Shown: positions 1 to 40,814 of the stretch, in pieces | Position numbering within the stretch: the stretch's first letter is position 1 | Layout: every line of letters begins with the position of its first letter | DNA from: Alphaproteobacteria bacterium | Lineage (GTDB): Bacteria; Pseudomonadota; Alphaproteobacteria; Rs-D84 | DNA length: 40,814 bases | Reading direction: 5' to 3' | NCBI GenBank assembly: GCA_017451625.1 | Contig: JAFTNY010000014.1 | Coordinates: 1 to 40,814 of the forward strand | Notes under the pieces: model-generated | Database searches by the model: none | What the model was told of the DNA's origin: nothing | What the model saw: only the letters and a program-made list of their open reading frames with translations | Program-made: the position numbers and the translations under genes

Positions 1-394
1 AACGCAAAATTTCTGGCAACTGTTCTACATATTCGATTTTTTCATAGTATGGGTCAATCTTGCCACGTGGCACACACAAAATCTTTTCATCACCACCGGC
101 CTGATCTTCCATCAACAGCGCACCAATTGGCCGCACCTCAATCAAGACCCCTGGGCGCAACGGCGCATTACAAACAACCACACAATCCAACGGATCGCCA
201 TCGTCCCCCAATGTCCCTGGGAAATAGCCATAGTTCGCCGGATACGCCATTGGCGCATGCAAGATTCGGTCCACTTTTAACAAACCTGTTTCCTTGTCAA
301 TTTCATATTTAACATGTCCATTTTCTGGAATTTCAATAATTGCATTCATCTTTTTCGGCGGCATTTTACCAGCCGACAAATTTTCCAACGTCAT
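1..394 (-). CDS. ppa: Inorganic pyrophosphatase (family I), 3' end runs off the window
   Basis: Manual translation from ATG at 394 (GAGG RBS upstream): MTLENLSAGKMPPKKMNAIIEIPENGHVKYEIDKETGLLKVDRILHAPMAYPANYGYFPGTLGDDGDPLDCVVV...MEDQAGGDEK. Contains the KYE, YPANYG and DGDPLD motifs. Not in the ORF track because it is truncated. Confidence 0.95.
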   Translation of the reverse strand, partial: MTLENLSAGKMPPKKMNAIIEIPENGHVKYEIDKETGLLKVDRILHAPMAYPANYGYFPGTLGDDGDPLDCVVVCNAPLRPGVLIEVRPIGALLMEDQAGGDEKILCVPRGKIDPYYEKIEYVEQLPEILR

Positions 395-500
395 AAAAAA
401 CCTCTTATTTTGTTGACAAATAATATCATAAAAAATCCCGATTGCAATCACACCACCAAATAAAAATTCACCCTGCCCACCGCCACATATCTCTAAATAA

Positions 501-529
501 TTGAAATTTTATTTATCGTGTCGTATAAT
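501..529 (+). promoter_or_regulatory. Sigma70-type promoter for leader 1 and Cys-rich gene A
   Basis: TTGAAA (501-506), 17 bp spacer, TATAAT (524-529). Confidence 0.8.
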
Positions 530-534
530 AACAG

Positions 535-781
535 CGAATCCAAAGGGATATTGGGTTCGGGACTTAGAAAATCCCATAACTATGCAGTGCGAAAATCGCA
601 TTGTTATCCGACAGAAACTTTGTCGGCGCATTTGCTGCGTCGTTTATTTTCTGTATCCCGACCATTTTCGGTCGGGAAGTCGTGGCCATATAACAGGGTT
701 CGCCCAAAATCCACGAGGTCATTCATAGTTATGATTTTTCTAACTTCCCGACCGTCATTTCCATGGCGGTTTTGTTTTTTC
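535..781 (+). ncRNA. Structured 5' leader with C4/CI-antisense-RNA-like architecture and terminal terminator (element 1)
   Basis: Hairpin 535-559. Target GGGA-CTTAGAAAA-TCCC plus CATAACTATG (559-584). Hairpin 624-642 followed by a T-rich tract. Switch hairpin TCCCGACC/GGTCGGGA (656-677). Perfect 12-bp stem CGGTCGGGAAGT/ACTTCCCGACCG (669-680/743-754) encloses CATAGTTATG and ATTTTTCTAA, which are complementary to the target. Terminator ACCGTCAT-TTCC-ATGGCGGT plus T-rich tract (751-780). Confidence 0.7.
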
Positions 782-804
782 AAAACACAAAGGGAGTATA
801 GAAA

Positions 805-1656
805 ATGAAAAAACTGATTAGAATATGCACAGGACTAACATTCTGTACCAACGCAAACGCCGGCACACTGGCCACCCAGTGCACATCACTGTTCCCAAAC
901 GCCCATTGCACAACATGGGACGAAAGCAACATCAACGTTTCAGGCAAACGATGCGTCTGCAAAACCTGCCCCAGCAGTTATCCAGACTCTTGGGTTCCAA
1001 ACACGACCAGTGGCGGATACACCTTGATTGCAGGTTGTCAATGCAGCAATTGTTCGTGCACGAACAACCCGGACACAACAAAAACCACCGGTACCTGCAC
1101 CTGTGGCAGCAGCGGTGCCGACTATTCCACATGCACCGCCGCATCAGCCAGCGCAGTGCGATGCAACGGCTCAACCGGCACCACCAACGGCGGATGCTAT
1201 TCATACAGTTATCTTTTAACTGTTGCCGGCCAATACTATTGCCGTCCATATTATGAACAATCATGCACCATCAGCAGTGCCGCCACCGCAAAAAAATACA
1301 GCAAATATTGTACCGCTGGATATGGCGATACATCGTACCTAGAATGCTTGGTAACCAGTTGCGGCACCGGCGCAACAATGAATGCAACCCGCACTGCATG
1401 TGTTTGCAAGGCCGGATACTATGGCTCTAATGGCAGCTGTAGAAAATGCAGCAAAGGTTATTACAAAGACAGCGTTGGCGACGCTGCAGATTGCACAAAA
1501 TGCCCAACAGCCAATGGCACAACCGGCACCACCGCCGGCGAAGGTTCAACATCCATTACCGATTGCTATATCCCCGCAACCCACGAATGGACCAATTCGG
1601 ATGAAAAAGGCGAATACACAGCACATTTTACCAATGACTGTTATTACAATGAATAA
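805..1656 (+). CDS. Exported Cys/Thr/Gly-rich protein A with C-terminal ephrin-receptor-like (GCC2/GCC3-type) Cys module
   Basis: GGGAG RBS; MKK signal peptide ending ANA; about 29 Cys in 283 aa; CKAGYYG, CTKCP, GSTSITDCYIP and CYY C-terminus shared with 20862-21491. Confidence 0.85.
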   Translation: MKKLIRICTGLTFCTNANAGTLATQCTSLFPNAHCTTWDESNINVSGKRCVCKTCPSSYPDSWVPNTTSGGYTLIAGCQCSNCSCTNNPDTTKTTGTCTCGSSGADYSTCTAASASAVRCNGSTGTTNGGCYSYSYLLTVAGQYYCRPYYEQSCTISSAATAKKYSKYCTAGYGDTSYLECLVTSCGTGATMNATRTACVCKAGYYGSNGSCRKCSKGYYKDSVGDAADCTKCPTANGTTGTTAGEGSTSITDCYIPATHEWTNSDEKGEYTAHFTNDCYYNE

Positions 1657-1662
1657 ATCACA

Positions 1663-1690
1663 TCCCCCCAAAAAAACAAGGGGGGGGGGA
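1663..1690 (+). terminator. Hairpin after Cys-rich gene A
   Basis: TCCCCCC...GGGGGGGGGGA inverted repeat just past the stop; weak U-tract. Confidence 0.5.
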
Positions 1691-1713
1691 TTACGTCGCC
1701 AAACAAAAAACGC

Positions 1714-1742
1714 TTGACAAATATAATATTTTGTGTCATACT
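1714..1742 (+). promoter_or_regulatory. Sigma70-type promoter
   Basis: TTGACA, 17 bp, CATACT upstream of AAGGAG RBS and ATG 1771. Confidence 0.65.
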
Positions 1743-1770
1743 ACAAAACAGTAGTATAAAAGGAGCATCT

Positions 1771-2310
1771 ATGTCCAAACAAACAACAATAACAGAGATT
1801 TATGATATCGCCGCTGCATTTATTACAGATCTCAACACAGAAATATCAATTCATGGCAACAATGGATCATTAACATATAAATTTATCAAACACGGATTGG
1901 CTGATTATCCATATTGTATGGAATTACATATTCCATGCGGTGCCCCCGAAAAAATCAAATTAAAGGGTTCTTATACTTTCCACACATCAAAGCTTGACGG
2001 CAAACTGTGCATGCAATGGCACCAACCATACATGACCGACAAAAAACAAGGCGAAGTATACCTGCATCGTGGTACGGCCATAACCGACAAACATCATGAA
2101 CGCACATTAATATTCGCAATAACAAAACACAACGTTGGACGCGCAAACGACAAAACGCAAAGCGACCTGATGCGCTTTATCACACGCCAGATGTCGCCAC
2201 AATTCTTTAAACTGGTAAACTTGGCCGACAAGCGCACCCGTGGTAAAATCCAAACAACCGATAACAGTGCCATGTTATACAACATGATTTATCGTATAAA
2301 ACAAAAATAA
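1771..2310 (+). CDS. Hypothetical protein (basic, ends ...RIKQK)
   Basis: AAGGAG RBS before ATG 1771. The track's TTG start at 1714 is the -35 box. Has its own promoter and terminator; no family recognised. Confidence 0.75.
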   Translation: MSKQTTITEIYDIAAAFITDLNTEISIHGNNGSLTYKFIKHGLADYPYCMELHIPCGAPEKIKLKGSYTFHTSKLDGKLCMQWHQPYMTDKKQGEVYLHRGTAITDKHHERTLIFAITKHNVGRANDKTQSDLMRFITRQMSPQFFKLVNLADKRTRGKIQTTDNSAMLYNMIYRIKQK

Positions 2311-2324
2311 ATAATAATCATAAT

Positions 2325-2353
2325 AAAAAATCCCCCGATTTGGGGGATCTTTT
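2325..2353. terminator. Bidirectional intrinsic terminator
   Basis: AAAAAATCCCCCGATTTGGGGGATCTTTT between convergent genes. Confidence 0.8.
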
Positions 2354-2357
2354 ATTC

Positions 2358-3476
2358 TTACATACGCATCGGCATCAAAACATACAACGCGTCTGTATCT
2401 TTGTCGACCGAATTGATTTTCGTCGGCGCCAATGGATCCTGCATTTCCATCTGGAACTTTTCGCCTTCAACCTGACCTGCAACATCTAACAAGAACTTTA
2501 CATTAAACACAACAGTAAACGAAGTATCACCATTATATTCAATATCTAATTCTTGGGTTGCGGTACCGGCATCCGGACTGGACGCATTGATAACCAACTT
2601 ATTCATACTAAATGTCAACTGAACAGACTTGGTTTTATCAACACTGGCCACCGAAACCAAGTCCACCGCATTGATAAACTGTTTCCTGTCCAAAATCGCA
2701 ATCTTGTCATTACCCTTTGGAATTACAACGCGATAGTTTGGATACTGTGCATCAACCAATTTGCTGGTCAATGTTGCGGCGCCAACTGTGAAACGCGCCT
2801 TGGTATCTGACAATTCAACAATCACATCATCAACATTGGCATCTTCCAACAACTTGGACAATTCACCAATCACACGACGTGGCAAAATTACCGCTGGCAT
2901 TTCCGCACTGCCCACTGGGGCTGGCATCGCACACAGCGCCATACGCTGGGCATCGGTTGCAACGGCGGTCAATTTCTTTTCTTCGCCATCTTCTGCAATA
3001 TGGAAATAGATACCACCCAAATGATAACGAACATCATCTGTTGGGATTGCAAACTTGGTCTGATTAATCAGGTGCGCCAAATCACCTGTTGTCATCTGGA
3101 ACTTGGTGGTTAAATTGCTGCCCGCCATCGCAGGGAAATTTTCCGCCGGCAACGTTGGCAAACGAAATACCGCACGCCCACTGGACACAACCAACTGATC
3201 CCCAGATTGTTTAAAAGAAATCTCTGCATCATCTGGCAATTTACGCACAATATCATACAACATCTGCACAGGAACAGTAATCTTGCCCCCCAGCGTAATA
3301 TCCGCCGCCACATGTTCAACCAATTCCAAATCAACATTTGTCGCAGACAAAACCAAATCGTCTGCCACTTCTATTTTAACATTCATCAATATTGGCAATG
3401 TCGCACGCTTTTCCACGATGGACTGCATATGCCCCAGCGCACGTATCAATACCTGACGAAACACTGAAAATTCCAT
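2358..3476 (-). CDS. dnaN: DNA polymerase III beta sliding clamp
   Basis: 372 aa; KRATLPILMNV, LSATNVDLE, AVATDAQRMA, SKLVDAQYPNY, C-terminal YVLMPMRM. Confidence 0.97.
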   Translation of the reverse strand: MEFSVFRQVLIRALGHMQSIVEKRATLPILMNVKIEVADDLVLSATNVDLELVEHVAADITLGGKITVPVQMLYDIVRKLPDDAEISFKQSGDQLVVSSGRAVFRLPTLPAENFPAMAGSNLTTKFQMTTGDLAHLINQTKFAIPTDDVRYHLGGIYFHIAEDGEEKKLTAVATDAQRMALCAMPAPVGSAEMPAVILPRRVIGELSKLLEDANVDDVIVELSDTKARFTVGAATLTSKLVDAQYPNYRVVIPKGNDKIAILDRKQFINAVDLVSVASVDKTKSVQLTFSMNKLVINASSPDAGTATQELDIEYNGDTSFTVVFNVKFLLDVAGQVEGEKFQMEMQDPLAPTKINSVDKDTDALYVLMPMRM

Positions 3477-3616
3477 GATAACGCTCCTGTTTCCTTATCT
3501 ATATATGTGTTGTCCTACACTCTTTTGATTCAACTTTAGCAAAAAACACCGATTCGGCGCAAGACCAAAAGCGCAATAAAAAAACACCCCGCATCACATT
3601 GGAAATAAAATAACAT

Positions 3617-3702
3617 ATAATGGTGCAGATGCGGCATGGGGCCGGCAACGTAGTGTACAAACGCTACATGAGTTGCCGGCCCCGCCCACAGATACGCCAT
3701 TA
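3617..3702. repeat. Palindromic intergenic repeat, copy 1 (REP/RPE-like)
   Basis: 12-bp perfect stem GGGGCCGGCAAC/GTTGCCGGCCCC (3638-3683) around GTAGTGTACAAACGCTAC; 3617-3677 nearly identical to 21926-21986. Confidence 0.85.
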
Positions 3703-3706
3703 GATT

Positions 3707-4465
3707 TTATTTTAACAGCACTTTCTCTAACTTGGCGCGCAACTTCTTCATATCGTCATACTTGGTAAACTTGCCCTTTTCCGCGATTGAAATATCGCCG
3801 GACTCTTCGGATACGACCAAAACAACGGCGCGCGACACCTCGCTTAACCCCAGTGCGGCACGATGACGCGTGCCATACTTCCAATTCAGGTTGTTCTGGG
3901 ACAAGGGTAAAATACCACCTGCATATGCAATACGTTGATTTTCAATAATCACCGCCCCATCATGCAGGGGTGTTTTGTTAAAGAAAATTGTTAACAACAA
4001 TTCGCTGCTGATTTTTGCATCAATCGCAACGCCTTTTTTATCGATTGCACTTTCATCCAGCGTACTGGGAAAAACAATCAATGCGCCCGTATGCTTGGCA
4101 GACATATATTCCACCGCCGACACAATCGCATCCAACGATTTGGTATCTTTGGTCTTTAGCCCACCACGTTTTAACACGCGCCGCCACCCTTCGATATTCC
4201 CCAACAAGGCCATAAACTTGCGCAATTCTGGCTGGAACACAACAATTAAACTTAACGACAAGAACAGCGCCGTATAGTGCAAAAAACTGGCCAGCAAATC
4301 CAACCGCATCCACGACAACACAAAACTTAACACCCACAGCCCTGCCAGCCCCAGCAACCCACGCACCAACTTTTCAGACTGTGTATTCTGAATAAAACTG
4401 CGATAAAACATCCACATCATTATCGCGATAATTAAAACCTGAACCAATCCAACCCAATTAAACAT
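3707..4465 (-). CDS. cdaA: Diadenylate cyclase, CdaA/DacA type (3 TM plus DisA_N domain)
   Basis: Three N-terminal hydrophobic helices, VVFQPELRK, PLHDGAVII (DGA), YGTRHRAALG (RHR), VVSEESG. Confidence 0.93.
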   Translation of the reverse strand: MFNWVGLVQVLIIAIMMWMFYRSFIQNTQSEKLVRGLLGLAGLWVLSFVLSWMRLDLLASFLHYTALFLSLSLIVVFQPELRKFMALLGNIEGWRRVLKRGGLKTKDTKSLDAIVSAVEYMSAKHTGALIVFPSTLDESAIDKKGVAIDAKISSELLLTIFFNKTPLHDGAVIIENQRIAYAGGILPLSQNNLNWKYGTRHRAALGLSEVSRAVVLVVSEESGDISIAEKGKFTKYDDMKKLRAKLEKVLLK

Positions 4466-4490
4466 TTTGCTCTATCCTTTTCTTTGATGT

Positions 4491-6575
4491 TTAAAAATTA
4501 TTTCCGTTATTTTCTAAAATACTGTTAACCAACTCTGCCATTGGTCGCCCCATCCATTCTGGATCATCCCTGTACAGTGGCGCGCCACGTTCCATGGCGG
4601 TTTCGCATGGATTATCATCGGCCAGCCAATTTTCCAACAGATCCCCCGCCACCAGTCCAATACCGGTCCCAGCCACCAATCCAATACCACCTGTAAATGG
4701 TGCCAGCAGCAATCCCAAACCTGTGGCCGATGCTACCTTGCCTGCAACCGCCGCCCCACTGATTCTAATGTCTGGTTCCGCCAAACTGCCGGTCAGTTCA
4801 ATCGAATTTACCACCTTGCCCGTCAAAGACAACTTCAATCCACGCACTGGCACCGTCGTCAAAGACAATTTCATTTCTTCATCACCCAGATTCAACGCCC
4901 CTGCCAATCGAATATTAATTGCATTTGTTTCGACCGCCACGCCGTTTTGTGTTTCAAACACCCCATCACGCAACTTGGCATTCAATGCAACACACGAAAC
5001 CTTGATTTGATTGTACTTCTTTTCAGAACTGAACAAATCTTGAATACCATGCCGCAGTGATGTCAGAAAATCCGTCCCATACATATATGACACCAATGCC
5101 GAATGCGCATACCCCGCCGCCACAGAATAAACATAGACTGGCCCTGTGATGGTCTGCATCACTTCGGATAAATTTTTTCCATTTGCTTGAACATACATCT
5201 CGATATTCACTGGCAATTCAGACAAGAAATCCGCCTTGTGAATCTGTTGCAAGACTTCCCCAACATAAACACGTTCACCAATAAGACCAACCTGTCCCCA
5301 GATATGACCATCGGCATCAATATCTGCATCAATCGCCCCTTCGACATCGCCACCTGCAACTGTTGCGTCAATATCGATTCGCGCATGATTATCTTGCGCC
5401 CTCAATGTCAAATCAACATCTTGAATATTCAAATCACGATATACAATCAAATTATCAACATCTAAATACAAATTAACCGTCTTGCCCAAGAACTCCCCAC
5501 CAAACAGCGGTATATCTTTAAAGACATTTAAATCGCGATTCGGTCGAATCCACTGATGCCCATACATATTTGGAAACAGGCGTGCCAACTCTACATTATA
5601 CGAGTGAACATCTGCATTAACAACCGGCACCTTCTTGGACCAATCATAACTGCCCGATACGGTAAATTCTGTACCATTAACCATCACAGACGATTTACGC
5701 AACGTCAACTTTTTTCGATCTAATCCACCGGCCACATTCAGTCGCACACTGGGAACCCCTGACCAGTCTTTGCCAATAATCCTGCCAATTAAATCCATAT
5801 TCGGAATCTCGCCCTTGATAATAAAATCAATCGGCATTTTACTGGTCCCTTCCAGCGCAACATTTGCAATCAATGCCTCGCCCCCCATGGACAACGCCAC
5901 CTGCACAGGATAAATCTTTCTTTCAGAATTATATTCACCAAACCTTATCACAAATGGTGATACATCAACATCTGCCTTGATCCAACCTGTATATTCACGC
6001 GCATCCCTTGTCGGTGCCAGACGAACATGAAACCCAGACATCGAATACACATTTCCCAGAATATTCGCCCGCAGATTTTTAACCTCTACCCCACCCAGAC
6101 CTGCATCTTTGAACGGATATTTTTCCACCGTCGCAACCGCGCCATCTGCCACAACGACTTGACCACCAGACGGCATCACCGAATACTGTCCATCTGCATT
6201 TTTTTCAATATTAATTTTGGCATCATAAACTTTTACATTTTGAATTGTGGGCCTATCTCGAAACAAAGAAATCAGATTCAGTCGCACATCAATCTTCTCG
6301 GCGCTGAATGCATACTTATTTTTCGCCCACGCCGCATTTGCAACACGCACCTGATTCAGTTCAACATGTGGTCGCACAGAAAATTTCCACGACACTGCCC
6401 CATCTATCTCAACCGGCAACCCTGTTGCATCCTGCAACATCGCCAACACATTCCCACGCAAAGTTTCTAAATTAACCTGACTTAACGCAACCACAACCGC
6501 CACAACCAGCCCGACAAAAAACAGGCCGAAAATCCGCACAATCGAAAAAAATACACTTTTTCTTTTTACTTTCAT
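4491..6575 (-). CDS. AsmA-family protein
   Basis: N-terminal TM anchor, ATGLPVEIDGAV and RVANAAWA-type AsmA start, beta-rich body, C-terminal G-INL and ELTGSLAEPDI motifs. Confidence 0.8.
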   Translation of the reverse strand: MKVKRKSVFFSIVRIFGLFFVGLVVAVVVALSQVNLETLRGNVLAMLQDATGLPVEIDGAVSWKFSVRPHVELNQVRVANAAWAKNKYAFSAEKIDVRLNLISLFRDRPTIQNVKVYDAKINIEKNADGQYSVMPSGGQVVVADGAVATVEKYPFKDAGLGGVEVKNLRANILGNVYSMSGFHVRLAPTRDAREYTGWIKADVDVSPFVIRFGEYNSERKIYPVQVALSMGGEALIANVALEGTSKMPIDFIIKGEIPNMDLIGRIIGKDWSGVPSVRLNVAGGLDRKKLTLRKSSVMVNGTEFTVSGSYDWSKKVPVVNADVHSYNVELARLFPNMYGHQWIRPNRDLNVFKDIPLFGGEFLGKTVNLYLDVDNLIVYRDLNIQDVDLTLRAQDNHARIDIDATVAGGDVEGAIDADIDADGHIWGQVGLIGERVYVGEVLQQIHKADFLSELPVNIEMYVQANGKNLSEVMQTITGPVYVYSVAAGYAHSALVSYMYGTDFLTSLRHGIQDLFSSEKKYNQIKVSCVALNAKLRDGVFETQNGVAVETNAINIRLAGALNLGDEEMKLSLTTVPVRGLKLSLTGKVVNSIELTGSLAEPDIRISGAAVAGKVASATGLGLLLAPFTGGIGLVAGTGIGLVAGDLLENWLADDNPCETAMERGAPLYRDDPEWMGRPMAELVNSILENNGNNF

Positions 6576-7543
6576 GGCAGTTTAAATTCCAAGAAACGCA
6601 TCACAGGCACCATAAAATCCGGCACCACCGCACGCAGTGTCATCATACGCCCCGTCCGCGGGTGCTGAAATGTTAACTTATACGCGAACAAAAACAAGTT
6701 ATTTGTTTCCAACATCGCCGCCAACGGCCCATTGGCGACTTGTCGGCCGCCATACAGTCCATCACCCACAATCGGCGCACGCAATGAAAACGCACTGTGC
6801 AGTCGTAATTGATGTGTTCGTCCTGTCTTGGGCGAAAACTGAACCCACGACAAATGCCCCGCGGCACTGCCCAACACACTATATTCTGTAATCGCACGTT
6901 GCGGACGTGGTCCCGCACCTTCGTTCAACCGATTCGGCACATCAAAGACCTGCCCCTTTAACATATAGTTATCTATAACACCACGTCTTGGGTTCACGTC
7001 CCCATTCAGCAATGCCAAATATTCCTTGTGCGCCGTCTTGGCCTGAAATTGATTGGCCAGATTTTGTGCCGCACGCTGATTTTTCGCCACCACTAACAAA
7101 CCACTGGTTTCTTTATCCAGACGATGCACCAACGCAATCTTGTCATATGGGAACAATGCAGCCGCCATTTTATCCACAGACTTTCGAATCCCCGTCCCGC
7201 CCTGTACGGCCAATCCTGCGGGTTTATTGAAAACGACAATATCTTCATCGTTGTGAACAATACACTTGCGCAACATTTCTAAATCTGCCAAAGAAAACTT
7301 TTCACCGGTTTCTGTTTTCTTGGCACGCACCTCGGCATAGGCCATAATTGTCGGCGGAATACGTATCACATCGCCTGTACCCAGAACCTCGGTTCCACGC
7401 ACACGCTTTGAATTCACACGAATTTGTCCGCCACGACATAATTTATAAAACTCGCGCTGGGGCATTGATGGAAAATGTCGCAAGAACCAACGCAACAAAC
7501 GCGTTCCATCTTCTACCTTGGAAACATTAACAAACTCCGCCAT
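6572..7543 (-). CDS. RluA-family 23S rRNA pseudouridine synthase (RluC-like, S4 domain)
   Basis: GQIRVNSKR, NKPAGLAVQGG, VHRLDKETSG, TGRTHQLRLH, PIVGDGLYG. Confidence 0.93.
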   Translation of the reverse strand: MAEFVNVSKVEDGTRLLRWFLRHFPSMPQREFYKLCRGGQIRVNSKRVRGTEVLGTGDVIRIPPTIMAYAEVRAKKTETGEKFSLADLEMLRKCIVHNDEDIVVFNKPAGLAVQGGTGIRKSVDKMAAALFPYDKIALVHRLDKETSGLLVVAKNQRAAQNLANQFQAKTAHKEYLALLNGDVNPRRGVIDNYMLKGQVFDVPNRLNEGAGPRPQRAITEYSVLGSAAGHLSWVQFSPKTGRTHQLRLHSAFSLRAPIVGDGLYGGRQVANGPLAAMLETNNLFLFAYKLTFQHPRTGRMMTLRAVVPDFMVPVMRFLEFKLP

Positions 7544-7574
7544 ACTAAAACCCCGCTTGGCACAGAATAAAAAC

Positions 7575-8039
7575 TTATTCGCCGTATGTTATCTGGACAT
7601 AGTTCGTACCACTTGCCCCTTTGCACGAACCTGTTGCCCCACCTTCTTTTTTGTTCGATGAAATATACCCCACCGAATCAGACCATGCCTTGGCTAACAG
7701 CGATTCGCATTCACCCTGCCCCAGCCCACCAATTTTTACAACAAATTGACGCGGATTAGATGGATCCACCGACAGTTCATAAGTACCCCCATACGGATTC
7801 TTATTAGACATACCAATCGCACTAAAAATTGTTGTTCCATTCATATTTGAAAAATCGTCGTATTCACCATGAATATTACGCACCATGGTCACCATCTGCA
7901 CAACTTCGTCATTTACCGTCGTTAACTTTTGTGTACGCATCGCCGTCGATATCATACCGATTGCCCCAACGGTAATAACACCCATAATGGCCAACACCCC
8001 CAGCATTTCAATCATCGAACGTCCAGATTCTTGTGTCAT
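7575..8039 (-). CDS. Type IV pilin-like protein with atypical prepilin site
   Basis: MTQESG|RSMIEMLGVLAIMGVITVGAI: Gly at -1, Glu at +5, hydrophobic helix; NPYGG motif and a C-terminal Cys pair. ATG 8039 preferred; TTG 8045 possible. Confidence 0.8.
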   Translation of the reverse strand: MTQESGRSMIEMLGVLAIMGVITVGAIGMISTAMRTQKLTTVNDEVVQMVTMVRNIHGEYDDFSNMNGTTIFSAIGMSNKNPYGGTYELSVDPSNPRQFVVKIGGLGQGECESLLAKAWSDSVGYISSNKKEGGATGSCKGASGTNYVQITYGE

Positions 8040-8088
8040 TTTCAACCTCTATTTGCTATTTAATTAATCTTATTCTATCATAAAGATT

Positions 8089-9516
8089 ATGAATATTCAA
8101 TTTTCTGATTTGATTGAAAATGCCCCACACACCTCTGGCGTGTACAAGATGTACGATGCCACCGGCAACCTGTTATACGTGGGCAAGGCCAAGAATCTTA
8201 ACAACCGCCTGCGCCAGTATTTAGATATATCGAAACTGGAATTACATAAACAGGTTATGCGCACGCTGGTTACCCGCGTTGAATGGGAAACCGTTCCAAC
8301 CGAATCAGACGCACTTATTCGCGAACAAGAATTAATCAAAACACAAAAACCAAAGTACAACATTATGCTGACCGATGGGAAAATGTACCCCATGTTGGCA
8401 CTGACCCACAGCGACTTTCCGCGCCTGTTAAAATTTCGCGGTCGCATTGCACAACGACGCGACGTATACGGCCCATACCCATCTGTTTCGGCATTAAACG
8501 AAACCATAAAAACAATTCAGCGCGTATGCCAAATTCGCACCTGCACAGACACACAAATGCGCAACAGAACGCGCCCATGCCTGCTGCATCAAATCGGACG
8601 CTGCAGCGCACCATGCTGCAATCCCGACAAACAAAAATACGCAGAAAACGTCCGTATAGCGCGCAAAATACTAACCGGCGATAGTGCCCCAATCATCGCA
8701 GACCTAAACACACAAATGAAAAAGTTTGCCGCCGAAATGGATTACGAATCTGCCGCCGCCATACGCGACAAAATCACCGCACTAACCCACACATCAAATC
8801 GCGGTATACGGCACGAATCGCCGTATACACCAAATTTAGACTGGAACAAAAACGTATCAGAACTAGAAAAATGGCTAAACATAAAAATCGGATTGGCTGG
8901 CGTATTTGATAATTCACACTTGTTCGGCAAACAACCTGTTGGTGCAATGATAACATTCGGCCATAACGGATTTGAAAAATCTGGCTATCGCCATTTTAAA
9001 CTGCATGACAAATCACGCGCCGGCAACGACATCGCAATGATGTCCGAATTTGTAAAACGTGCAACCGAACGCGGCCCAAAACTGGATTTAATTATTGTTG
9101 ACGGCGGCCCTGCGCAATGGCGCATTGCAAATCGCGCCGCGAACGGCATCCCCGTATTCGGCGTTACCAAGGGGGTTGTGCGTGACGGCGACGAACACTT
9201 TATACTGCCCGACGGCACAGAATATCATGACCTGCCCAAAGATTCTCAACTGTTTCTGATGCTGCGCGCCGTACGCGACGAAGCGCACCGTTTCGTAATC
9301 ACATATCATCGCAGTGTTCGCGCCAAACAACTAACTGCATCTGTACTGGACGAAATCGACGGCATCGGCCCAGCACGAAAACGCGCCCTGCTTCAACATT
9401 TTGGTTCCGTTCGCGCAATAATGGATGCAGACCTGAACGCACTAAAACACGTATCTGGATTGGGAAAAAATGCCGCCGAAAAAATATATGCCCATTTTCA
9501 TTCAGAAGTGATATAA
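8089..9516 (+). CDS. uvrC: Excinuclease ABC subunit C (compact, 475 aa)
   Basis: GVY..LLYVGKAKNL GIY-YIG domain, Cys cluster, UVR motif, FDNSH, IVDGG, RDEAHRF, HhH motif GIGPARKRALL. Confidence 0.95.
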   Translation: MNIQFSDLIENAPHTSGVYKMYDATGNLLYVGKAKNLNNRLRQYLDISKLELHKQVMRTLVTRVEWETVPTESDALIREQELIKTQKPKYNIMLTDGKMYPMLALTHSDFPRLLKFRGRIAQRRDVYGPYPSVSALNETIKTIQRVCQIRTCTDTQMRNRTRPCLLHQIGRCSAPCCNPDKQKYAENVRIARKILTGDSAPIIADLNTQMKKFAAEMDYESAAAIRDKITALTHTSNRGIRHESPYTPNLDWNKNVSELEKWLNIKIGLAGVFDNSHLFGKQPVGAMITFGHNGFEKSGYRHFKLHDKSRAGNDIAMMSEFVKRATERGPKLDLIIVDGGPAQWRIANRAANGIPVFGVTKGVVRDGDEHFILPDGTEYHDLPKDSQLFLMLRAVRDEAHRFVITYHRSVRAKQLTASVLDEIDGIGPARKRALLQHFGSVRAIMDADLNALKHVSGLGKNAAEKIYAHFHSEVI

Positions 9517-9556
9517 TTACACCATTCATATATTATTAACCCAAAGGAGAAAACAT

Positions 9557-10156
9557 ATGAAATTCTTTGTTAACTTTTTATCTGCATTCCGCATTGCTGC
9601 GGCATTTGCAATTATTCCAACATTAATGTTCGAACTGTATTGGACGACGTTCATTCTGTATGTTCTGGCGGCCATGTCTGACTGGTTCGACGGTTATCTG
9701 GCACGCAAATATAACGTCTGCACCAAGATTGGTGGCGTTATGGATCACATTGGCGATAAATTATTGGTTGTAAACACCCTGATTATGTTAACCGTAATGA
9801 TGCCAGTATGGTTTATCGTCGTCCCTGTAATATTAATGGTCGCACGTGAACTGTACATATCCGGCCTGCGTGAATTTCTGGGCACCCAGAAAATTGAAAT
9901 GCCCGTCCCCAAGGCGCGTTTTTCAATGGGAAAAATCAAGACAACATTACAAATGATTTCGATTGCGGCATTCTTGCTAATCTTTGTCATCAGTACAATG
10001 ATTACCCCCAACACAGACAGCCGTACCTTAATGTACTTAATCTATACCCTGCCATACATTGGCATTTGGGGCCTGTGGTTGTCCTTGGTTGCATCACTGT
10101 GGTCTGCAACCCAGTACACCCAAACATTCTTGGGACATATGAAAAAGATAAAATAA
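9557..10156 (+). CDS. pgsA: CDP-diacylglycerol--glycerol-3-phosphate phosphatidyltransferase
   Basis: DWFDGYLAR..G..DHIGDK CDP-alcohol motif, ARELYISGLRE, GKIKTTLQM; conserved uvrC-pgsA order. Confidence 0.92.
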   Translation: MKFFVNFLSAFRIAAAFAIIPTLMFELYWTTFILYVLAAMSDWFDGYLARKYNVCTKIGGVMDHIGDKLLVVNTLIMLTVMMPVWFIVVPVILMVARELYISGLREFLGTQKIEMPVPKARFSMGKIKTTLQMISIAAFLLIFVISTMITPNTDSRTLMYLIYTLPYIGIWGLWLSLVASLWSATQYTQTFLGHMKKIK

Positions 10157-10175
10157 AAAAACGCGCTATACGCAC

Positions 10176-10201
10176 AAAAACCGCCGTATACGGCGGTTTT
10201 T
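10176..10201. terminator. Bidirectional intrinsic terminator
   Basis: AAAAACCGCCGTATACGGCGGTTTTT between pgsA and dnaJ. Confidence 0.9.
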
Positions 10202-10209
10202 AATTATCA

Positions 10210-11340
10210 TCAGAACCAACTTTTTTTATCACTTTTGGTTCCGGCAAATTCGTTCAGCAACTTCTTTTGCTTGTCCGATAACTTCGTTGGAATTTTTATC
10301 GCGACATCTATATACAGGTCGCCAAATCCACCCGCACGACGCGCCGATGGCATACCATGTCCACGCACACGCAACTTTTCACCAACCTGCGTTCCACTGG
10401 GCACCTTGACCGACAATTTTTTATCATCAATGGTTTCAATCTCAATCTCGCCCCCCAGTGCCAATGTCGTAAATGGCACATCCATGCGCATAATCAAATC
10501 ATTGCCATGGCGTTCAAATCGCTTGTCCGGCCGCACACGAACATCTAAATAGAAATCCCCTGCCGGCGCACCGTTGATGCCTGCCTCGCCCTGTCCGGCC
10601 AGACGCAACCGCGCCCCATCTTCGATACCGGCTGGAATTTTAACTTCTAACGTACGTTGTTTATGTTGTGTTCCTGTGCCATTGCATTCGCTGCAAGGTT
10701 TACTAATCTTACGCCCCAGTCCATTACAGTCTGGACATGGTTGTTCCATCGCAAAGAACCCTTGGCGTGTCTGCACAAATCCACTGCCCCCACATCGACT
10801 GCACACTGGTGCCGGTTCACCATTACTGGTACCATGCCCATGGCATTTTGCACATTCTACATTACTGGAAAACTTTACAGTATGTGTCTTACCAAAGAAC
10901 GCATCCTTTAAATCAATTACCACTTCGTCCAGTAAATCGCGTCCACCACGCTGGGGTGCACCGCGCTGTGGTCCACCACCAAAATCGCCAAAGCCAAATC
11001 CACGCATTGCCTCGCGCAGGATATCTTCCATCCCTGCGCCGCCCCCCATATTAAAGTGAAACGCCCCATTACCAAATGGATTACCACCACCAAAACCGGC
11101 ACCGGCACCATTACCGCCGGCGAACGCCGCATCACCAAAGCGATCATACGCCGCACGTTTTTGCGGATCTTTTAATATATCGAACGCGTTATTAACTTCT
11201 TTGAACTTTTCTTCTGCGTCTTTGTTATCTGGATTTCTATCTGGATGATATTTCATAACCAGTTTATGGTATGCCTTTTTAATATCTGCATCTGACGCAT
11301 CGCGGGCCACGCCCAAAACTTCATAGGGATTTTTATTCAT
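10210..11340 (-). CDS. dnaJ: Chaperone DnaJ
   Basis: J domain with HPD, G/F-rich region, four CxxCxGxG zinc motifs, C-terminal domain. Confidence 0.97.
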
Positions 11341-11475
11341 TTTTATTGGTCCATATATTTATTCGTTATAAAATATATAGCCCCCACAGCAAAAAAATCA
11401 ACCCCCAAATACGATTTAGGTTGAAATTCTTTGGGCTTGCGAAAAAATCAAAAATGTTCTAATAATAAAAGCATC

Positions 11476-13455
11476 ATGACAGACAAGAAAACAAACACAT
11501 ACGACGCATCAGACATTCAGGTACTCGAAGGACTGGAACCGGTTCGCCTGCGCCCTGGGATGTACATTGGCGGCACAGATGAAAAGGCATGGCATCACCT
11601 GCCGATTGAAATTATGGACAATTCGATTGACGAAGCCGTCGCCGGCTTTGCCAAGAAAATCACCGTAAATCTGATTGATTCAAAAACGATTGAAATCACC
11701 GACGACGGCCGCGGCATTCCTGTGGATGAACATCCAAAATTCCCAAACAAATCCGCACTAGAGGTTATTTTAACAACCCTGCATTCTGGTGGTAAGTTTA
11801 ATAATAATGTTTACAAAACCAGTGGTGGTTTGCATGGCGTTGGTTCTGCGGTTGTAAATGCCCTGTCATCTGAAATGGTGGTTGACATTGCCCGCGATGG
11901 CTATAATTGGCACCAGACTTTTTCACGTGGTATCACCACATCACCAATGACGCGTGGCGAACCAACGAACAAACATGGTACAAAAATCCGCTTTACAATC
12001 GACGACGAAATCTTTGGTGCGAACGCGACATTTAAACCGGTTAAAATATATCGCATGGCACGTGCCAAGGCATTTCTGTCCCGCGGTGTAAAAATTGACT
12101 GGTCTTGTAATCCGGCCCTGCTGACCGAAGATATGAATATTCCTGCCACAACCACATTCTATTATCCAAATGGGGTGGCGGACTTCTTGGCAGAAAAGAC
12201 AGATTCCAAACCACGCATTTTACCACGTATTTTCAGCGGCAGTGTTGACTTTCCCGATGACTGTGGTCGTGTTGAATGGGCATTAACATTTTTAACCGAT
12301 GAAAATGGTGCGGCATCTGACGATGGCTTTTTCTCGTCCTATTGCAACACAATCGCAACAATTGACGGCGGCACACATGAAACCGGATTCAAATCTGCAA
12401 TTACCAAGGGAATCAAGGCATACGGCGAGAAAGTAAATAACAAGGCCGCCGCAACCATTATCGGCGACGACGTATTTGATTCTGTTGCTGCAATCGTATC
12501 TGTATTCTATAAAACACCACAATTTTTGGGTCAGACCAAGGAAAAATTATCAAACCCTGAAATCGCCAGATATACTGAAAACGCACTGCGCGATCCATGG
12601 GAAATGTTCTTGGCATCTGATCCGAAAACTGCGAACGCCCTGCTGGAATTCGTAATCAATCTGGCAAATGCGCGCATCAAAACAAAACAGGTCAAAGACG
12701 TTGCACGCAAAACCCCGACCAAACGCATTCGCATGCCGGCGAAACTGGCCGACTGTTCCAAGCATGGCATTGCCGGCACAGAATTATTCATCGTCGAAGG
12801 GGAATCGGCGGGTGGCACCGCGAAACAGGCACGCGATCGCGCGACTCAGGCCATTATGCCCCTGCGCGGCAAGGTTTTAAATGTAATATCCAATTCGGAC
12901 GAACGCTTTGGTAATAACCGCGAACTAAACGATTTGATTGACATCATCGGGGCCGGCACTGCCAAAGATTGGAACGAAGACAAATTACGCTATGAAAAGA
13001 TCATCGTCATGACCGATGCCGACGTTGACGGCAGCCACATTGCATCACTGCTGATGGCGTTTTTCTATCAGTTCATGCCCCAACTTATTTATGGTGGGCA
13101 CCTGTATTTATCATGTCCGCCATTGTATAAATTAACCTGTGGCACCGAATCGATTTACGTTGACACTGACGAAGAACTGGAACGCTTAAAAACGACAAAG
13201 TACAAAAATAAAAAAGTTGAGATTTCTCGATTCAAAGGGTTGGGCGAAATGATGCCAAACCAATTAAAAGAAACAACAATGTCGCCAAAAACGCGCCGGT
13301 TAATTCGCGTTGACCTGCCACCCAGAACCGACGACGGCATCGAAGACACTGAAAAAACACGCACAATCGTGTCTGAATTAATGGGTAAAAAGCCAGAATT
13401 CCGATTCCGCTTTATCACAGAACACGCCCAATTTGTCAAAGACCTGTTTGTGTAA
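11476..13455 (+). CDS. parE: DNA topoisomerase IV subunit B
   Basis: LEPVRLRPGMYIG, DNSIDEA, GLHGVG, PLRGK, TDADVDGSHI, RFKGLGEM. About 660 aa without the proteobacterial GyrB insert; ARKTPTKRIRMPAKLADC is alphaproteobacterial ParE-like. ATG 11476 preferred over TTG 11431. Confidence 0.85.
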   Translation: MTDKKTNTYDASDIQVLEGLEPVRLRPGMYIGGTDEKAWHHLPIEIMDNSIDEAVAGFAKKITVNLIDSKTIEITDDGRGIPVDEHPKFPNKSALEVILTTLHSGGKFNNNVYKTSGGLHGVGSAVVNALSSEMVVDIARDGYNWHQTFSRGITTSPMTRGEPTNKHGTKIRFTIDDEIFGANATFKPVKIYRMARAKAFLSRGVKIDWSCNPALLTEDMNIPATTTFYYPNGVADFLAEKTDSKPRILPRIFSGSVDFPDDCGRVEWALTFLTDENGAASDDGFFSSYCNTIATIDGGTHETGFKSAITKGIKAYGEKVNNKAAATIIGDDVFDSVAAIVSVFYKTPQFLGQTKEKLSNPEIARYTENALRDPWEMFLASDPKTANALLEFVINLANARIKTKQVKDVARKTPTKRIRMPAKLADCSKHGIAGTELFIVEGESAGGTAKQARDRATQAIMPLRGKVLNVISNSDERFGNNRELNDLIDIIGAGTAKDWNEDKLRYEKIIVMTDADVDGSHIASLLMAFFYQFMPQLIYGGHLYLSCPPLYKLTCGTESIYVDTDEELERLKTTKYKNKKVEISRFKGLGEMMPNQLKETTMSPKTRRLIRVDLPPRTDDGIEDTEKTRTIVSELMGKKPEFRFRFITEHAQFVKDLFV

Positions 13456-13461
13456 ATTGCA

Positions 13462-13908
13462 ATGTTGTGGATGCTGATATTGTTTTCTGTGTATTCTGTC
13501 GGGCGTGTTTTGTCGCAACACGAACTGAATGCGATATTAAACGCAACACGCCCCACAACTAAAAAGCGTAAAAATACATACATCATCAAACCAACGTTTT
13601 TACACCGTTTCAAAATCATCGATAAATTGACCAACTGCCCTGTGCCGGTGGTATCTATCAATGGCACACCTGTGAAAAACGCTTTTGCATCGATACTTTT
13701 ATCTGGTCGCGCAGCACGCCAGATTGCCGAATCAGAATCCGTCAGCCGAACATACACAATAACCGAATATCTGGACAAACAAACGCTTAAACCTGTATTA
13801 ACCCTGTTGCCAAACAAAAACATACTGGGCCCATCAGACGGTATTTCCCGCCTGAACCACGCAACACGCCGCGATCTGTATTACCAAATACACACAAAAC
13901 AAAAATAA
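13462..13908 (+). CDS. Hypothetical protein, paralog of 13976-14503
   Basis: Shares KKxKNTY, P[VL]PV[VI][ST][IL]NG, EYLDK[QE]T.KPV and RLNHA[TS]R with the next ORF; start uncertain. Confidence 0.75.
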   Translation: MLWMLILFSVYSVGRVLSQHELNAILNATRPTTKKRKNTYIIKPTFLHRFKIIDKLTNCPVPVVSINGTPVKNAFASILLSGRAARQIAESESVSRTYTITEYLDKQTLKPVLTLLPNKNILGPSDGISRLNHATRRDLYYQIHTKQK

Positions 13909-13975
13909 GCGAATATATTGACAACCGATTATTTTGTACTATATTATACTCAACCAAACCAAAGGGATTTAAATT

Positions 13976-14503
13976 ATGGGACTGTTTGATACGTTGAAAA
14001 CAAATAGAACACAACCAACACCTGTTGTTTCAGAACAACCTGTGCAGGCCACCATTGCGCCAACACATATCAGTAAAAAGAAAAAGAACACATACACAAT
14101 AACGTTTAACGTGTTGGCCCAACTGAACCTGTTCAGCATGTGTCGCAATACACCACTGCCCGTCATCACATTAAACGGCAAACAACAAAACACCGACATG
14201 GGCTGGCTGTCATCCAAAGATTTTCCAAACCCATGCGCATCGGATATGGCACAAAAACACAAAGTCCTGTCAGAAATCTTGGGACCAAAATTGTCATGCC
14301 AAATTATCGAATATCTGGACAAAGAAACCGGCAAACCCGTTGTCCAAATCTATCCAGAATCAATGTACGTATTTGACGAATACAACGACAATTATATGCA
14401 ACGTCTGAATCATGCATCACGCCAAGATATGCAACACCAAATATCTTTGCGTGTAAAATTGATAAATGACTTTATTGAAAAGAACAAATTACAACAACGA
14501 TAA
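13976..14503 (+). CDS. Hypothetical protein, paralog of 13462-13908
   Basis: Own TTGACA (13918) promoter-like sequence and AAGGGA RBS; paralogy with the upstream ORF. Confidence 0.8.
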   Translation: MGLFDTLKTNRTQPTPVVSEQPVQATIAPTHISKKKKNTYTITFNVLAQLNLFSMCRNTPLPVITLNGKQQNTDMGWLSSKDFPNPCASDMAQKHKVLSEILGPKLSCQIIEYLDKETGKPVVQIYPESMYVFDEYNDNYMQRLNHASRQDMQHQISLRVKLINDFIEKNKLQQR

Positions 14504-14532
14504 AAAAATCCCGCAAACGCGGGATTTTTTTT
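14502..14532. terminator. Bidirectional intrinsic terminator
   Basis: AAAAAAATCCCGCAAACGCGGGATTTTTTTT. Confidence 0.9.
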
Positions 14533-14551
14533 CTGTCTTTCCATCATCTGT

Positions 14552-15970
14552 TTATTGGATACCGACGCGGAACTCATCACCCCAGTTGGCAACAACCTGT
14601 CCACCAACTGTGCATTGAATGTCTTCAAAACCATTTTCAACTTGGTTCTTTTTCACAACATTACTGGTTATCAATCCACCGGCCGTACCCAACACAACAC
14701 CGGCCACAGAATCTGATACCAAACGCGATGTATTAAATTTACCTTCTTCATCTTTCCACACACTGACATCAAACCCTGCACGAATTTCATCCAATGTCTT
14801 TGATGCGGTCTTGATACGCGACTTTATCGCAACGATAATGGCGGCCTGCTCTGCGGCTTCGCGTTCCCTGCGCGCATCTTCTGTTTCGACACATTGATCC
14901 CCAGAAATCACCTTTTTTGCATCCGCACATTTACATTTACTTTCCAACTGATTCCATACGGCACCACGCACACTTCTGCACGCAACAATATCAGGGTTTT
15001 CAATACACTTTGCACCATCAAACCAGAAATTCGCCTGTGTACACTTGCATTCTTTACCGGTCCAGTATGTACCTGTGGCGGCCTCACACGCACGTTTTAA
15101 TGCGGCAATATCTGTTATTTTACATGTCTTGCTGCCTGCGTCCCACTGATAATTTGCATCAACACATACACACTCTTCACCTGCTAAACGCAGATTCTTG
15201 GATGCCGCGCAACTGCACGCGCCACCCGCCCATGTACCGCCACTGTCTTCACAGTTTTTGCGCTTTATAGCAGTTTGTTGTTGCTGCTGCCGTTGCTGTC
15301 TGCGCTGTCTGGACGCTGCTGTTTCTTCACATTGTTTACTGGCCGCAATAAATTCATAGTCAGCACTGACACATTCACACGCGGTCTTGCCCGTATTTTG
15401 CTTTAATTTTTTACCCGCATCACAGGAACAAACACCACCTGCATATGTTCCCCCTGAATTTACACATACCGATTCACGTGTATCGGCAATACACGCCGTC
15501 TTATCGGCATTTGGAACAAAACCGGCTTTACATTCTACATAAATACATGCCGCACTGCCTTGAAATACATCCCAATCCCCCAAACTGGTTGAAGATGTCG
15601 CACGCCCCTTTAATCTATATGTCTTTTTGGCATTTGTTAAATCGATACCAGAAACACTGGCAGCCTTTAGCTGCGAATTATCACAAAATACCCCTGGCTC
15701 ATAATTTTCAAACGAATTGCTAAAGCCAAATGTACACTGATACAGCCCAACAACATCGCCCAAACCATCGACATACGGCACAACATCATGATTACCACAA
15801 GAATTACCACCTAATCCACAACCCCAGCATTGATTTCCAGACGGATCTGCCTGAACCCAACCATTCGGTTCATACCAACTAAACGATTCACACGCCAGCA
15901 ACTTGCACCCTGCATATGCATTCATTGAAACAAAACACATTGCCAATACCGCAAACAACGCTTTTTTCAT
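14552..15970 (-). CDS. Exported Cys-repeat protein with coiled-coil segments and C-terminal glycine-zipper-like helix
   Basis: Signal peptide (AYA); four C..(S/T)G(G/T/A).W/Y...C.C modules; Q/R-rich helix; SVAGVVLGTAGGLITS near the C-terminus. Confidence 0.85.
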   Translation of the reverse strand: MKKALFAVLAMCFVSMNAYAGCKLLACESFSWYEPNGWVQADPSGNQCWGCGLGGNSCGNHDVVPYVDGLGDVVGLYQCTFGFSNSFENYEPGVFCDNSQLKAASVSGIDLTNAKKTYRLKGRATSSTSLGDWDVFQGSAACIYVECKAGFVPNADKTACIADTRESVCVNSGGTYAGGVCSCDAGKKLKQNTGKTACECVSADYEFIAASKQCEETAASRQRRQQRQQQQQTAIKRKNCEDSGGTWAGGACSCAASKNLRLAGEECVCVDANYQWDAGSKTCKITDIAALKRACEAATGTYWTGKECKCTQANFWFDGAKCIENPDIVACRSVRGAVWNQLESKCKCADAKKVISGDQCVETEDARREREAAEQAAIIVAIKSRIKTASKTLDEIRAGFDVSVWKDEEGKFNTSRLVSDSVAGVVLGTAGGLITSNVVKKNQVENGFEDIQCTVGGQVVANWGDEFRVGIQ

Positions 15971-16129
15971 TAATTCTCCCCTTTCTCACCACCGAAACTA
16001 AACTATGTCTAAATTCGGCACAATTTCCTATACCTATCACATATATTTTACCACATTTCTTGGGATATTCCAAACATAAAAACGCCCACAACAACCGCAG
16101 GCGTTAACGAAAGAAAAGAAACTTTTTTA

Positions 16130-17413
16130 TTATTTGCATTCACAAACCAACTGTTGAATCTGCGCGGCCAAAACCAAATCACATGCCTTTTGTTTTTCAA
16201 TCTGCTTGATACCATACAGAACTGTTGCATGATCACGTCCGCCAACAAAATTACCAATTTCCGCCAAAGACAAAGATGTCGCTTCTTTCAAAACCGCCAT
16301 CATCGTCTGACGTGCCAGAACCAATGAACGGCTGCGTCCATTACCACACACAGCATCATATGACACACCCAATTTTTCACACATATCACGTACCATTGCC
16401 ATTGGTGTTTTTACCGCCTGCAATGTATCCGCCAACAGACGCGATGCCACATCCATATCAACCGCCGCACCCATCAGGTCAACATATGTTTTAATTTTTG
16501 TTGCAACACCTGCAATCATATGTCCATCATTTGCAATACGTGTCGCCAACAGGTCTGCAACATCCGCCTTGACCCCTGCGCGTTTCAGCATTGTTGTCTT
16601 GACATATGCATTTGGCGCAACAACATCTGCAACCAAACCCGATGCCATCAAACCCTGTGCATGACGATCAAATCCTGTCAGGTTGCTTGGTGCCGCGTTC
16701 GCAGTCAAAACAACATTCTTGCCTGCATTGCGCAAATCAACAACCAACTGCAAAAATTCTTCGGTCGATGCTTTTTTGCCAGACAACGCCTGAACATCAT
16801 CCAAGATAAATGTTTCGCAATTACGGCAATAATCTTTGAACGCGAAAACATTGTGTTCTTTCAAACTGCGTGTAAATTCTGAAACAAACTGTGCGCCACT
16901 CATCTTGACAACGCGACCCGATGCGGCACCTGCAATGCAATCTGCCAACAATGATTTACCACATCCCGCCACGCCATAAATAAACAATGGTGAAAAAGGA
17001 ACCAAACCTGCCGCCAACTTTTTGCATGCCGATACAACAAACATATTTTCATCTGTTGTAATAAATGCATCAAATGTTGCCGCCACATCTGCTGCTGGGG
17101 TTGCAACCGGTGCATATGCCTGTGCCTTGTTATCATTTGCGATTGGTGCCGCGCCGCGTGCCGCTGTACCACGTACAACAATATTCAGCCCCAAACCAAA
17201 TTCCGCCGCCACCGCCGCCAGAACACCCGAATGAACACTGTTAATAAAATCTGCTGAAAACTGGTTCTGCGCCCCCAGTACCAATGTATCATCAACCACA
17301 TCAAACGACAAAGGTGCAATCCAAGATGTAAACGCAGCAGAATCAATTTTCGCGGCAATGGCCCCCTTGATAACTTCCAAGTTTGTCATTTGTGTTTTTG
17401 CCGCTGCCTGCAT
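16130..17413 (-). CDS. dnaA: Chromosomal replication initiator DnaA, divergent
   Basis: Domain I FTSWIAPL, TFDAFITTDEN, SPLFIYGVAGCGKS (Walker A), ILDDVQ, domain IV LARQTMM..SLAEIG..GGRDHATV; GGAG RBS before ATG 17413. Confidence 0.85.
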   Translation of the reverse strand: MQAAAKTQMTNLEVIKGAIAAKIDSAAFTSWIAPLSFDVVDDTLVLGAQNQFSADFINSVHSGVLAAVAAEFGLGLNIVVRGTAARGAAPIANDNKAQAYAPVATPAADVAATFDAFITTDENMFVVSACKKLAAGLVPFSPLFIYGVAGCGKSLLADCIAGAASGRVVKMSGAQFVSEFTRSLKEHNVFAFKDYCRNCETFILDDVQALSGKKASTEEFLQLVVDLRNAGKNVVLTANAAPSNLTGFDRHAQGLMASGLVADVVAPNAYVKTTMLKRAGVKADVADLLATRIANDGHMIAGVATKIKTYVDLMGAAVDMDVASRLLADTLQAVKTPMAMVRDMCEKLGVSYDAVCGNGRSRSLVLARQTMMAVLKEATSLSLAEIGNFVGGRDHATVLYGIKQIEKQKACDLVLAAQIQQLVCECK

Positions 17414-17819
17414 GTCGTTTCTCCTTTCCTTCCCCGAAAGAGTTTCCTGCCTGAACCGGTTTCTTTCCAACAACCCACACTTTTTTTCAGGTTGTAAAAG
17501 CCACCCACACAAAATACCGTTTCCCTGCCCTTTCCAACAGAATCACGATATTTTAATTGTCCTACTTTTAACTCTCTCGCTCGTTTCTTTTGTTTTGAAA
17601 TCTCTTTCTATCGTGGCTGTTTTTTCAGACCAAAATAAAAATCGATTCCTATTTTTTTGATTACCTTTTATCGTTTTGGATACGTCAAATAAGTTATAAG
17701 ATAATTTTTAGTTTACAACCAAATATTAACAAAAAAACTCACTTTTATTTTTTGACAACGATTCGTTTTTTTGCCAGATTTCTGGACTTTGTATATACAC
17801 TGTATAGACATTTTTTAAT

Positions 17820-18842
17820 TTACGCGCGCACATATCCACCGTCAACTTTTCGCACTAAACCCTGCAATTCCAAGACCACCAATTCGCCCTTAATTTCCGA
17901 AACTGTTTTTTTGACAACCTGTGCCAATACAGACTCTGACACAGGAATTGTTCCTAATGCGTCAACAAGATTATTTTCCGCATCATTTTTTTCCAAACTT
18001 TTTTTCTTTGGGACACCTTTCTTCACATCTTCAAAGAAGTCAGATGCCCCAATACACAGTCGCGCATTCCCCGAACGAATCAGTGAATTTGGCCCTGCGG
18101 CCCGCAAATCTGCGGGGTGCGATGGAATCGCCCAAACATCGCGTCCATAATCAACGGCGAATCGCGCCGTCGTCATTGAACCTGATTTTAAATCTGCCTC
18201 GCCCAGAATCAGCGTTTCCGACAATCCTGCGACCCAGCGATTTCGCTGAACAAAATTTGTCGCAACTGGTACAAATCCAACTGGCATCTCGCTAATAATT
18301 GCACCACGCGCAACAATTTCCCAATACAACGCTTCGTTTTCCATAGGCCAAATATAATCAACCCCACCGGCCAGCACCGCAACCGTCTGTGCATTTCCTG
18401 TGGCACGCAACGCACCACGATGCGCCGCCGTATCAGTCCCAATCGCCATCCCCGACACCACAACCCGATTCTGTTCTGCAAACCGCTGGGCAATGTCGGC
18501 AACAAATCCCATCCCTGTGGCGGTCGCATGCCGCGTACCAACAATCGACACCATTGATTTTTGCAATACATCTAAATTTCCCCGCACAGAAATCACCGGC
18601 GGATGATTCTTAATCATACGCAACGCCGCCGGATAACGCACATCATCATCTGAAATATAATGAATCCCCAATGCTTGCGCACGCGCCATTTCTTGTTGCA
18701 CCTTGTCGCGCATGGCCGCATCTGCATTTAACGATTCGGCCGCCGCACTAACAGATCCGAATCGACGCACCAATTCCGCATACTTTGCCGGCCCAATTCC
18801 CGCCGTACGTAAAATTAACAATTTTTCAAACAAATCAGACAT
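17820..18842 (-). CDS. dprA: DNA-processing protein DprA
   Basis: SIVGTRHAT, VVSGMAIGTDTAAH, NFVQRNRWVAGL, SGSMTTA, C-terminal LELQGLV winged helix; ATG 18842 preferred. Confidence 0.95.
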   Translation of the reverse strand: MSDLFEKLLILRTAGIGPAKYAELVRRFGSVSAAAESLNADAAMRDKVQQEMARAQALGIHYISDDDVRYPAALRMIKNHPPVISVRGNLDVLQKSMVSIVGTRHATATGMGFVADIAQRFAEQNRVVVSGMAIGTDTAAHRGALRATGNAQTVAVLAGGVDYIWPMENEALYWEIVARGAIISEMPVGFVPVATNFVQRNRWVAGLSETLILGEADLKSGSMTTARFAVDYGRDVWAIPSHPADLRAAGPNSLIRSGNARLCIGASDFFEDVKKGVPKKKSLEKNDAENNLVDALGTIPVSESVLAQVVKKTVSEIKGELVVLELQGLVRKVDGGYVRA

Positions 18843-18897
18843 ACATATATAATATGCAAACGCACAACATAAATAAAGCCAAAACGCACCCAAAAAC

Positions 18898-18920
18898 AAA
18901 CCCACCTGAACGGTGGGTTT
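18898..18920. terminator. Intrinsic terminator
   Basis: AAACCCACC-TGAAC-GGTGGGTTT after the 18926 stop. Confidence 0.75.
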
Positions 18921-18925
18921 AAGTC

Positions 18926-19798
18926 TTACTTACTGGCAACTAAATCAAATATGCCATCATACTCATCACACAACGCATCTTTTTCTTCATCTGTGCGTCC
19001 GTCCCAAACTTTGTTTTCACATTCGGTCTTCAAATTACGCAGGTGGCGTATAAATTTGTCATATTCGCCCTTGTTATCTTTTTTCAATACCGCCAACTGT
19101 GAACGCAACAGTTCATCACCCGACATACTTTTCTGCCCCTGCACATCACCACCAATCAGTTTATTTCCAAACAATTCCATCGCACCAACACCAACGGCCG
19201 CGCCACCAACCGCGCCACCAACCGTCGCCCATGTACGTGCAGACTTTTTCGCATCCAAGATACGACCCTTTAACATGTCATAGTTTGCCCATTCCCCACA
19301 GGCAATATTTTTACCCATTTCATAATACTTGCCTGCAATATCTGCCACACTAATCTTGGCATCACTAGATTTCAATTCCACCCGCACAAAGCATGTATTA
19401 TTTTCTGGTTCTTCCACATCTTCGACCATCGTAGAATAGTCATTCAAATTACTGTACCGCGATGCCCACACAAACGTGTTCCCAATACCAATATTATTAT
19501 TCAGACACGCCGCACGTTCTTTTTCACGCATATCAACCTTGTCTGCAGGTTTCATTTCTTCGGGCTTAACGGCCAAATCTGCCGCCGTACCATTTACATC
19601 TTTGATTGTTGCCTGATTAATCGCCGCCGACTGGGTTGCCTGAACCGCACCCGCAGAAATCTGGGCCTTGGACGCAACTGCACGCGGTGCCGCCATCATC
19701 TGATCCGACATTGACCGTCTGGCCGTTCCAACCGGTGCCAACGCAAATGCCGACGTTCCCATCATACACAACACAAAAACAGATACGATTTTTTTCAT
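18926..19798 (-). CDS. Exported hypothetical protein with glycine-zipper segment
   Basis: MKK signal peptide (AFA); TWATVGGAVGGAAVGVGAMELFG; several Cys. Confidence 0.8.
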   Translation of the reverse strand: MKKIVSVFVLCMMGTSAFALAPVGTARRSMSDQMMAAPRAVASKAQISAGAVQATQSAAINQATIKDVNGTAADLAVKPEEMKPADKVDMREKERAACLNNNIGIGNTFVWASRYSNLNDYSTMVEDVEEPENNTCFVRVELKSSDAKISVADIAGKYYEMGKNIACGEWANYDMLKGRILDAKKSARTWATVGGAVGGAAVGVGAMELFGNKLIGGDVQGQKSMSGDELLRSQLAVLKKDNKGEYDKFIRHLRNLKTECENKVWDGRTDEEKDALCDEYDGIFDLVASK

Positions 19799-19892
19799 AC
19801 TCTCTTTCCCTTAACGCTTTGTTGCATTATACCACAAAATCACATAAAAATAAAGACAAATAAAAACAGCGGGCACCACGCCCGCCATTTTT

Positions 19893-20480
19893 TTATTTCT
19901 TCCATTTCCACTCAATATGCGATTCCGTCCCAGAAATCAACCGCTTGATATTTTCGCGATGCCGCCACATACACAGCAGTCCAATGCACAAGAACGCCCA
20001 ACCGACCTGCACACTAATAACAAAACCCAACACCGGAATCAAACAGAACACAATCACCGCCCCCAGCGATGAAATCCCACTGGTCAGTGCCACCGTCAGC
20101 CATTCAATTCCACACACCACAAAAGACATCGGACTGACCGCCAACAATACACCAAACAGCGACGAAATCCCCTTGCCGCCTTTAAACTTTAACCAAACGG
20201 GATAGCAATGTCCCACAATCGCCGCAAAACCGCACCATGCACCAAATGCATCGCCAGCAATATACCGTCCAACAAATACTGCGGCAATGGCCTTGGCCAT
20301 ATCCAGCAACCACACCAACCCCGCCATACGCAGTCCCCCGACGCGCATCACATTTGTGGCCCCGATATTACCACTGCCAACCTTGCGCAAATCCCCCTTG
20401 CCCAACATGCGCGTCAGCAACAGTCCCATTGGAATACTGCCCAGAAAATACGAAATTAAAACGCCCCAAAAATATATCAT
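19893..20480 (-). CDS. plsY: Glycerol-3-phosphate acyltransferase PlsY
   Basis: YFLGSIP, GSGNIGATN, GHCYPVWLKFKGGKG, RHRENIKRL. Confidence 0.96.
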   Translation of the reverse strand: MIYFWGVLISYFLGSIPMGLLLTRMLGKGDLRKVGSGNIGATNVMRVGGLRMAGLVWLLDMAKAIAAVFVGRYIAGDAFGAWCGFAAIVGHCYPVWLKFKGGKGISSLFGVLLAVSPMSFVVCGIEWLTVALTSGISSLGAVIVFCLIPVLGFVISVQVGWAFLCIGLLCMWRHRENIKRLISGTESHIEWKWKK

Positions 20481-20553
20481 GTTATTTTTCCTTGATTTTA
20501 TGTTTGTTTTTTATAAAATACCAAAATCAAAACAAAAATAAAAGGAAAATAAC

Positions 20554-20814
20554 GTGGCAAATCATAAGTCATCTGAAAAAAGAGTTTTGGTTTCGGCCAA
20601 GAAAAACGCAATCAACACTGCGCGCCGCAGTGCGGTAAAGACAGCAACTAAAAAGGCATTGGTCGCCATTGAATCTGGGGACAAGGCCGCTGCAACAACC
20701 GCCGCCCGCAACGCAGAAAGCAAAATCATGAAATCTGCTGGCAAGGTTATGCCAAAAAAGCGTGCCGCACGCAAGATTTCACGTTTGGCCAAGAAAGTTT
20801 CCAAAATGGCATAA
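20554..20814 (+). CDS. rpsT: 30S ribosomal protein S20
   Basis: MANHKSSEKR...RSAVKT...AARKISRL; GTG start with AAGGA RBS. Confidence 0.95.
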   Translation: MANHKSSEKRVLVSAKKNAINTARRSAVKTATKKALVAIESGDKAAATTAARNAESKIMKSAGKVMPKKRAARKISRLAKKVSKMA

Positions 20815-20837
20815 TATTGCGTTTTAACTGCAAAATT

Positions 20838-20863
20838 AAAAACCGCCAATCGGCGGTTTTTTT
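20838..20863. terminator. Bidirectional intrinsic terminator
   Basis: AAAAACCGCCAATCGGCGGTTTTTTT between rpsT and Cys-rich gene B. Confidence 0.9.
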
Positions 20864-21491
20864 AATTCGTGTAATAACAATTTGATGTGTATTTTGCTGT
20901 CCCAGAACCAGTACCGTCTGAAAAAGAAACACTGGTACCCGATGGCATATAACACGATGTTATCGCCGTACTGCCCGCTGCACTGGTACCATATACACCG
21001 CCAGACGACGGACAACGAGTGCATCCTGATGTTCCATTTGACGAACTGCCATAATATCCAGCGGCGCAACGATAGGATGTTGCTTCGTTACACGTACCAC
21101 AATTGCATGTTCGTGTCACCTTCTTTTGATACCCCGTACCCGCCGCCGACCACGCGGTGTCAGATGTGCAGTCGGTACACTCTGCGCAAACAGATTGACA
21201 TGTTGTATAACTAACCGTTCCGCCTGTACATGGCACACTTACAGATTGCGTTTTTTCTTCGTACCCATCCGCACACCCAAAAGAACACGTCAATACCATA
21301 TAGTTATCATAGCAGGTTGCCGATGGATTCGCGTTTAAACCATTCCAACAATTAGCAACAGCATTCAGTTGAATATAACCAGTATCATTATAAGAACAAG
21401 CCGACGAATCGCAGTACGTCACCACAGCATCTACCCTTGATACCAGAAACAACATTCCGCCCATGGAACAAATAAAAAAATATTTTTTCAT
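20862..21491 (-). CDS. Exported Cys/Ser/Thr/Gly-rich protein B, paralog of 805-1656
   Basis: CAGGAG RBS before ATG 21491 (MKKYFF.. signal peptide ending VDA); CAAGYYG, CTRCP, GSTAITSCYMP, SD, CYYTN. Confidence 0.87.
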   Translation of the reverse strand: MKKYFFICSMGGMLFLVSRVDAVVTYCDSSACSYNDTGYIQLNAVANCWNGLNANPSATCYDNYMVLTCSFGCADGYEEKTQSVSVPCTGGTVSYTTCQSVCAECTDCTSDTAWSAAGTGYQKKVTRTCNCGTCNEATSYRCAAGYYGSSSNGTSGCTRCPSSGGVYGTSAAGSTAITSCYMPSGTSVSFSDGTGSGTAKYTSNCYYTN

Positions 21492-21523
21492 TTTCAATCT
21501 CCTGTTTTTTATTTTCATGAATG

Positions 21524-21740
21524 AAAAAACCACCCAGAAAATTTGAGTGGTCAGGAGGTTGATAGCAATCCGAAGAATTGTGTGCTTATTTATATATATC
21601 GCAACCCTCCTGACCCAATGGGTTCAGGAGTTTCTTTTTCGTCGTAATAATAAAAAAGACGCATCACGCGCGTCATTAAGTATGTATTCCGACGCTTCGG
21701 TACGGGCTATCACACCCCATCATAACAACACGTCATGACA
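21524..21740 (-). ncRNA. Structured 5' leader with C4/CI-antisense-RNA-like architecture and terminal terminator (element 2)
   Basis: Read on the minus strand: hairpin 21739-21719; target GGG-GTGTGATAG-CCC plus CCGAAG (21718-21695); hairpin GACGC..GCGTC plus T6 (21674-21652); switch hairpin CTCCTGAACCC/GGGTCAGGAG (21630-21607); stem GGTCAGGAGGGTTG/CAACCTCCTGACC (21615-21602/21561-21549) carrying CTTCGG and GCTATCA, complementary to the target; terminator ACCACTCA..TGGGTGGT plus T-run (21551-21524). Confidence 0.7.
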
Positions 21741-21745
21741 TTGAC

Positions 21746-21774
21746 ATTATACGAAAACAAAACGATAAAAGCAA
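21746..21774 (-). promoter_or_regulatory. Sigma70-type promoter for leader 2 and Cys-rich gene B
   Basis: Minus strand TTGCTT, 17 bp, TATAAT; same TCGTATAAT context as the promoter at 501-529. Confidence 0.78.
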
Positions 21775-21817
21775 ATGGTTAGATATAAAACATATACCTA
21801 AACAAACAATACACACC

Positions 21818-21999
21818 ACCCCTTGCTTGGCGTAAAATAAATTAGAATGATTTAGATAAAAGCAAATCGGGCAACGTAGTGTACAGACGCAAAAAAACAA
21901 CCCCTTGCATAGCGTAAAATAAAAGATAATGGCGCAGATGCAGGATGGGGCCGGCAACGTAGTGTACAGACGCTACATGAGTTGCCCGATTTGTTTTTA
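21818..21999. repeat. Palindromic repeat copy 2, within a tandem/inverted arrangement
   Basis: 21926-21986 matches 3617-3677; partial copy GGCAACGTAGTGTACAGACGC at 21870-21890; ACCCCTTGC..GCGTAAAATAAA at 21818 and 21900; inverted repeat AAAAGCAAATCGGGCAAC/GTTGCCCGATTTGTTTTT (21858-21875/21981-21998). Confidence 0.85.
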
Positions 22000-22020
22000 G
22001 ATAATTTATTATAATTTATT

Positions 22021-23649
22021 TTAGTTCAGTGGGGCGCCCCAATGCTGTTGAATACTACGCTCTACATCCATTGGGCTGACCAATACCTGCGGTGTCAGGA
22101 TAACAACCAACACTTCACGTGTGGCAGACGTTTCACGCGAACCAGACAACGCCATAAAGTTTGGATCACCCAGACCATAACGCGTATCTTCGTTTGTCTG
22201 CTTTTCAAACCCAGACACAACCAACATTTGCCCCGATTCCATGATAACTTCCTGCATAAAACTGCGTTCTTCTACCTCGGGCAACTGTAATGTCACTTCG
22301 CCAATCGTCTGGGTTGACATACGCAACAATTCACGCACCGACATACGGAACAACAACAAGATTTTTCCGTTTTCTAAAACATTCGGCAACAACTGCATTG
22401 TGAACCCTGTTTCCAAATCGTCCTGATCAACCGTACTGGATTCAACAGTTGTAAAGTTGCGCGATTCAAAACGTTTGATATAACCCGTTGTGCGCGTATT
22501 GCTGACCGGCGCAACACGATTTGAACGCGTTGTCACACCAACATTCGTCACCAATGATACCTTGCCCTGCTTGGCCAATGCTTCGATAAGTGCATTACTG
22601 CCTGCGGCACCTGACAATGAACCATTTGCAATCTGATCCGCGGTGTACGCCCCTTCGACCAACGTTCCATTTTCCAAATGCGTCGCCCCCGTCAATGCAG
22701 ACACTGTATTTGACAGAACCGCAATATTCATGGAACTGGCCTCGGTCGTGGCCAAGTTATTTTTCGGATTTGCAACAATATTCAATCCAGATGTCGAATT
22801 AATCGCCGCGGCCAAATTCAAACCAAACGCCGAATCATTCGAAATCGAAACCTGCAATACCTTAACATCAATGGTCACTAACTGGCTCAAGCGTTTATTT
22901 TGGCGTTCAATATATTCACCCACGCGCGCCAGTATCGATGGGGATGCCGTTACTGTAATCGTACCCAAACTGCGCGACACTGTAAAATCTGCATTATCAC
23001 TTTTACCAATAATGGATGAAATTGCACTTTCTACTTCGTCCCATTCTTTTAGCGTTGATTCCAAGGACACTTCATTTGCATCATCTGTTGACACTGCGGT
23101 TTGATATGCAACCTCGGTCCCCAGCGCATATAATGTAAACGTCTTGGTTTCTGTTTCATAAAACACGATTGAATTTTTATCATAGTACCACAGCAAATCC
23201 AAATCCGTCGCCACCTGACTTAACAGTCCCGACAATTTACCCGTATACGCCACATTAACCAACTTCTTTAATTTATCGGCCGACACCTGCCCATCTATTT
23301 TAACAGGAATCCCTGTAATTGAATAAATATCATTGGCCAAAACCTGCAACGACACCGACTCATTCAGCAAAATCGTAACCCCTGTATCCGTTTCAAATTG
23401 CGACGGCAGATTGTTTCGATGTTCCAACACCATCGATTTATTCCCCAGCCATACGCCTTCGGACATAGACACTGTATCACCACTGGCCACCTTGGCGCGT
23501 GGATTTTTTGCCATTTCAAATGCATCATATGCATTAACAAAATCCTGATCCACAGATGCCGCCACCTTGGCAGACTCTTTTCTGGCACACCCAGTGATTG
23601 CAGCCACCGCCAGCGCACCGAAAATCAAAAACTTCATGGAAATTCTCAT
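22021..23649 (-). CDS. Lipoprotein secretin, type IVb pilus (PilN/BfpB/TcpC-like)
   Basis: Lipobox ITG-C; GTITVTASP, QNKRLSQLVTIDVKVLQV, ALAKQGKVS, ETGFTMQLLP, LQLPEV, SGQMLVVSGFE, VVILTP secretin motifs. Confidence 0.88.
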   Translation of the reverse strand: MRISMKFLIFGALAVAAITGCARKESAKVAASVDQDFVNAYDAFEMAKNPRAKVASGDTVSMSEGVWLGNKSMVLEHRNNLPSQFETDTGVTILLNESVSLQVLANDIYSITGIPVKIDGQVSADKLKKLVNVAYTGKLSGLLSQVATDLDLLWYYDKNSIVFYETETKTFTLYALGTEVAYQTAVSTDDANEVSLESTLKEWDEVESAISSIIGKSDNADFTVSRSLGTITVTASPSILARVGEYIERQNKRLSQLVTIDVKVLQVSISNDSAFGLNLAAAINSTSGLNIVANPKNNLATTEASSMNIAVLSNTVSALTGATHLENGTLVEGAYTADQIANGSLSGAAGSNALIEALAKQGKVSLVTNVGVTTRSNRVAPVSNTRTTGYIKRFESRNFTTVESSTVDQDDLETGFTMQLLPNVLENGKILLLFRMSVRELLRMSTQTIGEVTLQLPEVEERSFMQEVIMESGQMLVVSGFEKQTNEDTRYGLGDPNFMALSGSRETSATREVLVVILTPQVLVSPMDVERSIQQHWGAPLN

Positions 23650-23681
23650 ATCTCTTTTCTCCTACGGCATCTAACCAGATA

Positions 23682-24623
23682 TTATTCTTCGGTTGTCGAT
23701 ATAACCAGCACTCTATTACCTTTATAGAACTTTGCATATGGGATTGGTGTCGCACGACCAAAGTTTCGCACCAACGCAGACGCTACATCAACAAAGCGTC
23801 CTTTGAACACCGCGCTGGCCTCAATCGGATATTCACGCGATGTCGTCCAGACTAAATCCCACCCCTCTTTATTACACCACGACTGCAAAACTTCACGCAG
23901 GGTCTGACCATTTGCAACAACCCACGAACGAACCTGATCCGTCAACACCGCCGGTGCTTCGGCATCGGCAGACGCATCAACACCAAATTCTGTTTCTTCG
24001 GAAATAACAACCGTACCATCACCTGACGTATTCGAAATATTCATACCATCTGCGGTTGTACCTTCGATTTTCATCCCATTGCGCACTGCAAACGCTTCGT
24101 AGCCATCTGCATATTTACCACAGTTCTTGCGACCACTGCGCGACACAGTTAAAACATTACCACCATCATCTTCCAGCACCTCGCGATGCAACAACGGCAT
24201 CTCGGACGCACCACTGCATTCATCATCAAACCCAACTGGAACTTGTGTCCCATGCAGCATATTTGCCCCACCAGACCATCCTGCAAATTCGCCACGCGCC
24301 CCCAGATTGAAATTATTTTCAACAACCAAATCTGCGCCAATCTTGGACACAATACGAATATTATCTTCCTGCTTTGTCTTGGAACACAACGCCCCTTCAC
24401 AGGCCACTTCTACGTCTGCATCCGACCCTGCCAATGGCCACGCCGGCACTTCTTGTGCCACATCAACCTGTGTGGTTTCAATCTGTTCATATTCACCACC
24501 GTCGGTTATAACATCCTGTTCATAAAACACCTCGGACGTGACGACCTGTGGCAACGATTCCGCGGCAAAGCAATAGCCAGCCGCCGTTGCAAACATTGCG
24601 ACAATCAAAATCTTGCGGAACAT
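23682..24623 (-). CDS. Exported protein with C-terminal TcpQ-like domain (PilL/TcpQ-type pilus accessory)
   Basis: Signal peptide, acidic linker, WVVANGQTLREVLQSW..GWDLVW..YPIEA..FKGRF..FYKGNRVLVI; directly upstream of the secretin. Confidence 0.8.
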   Translation of the reverse strand: MFRKILIVAMFATAAGYCFAAESLPQVVTSEVFYEQDVITDGGEYEQIETTQVDVAQEVPAWPLAGSDADVEVACEGALCSKTKQEDNIRIVSKIGADLVVENNFNLGARGEFAGWSGGANMLHGTQVPVGFDDECSGASEMPLLHREVLEDDGGNVLTVSRSGRKNCGKYADGYEAFAVRNGMKIEGTTADGMNISNTSGDGTVVISEETEFGVDASADAEAPAVLTDQVRSWVVANGQTLREVLQSWCNKEGWDLVWTTSREYPIEASAVFKGRFVDVASALVRNFGRATPIPYAKFYKGNRVLVISTTEE

Positions 24624-24807
24624 AAACGCCTTCCTTTCCCTATATAATTCCTTATTTAATGAATATTATAACAATTTGACCGAATCTGTGCAAGACTTAA
24701 AACACACATAAAACAACCAAAAAATAACATGCACAGATAAAATCGCACGAATCGCAAAAAGATGTTATACTGTTGCACAAGAAAACAAACATTTATGGGG
24801 GTACAGC

Positions 24808-25350
24808 ATGCAAAATGCCATTATTTTTGGGACATTTGGGTTAATCACAGTAATGATTGGGGCAATCGCCGCATACATGTACCGCATAAACACCCGTATC
24901 GCCGGCATGAACAAAACACTGGACCGTCAATTCAGTCTGATTGTCAAAATGCAATCCGTTCTTAAAAACAAATACGCAACGAACGTCGTCGCTGAAAACG
25001 CAGAAATGATTTACCAAGACCTGTTGCAAAATCTAATTCCCGTCATGGCGGCAATTGACATCATGCCACGCAACACCCCCGAACACCCATTGTGGCGCGC
25101 ATTGGGCGGCATTATGGACGAATACGCAAAAAATCCATTTGCACTGGAAAAACTGCGTCGCGCCATAAAATTGGATACCGAGGTCGCCCGCAGCATCGAC
25201 AACTATATGCGCCGCGCCGACAGTTTCTTGGAACACCTGACCCAATCTGAACCAGACGGATTACTATCTAACACATTTACCGATGGACTGTTGGGGCAAT
25301 CCCTGACCTTCTTTGCACAGGCCAAACAACTGGCCACACAAACAAACTGA
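24808..25350 (+). CDS. Hypothetical protein with N-terminal membrane anchor
   Basis: GGGG RBS, one TM helix then a helical domain; abuts sufB. Confidence 0.75.
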   Translation: MQNAIIFGTFGLITVMIGAIAAYMYRINTRIAGMNKTLDRQFSLIVKMQSVLKNKYATNVVAENAEMIYQDLLQNLIPVMAAIDIMPRNTPEHPLWRALGGIMDEYAKNPFALEKLRRAIKLDTEVARSIDNYMRRADSFLEHLTQSEPDGLLSNTFTDGLLGQSLTFFAQAKQLATQTN

Positions 25351-25354
25351 TGCA

Positions 25355-26686
25355 ATGGCAAAATTATCTGAACATCTTATTCGCGAAATATCTGCCACCC
25401 GTAAAGAGCCGGCATGGCTGTTGCAATGGCGTCTTGATGCATACAACGCATGGCGACAGATGTCTGAACCACATTGGGCCGAAATTGACTATGAACCAAT
25501 CGATTACAACAATTTAAACTACTATAACGAACCCACACCTATTGACAATTCGGACTTGGCGGCCGTATACGACAAAATGGGCCTGCCCCCCAGCGAAAAG
25601 AACGCATTGCTGGGCATGGCAACAGACACCGTAATCGACAGTCGTTCCGTCCACACTTCATACACCGCCGAATTATCAAAACTGGGGATAATATTTTTAC
25701 CCTTTTCAGACGCAGTAATCCAACACCCCGATTTGGTAAAAAAATATCTGGGCAGCGTTGTCCCAAACACAGACAATTTCTTTGCCGCACTAAACGCCGC
25801 AGTATTTTCAGACGGCACATTTGTATACATCCCACCAAACACCAAATGCCCCATTGACTTGGCCAGTTATTTCAGAATTGAAACCGCAAAAATCGGGCAA
25901 TTCGAACGCACCTTAATCATTGCGGACACAGGTGCCGAATTAACGTATATGGAGGGCTGCAGCGCCCCACGTCGCCCAAACCACCAACTGCACAGCGGCG
26001 TTGTTGAAATCGTCGCACTGGACAACGCAACCGTAAAATATGCAACTGTACAAAACTGGTTCGCCGGCGACTTTGACGGCACAAAAAACACAGGTGGCAT
26101 ATTAAACTTTGTAACCAAACGCGGCATATGCCACAACAACGCAAAATTATTATGGACCCAGATGGAGGTTGGCAGCACCCTAACATGGAAATACCCATCA
26201 ACAATTTTGTCCGGAAACAATGCGTATAGCGACTTTTATTCACTGTCCATAACACGCGGTGCCCAGATGGCAGACACCGGCACAAAAATGATTCATATTG
26301 GCAACAACACCACATCTAACATCGTCTCATATGGGGTTGCACTGGACGCATCGCATCAAACATTTCGCAGCATGGTTTCATTTACTGGCAACAACTGCAC
26401 AAACGCATCAAAATGCGACAGTCGCCTAATCGGCGATCGCGCTGTGGCGAACACCCTGCCCCGCATAATCCACAGTGGCCAAAACAATCACCAATCGCAC
26501 GAAGCAACCACCGGTCGCATCGATCCAGCGGCATTAAATTATCTGAACATGGCCGGCATCGACACAGACACCGCAATTGCACTGATTATTGGCGCATCGG
26601 CCACACCCGTACTATCACGTTTACCGATGGAATTTCTGGTGGAATCAAAACAACTAATTCAAATGGCATTATCAAAGGACGAATAA
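25355..26686 (+). CDS. sufB: Fe-S cluster assembly scaffold SufB
   Basis: EPAWLLQWRL, DNFFAALNAAVFSDGTFVYIP, GQFERTLII, EGCSAP, NFVTKRG, TWKYPS, ADTGTKM, HEAT; ATG 25355. Confidence 0.95.
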   Translation: MAKLSEHLIREISATRKEPAWLLQWRLDAYNAWRQMSEPHWAEIDYEPIDYNNLNYYNEPTPIDNSDLAAVYDKMGLPPSEKNALLGMATDTVIDSRSVHTSYTAELSKLGIIFLPFSDAVIQHPDLVKKYLGSVVPNTDNFFAALNAAVFSDGTFVYIPPNTKCPIDLASYFRIETAKIGQFERTLIIADTGAELTYMEGCSAPRRPNHQLHSGVVEIVALDNATVKYATVQNWFAGDFDGTKNTGGILNFVTKRGICHNNAKLLWTQMEVGSTLTWKYPSTILSGNNAYSDFYSLSITRGAQMADTGTKMIHIGNNTTSNIVSYGVALDASHQTFRSMVSFTGNNCTNASKCDSRLIGDRAVANTLPRIIHSGQNNHQSHEATTGRIDPAALNYLNMAGIDTDTAIALIIGASATPVLSRLPMEFLVESKQLIQMALSKDE

Positions 26687-26688
26687 CA

Positions 26689-27366
26689 ATGCTGGAAATA
26701 AAAAATCTGACCGTACATTTTGGCGACCAAGAACTATTATCAGACATCAATTTGCACGTCAAAACTGGCGAACGTCATTTGTTGGCTGGACATAACGGTT
26801 CTGGCAAATCTACATTGGCCCAGACAATCGCTGGCGCACCGGAATACACAATCACATCTGGGAAAATAATATTCAACGGCCGCGACATCACAGACGAAAA
26901 CGCAACAACACGCGCACTGTTGGGCATCTTTCTGGGGGCCCAGCACGTACCTGAAATCGCCGGACTTACCGTTGTCAGTTTCTTGAAACACTCCTGTGCT
27001 GCGCACGCACATTTCAACACAGGGCGCGAACTCGCCATGGGCGATTTCCTGCAATCATTGGAATCTGCCCGCGAACAATTAAATATTCCACGCGAATGGT
27101 TGAACCGCAGTATAAACGTTGGCTTCTCTGGTGGCGAACGCAAACGCATAATGTTGCTGCGCCTGCTGATGACGCAGCCAAAACAGGCCATTTTAGACGA
27201 ACCTGATTCTGGGGCCGACACCGAAACCCAGCAATTAATTGCACACACAATCGCATCTATGCCAGACACAACATTTTTGTTCATATCACACCAATCTGCA
27301 TTCACAGATATGATTGCACCCACCACAACAACAACTTTATCCGGTGGGAAAATTATGATAAAATAA
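26689..27366 (+). CDS. sufC: Fe-S cluster assembly ATPase SufC
   Basis: ATG 26689 (MLEIKNL); GHNGSGKST, RSINVGFSGGERKR, ILDEPDSG; follows sufB. Confidence 0.9.
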   Translation: MLEIKNLTVHFGDQELLSDINLHVKTGERHLLAGHNGSGKSTLAQTIAGAPEYTITSGKIIFNGRDITDENATTRALLGIFLGAQHVPEIAGLTVVSFLKHSCAAHAHFNTGRELAMGDFLQSLESAREQLNIPREWLNRSINVGFSGGERKRIMLLRLLMTQPKQAILDEPDSGADTETQQLIAHTIASMPDTTFLFISHQSAFTDMIAPTTTTTLSGGKIMIK

Positions 27367-27390
27367 ACACATCAGACACAGGGGGATATA

Positions 27391-28320
27391 ATGCCAAACA
27401 AAACTAATTCAAAATTATCAACTTGGTTATTTTGGTCGCCTTTAAAGTTCGCATTTATGTCATTGGGAATCATGTTGACCGCCGCCTTTATTTTCAGTAT
27501 TGTTGCCAGTACTTTTTATACCAACACCACCCTGCCACAAACACCAATGTTAATAATATTAGTATTGGGCATATGCCTTGGTGCCATAATCCAAATTCGC
27601 AAATTACCCACAGATAAAATGGATCGCCAATCATTTATTGCATTACACAACGGCCAAACAATTATCTTGTCTTTGGCATTTATGATTGCGTCGTATTTGA
27701 TATTTGTTAATTACCAACAAATCATGTTTTCTATGCTGATAATGGAAACAAATTCATCGGTATCATTTTTAATGATATTAATTATTGCCGCCCTGTTCTA
27801 TCTGTATCTAACCGGACTGGCAATTGCAAACATTTACGCCAAATTCCGCCGTATACGCGAATTTGATGTCCCAACATGGAAGATTATTTTCAGCATGCCA
27901 TTTGGTTTTTCTGGTCTGTGGACGGCGGGCTATCTGTTAAACACCCCCACACAAAAACAGACCACTATTCAAATCAACTCAAAATGGTATTCTGCATGGA
28001 CCAAATGGGTTATATCACGTCCTGCGACAACAATCGCAACATTTATCGTGATTACAATACTGTCTGGATTTTTCTTTGGCTTTAACGCAGTGTTATTGAC
28101 CTTCTCGCTGGCATTAATATTTGGCATTTGGACATTACAGATTGGCAGCCGTCAATTTACAAAAACAGTTCCAACAAAATACGCCACCACCACCGTTATA
28201 ATAAATATCACGCTGCTGGTTATCTTTCTGGGCTTTCGCGCCTTGGTCCCACCAACCACCCAGAACGTCCAAATAAATATCACAGATACAGAAATCATTA
28301 CCACAGACACAGGGGAATAA
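27391..28320 (+). CDS. Multi-pass membrane protein, unknown function
   Basis: About 8 hydrophobic segments; GGGG RBS. Confidence 0.75.
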   Translation: MPNKTNSKLSTWLFWSPLKFAFMSLGIMLTAAFIFSIVASTFYTNTTLPQTPMLIILVLGICLGAIIQIRKLPTDKMDRQSFIALHNGQTIILSLAFMIASYLIFVNYQQIMFSMLIMETNSSVSFLMILIIAALFYLYLTGLAIANIYAKFRRIREFDVPTWKIIFSMPFGFSGLWTAGYLLNTPTQKQTTIQINSKWYSAWTKWVISRPATTIATFIVITILSGFFFGFNAVLLTFSLALIFGIWTLQIGSRQFTKTVPTKYATTTVIINITLLVIFLGFRALVPPTTQNVQINITDTEIITTDTGE

Positions 28321-28326
28321 AAACAA

Positions 28327-29370
28327 ATGAACGGATTAATTCTATTCGCAGGTCTTGTTTTCTTTTTATGGATTGCGCGTTCAATCCTGATTCCATTGTT
28401 GATTGCTGCTTTTTTATGGTACCTGATGAACGCCATTTCAGATTACTATCGTCGTGCCATGCCGCACAAATCGCCAACCGATTGTCGTACCAAAATTTGG
28501 TCGCGAATTTTTGATTGGATCGCCCACATTGCAACACTGGCCACAGTATGCTTGGTTGTCTATCTGTTTGCGACACAAATTCGCCCTATGTTTTCAGAAC
28601 TGGCAATGGTCCTGCCAACAATCCAAGAAAAATTGGTAAACTTTGGCACATATCTGTCCGAATCCATTGGAATAAAATTTGATACAAACATGATACCAAA
28701 CATCACCAAAATCGCTGCAAACATCGGTTCTTCTGTGGCCGGCATTGCGGCATCATTCGGCATGGTATTGGTCTATATGACATTCATGTTCGTCGAACAA
28801 AGCACATTTAATCGTAAATTTTCAGCGATGTTCCCATCCAAACGCCAATCAAAAAAGATGCGTTATATTCTGGACAGTATCGACACCAACATGAAGAAAT
28901 ACTTGTTCGTAAAAACATCCATTTCCGCCATTACTGGTATTGCATCATTTATCTGGCTGCAACTAATCGGCGTTGAATTTGCAGGCATCTGGGCATTTAT
29001 CGTATTTATCACCAGTTATATCCCAACAATCGGCGCCATCGTTGCATGTACACTGCCGATACTATATTCACTGGTATCTGCCCCAACGTTGCAACAACCA
29101 ATCCTGACCGCCATTGGTTTAATTGCCATGCAAATTTTATTTGGCAATATTATCGAACCAAAGTTGACCGGAAAAACATTAAACCTGTCAACACTGGCAA
29201 TATTAATAAACTTGGTATTCTGGGGCATGATATGGGGCGTTGCAGGCATGTTCTTTAGCGTACCAATGTTGGTTGCAATATTTATCATTTGCGCCCAGTT
29301 TGACACCACACGCCCAATTGCCATCCTGCTGTCGGCGGACGGCAACATTCCCGACAAAAACGAAGAATAA
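28327..29370 (+). CDS. AI-2E (PerM) family transporter
   Basis: LIPLLIA, SYIPTIGAI, GNIIEPKLTG, FWGMIWGVAGMFFSVP. Confidence 0.9.
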   Translation: MNGLILFAGLVFFLWIARSILIPLLIAAFLWYLMNAISDYYRRAMPHKSPTDCRTKIWSRIFDWIAHIATLATVCLVVYLFATQIRPMFSELAMVLPTIQEKLVNFGTYLSESIGIKFDTNMIPNITKIAANIGSSVAGIAASFGMVLVYMTFMFVEQSTFNRKFSAMFPSKRQSKKMRYILDSIDTNMKKYLFVKTSISAITGIASFIWLQLIGVEFAGIWAFIVFITSYIPTIGAIVACTLPILYSLVSAPTLQQPILTAIGLIAMQILFGNIIEPKLTGKTLNLSTLAILINLVFWGMIWGVAGMFFSVPMLVAIFIICAQFDTTRPIAILLSADGNIPDKNEE

Positions 29371-29387
29371 AAAACGTTCTATACGAA

Positions 29388-29424
29388 TAAAAACCGGACT
29401 TTTTTTATCAAACAGTCCGGTTTA
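29388..29424. terminator. Bidirectional terminator overlapping the ruvX stop
   Basis: AAACCGGACT...AGTCCGGTTT. Confidence 0.65.
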
Positions 29425-29860
29425 TTATTGCAATCGCATTTTCCAATATCACACGCGCAGATTCAGAATCCAACCGTTCTTTCAGTTCACGCACCCGCAC
29501 CCGCCCCATACTTTCTTGGGCCGCCGCAGATGTTAAGTTTTCTTCAACAGTACAAATCGGCAAATCTGTTTGCGTTGCCAAATTGCTTATAAAATCACGC
29601 ACCTGTCTTGTTGTGTCCGATTCCGCCCCATCTGGATATAACGGCAACCCAACCACAATACCTGCGACATTTTCTTGTGCCGCCAACTGTGCAACCAAAC
29701 CCGCATGATTATTTGCACCACGTGGCAAAACAATCGCATCGCGAACAAAAACAAAATCATGCCCTGCATCAGATACCGCCACGCCAACACGACGCAGTCC
29801 CCAATCAACCCCCAAAATGCGCCCATCACGCGGAAAACCCTTGAAATCTGGCAAAATCAT
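29408..29860 (-). CDS. ruvX: Holliday junction resolvase-like RuvX/YqgF
   Basis: ILGVDWGLRRVGVAVSD, IVVGLP, EENLTS, LDSESARVIL; divergent from gatCAB. Confidence 0.92.
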   Translation of the reverse strand: MILPDFKGFPRDGRILGVDWGLRRVGVAVSDAGHDFVFVRDAIVLPRGANNHAGLVAQLAAQENVAGIVVGLPLYPDGAESDTTRQVRDFISNLATQTDLPICTVEENLTSAAAQESMGRVRVRELKERLDSESARVILENAIAIINRTV

Positions 29861-29897
29861 TGTATAATCCCTTTACTTTTTAAATATAGGATTGAAA

Positions 29898-30194
29898 ATG
29901 GCATTTAGCAAGCAACAATTACAAAAATTCGCAGATCTGATAAGAATTGAAATCTCTGACGAAAAATTGGCAGAAATGAACATTGATTCTGTGGTTGAAT
30001 GGCTGGACAAATTGCAAAAAATCGACACCACTGGCATCACCCCATTATTAAACCCATCAGAACACAAATTGCCACAACGCGACGACGTTGTCAGCGACGG
30101 CAACATTCGTGATCTGGTCTTGGCCAACACCCCAGACAACGCCGGCACATCACGCGGCTATTTCGCAGTACCCAAGGTTATGGACGGAGAATAA
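29898..30194 (+). CDS. gatC: Asp/Glu-tRNA amidotransferase subunit C
   Basis: IDTTGITP, RDDVVSDG, VLANTP, GYFAVPKV; precedes gatA. Confidence 0.9.
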   Translation: MAFSKQQLQKFADLIRIEISDEKLAEMNIDSVVEWLDKLQKIDTTGITPLLNPSEHKLPQRDDVVSDGNIRDLVLANTPDNAGTSRGYFAVPKVMDGE

Positions 30195-30198
30195 AGAC

Positions 30199-31665
30199 AT
30201 GATTAACTTAACACTGACTGAAAGCTTACAAAAATTAAACAATCGCGAAATTTCTGCGGTGGAATTGACGCGCGCTTATTTGGAACGCATTGAAAAATAT
30301 GGCACAGACCTAAATTGCTATATCACAATCACACCGGAACGCGCCATGGCTGATGCGGCCGCATCTGATGCACGCCGCAGCGCAGGTGATGCCAAATTCT
30401 TGGACGGCGCGCCAATCGCGATGAAGGATTTATTTGCAACGCGCGGTATTCGCACAACGGCCGCATCACGCATGTTGGAAAATTTTGTACCCGAATATGA
30501 ATCAACTGTTTCCCAAAAATTCATCGATGCCGGTACTGTTTTATTGGGCAAGGCAAATCTGGACGAATTCGCCATGGGCACATTCAGCAAGACATCATTC
30601 TTTGGTGCACCAATCAATCCATGGCAACTGGACAAACAATTAACCGCCGGCGGTTCATCAGGCGGTTCAACATCGGCCGTTGCATCTGGATTGGCCATCG
30701 CCGCAACCGGCACCGACACAGGCGGTTCAATTCGATTCCCTGCAGCCATCACTGGCATGGTTGGGATGAAGCCAACATACGGCCTGTGTTCACGCTGGGG
30801 TTGCGTTGCATTTGCGTCCAGTCTGGACACCCCTGGGCCAATTGCACGCACCGTTGATGATGCGGCGTTAATGCTGTCCGCAATGGCGGGGCACGATCCC
30901 AAAGATTCAACGAGTAGCACAAACGATTTCACATGCACCGCACCACTGACACCAATTTTGGGCGACGGCAAAAAATTACGCATTGGTGTCATCAAAGAAT
31001 TTACCGACGTTAAAATTTCAGACGACATGAAAACATTGTTTGAAAAACGCATTTCTGATTTAAAATCCATGGGTGCAGAAATCGTCGAAGTATCAATTCC
31101 AAATATCTTGGATGCATTGGCGGCATACTACATCATCGCACCGGCCGAGGCATCATCAAACCTTGCCCGCTATGATGGCATGCGCTATGGCCTGCGCGTC
31201 GAAGGTTCTGATTTAATCGACACATATAAAAAGACCCGCGCCGCCGGCTTTGGCGACGAAGTAAAACGCCGTATGATTATCGGCACCGCCGTATTAAGCA
31301 GCGAATCCTATGACGTATACTTTATGCAGGCCGCACGTGTTCGTCGCATGATTTCGGACAGTTTTTCATCCGCATTTGAACAATGCGATTTAATCGTATG
31401 TCCATCCAGTGCCGGCACCGCCATGCCATTGGCATCCGACCTGAGCCCACTGGAATATTACGCATTGGATTTATTTACGGTTGCAATGAACTTGGCCGGC
31501 ATTCCTGCGTGCAGTGTTCCATGCGGTCTGGCAACAAACGGCCTGCCACTGGGGATGCAGGTGGTTGGCCCACGCTTTGACGACATGCGCGTTTTGCAAC
31601 TGGCCAAGCATATCGAAACCGCGGCAAACATTGACAACCGCCCAACAACAATAATGGGGAAATAG
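30199..31665 (+). CDS. gatA: Asp/Glu-tRNA amidotransferase subunit A
   Basis: ATG 30199; amidase signature GGSSGGS, GTDTGGSIR, EASSNLARYDG, EVKRRMIIG. Confidence 0.97.
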   Translation: MINLTLTESLQKLNNREISAVELTRAYLERIEKYGTDLNCYITITPERAMADAAASDARRSAGDAKFLDGAPIAMKDLFATRGIRTTAASRMLENFVPEYESTVSQKFIDAGTVLLGKANLDEFAMGTFSKTSFFGAPINPWQLDKQLTAGGSSGGSTSAVASGLAIAATGTDTGGSIRFPAAITGMVGMKPTYGLCSRWGCVAFASSLDTPGPIARTVDDAALMLSAMAGHDPKDSTSSTNDFTCTAPLTPILGDGKKLRIGVIKEFTDVKISDDMKTLFEKRISDLKSMGAEIVEVSIPNILDALAAYYIIAPAEASSNLARYDGMRYGLRVEGSDLIDTYKKTRAAGFGDEVKRRMIIGTAVLSSESYDVYFMQAARVRRMISDSFSSAFEQCDLIVCPSSAGTAMPLASDLSPLEYYALDLFTVAMNLAGIPACSVPCGLATNGLPLGMQVVGPRFDDMRVLQLAKHIETAANIDNRPTTIMGK

Positions 31666-31734
31666 AAAAAATGAATTTTCGCACCATCTCTTTCTGCAAT
31701 AAAAAAACGACCACAACGGTCGCCAGAAAGGAGA

Positions 31735-31810
31735 TGGTGGCTAGGGACGGAATCGAACCGCCGACACAGGGATTTTCAGTCCCTTGCTCTACCAACTGAG
31801 CTACCTAGCC
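31735..31810 (-). tRNA. tRNA-Phe (GAA)
   Basis: GGCTAGGTAGCTCAGTTGGTAGAGCAAGGGACTGAAAATCCCTGTGTCGGCGGTTCGATTCCGTCCCTAGCCACCA; 76 nt with encoded CCA. Confidence 0.97.
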
Positions 31811-31865
31811 AACGCGACGACAATATTAAGATACAAAAAATAAAAAAGCAAGGGAAAAAGATAAA

Positions 31866-33386
31866 ATGTTTACAATAAAAGGCAAAACAGGTGATTGGGA
31901 ATTGGTAATCGGGCTGGAAACCCATATCGAAGTATTGTCCAATTCAAAATTATTCAGCGGCGCATCTGCCGACTATAACCCCAGTGTTGCACCAAACACA
32001 CAGGTATCAATGGTTGATGTCGCAATGCCTGGGATGTTGCCTGTATTAAACACATACTGCGTCGAACAGGCAATCAAAATGGGGCTGGGGCTGAACGCCG
32101 AAATATCACGACACAGTTCCTTTGCGCGCAAACAATACTTCTACCCTGACCTGCCCCAAGGGTATCAGATTTCTCAACCTGCCGATGTACCACCGGTTGT
32201 TGGTCGTGGCTGGGTTGAAATCATGGGCGACGATGGTCAACCTAAAAAAATCCTGATTGAACGCGCCCACTTGGAACAAGATGCCGGTAAATTAAAGCAC
32301 GACGTACACCCAACCAAATCATTTGCCGACTATAACCGCACAGGGGTCGCACTGCTGGAAATCGTAACATATTTAAACACCAAGGATCCAGACAGCAACT
32401 CATACATATCATCCCCCGACGCAGCCGAACGCTATCTGCGTGAAATTCGCGAAATTGCACGCGCACTGGGCGTATCCAAGGCCAACATGGAAGAAGGTTC
32501 TATGCGTGCAGACGTGAACGTTTCTGTACGTCGTGTTGGTGAAAAGACATTCCGCACACGCACCGAAACCAAAAACATGGTATCATTTAAATTCATCAAA
32601 TCCGCCATCGAGTACGAGGCCCGTCGCCAAATCGAAATCTATGAAAACGGTGGCACCGTATCACAGGACACAATGCGCTATCACCAAGACGATGGCACAA
32701 CATCGGTAATGCGTTCCAAAGAAGATGCATTGGACTATCGCTATTTCCCAGATCCCGATTTGCTGCCACTGGAAATTTCTGACGAACAAATCGAACGCAT
32801 CCGTCGCACAATGCCGGAATTACCATCTGCGACCCGCGCGCGCTATACGGCGGATTTCGGCCTATCTGAATATGACGCGGCTCGTCTAACAGAAAACACC
32901 GACATCTCGCGCTGGTTTGATACTGCGGTGGCAGGCAACGCAAAACGCGCCAAATCTATTGCGAACTGGATGATTTCTGAACTGTTTGCACACCCAGAAA
33001 ATTGGGATGTAAAAAATGAAAAATCTGGCATCATTGATGGCATGCGCATTATCACGCCATCTGATTTATCAGAATTGGTTGAAATGCTGTCAGACAATAC
33101 AATTAACGGCAAACAGGCCAAAGAAATCTTTATCAAAATGCTGGACGGCGAATCGGGCACCCCACGCGAAATCGCAGATAAATTCGGCATGAAGCAAATG
33201 ACCGACACCGGCGCAATAGCGGCAATTATCGACGAAGTTATCGCCGCCAATCCATCACAGGTTGAACAATATAAATCTGGCAAGGTGGGATTGCTGGGCT
33301 TCTTTGTAGGTAATGTTATGAAGAAAACCGGCGGCACCGCAAATCCAGCGGTTGTAAATGAAATCTTGCGTAAAAAACTGGCATAA
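31866..33386 (+). CDS. gatB: Asp/Glu-tRNA amidotransferase subunit B
   Basis: VIGLETH, RKQYFYPDLPQGYQISQ, HLEQDAGK, EEGSMRADVNVS, DYRYFPDPDL, GFFVGNVMK. Confidence 0.97.
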   Translation: MFTIKGKTGDWELVIGLETHIEVLSNSKLFSGASADYNPSVAPNTQVSMVDVAMPGMLPVLNTYCVEQAIKMGLGLNAEISRHSSFARKQYFYPDLPQGYQISQPADVPPVVGRGWVEIMGDDGQPKKILIERAHLEQDAGKLKHDVHPTKSFADYNRTGVALLEIVTYLNTKDPDSNSYISSPDAAERYLREIREIARALGVSKANMEEGSMRADVNVSVRRVGEKTFRTRTETKNMVSFKFIKSAIEYEARRQIEIYENGGTVSQDTMRYHQDDGTTSVMRSKEDALDYRYFPDPDLLPLEISDEQIERIRRTMPELPSATRARYTADFGLSEYDAARLTENTDISRWFDTAVAGNAKRAKSIANWMISELFAHPENWDVKNEKSGIIDGMRIITPSDLSELVEMLSDNTINGKQAKEIFIKMLDGESGTPREIADKFGMKQMTDTGAIAAIIDEVIAANPSQVEQYKSGKVGLLGFFVGNVMKKTGGTANPAVVNEILRKKLA

Positions 33387-33405
33387 CTAACAAAAAGGAA
33401 AAAAC

Positions 33406-33648
33406 ATGGCAAAAGTAATCGGTATTATCGAAGACAATTCTATCACCGGTGTCAAATACGGCACAGTTGAAATCCCTGACACAGGAATCGTCGAAACACA
33501 TACAAAAATGGTTCAACGAACAACCACACATCCAACTGTTGCGACACAACAATCACCCAAAATCAAACAACCTGCCCGCACTTGGCAAAACAAAATGTCT
33601 GCAACAAAAAAACAAATACTAGATCAACAACGCACCAAACAAAAATAA
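33406..33648 (+). CDS. Small hypothetical protein (ends ...RTKQK)
   Basis: AAGGA RBS before the ATG; fills the gap after gatB. Confidence 0.65.
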   Translation: MAKVIGIIEDNSITGVKYGTVEIPDTGIVETHTKMVQRTTTHPTVATQQSPKIKQPARTWQNKMSATKKQILDQQRTKQK

Positions 33649-33650
33649 AA

Positions 33651-33821
33651 ATGTACAGTTCACTAAAACGAATTTTGCGTTCAATGGCGCACAGCGAAGC
33701 CATGTCTAAAATCCATTCCCAAGAATGGAACGCGCGTATGCGTGCATGTCGTCGTGCATTTGATACAGCAACTGCACGACGGTTAAAACATCTACGCAAT
33801 GAAAATACCAAGCACAAATAA
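33651..33821 (+). CDS. Small basic hypothetical protein (56 aa, ends ...NTKHK)
   Basis: ATG 2 nt after the previous stop and stop 3 nt before miaB; tight operon packing. Confidence 0.5.
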   Translation: MYSSLKRILRSMAHSEAMSKIHSQEWNARMRACRRAFDTATARRLKHLRNENTKHK

Positions 33822-33824
33822 CAG

Positions 33825-35126
33825 ATGACAATGAAAAAATTCTTTATCCAAACTTTTGGCTGTCAAATGAACGTTTACGACGGCCTGCGTATTGCTGCAA
33901 TGTTGGAACATCATGGTCTTGTCCAAACAGATAATGTTTCCGACGCAGATATAATCATATTGAACACATGCGCCGTTCGTGCCAAGGCAACCGATAAAGT
34001 ATTTTCTGCATTGGGGCGCATTCGTCGTGCCAAGCGTCCCAATGCCCTATTCGGCATTGTTGGATGCGTCGCCCGCGAAGCGGGTGCAACCGCATTTCGT
34101 CGCATTCCCGATTTAAACTTTGTACTGGGGCCACAATCATATCATAAACTGCCCCAGATTCTGGACAACCCAGATGCAAAATTATTAAACATCGACCTTG
34201 GCGGACTGGAAAAGTTTGATGAACTGCCCCAAATGGAACGCAGTCCACGCGTCGCCTACATCCCCATCCAAGAAGGTTGCAATCACGTCTGCACATATTG
34301 CATCGTACCATACACACGCGGCCGCGAATTATCGCGTCCATTTAATGACTGCCTGCGCGAAACATTACACGCCGCAAAAACCGGTGCGATTGAAATTTGC
34401 TTTTTGGGTCAAAACGTTAATGGGTACAAATACACCGATGAAAACGGCCATACATTTCGCCTGTCAGATCTAATTCGTGAAACCGCAAAAATCCCAGAAA
34501 TCCATCGTATACGCTTTACATCCAGTTATCCAACCGAAATGACTGATGACCTGATTGACATGTTCCGCACAGAACCAAAGTTGTTGCCATTTTTAAACAT
34601 GCCAATCCAAAGTGGTTCACAAAATGTACTGTCGCGGATGAACCGTCCATATTCATTGGAACTGTACACAAATATCATTGATAAATTACGCGCTGCACGT
34701 CCAGACATCCAGATTTCATCTGACTTTATTGTCGGATTCCCAGACGAATCAGATGATGATTTTGAACAAACAATGAATATTGCCGACCGCATCAGATATA
34801 TCAATTCATATTCATTTAAATATTCGCCACGTCCACATACCGCGGCCGCCCTGATGCCAAATCAAATTCCTGAAAATATCAAGGCCGCACGTTTGGCAAA
34901 ATTAGACACACGCCTGAATGAAATCCAGCGTGAATTTAACGAAAGTTGCATTGATAAAACATTTGAATGCCTGCTAGAAGGGCCCGACAAAACCGGTCGC
35001 CATTTGGTATATCGCACACCATTTATGCAGCAATGCATTGTACCGACATGTGCAGATGCACCCGCATTGGCAATGATAAAAATTACCGCCGCGAACAAGG
35101 CATCGCTGCGTGGGAAATTTGCTTAA
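33825..35126 (+). CDS. miaB: tRNA methylthiotransferase MiaB
   Basis: TFGCQMNVYD, LNTCAVR, QEGCNHVCTYCIVP radical-SAM motif, LGQNVN, SSDFIVGFP, SFKYSPRP. Confidence 0.95.
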   Translation: MTMKKFFIQTFGCQMNVYDGLRIAAMLEHHGLVQTDNVSDADIIILNTCAVRAKATDKVFSALGRIRRAKRPNALFGIVGCVAREAGATAFRRIPDLNFVLGPQSYHKLPQILDNPDAKLLNIDLGGLEKFDELPQMERSPRVAYIPIQEGCNHVCTYCIVPYTRGRELSRPFNDCLRETLHAAKTGAIEICFLGQNVNGYKYTDENGHTFRLSDLIRETAKIPEIHRIRFTSSYPTEMTDDLIDMFRTEPKLLPFLNMPIQSGSQNVLSRMNRPYSLELYTNIIDKLRAARPDIQISSDFIVGFPDESDDDFEQTMNIADRIRYINSYSFKYSPRPHTAAALMPNQIPENIKAARLAKLDTRLNEIQREFNESCIDKTFECLLEGPDKTGRHLVYRTPFMQQCIVPTCADAPALAMIKITAANKASLRGKFA

Positions 35127-35138
35127 ATTAAAATAACT

Positions 35139-36680
35139 TTAAAACCATAACCTGACGGTGGCAGATAATTTATATGCCACCGTATTATTATTGTGCATTA
35201 TACCAATTCCAATATCACCACCTGCCCTGTCATATTCAGACCAAAATCCAACCCTGCCCATCAGAACCGATTCGCCACCTGTATTCACCACCAAATTTGC
35301 ACCATAATTATACTGAATCCCCAGCATGTTAAATTTATACCCAATCCCTGCGCCACCACGTACAAACACATCCATATCTGTTAAATCTGCAATACTGTAA
35401 ATTGCCGCATCAATTCCAATATATGGCGCAAAATACAAATCATCAGACACATTAAAAACATAGCCAACATCTGCAACACCATCGCCATAGAACACATCCG
35501 GATTATGATATACCGCACCATCATACATCACATCCCCAATATCAAATGCCACAGAATTTACCGTAATCGTACTGCGAATAAAAGTATCATGCCCAGTATA
35601 TGCACCCGATACACCACCACCATAATATTTACCACGAAACGCATCTATATCATTATCAAAGGCCACCCCACCCACACGAACCATTGCACCAATCGACATT
35701 GCATCAGACAACCGTCCCACAACATTTGCACCAATTCCATATGCATATAAATCACCAGATGCAATTACAAACGGTATCGCCGCAACTGACGCGCCAACAT
35801 CAATTCCACGCACACCATCAAATACAAATATTTGCCGCACAACCTCTTGCAATAAATCACTATTAAACCGAACAGATGACGCCATAACAGAATGCAATTC
35901 ATTCATATCTGTTGCCACATCCAATTTTTGCATCAGCCCATGCGCCCCGCCATCTGACCGCAGCCCATTTATAAATTCCCCAACATCATCATTAAATATC
36001 TTGCGATAATCTGTTTCACGCCGGCGTTGCACATACAGATTCGAATCCCTGACCACTCCTTCGTTTACAAACATCACATCTGCATCATCTGTCAGAAATA
36101 CAACCCGCCCTTCGCCAGATACATTTGTAAAAACTGCACGATTATATACATCTGCCAAATTCGCCGTTTTCAGTTTAATTTCACCATTTATCTCGACATT
36201 ATCAATTACACCAACATCCCCAGAATCAAAATTTAAAAGCGAATCGGTTATAATAACCTTATCCGCATCCAATGCTACATTTGCCACCTGCCCCAGTGTC
36301 AAATCATTCGCCCCGTCAACCAAGACAGTAAACCCCACACCGAAATCAATCGGCGTGGCATCTTTTTCATCTGAAATGACATGAAAGATACCAGAATCCA
36401 CCCCCAAAACAAAATCCGATACCACGTCGCCAAAATTCCGAACAAACAAATCACACGAATCGCAAACCAGAATTTTTGACTGCAACGTACCGCGATTTTC
36501 TATATTAATCGTTCTGGTAATATTTATCTGATTCGGCGCAACAACAACCCCATCCGCCACCAACGCGTCTTCACCCCATGACACAGCCACACCATATACA
36601 TCTGACGACACAACGGCCCCAGATGCATTACCAGATAAACACATGCCAACCAATAATAAACAAAGGATCAAAAACTTCAT
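35139..36680 (-). CDS. Autotransporter-like outer-membrane protein
   Basis: Signal peptide, beta-rich acidic passenger-like region, helical linker, alternating Gly/aromatic strands, C-terminal VRLWF. Confidence 0.65.
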   Translation of the reverse strand: MKFLILCLLLVGMCLSGNASGAVVSSDVYGVAVSWGEDALVADGVVVAPNQINITRTINIENRGTLQSKILVCDSCDLFVRNFGDVVSDFVLGVDSGIFHVISDEKDATPIDFGVGFTVLVDGANDLTLGQVANVALDADKVIITDSLLNFDSGDVGVIDNVEINGEIKLKTANLADVYNRAVFTNVSGEGRVVFLTDDADVMFVNEGVVRDSNLYVQRRRETDYRKIFNDDVGEFINGLRSDGGAHGLMQKLDVATDMNELHSVMASSVRFNSDLLQEVVRQIFVFDGVRGIDVGASVAAIPFVIASGDLYAYGIGANVVGRLSDAMSIGAMVRVGGVAFDNDIDAFRGKYYGGGVSGAYTGHDTFIRSTITVNSVAFDIGDVMYDGAVYHNPDVFYGDGVADVGYVFNVSDDLYFAPYIGIDAAIYSIADLTDMDVFVRGGAGIGYKFNMLGIQYNYGANLVVNTGGESVLMGRVGFWSEYDRAGGDIGIGIMHNNNTVAYKLSATVRLWF

Positions 36681-36731
36681 TTCTTATCTCGAATTCACAG
36701 ATTATCACATCACCCCCATGGCTTAAAGCAC

Positions 36732-36761
36732 AAAAATTACCCCCCAGTAGAAACTGGGGGG
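36732..36761 (-). terminator. Intrinsic terminator
   Basis: CCCCCCAGT-AGAA-ACTGGGGGG with an A-rich tract on the + strand. Confidence 0.7.
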
Positions 36762-36787
36762 CATACACAATTAAATTATATTGGGAA

Positions 36788-37348
36788 TTATTTTTCTAAT
36801 TTACCCCAACCGGCCTTGTATCCACCATCACGTTCCAGATAGATATTTGCACCATCTAACTGTGCCGCATTCAATCCCTGAATCATATAAGTTTGGTTCA
36901 AACGGCCACTATCACCTGTCTGCAACGTAGGCAGTTTTACATTCAACAACTTGGAATTATTACAGCATTTGGCATCATTATAGCACGATGCACATTGATA
37001 CATCTTGATTGTATATGGCACGCCGGCACGCATATCTTTCAAGTCTACTTCCATTTTCAACCCATTATCCGTTTCGCGGAATTTGATATGTCCCATTTTC
37101 GATTCGCCACCGCGACTGCTGTGCGTATACATTTTCGCATACAGATGATTAACATCTGCATTTTCATACGTCTGATACACAACAATCGTATCAGATTCTA
37201 CAACCTCGACCGGTTGTGCATATCGTGCTGGCTGTTTTTGATGATGCATTGCCTTTTTATTTGGGCACCCCATCATACATCCTGACAACAATACCGCCGC
37301 ACCCAATACAGATGCAAACAAGAACATTTTTTTTGCTACGTTTTTCAT
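36788..37348 (-). CDS. Lipoprotein with Cu/Zn-SOD-like fold, metal ligands apparently missing
   Basis: Lipobox LSG-C; GHIKFRETDNGLKMEVDL, LPTL and LDGANIYL resemble SodC strands, but the His-rich motif is replaced by PYTIKMYQ. Confidence 0.55.
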   Translation of the reverse strand: MKNVAKKMFLFASVLGAAVLLSGCMMGCPNKKAMHHQKQPARYAQPVEVVESDTIVVYQTYENADVNHLYAKMYTHSSRGGESKMGHIKFRETDNGLKMEVDLKDMRAGVPYTIKMYQCASCYNDAKCCNNSKLLNVKLPTLQTGDSGRLNQTYMIQGLNAAQLDGANIYLERDGGYKAGWGKLEK

Positions 37349-37541
37349 ATTAAGGTCTCCTTTTGTTTCCTTATGGTTACACCAATCAGTCTACTATAAT
37401 TCCATCCCATTTACCCTAGGTTTGATTACCTAAAAATCACAGCAAATCCGCCGTATAGCACCCCGAAATCAATCCTATGACATTGATAAAACTATTCTGA
37501 TAAACATCTATTATCCAAACATAAAAAACAAAGGATAAAAA

Positions 37542-37898
37542 ATGTATGAATTGATTCAACACCTAGTTGCATTTAAATACGCATGCAAGATAAACCACTG
37601 GTCCACAGACAACTATTCCATGCACCTGTTATTCGATCGCCTGACAGCGGATATCGACACATGGGTTGATGCCATCGCCGAAACCTACTTTATGGCAGAC
37701 GACAATAAAAAAGTCTTTAAGCCAGACATCTTAAACCCAAAATACGTCAACCGCGATTTGGTCAAAATGTGCATAACAATAATTTCACACCTTGAAGAAT
37801 TACAAAACGACGACGAAACAAACGAAGGTCTAAATTCACTATTAAGTGGCATCGAAGAAGGTTTCTTGAACAAACTGGCACTGGCAAAACTAACCTAA
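37542..37898 (+). CDS. Small ferritin/Dps-like four-helix protein
   Basis: KINHWSTDNYSMHLLFDRL...DAIAETY resembles the Dps HW..H..D...E ligand pattern; AAGGA RBS. Confidence 0.7.
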   Translation: MYELIQHLVAFKYACKINHWSTDNYSMHLLFDRLTADIDTWVDAIAETYFMADDNKKVFKPDILNPKYVNRDLVKMCITIISHLEELQNDDETNEGLNSLLSGIEEGFLNKLALAKLT

Positions 37899-37934
37899 AA
37901 AAAACACCCCGCAAACATGCGGGGATTATTTTTT
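37897..37934. terminator. Bidirectional intrinsic terminator
   Basis: A-tract, CCCCGCA-AACA-TGCGGGG, T-tract. Confidence 0.8.
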
Positions 37935-38061
37935 ATTTTGCAACATTTGGCACAGAACGATACATCTGATACCGTCCCAACACCGCACAAACGAATCGAT
38001 ACGCAATTTCCACACGCAAAATCAATGCCACAATATAATTTCGTGGATATATATTTGCCAT
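37933..38061 (-). CDS. Possible 42-aa small protein
   Basis: Manual translation MANIYPRNYIVALILRVEIAYRFVCAVLGRYQMYRSVPNVAK; GGGGT RBS-like sequence; ends at the terminator. Confidence 0.35.
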   Translation of the reverse strand: MANIYPRNYIVALILRVEIAYRFVCAVLGRYQMYRSVPNVAK

Positions 38062-38075
38062 TTTTTACCCCCATC

Positions 38076-38118
38076 AAAAAACAGTGTCTGCAACCGAACT
38101 TATGTATTGCAGACACTG
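38076..38118 (-). terminator. Strong minus-strand terminator or attenuator
   Basis: 12-bp perfect stem CAGTGTCTGCAA/TTGCAGACACTG followed by T6 on the minus strand. Confidence 0.75.
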
Positions 38119-38185
38119 CGCGTTGTTATCTTGTTGTCATTAAAAATGCTGGGGCATTATATAAATTTAAAAATTTGGTCAAATT

Positions 38186-38213
38186 AAAAATCCCCCTGTA
38201 TGGGGGACTTTTT
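38186..38213 (-). terminator. Terminator of the OMP gene
   Basis: AAAAATCCCCC-TGTAT-GGGGGACTTTTT. Confidence 0.8.
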
Positions 38214-38217
38214 ATAT

Positions 38218-38835
38218 TTAGAACATAAATCTGATACCGACATCACCGCCAAAGTTATGCAACCCCGACTGAATATCGATATAGGTATAACGTGCCGCCA
38301 AATCGACAGCAAAGCGTTCCATATCAAACGTTACACCCAACGTTCCCATACCAGAGAAGCGTGTTTTACTTTCGCTGTGATGTGGGACCAAATCGCCATG
38401 ACGTTTAACATCTGTGAATGCAACACCGGCCCCCAACCCCATAAATGGACGAACGATTTTATATTCACCAAATTCCCAATATGAATTCCACAACAGTGTC
38501 TGTGTCTTGGCCTCTACATCAATACCGCCAACACCTGCGCCAAAGTTTTCTTGGTCAGACATCTTGCCGAAATAAGACCATTCAATTTCCGAACGAACCT
38601 TATCACAAACTTCCAACCCCAACGCCGCGCGTCCTTGGAAGATATAATCGGTCATAGATTCTTTATTACCTTCGTACTTATAGTTCAGGTTGGTATAACT
38701 CATACCGCCACGCAGACCGATATATGGATCCATACCCCACATCTGCCACGAACTGCCCTGATTTGGGTTATTCATACCTGCGAATGCAGGACACGCCATC
38801 AGCACAGCCAGTGTTGATATTGCTAACTTTTTCAT
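38218..38835 (-). CDS. Small outer-membrane beta-barrel protein (OmpA-TM/Opa-like)
   Basis: Signal peptide (AFA), PYIGLRGG, VRSEIEWSY, RPFMGLGAG, VDLAARY, C-terminal IRFMF. Confidence 0.88.
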   Translation of the reverse strand: MKKLAISTLAVLMACPAFAGMNNPNQGSSWQMWGMDPYIGLRGGMSYTNLNYKYEGNKESMTDYIFQGRAALGLEVCDKVRSEIEWSYFGKMSDQENFGAGVGGIDVEAKTQTLLWNSYWEFGEYKIVRPFMGLGAGVAFTDVKRHGDLVPHHSESKTRFSGMGTLGVTFDMERFAVDLAARYTYIDIQSGLHNFGGDVGIRFMF

Positions 38836-38991
38836 TTTCTCTCCTTTTTGTGTTTTTTGTTTATGTCAAAGTTTCATGTCAACACTTTGATTCTATCAAG
38901 GCCGCACCAATATTTGCATAGGTATGAATTCCAACCCCCAAACCGATTCGTTTTTACATAAAAAAACAACCGCATTTGCGGTTGCTATTCA

Positions 38992-39067
38992 TGGTGGACG
39001 CGCAGGGACTCGAACCCTGGACCCACTGATTAAGAGTCAGTTGCTCTACCAACTGAGCTACGCATCC
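38992..39067 (-). tRNA. tRNA-Lys (CTT)
   Basis: GGATGCGTAGCTCAGTTGGTAGAGCAACTGACTCTTAATCAGTGGGTCCAGGGTTCGAGTCCCTGCGCGTCCACCA; 76 nt. Confidence 0.97.
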
Positions 39068-39131
39068 AAAACCGTATCTGTCAACAGAACGGCCCTAATT
39101 ATAGACATAAAATCCACAAAATGCAAGATTT

Positions 39132-40349
39132 TTATAACTCATCACATTGCACCGGTATACAACGCCGACGCAACGTTGTATTTTTGATTTCACCTATGGT
39201 CTGCGCACCCGCCAACCACATAACACGTTGCAGATCCTGTTTCAGGTAATCAAACACCGACACAACCCCACGCCATCCCCCCAACGCCAGTCCATAAATA
39301 ACTGGCCGCCCAATCGCCACAACATCTGCACCACTGGCAATGGCCTTAAAGATATGTTGTCCACGTCTAATTCCACTATCAAATATAATCGGCACACGTT
39401 TATTGACACGTGCCGCCACATCGGCCAGAACCTCGAACGATGCAGGCGCCCCATCCAACTGCCGTCCACCATGATTTGAAACCCATATTGCATCTGCACC
39501 GGCATTTATTGCCAAATCTGCATCATCTGGATGTTGAATACCCTTTACAATAACGGGCAACCGCGTCATAGATTTCACACGCATAATATCATATGGCGAC
39601 AAAACATTTTGCCCCGCCGCAAAGATTGCGCCAATCCCCTGTCCTTTGGTTTTACCACTTTTCTTGGCAACATTTGGCATTGCCAACGGAAACTTAAAAT
39701 TATTTCGCACATCACGCACCCGCTTTCCACCAATCGGCGCATCCACCGTCAGTATTATCGCGCTGTACCCCAAATCTTCGGCCCGCTTTACAATCTGTCT
39801 GTTAAACGCATCATCTTTACTTAAATACAGTTGGAACCATTGCGGTGCACCATCACCTGCCGCTGCAATTTCCGCCAACGTAGAACTGGCATAATTACTG
39901 ACACACATTATCGTCCCAGCCGCCGCCGCACCGCGGGCGGTTCCGGACTCGGCAGAAATATGCGCCAACCCATGTGCCGCCGCCGGTGCCACAATAACAG
40001 GCAACGCAATATTGGTCCCCAATATAGACGTTCGAACATCTGGCGTATCAACACCTGTCAAAACACGCGGATAAATATCAACCGCATCAAACGCCAATAT
40101 ATTTCGCCGCAGAACATTTTCTGTTTCTGCCCCACCACTGATATAGTCAAATCCACCCTTTGGAATAATCTGCGCGACCTGCGCTTCTAAATCATCTATA
40201 TCATAGATAACAATTTCTGTATTACGTGTTGATGCTTGATAGCCATTGCGTTCCACGCCACCACCAGACGACCGATTAAACCGTCCCACCATCCAAACAA
40301 TCAACAACACAACCAAGAAAACCGACAAAATAAAAATTATTCTTTTCAT
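39132..40349 (-). CDS. FMN-dependent alpha-hydroxy-acid oxidase (L-lactate oxidase-like) with N-terminal membrane anchor
   Basis: FDYISGGA, PQWFQLY, LTVD, VKG, VSNHGGRQLDG, DSGIRRG, IGRP; N-terminal MKRIIFILSVFLVVLLIVWMV. Confidence 0.9.
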   Translation of the reverse strand: MKRIIFILSVFLVVLLIVWMVGRFNRSSGGGVERNGYQASTRNTEIVIYDIDDLEAQVAQIIPKGGFDYISGGAETENVLRRNILAFDAVDIYPRVLTGVDTPDVRTSILGTNIALPVIVAPAAAHGLAHISAESGTARGAAAAGTIMCVSNYASSTLAEIAAAGDGAPQWFQLYLSKDDAFNRQIVKRAEDLGYSAIILTVDAPIGGKRVRDVRNNFKFPLAMPNVAKKSGKTKGQGIGAIFAAGQNVLSPYDIMRVKSMTRLPVIVKGIQHPDDADLAINAGADAIWVSNHGGRQLDGAPASFEVLADVAARVNKRVPIIFDSGIRRGQHIFKAIASGADVVAIGRPVIYGLALGGWRGVVSVFDYLKQDLQRVMWLAGAQTIGEIKNTTLRRRCIPVQCDEL

Positions 40350-40434
40350 GCGACTGCCCCCAATTAAAATTCAGTTTAACAGAACGCATAAAAAAATCTG
40401 ATTTGACAGTATTCCCAAACTGCCTACACGCTAA

Positions 40435-40814
40435 CTATTTCTTTAGATACGCAGACGGATCATACGCCTTGGTTCCCTTGCGAATTTCAAAGTGCAACTG
40501 GGGCGTATCAACCTTGCCCGTCTTGCCCACAGTTCCAATTTTCTGTCCCACATTGACACGCACACCACGACGCACCACCATCGAATCCATATGCGCATAA
40601 ACGGTCATCCATCCGCCATCATGCTGAATAATAATCAGGTTTCCCATACCCTTGACTTCATTACCTGCATACGCCACGACACCATTTTCTGCGGCCTTGA
40701 CCGCGGTGCCACGTGTTGCACTAATATTTATACCATCATTAAACAACCCACTTGACTTCGCGCCATAGTTCGACAAAATCTTGCCCCGCACTGGCCACGA
40801 AAATTTTGACGAAG
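40435..40814 (-). CDS. M23-family peptidase (NlpD-like), 5' part outside the window
   Basis: FSWPVRGKILS, NDGINI, GNLIIIQH, TVYAH, PQLHFEIRKG; first Zn-ligand motif degenerate as in NlpD. Confidence 0.9.
   Translation of the reverse strand, partial: SSKFSWPVRGKILSNYGAKSSGLFNDGINISATRGTAVKAAENGVVAYAGNEVKGMGNLIIIQHDGGWMTVYAHMDSMVVRRGVRVNVGQKIGTVGKTGKVDTPQLHFEIRKGTKAYDPSAYLKK

Follow-up and report, generated by a model that had tools for sequence, protein, structure and literature searches.

Near one end of the window, by which we mean the whole 40,814-nt stretch of DNA analysed here, a leader of about 270 nt separates a near-consensus promoter from the start codon of a gene for a cysteine-rich protein, and the question is what so long a leader does. 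The first-pass annotation had read it as an attenuator resembling the C4 RNA of phages P1 and P7 and the CI RNA of satellite P4, domesticated from a phage module into an ON/OFF switch. The promoter and the leader length that it gave hold; judging from the promoter hexamers, transcription probably starts near 536, with the leader then covering 536–804 ahead of the ATG at 805. The parts are the following.

501–529, plus strand: sigma-70-type promoter (–35 TTGAAA at 501–506, 17-nt spacer, –10 TATAAT at 524–529; 11 of 12 consensus positions)
536–558, plus strand: P0, 5′ hairpin, GAATCCAA/TTGGGTTC with loop AGGGATA; sequence conserved across type A leaders
559–584, plus strand: target module, a GGGA/TCCC hairpin (559–562/572–575) with a1 (564–571) in its loop and b1 (575–584) directly after
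585–626, plus strand: hairpins H2 (585–603) and H3 (608–626), read from the sequence; variable
624–652, plus strand: T1, internal terminator-like hairpin (624–642) followed by TTTATTTTCT
656–663, plus strand: anti-P1, TCCCGACC, an upstream near-copy of the P1 3′ arm that pairs with the P1 5′ arm over a 6-nt loop
670–753, plus strand: sRNA-Xcc1-like unit, a three-way junction (from covariance model RF02221, predicted fold and covariation)
670–679/744–753, plus strand: P1, closing stem, GGTCGGGAAG exactly complementary to CTTCCCGACC
680–685/711–716, plus strand: P2, TCGTGG/CCACGA, with a conserved ATATAACA internal loop
696–698/703–705, plus strand: P2b, GGG-TTCG-CCC hairpin (696–705)
717–721/732–736, plus strand: P3, three-way-junction helix
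724–733, plus strand: b′ patch, mostly inside the P3 loop; perfect 10-bp complement of 575–584
736–743, plus strand: a′ patch, single-stranded between P3 and P1; 8-bp complement of 564–571
751–780, plus strand: T2, intrinsic terminator, ACCGTCAT/ATGGCGGT (751–758/763–770) followed by TTTGTTTTTT
791–796, plus strand: ribosome-binding site AGGGAG, upstream of the ATG
805–1656, plus strand: ORF of 283 amino acids with a signal-peptide-like N terminus and 29 Cys

The structural elements of the first-pass annotation were confirmed at its coordinates. The mutually exclusive pairings that it described are present as complementarity: the strand 670–679 can pair with 744–753, and its first 8 nt are complementary to 656–663 too. 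The terminator placed before the ribosome-binding site consists of a hairpin (750–771) and a T run, and 751–753 are common to it and the P1 3′ arm. The inner stem and the small GC hairpin, here P2 and P2b, both appear in the MFE fold of the unit, and one target segment, a1, does sit in a hairpin loop. The two antisense patches (724–743 against 564–584) stand at 10 bp for b and 8 bp for a, a ninth a pair being a T:T mismatch. The unit described as 86 nt long runs from 669 to 754, and closed by P1 it measures 84 nt. T1, a second terminator-like hairpin in the leader, was absent from that annotation; it has 624–626 in common with H3, and the sequence of H2 and H3 is not conserved among paralogs. 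The fold of the whole leader has z = –5.9 against 200 shuffles.

None of the Rfam models to which the likeness to C4 pointed matched the element. C4 (RF01695) had no match there, its best score in the genome being 14.1 bits (E = 3.4) elsewhere, with 45 as gathering score; Rfam scans of the window region brought no match to c4-2 or c4-a1b1, and none to isrK (RF01394) over 400–900 with E up to 10. P4 CI was compared by description (seqA/seqB/seqC). The closest curated family is instead sRNA-Xcc1 (RF02221), and the unit is homologous to it. The model aligns end to end (1–87) with identical helices, namely the closing stem, P2 with an AUACAA-type internal loop and the small GC hairpin, and the second hairpin, and in both cases the unit lies upstream of a gene on the same strand. 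In a search of 501 nt, the window copy (671–760) reaches 34.1 bits (E = 3e-4), short of the gathering score of 53, and is not listed for RF02221 in the Rfam scan of the whole window; in the genome there are 8 matches, of which only C6:2188-2279 exceeds that score (56.4 vs 53 bits). The family is filed as a trans-acting small RNA, and we know of no established targets.

sRNA-Xcc1 was first described in Xanthomonas campestris, and the title of Chen 2011, as cited in later work, calls it a discrete trans-acting small RNA (PMC12189769; 10.1101/2020.03.17.996009). In integron cassettes of Xanthomonas it precedes symE (10.1101/2025.06.18.660453), in APSE an ORF6N gene (10.1101/2020.03.17.996009), and Xylella has several copies per genome, with transcripts detected (PMC12189769). 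The present units differ in number and in setting: there are 27 copies in 0.89 Mb, each within a promoter-to-gene leader with a cognate a1b1, an anti-P1 and a terminator, leader features that do not occur in the published accounts of sRNA-Xcc1 as far as these were available to us. Moreover, the host is a gut alphaproteobacterium with a reduced genome and no Hfq, and the genes downstream are secreted or surface genes.

The 27 paralogous leaders comprise 12 long (type A) and 15 short (type B) ones and share one layout: promoter, with promoter-like hexamers at the equivalent position, a1/b1 target, anti-P1 hairpin, Xcc1-like RNA with b′/a′, terminator and usually a secreted or surface gene. A second member, of type B, lies in the window.

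About 21519–21775, minus strand: type B leader (promoter about 21774–21746, target module, anti-P1, 65-nt unit 21550–21614, terminator)
About 21491–20865, minus strand: gene behind it, a Cys-rich paralog of 210 amino acids

A covariance model of the family, R1, re-finds 24 of the 27 copies of the genome. Beyond this genome, the family is present in 113 of the 121 genomes sampled from the order, where R1 has more than 1,300 matches, and in 81 of 81 from the genus, with copy numbers reaching at least 27 per genome across the lineage; Candidatus Enterousia and gut Alphaproteobacteria MAGs are among the relatives that have it. An 18-base pattern, for which we estimate a few hundred chance matches in a collection of such size, occurred in 119 stretches of public genomes. 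Of 80 stretches tested with R1, 65 hold the element (E ≤ 1e-6), and the remaining 15 loci, mostly non-alphaproteobacterial, lack it; among viral stretches matching the pattern, one of five (L171) holds it. No description of this leader family was found in the titles, abstracts and text passages searched on C4 antisense RNA in alphaproteobacterial leaders, on Enterousia or on sRNA-Xcc1; those on Enterousia, passages of PMC12306168 among them, make no mention of small RNAs.

The genes behind the leaders are mostly secreted or surface-related and include Cys-rich secreted paralogs, lipoproteins, an adhesin-like repeat protein and glycosyltransferases. Genes for surface and secreted proteins are the class in which ON/OFF heterogeneity is usual. 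Most copies have a promoter upstream and a gene start 30–60 nt past T2; one, C61, has no gene close downstream. The 283-amino-acid protein of the window is one of a seven-member paralogous Cys-rich family, all seven members of which lie behind such leaders, and has no Pfam or PHROG family match. In the Protein Atlas its best score, 0.80, went to ephrin-receptor-like or TNFR-type Cys-rich repeats, which we take as a lead only. The window leader has ppa upstream and an ORF of unassigned family and dnaN downstream. No phage gene lies beside it, the ORF and its neighbour being without PHROG match, and neither icd nor ant is present. This bears out the first-pass annotation on the flanks, but not its picture of a single domestication: what is seen is one member of a lineage-wide family with up to at least 27 copies per genome.

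The patches of each unit are matched to the target module of the same leader. With target modules taken by alignment column, the duplex of an antisense segment with its own module had a mean energy of –18.6 kcal/mol among the 27 paralogous leaders, compared with –8.9 kcal/mol for non-cognate modules; the cognate pair was the best in its row in 22 of 27 cases, and 0 of 100,000 permutations reached the observed mean. Eleven leaders of other genomes behaved alike (cognate –18.8 vs non-cognate –11.9 kcal/mol; best in row 9/11; 0/100,000). The paralogs C1 and C5, 84% identical, have three differences in b1, each with a complementary change in b′. Energies and permutations were used here because 6 of the 12 type A rows lose the register of the b patches in the MAFFT alignment and covariance models cannot align pseudoknots, which together defeat the counting of pairs. 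When the whole 205-nt upstream region was offered as target, the test became noisy (–20.6 vs –15.4 kcal/mol, with many non-cognate winners), since the antisense window took in GC-rich stem parts and short leaders were clipped. Compensatory change among the 27 paralogs and in relatives backs the pairing of the patches. The window leader is one of a large family of paralogous leader RNAs that carry their own target and fall into the C4/CI/IsrK/sRNA-Xcc1 class. The covariation proves that the segments pair; it does not prove that they pair in trans. The a1b1 site lies about 100–150 nt upstream of the a′b′ patches in the same transcript.

A second target site was sought at translation initiation. 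Words resembling a near the ATG (C1 TAGAAAATG, C10 TAAGAAAAATG) had suggested a P1-type a2/b2 site at the ribosome-binding site, a candidate that the duplex test rejected: from –25 to +12 of the start codon, no cognate site was found (cognate –7.3 vs non-cognate –8.0 kcal/mol; best in row 0/27), and 94,534 of 100,000 permutations were at least as good as the cognate pairs.

Might the small RNAs act on other genes in trans, the role assumed for sRNA-Xcc1, with a1b1 serving as a decoy or as an aid to folding or processing and the downstream gene merely co-located? Genome-wide, the best complements outside the leaders measure only 11–17 nt by blastn-short, a crude and partly confounded search that cannot bridge the a/b gap and in which, for copies on the minus strand, the top 'own' matches are just the complement of the small RNA gene. 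The promoter upstream, the gene start shortly after T2 in most copies and the conserved overlap of T2 with P1 likewise speak for a local role. To our knowledge, the function of a1/b1 in P1 has not been established, and a 5′ fragment ending at T1 would hold the target module alone and might serve as a sponge; such an explanation also has a precedent in the C4-like small RNAs of Acinetobacter baumannii, for which host targets are proposed (PMC5320573). We regard action on other genes as very unlikely.

The first-pass annotation had stated that a lack of covariation among homologous leaders would tell against it; besides the patch pairing in the 27 paralogs, covariation was found in the fold of the unit. 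Across 46 sequences, 97.5% of the cells were paired and 28 of 30 pairs had double (compensatory) changes (0/500 shuffles), slid controls reaching at most 51% paired. RNAalifold gave just 3 pairs for all 15 type B units, due to a one-base register shift between two subtypes, and 18 pairs for the 8 units of the GGTTGGAGG type. Within the unit, sequence conservation is highest in the internal loop of P2 together with the P2b hairpin, and not in the patches. P1 begins with GGT, and its 3′ flank reads R-Y-C/Y, the full RCCA being found in only about 5–6 of the 27 copies.

The elements around the unit recur as well. Anti-P1 is present in all 27 leaders (22 by simple search, the other five by eye with a bulge or mismatch) and co-varies with the P1 arm across subtypes (CCCGACC, CTCCAAC, CTCCTGAC). 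A four-strand model, in which the module flank GGTTCGGGA pairs with anti-P1, fitted C1 and C5 and was dropped as it misfits C6 and type B. A T2 could be parsed for 24 of the 27 leaders, and in 21 leaders it shares 2 nt or more with the P1 arm; the overlap ranges from 1 to 6 nt and is 3 nt in the window leader. Once the P1 arm is unavailable, the mean ΔG of T2 goes from –9.7 to –3.4 kcal/mol. In the RNAalifold consensus, a 7-bp P1 and T2 lie adjacent without overlap, hence P1 need not abolish T2. Ten of the 27 leaders have a parsed T1-like site. Folding of the alternative conformers, also proposed in the first-pass annotation, predicted for 22 leaders that the free leader has P(P1) = 0.01 and P(anti-P1) = 0.97, and that with a1b1 masked P(P1) rises to 0.63 at the point of the terminator decision. 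This shift comes from a nested-structure model, which must choose between P1 and a1b1:a′b′ because that pairing crosses P1 as a pseudoknot; in reality the two might coexist. Masking of a1b1 had no consistent effect on T1 among the 10 leaders with a T1-like site.

From these elements we tentatively read the leader as a copy-specific, self-reinforcing ON/OFF switch, an attenuator with self-activation, a reading that the folding model suggests and to which we give a probability of roughly 0.4. By default, the nascent leader would form anti-P1, a1b1 would capture a′b′ in cis and T2 would form, so that transcription would halt before the gene and the terminated leader would be a self-masked pro-sRNA. 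If the locus's own small RNA were at hand in free, mature form, it would occupy a1b1 on the nascent transcript, made well before the a′b′ in cis; the cis small-RNA domain could then fold with P1, which would weaken T2 and, as we propose, thereby allow read-through into the surface-protein gene. The P1 fold would at the same time be a processable substrate, probably for RNase P cutting at the GG(T) with which P1 begins, and yield more free small RNA. The RNA of RNase P is encoded in the genome. None of the 41 genomes examined from the genus yielded an Hfq, an absence that fits a loop-driven, chaperone-free pairing.

The same data have a reading without any RNA in trans, in which a1b1:a′b′ is a long-range helix of one fold and the trigger is a protein at the P2 loop, temperature or the speed of transcription. 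A cis helix that covaries among paralogs would be indistinguishable from private specificity, the free leader is predicted to be nearly all cis-paired, and a conserved P2 loop and P2b would suit a protein or tertiary contact. Against this, the unit is homologous to an RNA called discrete and trans-acting (PMC12189769; 10.1101/2020.03.17.996009), the geometry of the patches, loop against single strand, is the usual one for antisense RNAs that pair quickly between molecules, and a terminator of its own right after the unit suits the release of a short RNA. A purely cis-acting leader appears unlikely to us.

Of all steps of the proposed switch, we are least certain of the direction of its feedback, and here we lean towards self-activation. 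Several points count against it: C4 and CI, the two best-studied relatives, are repressors, the masking shift is model-based, three of the 27 copies have no parsed T2, and C61 lacks a nearby downstream gene. An immunity-like negative feedback as in P1 C4 and P4 CI, in which the small RNA, released from the leader by cleavage or termination, pairs in trans with the nascent a1b1 of its own locus and causes termination at T1/T2 or by Rho, would hold the gene down while the small RNA is still made. Its architecture is that described for P4 (PMC4825925) and P1 (PMC5320573; PMC2864571), and the terminators do follow the target in the leader. Of 40 relatives in the genus, 39 have Rho, and its absence from G000 is for that reason taken as an assembly gap and no argument against Rho-dependent mechanisms. 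In two leaders, masking of a1b1 raised the probability of T1 (C1 0.49 to 0.80, C56 0.02 to 0.86), and contigs from RNA libraries of two studies (X3, X4) end at 646, in the T1 site, which is a weak hint at best: the libraries exist as contigs only, which display neither a stable RNA of 80–90 nt nor a level of read-through, their depth is unusable, and the uncovered positions 647–710 (X3) and 671–1608 (X1) carry no meaning. The X3 contig runs into sequencing-adapter letters after 646, and the X4 contig starts at 461, upstream of the promoter.

However, without a cognate site at the ribosome-binding site and start codon, the translation-block or polarity route of C4 has no target, and the mode of P1 is not copied here. 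T1 occurs in a minority of the leaders and responds inconsistently to masking, anti-P1 would be left without a role, and the predicted masking shift goes towards P1, which weakens T2. We regard negative feedback as possible, if doubtful, and self-activation as somewhat more probable.

Comparison with the relatives places the design more closely. The likeness to C4 and CI put forward in the first-pass annotation survives where it concerns two patches that match adjacent upstream sites of the same leader, and fails in the Rfam score (14 vs 45 bits) and in the lack of a target at the ribosome-binding site. As in P1/P7, a small RNA in a leader bears two antisense patches a′/b′, with a1/b1 upstream in the same transcript, its closing stem starts with GGW, and small changes in the patches give specificity; RNase P cuts C4 at GGW and P1 C4 derives from a leader bearing a1/b1 (PMC5320573; Weinberg 2010 table, PMC2864571). 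Unlike there, no a2/b2 covers the ribosome-binding site, icd/ant are missing and an intrinsic terminator follows the unit. With P4 CI the leaders have in common that a leader-derived RNA pairs with an upstream site of the same leader; as proposed here, they would also have in common that the outcome is control of premature termination. CI is described as pairing with seqA upstream and seqC downstream, leading to premature termination (PMC4825925), whereas the initiation region here has no seqC-like cognate site and the elements are chromosomal and multi-copy.

IsrK of the Salmonella prophage Gifsy-1 has one promoter that gives a short terminated RNA and a read-through mRNA, and the short IsrK activates its own read-through mRNA in trans by shifting alternative structures (PMC4825925). 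The proposed switch would act on its own read-through mRNA as IsrK does. Of these traits, the sequence here shows a terminator (T2) and alternative pairings; IsrK differs in that it activates translation and is a single locus, whereas the switch elements here surround a terminator. The Group 1 C4-like sRNAs of A. baumannii form a large, chromosomal, phage-derived set, cut out of longer transcripts at GGW and variable in the patches, and the available text does not describe them as self-targeting leaders of protein genes (PMC5320573). They further differ in that they match the Rfam C4 motif and in host lineage and density per genome.

Known antisense RNAs of the C4/CI/IsrK type, embedded in leaders, are single devices of phage or prophage immunity. 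What is new here is the multiplication of the design into at least 27 private lock-and-key pairs within less than 1 Mb, its position before genes for surface and secreted proteins, and its conservation across a whole order of gut Alphaproteobacteria with reduced genomes (113 of the 121 genomes sampled). RNAs of the sRNA-Xcc1 class thereby gain a concrete, testable target, their own leader. The leaders also constitute a naturally occurring collection of orthogonal RNA switch pairs, with a specificity code that covariation makes readable, and suggest how a bacterium with few regulators and no Hfq could control many surface genes individually. In the bistable reading, mature small RNA would unmask and further mature inert pro-sRNA copies and open the terminator. 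About 27 genes per genome would then each carry a bistable, self-propagating RNA switch with a private two-patch code, and the ON/OFF state of each gene would be inherited epigenetically, a form of phase or antigenic variation that works by RNA only and needs no rearrangement of the DNA, in a symbiont with a reduced genome and no Hfq; this wider proposal we consider doubtful. If the feedback is positive, these leaders would represent a new route to phase variation.

We infer that the 283-aa open reading frame (ORF) near the window's start is preceded by an attenuator that senses a small RNA from its own locus. The leader spans about 270 nt between promoter and ORF, and its fold is far better than that of shuffled sequences (z = −5.9). 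All pairings that the first-pass annotation had listed for 501–807 were present in a sequence check, and we identified an additional internal terminator-like hairpin (T1) absent from that list. The features of this leader and of the second copy in the window are:

2–394, minus strand: ppa (pyrophosphatase), divergent from the promoter side of the 283-aa ORF
501–529, plus strand: near-consensus promoter, TTGAAA-17-TATAAT
624–642, plus strand: T1, internal terminator-like hairpin with T run
656–663, plus strand: anti-P1, an upstream decoy (TCCCGACC) pairing with the arm at 670–679
670–679, plus strand: 5′ arm of the closing stem of the small-RNA unit (GGTCGGGAAG), with two alternative partners
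680–685/711–716 and 696–698/703–705, plus strand: inner stems of the unit
724–733, plus strand: antisense patch b′, perfect complement of target patch b1 (575–584)
736–743, plus strand: antisense patch a′, complementary to target patch a1 (564–571)
744–753, plus strand: 3′ arm of the closing stem (CTTCCCGACC), pairing with the arm at 670–679
750–771, plus strand: T2, final terminator-like hairpin with T run, sharing 751–753 with the closing stem
805–1656, plus strand: 283-aa ORF downstream of the leader; small, secreted, Cys-rich protein
20865–21491, minus strand: second member of this Cys-rich family (8–10% cysteine in both)
about 21519–21775, minus strand: second leader, type B

The proposed assignment to the C4 family found no match: a permissive Rfam scan of 400–900 returned nothing for C4, c4-2, c4-a1b1 or isrK, and the C4 model found nothing over the whole genome (top score 14.1 bits). 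At gathering thresholds, two tRNAs were the sole Rfam matches in the whole window. The model sRNA-Xcc1 (RF02221) aligned end to end with 671–760, with 34.1 bits vs a gathering score of 53 (E = 3e-4), and matched eight places in the genome, one of them above threshold (contig C6, 56.4 bits). The annotation had also described the window copy as free of neighboring phage genes, and our checks of the flanking genes and family searches, including PHROG-type families, agreed.

Combining BLAST, a stem search and nhmmer profiles, we found 27 related leaders in the assembly containing the window (892,698 bases, 93.8% complete). Twelve belong to type A (unit of ~82 nt, closing stem GGTCGGG/CCCGACC) and 15 to type B (~65 nt, closing stem GGTTGGAGG or GTCAGGAGG). 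R1, a covariance model built on the type A units, recovered 24 of the 27 leaders; thus, both types constitute one family. All copies have the same order of parts: promoter; 5′ hairpin; a small G-rich hairpin with a1 in its loop and b1 directly 3′; variable hairpins (10 of 27 leaders have a parsed T1-like terminator here); an A-rich stretch with anti-P1, which nearly duplicates the 3′ arm and pairs with the 5′ arm; the small-RNA unit; T2; and finally the ribosome-binding site and gene. RNAalifold predicted 30 pairs for the 12 type A units, 14 with compensatory change. When 46 units from the source genome and relatives were aligned to R1, 97.5% of cells were paired and both-side changes occurred in 28 of the 30 pairs, a level of covariation matched by none of 500 shuffles, with slid controls at most 51% paired; fitting to R1 itself biases this alignment toward structure, yet the margin is large all the same.

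The pairing between antisense patches and targets is private to each leader. We compared the antisense segment, 28 nt preceding the 3′ arm, with a 36-nt target module, which was picked by alignment column and therefore chosen independently of complementarity. Across the 27 leaders, the mean duplex energy was −18.6 kcal/mol for cognate vs −8.9 kcal/mol for 702 non-cognate pairs, and none of 100,000 permutations matched the cognate mean. The cognate partner was best in its row in 22 and in its column in 21 of 27 cases. The 10-bp b helix is perfect in well-aligned rows despite differing sequences (e.g., CATAACTATG, CATAATTTGG, CATAATAGAG, CATCAACAAG, CACCAAAAAG). Between the paralogs on C1 and C5 (84% leader identity), three b1 positions differ, each compensated by a complementary substitution in b′. 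The a patches group into a small number of classes common to several copies and co-vary, too. In other genomes, including some beyond the order, 11 of 16 loci entered the same test (four others lie in opposite orientation, one was unparsed), giving −18.8 vs −11.9 kcal/mol, the cognate best in its row in 9 of 11 and, again, 0 of 100,000 permutations. Covariation of this kind does not distinguish pairing in cis from pairing in trans and would also arise from a switch acting in cis only, which we consider improbable. Least supported, and very improbable, is that the small RNA acts on other targets, with a1b1 serving as a decoy.

The start-codon region (−25 to +12) of the 27 leaders showed no cognate preference (−7.3 vs −8.0 kcal/mol; 94,534 of 100,000 permutations did equally well or better), and therefore the mode of phage P1 C4, masking of the ribosome-binding site, has no target here. 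An immunity-like repressor version of the attenuator has its precedents in C4 and CI, but it would have to work without such a target and would leave anti-P1 without a role; we regard it as somewhat unlikely.

T2 was parsed in 24 of 27 leaders, and its 5′ arm overlaps the 3′ arm of the closing stem by at least 1 nt in all 24 and by at least 2 nt in 21. On average, T2 weakens from −9.7 to −3.4 kcal/mol when the closing-stem arm is unavailable, although a 7-bp closing stem and T2 can coexist side by side according to RNAalifold. Partition functions were calculated for 22 leaders, the five with imperfect anti-P1 being set aside. In the free leader, anti-P1 (P = 0.97) and the cis-paired patches form, and the closing stem is rare (P = 0.01). 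Masking a1b1 raised the latter to 0.63 for a transcript ending just past the 3′ arm and to 0.29 with T2 complete, a shift partly forced by the model, because the a1b1:a′b′ helix and the closing stem cross as a pseudoknot, which the program cannot represent.

Our analysis establishes the parts of the leader and how the unit folds, that the patches pair privately, that anti-P1 competes for the closing stem, that this stem touches T2 and that the ribosome-binding site holds no target. For the attenuator itself, we favor a self-activating version, with a probability of roughly 40%. By default, anti-P1 and capture of a′b′ by a1b1 in cis would keep the domain open, T2 would halt transcription and the product would be self-masked. 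Free cognate small RNA would bind a1b1 on nascent transcripts; with a1b1 occupied, the domain would fold with its closing stem, T2 would be weakened and the closing-stem form could be matured. Such a switch would employ every conserved part and is consistent with the modeled closing-stem shift and T2 destabilization. A precedent for self-activation is IsrK, a short RNA that activates its own read-through mRNA via a shift of alternative structures (PMC4825925).

Parts of the leader region occur as assembled contigs in four RNA libraries. Contigs from two studies (X3 and X4) stop at 646, three to four bases past the T1 hairpin, and the X3 contig continues into sequencing-adapter letters, a weak hint that RNA molecules end at T1. 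A T1-terminated 5′ fragment would hold the target module only.

RNA-library contigs also cover a perfect-looking hairpin element of 83 nt at 3618–3700 (plus strand; ΔG −46.8 kcal/mol, z = −6.9) behind a promoter-like TATAAT. It is repeated in the window at 92% identity (21915–21986, plus strand; also 21866–21890), has about 10–15 copies in the genome and no match in an Rfam search, and could be another small-RNA or MITE-like family.

R1 matched 113 of the 121 genomes sampled from this order, including all 81 from the genus, with 1–27 matches per genome and more than 1,300 in total; scoring was limited to 27 candidates per genome, so high counts are lower bounds. Sampling across the class gave 1–8 copies in 18 of 139 other genera. 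Strong matches in public records came from Candidatus Enterousia or gut "Alphaproteobacteria bacterium" MAGs; weaker ones (40–51 bits) came from marine Rhodobacterales and one high-GC viral or proviral contig (L171:4500–4702, 40.5 bits), where an upstream a1/b1 self-target arrangement is visible by eye (CTCTGAC vs GTCAGAG). Three records binned as Bacteroides fragilis, Muribaculaceae and Clostridia (L088, L122, L072; 98–113 bits) have probably been mis-binned and stem from the alphaproteobacterial lineage. Enterousia (order Rs-D84) is characterized as a gut lineage that has genomes below 1 Mb and presumably depends on a partner for its life (PMC12306168). Searches for Hfq in 41 genomes of the genus found none, and neither an Hfq nor a ProQ domain was found in the source genome, which encodes RNase P RNA. 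Rho was missed in this assembly only: 39 of 40 genus relatives have it, so its absence is an assembly gap.

Applying a crude rule, we found signal-peptide-like starts in 14 of the 27 ORFs behind the leaders (two of these with a lipobox); nine of the 27 encode small proteins with 7–11% cysteine. Seven ORFs, both window copies included, form one paralogous family (25–65% identity) that occurs behind both leader types and has recurring motifs such as C-x2-C...G-Y-Y. The two window proteins had no Pfam match; Protein Atlas hinted weakly (0.80) at Cys-rich repeats of eukaryote type, either ephrin-receptor-like or TNFR. Other ORFs encode GT8 and GT2 glycosyltransferases, a superinfection-immunity protein, a protein longer than 1,078 aa that contains Chlamydia PMP repeats and several proteins without any family. 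Leaders at C37:8736–8915, C23:8957–9139 and C22:88103–88285 of the source genome precede 60–61-aa paralogs (44–51% identical), of which the C37 member alone has HTH matches (HTH_31, HTH_3), both weak and below threshold; through these small regulators, the RNA switches may be tied into a protein circuit. For the C61 copy, the sole downstream gene, encoding histidyl-tRNA synthetase, is distant and has a promoter-like region of its own.

Leader-embedded antisense RNAs and sRNA-Xcc1 as a family are already known, as are multi-copy chromosomal C4-like RNAs in Acinetobacter (PMC5320573). Our literature searches found no description of a self-target design in Xcc1-class RNAs, of the arrangement of anti-P1 with a terminator, of a family grown to at least 27 private pairs within a genome below 1 Mb, or of an order-wide link of such RNAs to genes for surface or secreted proteins. 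A bolder reading of these features would be RNA-only phase variation. In one RNA library (X1), a contig has 21 other letters between 450 and 1670, and its strain differs from the window at 26 of 360 bases of ppa; therefore, a related strain is missing the entire cassette, from promoter through leader to Cys-rich gene. The leader–gene units behave as cassettes gained and lost between strains.

What the first reader, a model, noticed from the sequence alone, without database searches (positions are those of the whole stretch)
21491..21774. Second leader with the same architecture but different pairing sequences: a possible gene-specific RNA switch family
Seen: 20 kb away on the other strand, the paralogous gene has the same ordered parts: promoter ending TCGTATAAT, 5' hairpin, GGG-loop-CCC target, GCG-rich hairpin plus T-tract, switch hairpin, GGTC(A/G)GGA.. 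/ ..TCC(T/C)GACC stem, overlapping terminator, RBS. Stem changes are compensatory (GGTCGGGA/TCCCGACC versus GGTCAGGA/TCCTGACC). The antisense/target patches are wholly different (TTAGAAAA plus CATAACTATG versus TGATAGC plus CCGAAG), yet each stays complementary to its own leader and not to the other. Inference: these are orthogonal keys, like P1 versus P7 heteroimmunity. They could let each member of a dispersed surface-protein family be switched independently, a possible RNA-based phase or antigenic variation system needing no DNA rearrangement. I know of no description of this but cannot search.
Basis: partly seen in the sequence, partly recalled or inferred. Interest (0 to 1): 0.9.

Follow-up and report, generated by a model that had tools for sequence, protein, structure and literature searches.

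The report
Multi-copy c4-like antisense RNA leader
This stretch is one of at least 27 copies in a tiny gut-symbiont genome of a phage-type (c4-like) antisense-RNA leader that carries its own matching target and a terminator switch in front of mostly surface-protein genes.

Summary
Leader B (21774-21491, minus strand) and leader A (501-805, plus strand) share every listed part, and their patches are complementary only within each leader.

It is not a two-member curiosity. The 0.89-Mb genome, whose relatives are titled Candidatus Enterousia, holds at least 27 copies. The family was found in 105 of 107 genomes of the genus searched, with 48 matches to the type I model in one of them.

The 3' domain belongs to the Rfam sRNA-Xcc1 family, which has the same fold as the phage P1/P7 c4 antisense RNA. 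Ordinary sRNA-Xcc1 loci of other Proteobacteria share the same upstream target module. They also carry a second target at the ribosome-binding site, and four of ten tested sit before phage antirepressor or Rha genes.

The Enterousia copies lack that downstream target. They have two further features:
- a terminator (T2) that overlaps helix P1;
- an upstream copy (S5') of the P1 3' strand, which covaries three ways with the other two strands and so marks two mutually exclusive helices.

The genes downstream are diverse:
- cysteine-rich secreted proteins;
- lipoproteins;
- autotransporters;
- glycosyltransferases;
- small HTH proteins.

My best reading is a self-addressed antisense attenuator derived from phage immunity modules. 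Independent, phase-like switching of each gene remains untested.

The parts
21746..21774 (-). Promoter of leader B: -35-like TTGCTT (21774-21769), 17-nt spacer, -10 TATAAT (21751-21746)
   Evidence: Sequence read. TCGTATAAT located. A -10-like hexamer sits at the matching place in about 22 of 25 copies (counted by eye). The -35 matches only 3 of 6 and the scan did not list it.
21719..21739 (-). H1, the 5' hairpin
   Evidence: Present in the minimum-free-energy fold. A hairpin is seen at this place in the copies printed.
21695..21718 (-). Target module: GGGG, X = TGATAGC (21712-21706), CCC, then Y = CCGAAG (21700-21695)
   Evidence: X is complementary to X' at 7 of 7 positions, and Y to Y' at 6 of 6. 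The same module occurs in ordinary sRNA-Xcc1 loci.
21640..21694 (-). H2: outer stem CGTCG/CGACG enclosing T1, a GC hairpin (21674-21658) followed by a T tract (21657-21652)
   Evidence: Called terminator-like; fold. The insert is missing from the short type II copies.
21620..21630 (-). S5': an upstream near-copy of the P1 3' strand. It pairs with the P1 5' strand to form the 'switch hairpin'.
   Evidence: The hairpin is in the minimum-free-energy fold of 53 of 55 leaders.
21606..21615 (-). S3': the P1 5' strand, GGTCAGGAGG. It starts with GGT, the GGW motif reported as the RNase P cutting site of c4.
   Evidence: The GGW motif is taken from PMC5320573.
21560..21605 (-). Core of the c4-like domain: H4 (about 21605-21581), H5 (21580-21566) with Y' = CTTCGG (21575-21570) in its loop, and single-stranded X' = GCTATCA (21566-21560)
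   Evidence: Model R1 scores 74.8 bits here. Sister copies match RF02221.
21549..21558 (-). S3'': the P1 3' strand, CCTCCTGACC
   Evidence: P1 cells are 99.7% paired across 42 distinct type II sequences.
21524..21552 (-). T2: an intrinsic-terminator-like hairpin plus T tract. Its 5' arm begins at GACC, the last four bases of the P1 3' strand.
   Evidence: Of 53 copies with a hairpin and T run, 41 show such an overlap of at least 2 nt.
20862..21503 (-). Ribosome-binding site AGGAG (21503-21499) and coding sequence 21491-20862: 209 aa, signal-peptide-like N-terminus, 9.6% cysteine, no Pfam family
501..807 (+). Leader A (type I):
- promoter TTGAAA-17-TATAAT, 501-529
- H1, 536-558
- GGGAC, X = TTAGAAAA (564-571), TCCC
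- Y = CATAACTATG, 575-584
- T1, 624-652
- S5', 656-663
- S3', 670-680
- Y', 724-733
- X', 736-743
- S3'', 743-753
- T2, 750-781
- ATG at 805
   Evidence: Model R2 scores 128.5 bits.
805..1656 (+). Paralogous gene for a cysteine-rich secreted protein (283 aa, 10.2% cysteine)

Best explanation
Leader B is one member of a large chromosomal family of leaders: at least 27 copies in this genome, of two subtypes. The family descends from the c4 / sRNA-Xcc1 type of phage antisense-RNA control module.

Each unit carries, in order:
- its own promoter;
- a 5' target module, with X in the loop of a GGG...CCC hairpin and Y beside it;
- a c4-like antisense domain: helix P1 enclosing H4 and H5, with Y' in the H5 loop and X' single-stranded;
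- a terminator, T2.

In ordinary members of the family, the antisense loop also covers the ribosome-binding site of the gene downstream. In Enterousia that downstream target is missing, and the output appears to have moved to transcription termination. The P1 5' strand can pair in two ways:
- with an upstream copy of its partner (S5'), which gives the 'closed' form and leaves the full T2 hairpin able to form;
- with the true P1 3' strand, which takes the first bases of T2 and gives the c4 fold with a weakened terminator.

The copy-specific pairing of X'/Y' with X/Y may occur within one transcript, or between a processed small RNA and a new transcript of the same locus. I infer that this pairing biases the choice between the two forms, and so sets how much transcription runs on into the gene.

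Shown here:
- homology to the sRNA-Xcc1 family;
- the architecture;
- covariation of all the helices, including the two alternative ones;
- the overlap of P1 with T2;
- the copy number;
- the kinds of gene downstream.

Inferred, not shown:
- that T2 terminates;
- that read-through is regulated;
- which way the antisense pairing acts;
- processing by RNase P.
For: Family size:
- Repeated nhmmer searches found 25 copies in the genome. Models R1 and R2 added two more.
- R1 matched 105 of 107 genomes of the genus and 125 of 151 in the order.
- R2 matched 34 of 40 genomes of the genus, with 48 matches in one of them.

Homology:
- RF02221 matched over its full length in 9 of 20 loci at E < 1; one scored above the gathering cutoff, 56.4 against 53 bits.
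- R1 and R2 each detect the other subtype, including leaders A and B.
- Ordinary sRNA-Xcc1 loci have the same X hairpin, Y and T1 upstream: 18 of 19 show at least 7 nt of complementarity to their own upstream region, and 12 of 19 also to their own downstream region.
- Four of ten tested downstream genes encode Bro-N/P22_AR_C or Rha proteins.

Pairing:
- X:X' is perfect at 7 of 7 positions in 47 of 56 copies.
- The longest Watson-Crick run between a copy's own Y and Y' averages 7.96 nt, against 3.98 between different copies.
- Leader B's nearest relatives keep the pairing with different sequences.

The switch:
- S5', S3' and S3'' covary three ways across five sequence classes.
- P1 is 99.7% paired and the S hairpin 91.9% paired; 0 of 500 shuffles reached the whole-structure measures in either call.
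- In 41 of 53 copies T2 uses at least 2 of the last 4 bases of the P1 3' strand.
- Full leaders fold with the S hairpin in 53 of 55, the within-molecule X:X' in 52 of 55, and P1 in 0 of 55. RNAs that begin at the P1 5' strand form P1 in 50 of 55.

No room for a separate promoter: the start codon lies 41-59 nt after P1 in 21 of 25 copies that have an ORF.

Action between molecules is plausible. In L140 and L141 a bare small-RNA copy with its own promoter follows a full leader and carries a matching X' and Y'.

Precedent for termination control: the P4 CI RNA pairs with seqA and seqC in its own leader and causes termination, as described in PMC4825925 (passages read).
Against: - RF02221 did not match leader B itself at E <= 5. 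Its membership rests on the chain of homology through R1 and R2.
- Rfam's C4 and isrK models matched none of the copies.
- Blocking the target module in silico moved only 12 of 55 leaders to P1, so thermodynamics alone does not show that the antisense pairing drives the switch.
- With RNAduplex, a copy's own target was the best partner in only 19 of 27.
- The 5' hairpin region is at least as divergent as Y' among closely related copies. The variability of Y therefore needs no selection for specificity.
- There is no direct RNA evidence. The metatranscriptome data were assembled contigs and cannot show ends, strand or read-through.
- T1 is absent from the short type II copies, so it cannot be essential.
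Confidence: 0.55

Rival explanations
1. The leader is a structured RNA with no 'address' function. X:X' and Y:Y' form an ordinary long-range closing helix within one molecule. They differ between copies only through drift and compensatory change. T2 is a leaky terminator that acts the same way at all times, so the downstream genes are simply expressed at a fixed low level.
For: - The minimum-free-energy folds contain the within-molecule X:X' helix in 52 of 55 leaders.
- The 5' hairpin region diverges as fast as Y'.
- No target is detectable downstream or elsewhere: own and cross complementarity are equal downstream, and combined X..Y sites occur almost only in a copy's own locus.
Against: - This does not explain why two mutually exclusive partners of the P1 5' strand are both conserved and covary.
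- It does not explain why the domain is homologous to antisense RNAs that act between molecules.
- It does not explain the bare small-RNA copy with a matching key beside a full leader.
Confidence: 0.22
2. The conserved loops of H4 (AUAUAYA...AAUAAG in type II; UUAUACAACAGGG...CCCRAAG in type I) bind a protein or small ligand, and that binding is the real regulatory input. The X/Y pairing only provides scaffolding.
For: The H4 loop sequences are the most conserved unpaired parts in both subtypes and in RF02221.
Against: No known aptamer class matches. No candidate binding protein was identified. The same loops are conserved in phage c4-type RNAs, which act by base pairing (PMC5320573).
Confidence: 0.1
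3. The units are independent genes for small RNAs that act on other molecules. Their real targets lie elsewhere (host or phage RNAs), and the genes downstream are unrelated neighbours.
For: T2 would end a small RNA of 170-250 nt. A. baumannii carries 21 c4-like small RNAs of unknown target (PMC5320573).
Against: - The spacing from P1 to a ribosome-binding site and start codon is fixed at 41-59 nt in 21 of 25 copies, with no room for another promoter.
- Complementarity is to the copy's own leader.
Confidence: 0.06
4. The unit is a selfish or mobile promoter-leader cassette, comparable to integron cassettes that carry sRNA-Xcc1. It spreads by recombination and has little regulatory meaning.
For: - Leader subtype and gene family are shuffled: type I and type II leaders both precede cysteine-rich paralogues.
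- One contig from an RNA library joins 20863 to 21851, skipping the whole unit.
- sRNA-Xcc1 lies in Xanthomonas integron cassettes (bioRxiv 10.1101/2025.06.18.660453).
Against: - No flanking repeats or recombination sites were looked for or seen.
- The internal structure is under strong constraint to stay paired.
- The unit always faces a gene at a fixed distance.
Confidence: 0.07

Closest known systems
c4 antisense RNA of phages P1 and P7 (immI operon; Rfam RF01695)
   Same: - A three-helix small RNA embedded in the leader of the operon it controls.
- Two short recognition patches, one in a loop and one single-stranded.
- P1 and P7 differ by a few bases with matching changes in the target, which gives heteroimmunity.
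- P1 starts with GGW, the reported RNase P cutting site.

   Basis: passages of PMC5320573 and PMC8198154. That complementary a1/b1 sites also lie upstream of c4 is my recollection and was not checked.
   Different: - RF01695 gave no match.
- There is no target at the ribosome-binding site of the downstream gene.
- A terminator overlaps P1, and there is an upstream decoy strand, S5'.
- The units are chromosomal, number 27 or more per genome, and precede surface and other cellular genes rather than an antirepressor.
sRNA-Xcc1 (Rfam RF02221) loci of other Proteobacteria
   Same: - Full-length matches to the covariance model.
- The same upstream GGGG-X-CCCC hairpin, Y, and a GC hairpin with T tract.
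- The same position as the leader of a gene.
   Different: - Ordinary loci occur at 1-6 per genome: 40 of 151 genomes in a sample of the phylum had a match.
- They carry a second Y copy between the Shine-Dalgarno sequence and the ATG.
- They have no T-run terminator after the small RNA.
- They precede antirepressor or Rha genes in 4 of 10 tested, or symE (bioRxiv 10.1101/2025.06.18.660453, passages read).
- In print the family is described only as an 87-nt small RNA acting on other molecules.
CI RNA immunity of satellite phage P4
   Same: An antisense RNA is processed from a leader. It pairs with a complementary site upstream (seqA) in the same leader, and the outcome is transcription termination (PMC4825925 discussion).
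   Different: P4 also uses a downstream site, seqC. It is a single locus in a mobile element. Sequence homology to P4 was not tested here.
IsrK of the Salmonella Gifsy-1 prophage (RF01394)
   Same: One promoter gives both a short, terminated small RNA and a read-through mRNA. The short form acts on the long form (PMC4825925 abstract and passages).
   Different: IsrK activates translation of the downstream ORF and is a single prophage locus. RF01394 gave no match here.
Group 1 C4-like small RNAs of Acinetobacter baumannii AB5075
   Same: Many chromosomal copies (21) of a c4-like fold with a variable recognition loop. There is an upstream 'Region 1' hairpin, and read coverage rises at a GGW motif (PMC5320573, section 16 read in full).
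   Different: - They are described as small-RNA genes, not as leaders of protein-coding genes.
- The passages I read report no complementary target within the same unit, no terminator switch and no link to surface-protein genes. The supplementary figures were not seen.
- Density is about 21 copies per genome there. Here it is 27 in 0.89 Mb.
Classical transcription attenuators and T-box leaders
   Same: Mutually exclusive helices, one of which overlaps an intrinsic terminator. As in T-box leaders, many copies per genome carry a gene-specific recognition sequence.
   Different: The recognition partner is encoded in the same transcript, not in a tRNA, a ribosome or a metabolite. There is no leader peptide and no match to a T-box model.

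Membership tests
Rfam RF02221 sRNA-Xcc1 | Covariance-model score at or above the gathering cutoff (53 bits) | tested here: inconclusive
   One of 20 sister loci scored above the cutoff (L013, 56.4 bits). Nine of 20 scored E < 1, all as full-length 1-87 matches. Leader B itself had no match at E <= 5. It is linked to the family through R2 (35.5 bits) and R1 (74.8 bits).
Rfam RF02221 sRNA-Xcc1 | P1 closing helix, two internal hairpins, and a single-stranded patch before the P1 3' strand | tested here: met
   Alignments to the family consensus. On 42 distinct type II sequences, 98.4% of cells are paired against 90.5% in shuffles, with 0 of 500 shuffles as high; 10 pairs change on both sides.
c4 / sRNA-Xcc1 type leader | A complementary target module upstream of the antisense RNA in the same transcript | tested here: met
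   X:X' is perfect at 7 of 7 positions in 47 of 56 copies and scores at least 6 in all 56. Own Y runs average 7.96 nt against 3.98 between copies. In ordinary loci, 18 of 19 have at least 7 nt.
c4 antisense RNA (P1/P7) | Antisense loops complementary to the translation-initiation region of the downstream gene | tested here: not met
   Own and cross complementarity to the 100 nt downstream are equal: Y' 5.15 against 5.20, X' 5.15 against 4.76 (n = 26). Results for 29 relatives are similar.
c4 antisense RNA (P1/P7) | Match to Rfam RF01695 | tested here: not met
   No RF01695 row at E <= 1 in 20 loci or at E <= 10 in 4 loci.
c4 antisense RNA (P1/P7) | 5' maturation by RNase P at GGW at the base of P1 | not testable with these tools
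   In most copies P1 starts with GGT. The RNA data were contigs and carry no end information.
P4 CI-type immunity | Antisense pairing within the leader causes premature termination | not testable with these tools
   The pairing and the terminators are present. Whether pairing affects termination was not measured.
Transcription attenuator | Two mutually exclusive, conserved helices, one of which competes with an intrinsic terminator | tested here: met
   Three-way covariation of S5', S3' and S3''. P1 is 99.7% paired and the S hairpin 91.9% paired. T2 overlaps P1 in 41 of 53 copies.
Known riboswitch or other Rfam cis-regulatory class | Match to a curated aptamer or leader model | tested here: not met
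   Only two tRNAs in the window reach gathering scores. E-value scans gave nothing consistent apart from RF02221.
Integron gene cassette | attC recombination site flanking the unit and an integrase nearby | not tested
   The only lead is one contig that skips the 987-nt unit.

The most novel reading that the evidence does not exclude
Each of the dozens of leaders is a self-addressed, two-state RNA switch.

- In the closed precursor, S5' masks P1 and the leader's own X/Y masks X'/Y'. Transcription stops at T2, and the RNA cannot mature.
- A rare fold into P1 allows processing to a free c4-like RNA.
- Through its private Y/X key, that RNA binds only new transcripts of its own locus. It keeps them in the P1 form, which reads through T2 and can itself be processed.

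This positive loop would give heritable ON/OFF states for individual adhesin, lipoprotein, glycosyltransferase and cysteine-rich surface genes with no change in DNA. It would amount to RNA-based phase variation in a reduced-genome gut symbiont.
Probability: 0.15. Interest if true: 0.92.

Novelty: new variant of a known kind. Interest (0 to 1): 0.7.

Why it matters
- It would show that a phage immunity device, a c4-type antisense RNA with its target, has been taken over wholesale by a cellular genome. One unit sits about every 33 kb in a 0.9-Mb genome, in front of the kinds of genes that host-associated bacteria usually vary: adhesins, lipoproteins, surface glycosyltransferases and secreted cysteine-rich proteins.
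- It widens the Rfam sRNA-Xcc1 entry from an 87-nt 'small RNA acting on other molecules' to a conserved leader of about 250 nt that contains its own target. That gives testable functions for hundreds of annotated copies in plant and animal pathogens.
- The three-way covarying switch, together with private recognition patches, offers a natural set of dozens of potentially orthogonal RNA regulators. This bears on gene-specific control in minimal genomes and could be useful as parts for synthetic biology.

Tried and rejected
RNAduplex on wide windows (193-nt upstream region against 34-nt antisense region) was too noisy: own -21.8 against cross -16.3 kcal/mol, with many spurious GC-rich duplexes. 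I replaced it with narrower modules and with register-free counts of Watson-Crick runs.

Sequence-only MAFFT alignments misaligned the helices between subtypes. I therefore built two subtype models, R1 and R2. The first alignment made with R1 (A5) contained reverse-strand false matches and was not used.

RNA evidence. Four metatranscriptome runs (X1-X4) were laid on 19800-23700.
- They are assembled contigs from mixed strains.
- The 3' domain (21503-21633) has depth in 3 of 4 runs, but the pieces continue into unlike sequence. They probably come from other copies.
- There is no cover over 21110-21371 of the coding sequence in any run, and next to none up to 21502.
- By the tool's own rules, none of this bears on expression or read-through, and I draw no conclusion from it.

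A test for faster evolution of Y'. Among pairs of type II copies with at least 95% backbone identity (34 pairs), only 41% share Y'. However, the 5' hairpin region is even less alike (0.65 against 0.78 identity). In addition, the segmentation failed for 8 of 43 copies, which were dropped. The test does not separate selection for specificity from drift.

A genome-wide search for other X..Y target sites found essentially only each copy's own locus. Each locus is counted twice, once as the target and once as the reverse complement of the antisense region. A few extra hits lie near chance level, about 0.35 expected per pattern by my own estimate.

I considered a leader peptide after the SD-like AGGAGG in P1 and rejected it by eye: the reading frames differ between copies. 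No tool call supports this.

The cysteine-rich protein has no Pfam family and gave no usable hit in the protein atlas.

The supplements of PMC5320573 (Figs S1-S3) and of the other papers were not seen. They may show whether the A. baumannii copies have targets within their own units.

Claims that something is not in print rest on these searches:
- 'sRNA-Xcc1': 24 papers held the term, of which 20 were listed; I saw no Enterousia title among those 20.
- 'Enterousia': 16 papers held the term, of which 15 were listed; none had a title or abstract about RNA leaders.
- 'C4 antisense RNA' / 'isrK'.
Full report
OBSERVATION. On the minus strand, leader B runs from a -10 TATAAT (21751-21746) to the ATG at 21491.
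- a 5' hairpin, H1 (21739-21719);
- GGGG-TGATAGC-CCC (21718-21704), followed by CCGAAG (21700-21695);
- a GC-rich hairpin with a T tract (21674-21652);
- the hairpin CTCCTGAACCC/GGGTCAGGAG;
- the long-range stem GGTCAGGAGG (21615-21606) with CCTCCTGACC (21558-21549);
- the patches CTTCGG (21575-21570) and GCTATCA (21566-21560);
- a terminator (21552-21524);
- AGGAG as the ribosome-binding site.

Leader A (501-807, plus strand) has the same order of parts but different patch sequences. Three results show this is more than chance:
- GGTCRGGA occurs 6 times against 0.91 expected.
- Both leaders fold with z about -5, and 0 of 200 shuffles fold as well.
- The scan calls both T1 and T2 terminator-like in both leaders, and each T2 stem starts at GACC, the end of the long-range stem.

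The two genes are paralogous: 39.7% identity over 68 aa, E = 7e-8.

A LARGE FAMILY. The window lies in an 892,698-bp assembly of 62 contigs that is 93.8% complete. Its GyrB is 96% identical to that of metagenome-assembled genomes titled Candidatus Enterousia. A paper describes this genus (order Rs-D84, Alphaproteobacteria) as having genomes under 1 Mb and a probable obligate symbiont or parasite lifestyle (PMC12306168, passages read).

Repeated nhmmer searches found 25 copies of the leader. Two covariance models built here added two more, which makes 27, or one per 33 kb. The models are R1 for type II leaders such as B and R2 for type I leaders such as A; each also detects the other subtype.
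- Across the order, R1 matched 125 of 151 genomes: 105 of 107 in the genus, 116 of 121 in the family, and 8 of 29 in the other families.
- R2 matched 34 of 40 genomes of the genus at E <= 1e-10, with 48 matches in one genome of about 1 Mb.

WHAT THE 3' DOMAIN IS. At gathering thresholds Rfam found only two tRNAs in the window. An E-value scan of 20 sister loci gave full-length (1-87) matches to RF02221, sRNA-Xcc1, in nine of them, one above the cutoff at 56.4 against 53 bits. The aligned structure consists of:
- P1, the GGTC.../...GACC stem;
- a hairpin with AUACAA and GAA bulges (H4);
- a second hairpin, H5, whose loop is Y';
- a single-stranded patch, which is X';
- the P1 3' strand.

Leader B itself was not matched at E <= 5. 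Its membership therefore rests on the chain of homology through R1 and R2. Rfam's C4 and isrK models matched nothing.

In a sample of 151 genomes from the phylum, RF02221 matched 40, at 1-6 copies each, and 0 of 14 control genomes.

I then read 19 of those ordinary loci. They share the whole plan of the leader:
- a promoter;
- a GGGG-X-CCCC hairpin whose loop is complementary to X';
- an adjacent Y complementary to the H5 loop;
- a GC hairpin with a T tract;
- the small RNA;
- a second Y copy between the Shine-Dalgarno sequence and the ATG of the next gene.

Complementarity to a locus's own sequence reached at least 7 nt upstream in 18 of 19 and downstream in 12 of 19. Four of ten tested downstream genes encode Bro-N/P22_AR_C or Rha proteins, which are typical of phage antirepressor genes. 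A preprint places sRNA-Xcc1 upstream of symE in Xanthomonas integron cassettes (10.1101/2025.06.18.660453, passages read).

This is the plan reported for c4 of P1/P7: an antisense RNA processed from the leader, whose loops cover the ribosome-binding site (PMC5320573, section 16 read). It also recalls the P4 CI RNA, which pairs with seqA upstream and seqC downstream and causes termination (PMC4825925, passages read).

WHAT IS DIFFERENT IN ENTEROUSIA.
1. No downstream target. Complementarity of Y' or X' to the 100 nt after T2 is no higher for a copy's own locus than for other loci: 5.15 against 5.20, and 5.15 against 4.76, with n = 26. The 29 relatives' copies give similar figures.
2. A terminator. 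A hairpin with a T run follows P1 in 53 of 56 copies. In 41 of those 53 it uses at least 2 of the last 4 bases of the P1 3' strand.
3. An upstream near-copy of the P1 3' strand. Every one of the 25 copies parsed carries S5', which forms a local hairpin with the P1 5' strand. The three strands change together in five classes: TCCCGACC/GGTCGGGA/TCCCGACC, CTCCTGACC/GGTCAGGAG/CTCCTGACC, CTCCAACC/GGTTGGAG/CTCCAACC, and two further variants. On 42 distinct type II sequences, P1 is 99.7% paired and the S hairpin 91.9% paired; in neither call did any of 500 shuffles reach the whole-structure measures.

Conservation of two mutually exclusive helices, one of which competes with a terminator, is the signature of an attenuator.

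Folding predictions agree:
- Full leaders adopt the S hairpin in 53 of 55, the within-molecule X:X' helix in 52 of 55, and P1 in 0 of 55.
- RNAs that begin at the P1 5' strand, as they would after a c4-like cut at GGU, form P1 in 50 of 55.
- Blocking the target module moves only 12 of 55 to P1, so the direction of control is not settled.

THE PATCHES.
- X:X' is perfect at 7 of 7 positions in 47 of 56 copies (own genome plus relatives), and X lies in the GGG...CC context.
- In this genome all 26 Y sequences differ. The longest Watson-Crick run between a copy's own Y and Y' averages 7.96 nt, against 3.98 between different copies; only 1.1% of cross pairs reach 7 nt.
- X is less varied, with 17 different 7-mers among the 26 copies.
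- With RNAduplex on 42-nt and 30-nt modules, own pairs score -18.9 against -10.5 kcal/mol for cross pairs. A copy's own target is the best partner in 19 of 27.
- Leader B's nearest relatives keep both pairings with other sequences. L004, for example, has the same X but CCAACG/CGTTGG in place of CCGAAG/CTTCGG.

The covariation is therefore real. It does not by itself show 'orthogonal keys', because a helix formed within one molecule would behave the same way. Among closely related copies the 5' hairpin region is at least as divergent as Y'.

One observation favours action between molecules. In two relatives (L140, L141) a complete leader is followed about 65 nt later by a second promoter (TTTGAA-17-TATAAT). 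This drives a bare small-RNA copy that has no target module and no S5'. Its X' and Y' match the target of the neighbouring leader, and in L141 they match it better than that leader's own Y' does.

DOWNSTREAM GENES. Among the 27 copies:
- 9 precede cysteine-rich proteins (8-10.6% cysteine) with signal-peptide-like N-termini. Seven of these, including the proteins of A and B, are related to one another by blastp.
- 3 precede lipoproteins.
- 1 precedes a protein with a YadA anchor.
- 1 precedes a protein of at least 1,078 aa with Chlam_PMP repeats.
- 2 precede glycosyltransferases (families GT8 and GT2).
- 1 precedes an Imm_superinfect protein.
- 3 precede paralogous proteins of about 60 aa that resemble HTH proteins.
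- The rest precede genes of unknown function, and 2 have no nearby ORF.

The start codon lies 41-59 nt after P1 in 21 of 25 copies with an ORF. By eye, about 22 of the 29 relatives' loci also begin with a signal-peptide-like sequence.

Leader subtype does not follow gene family: the protein behind the type I copy on C6 is 64% identical to leader B's protein. Leader and gene therefore behave as separate modules. The neighbours of A and B are housekeeping or pilus genes (DnaN, PlsY, secretin, TcpQ), not prophage genes.

The set of genes resembles the 'contingency' genes of host-adapted bacteria. That is an inference, not a result.

VERDICT. The element is a new, strongly amplified and rewired variant of a known kind, the c4 / sRNA-Xcc1 antisense leader. 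I read it as a self-addressed attenuator, with confidence 0.55. The main rival is a purely structural helix with a leaky terminator that is not regulated.

Prior art limits the novelty: the Rfam family itself, P1/P7 c4, P4 CI, IsrK, and the 21 C4-like small RNAs of A. baumannii (PMC5320573). In the searches listed under Tried and rejected, I found no description of three things:
- the conserved upstream target module of sRNA-Xcc1 loci;
- the S5'/P1/T2 switch;
- any such family in Enterousia.

RNA-based phase variation remains a possibility that the evidence does not exclude, at about 0.15.

Noticed in passing
window 21790-22030 (intergenic, between leader B's promoter and the end of the secretin gene): A second repeat family, with a unit of about 85-95 nt containing CCCCTTGC.TRGCGTAAAATAAA and GGCAACGTAGTGTACAGACGC; two units lie here. 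blastn finds related copies in about a dozen further places: C1:3606-3677, C53 (several), C24 (two), C9 (three), C16 and C2. In two metatranscriptome runs this stretch has the highest summed contig depth (94-125, against roughly 5-30 in the flanks) and many joints that skip or repeat 54-134 nt. Rfam has no convincing match.
   Followed up: partly
window 20863-21851: One contig of run X2 joins 20863 to 21851. It skips 987 nt, which is exactly promoter, leader B and its gene, and has 30 other letters in their place (tables 5 and 5c). The leader-gene unit may therefore be present in some related strains and absent in others.
   Followed up: no
L141 1430-1830 and L140 (the same arrangement): A tandem arrangement. 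A full leader is followed by a second promoter and a bare c4-like small-RNA copy that lacks both the target module and S5'. That copy is followed by a 63-aa ORF.
   Followed up: partly
L142-L161 (ordinary sRNA-Xcc1 loci of other Proteobacteria): The Rfam model covers only the last third of a conserved leader of about 250 nt. The upstream part holds a GGGG-X-CCCC hairpin, Y, and a conserved hairpin with a T tract (...CCGCACCCGTCAGACC...GCGGTATTTTTG in many loci). A second Y copy lies between the Shine-Dalgarno sequence and the ATG. Four of ten downstream proteins tested are Bro-N/P22_AR_C or Rha.
   Followed up: partly
window 1664-1690: Just after the stop codon of gene A lies a C6 run, A-rich spacer and G10 run (CCCCCC AAAAAAACAA GGGGGGGGGG). 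The terminator scan reports a hairpin there on the minus strand (1683-1664). A G10 tract is long enough for slipped-strand length variation.
   Followed up: no
genome G019 (same genus): 48 matches to the type I model at E <= 1e-10 in a genome of about 1.0 Mb, against 11 in the window's own genome at the same threshold. Copy number varies widely within the genus; several complete genomes had no match at that threshold.
   Followed up: no
window 20862-21491 and 805-1656; contigs C56, C6, C2, C41, C7, C5, C53: A family of small secreted proteins with 8-10.6% cysteine. The two members in the window had no Pfam match, nor did the C5 and C53 members; the other five were not scanned. The atlas gave no usable hit for leader B's protein.
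   Followed up: partly
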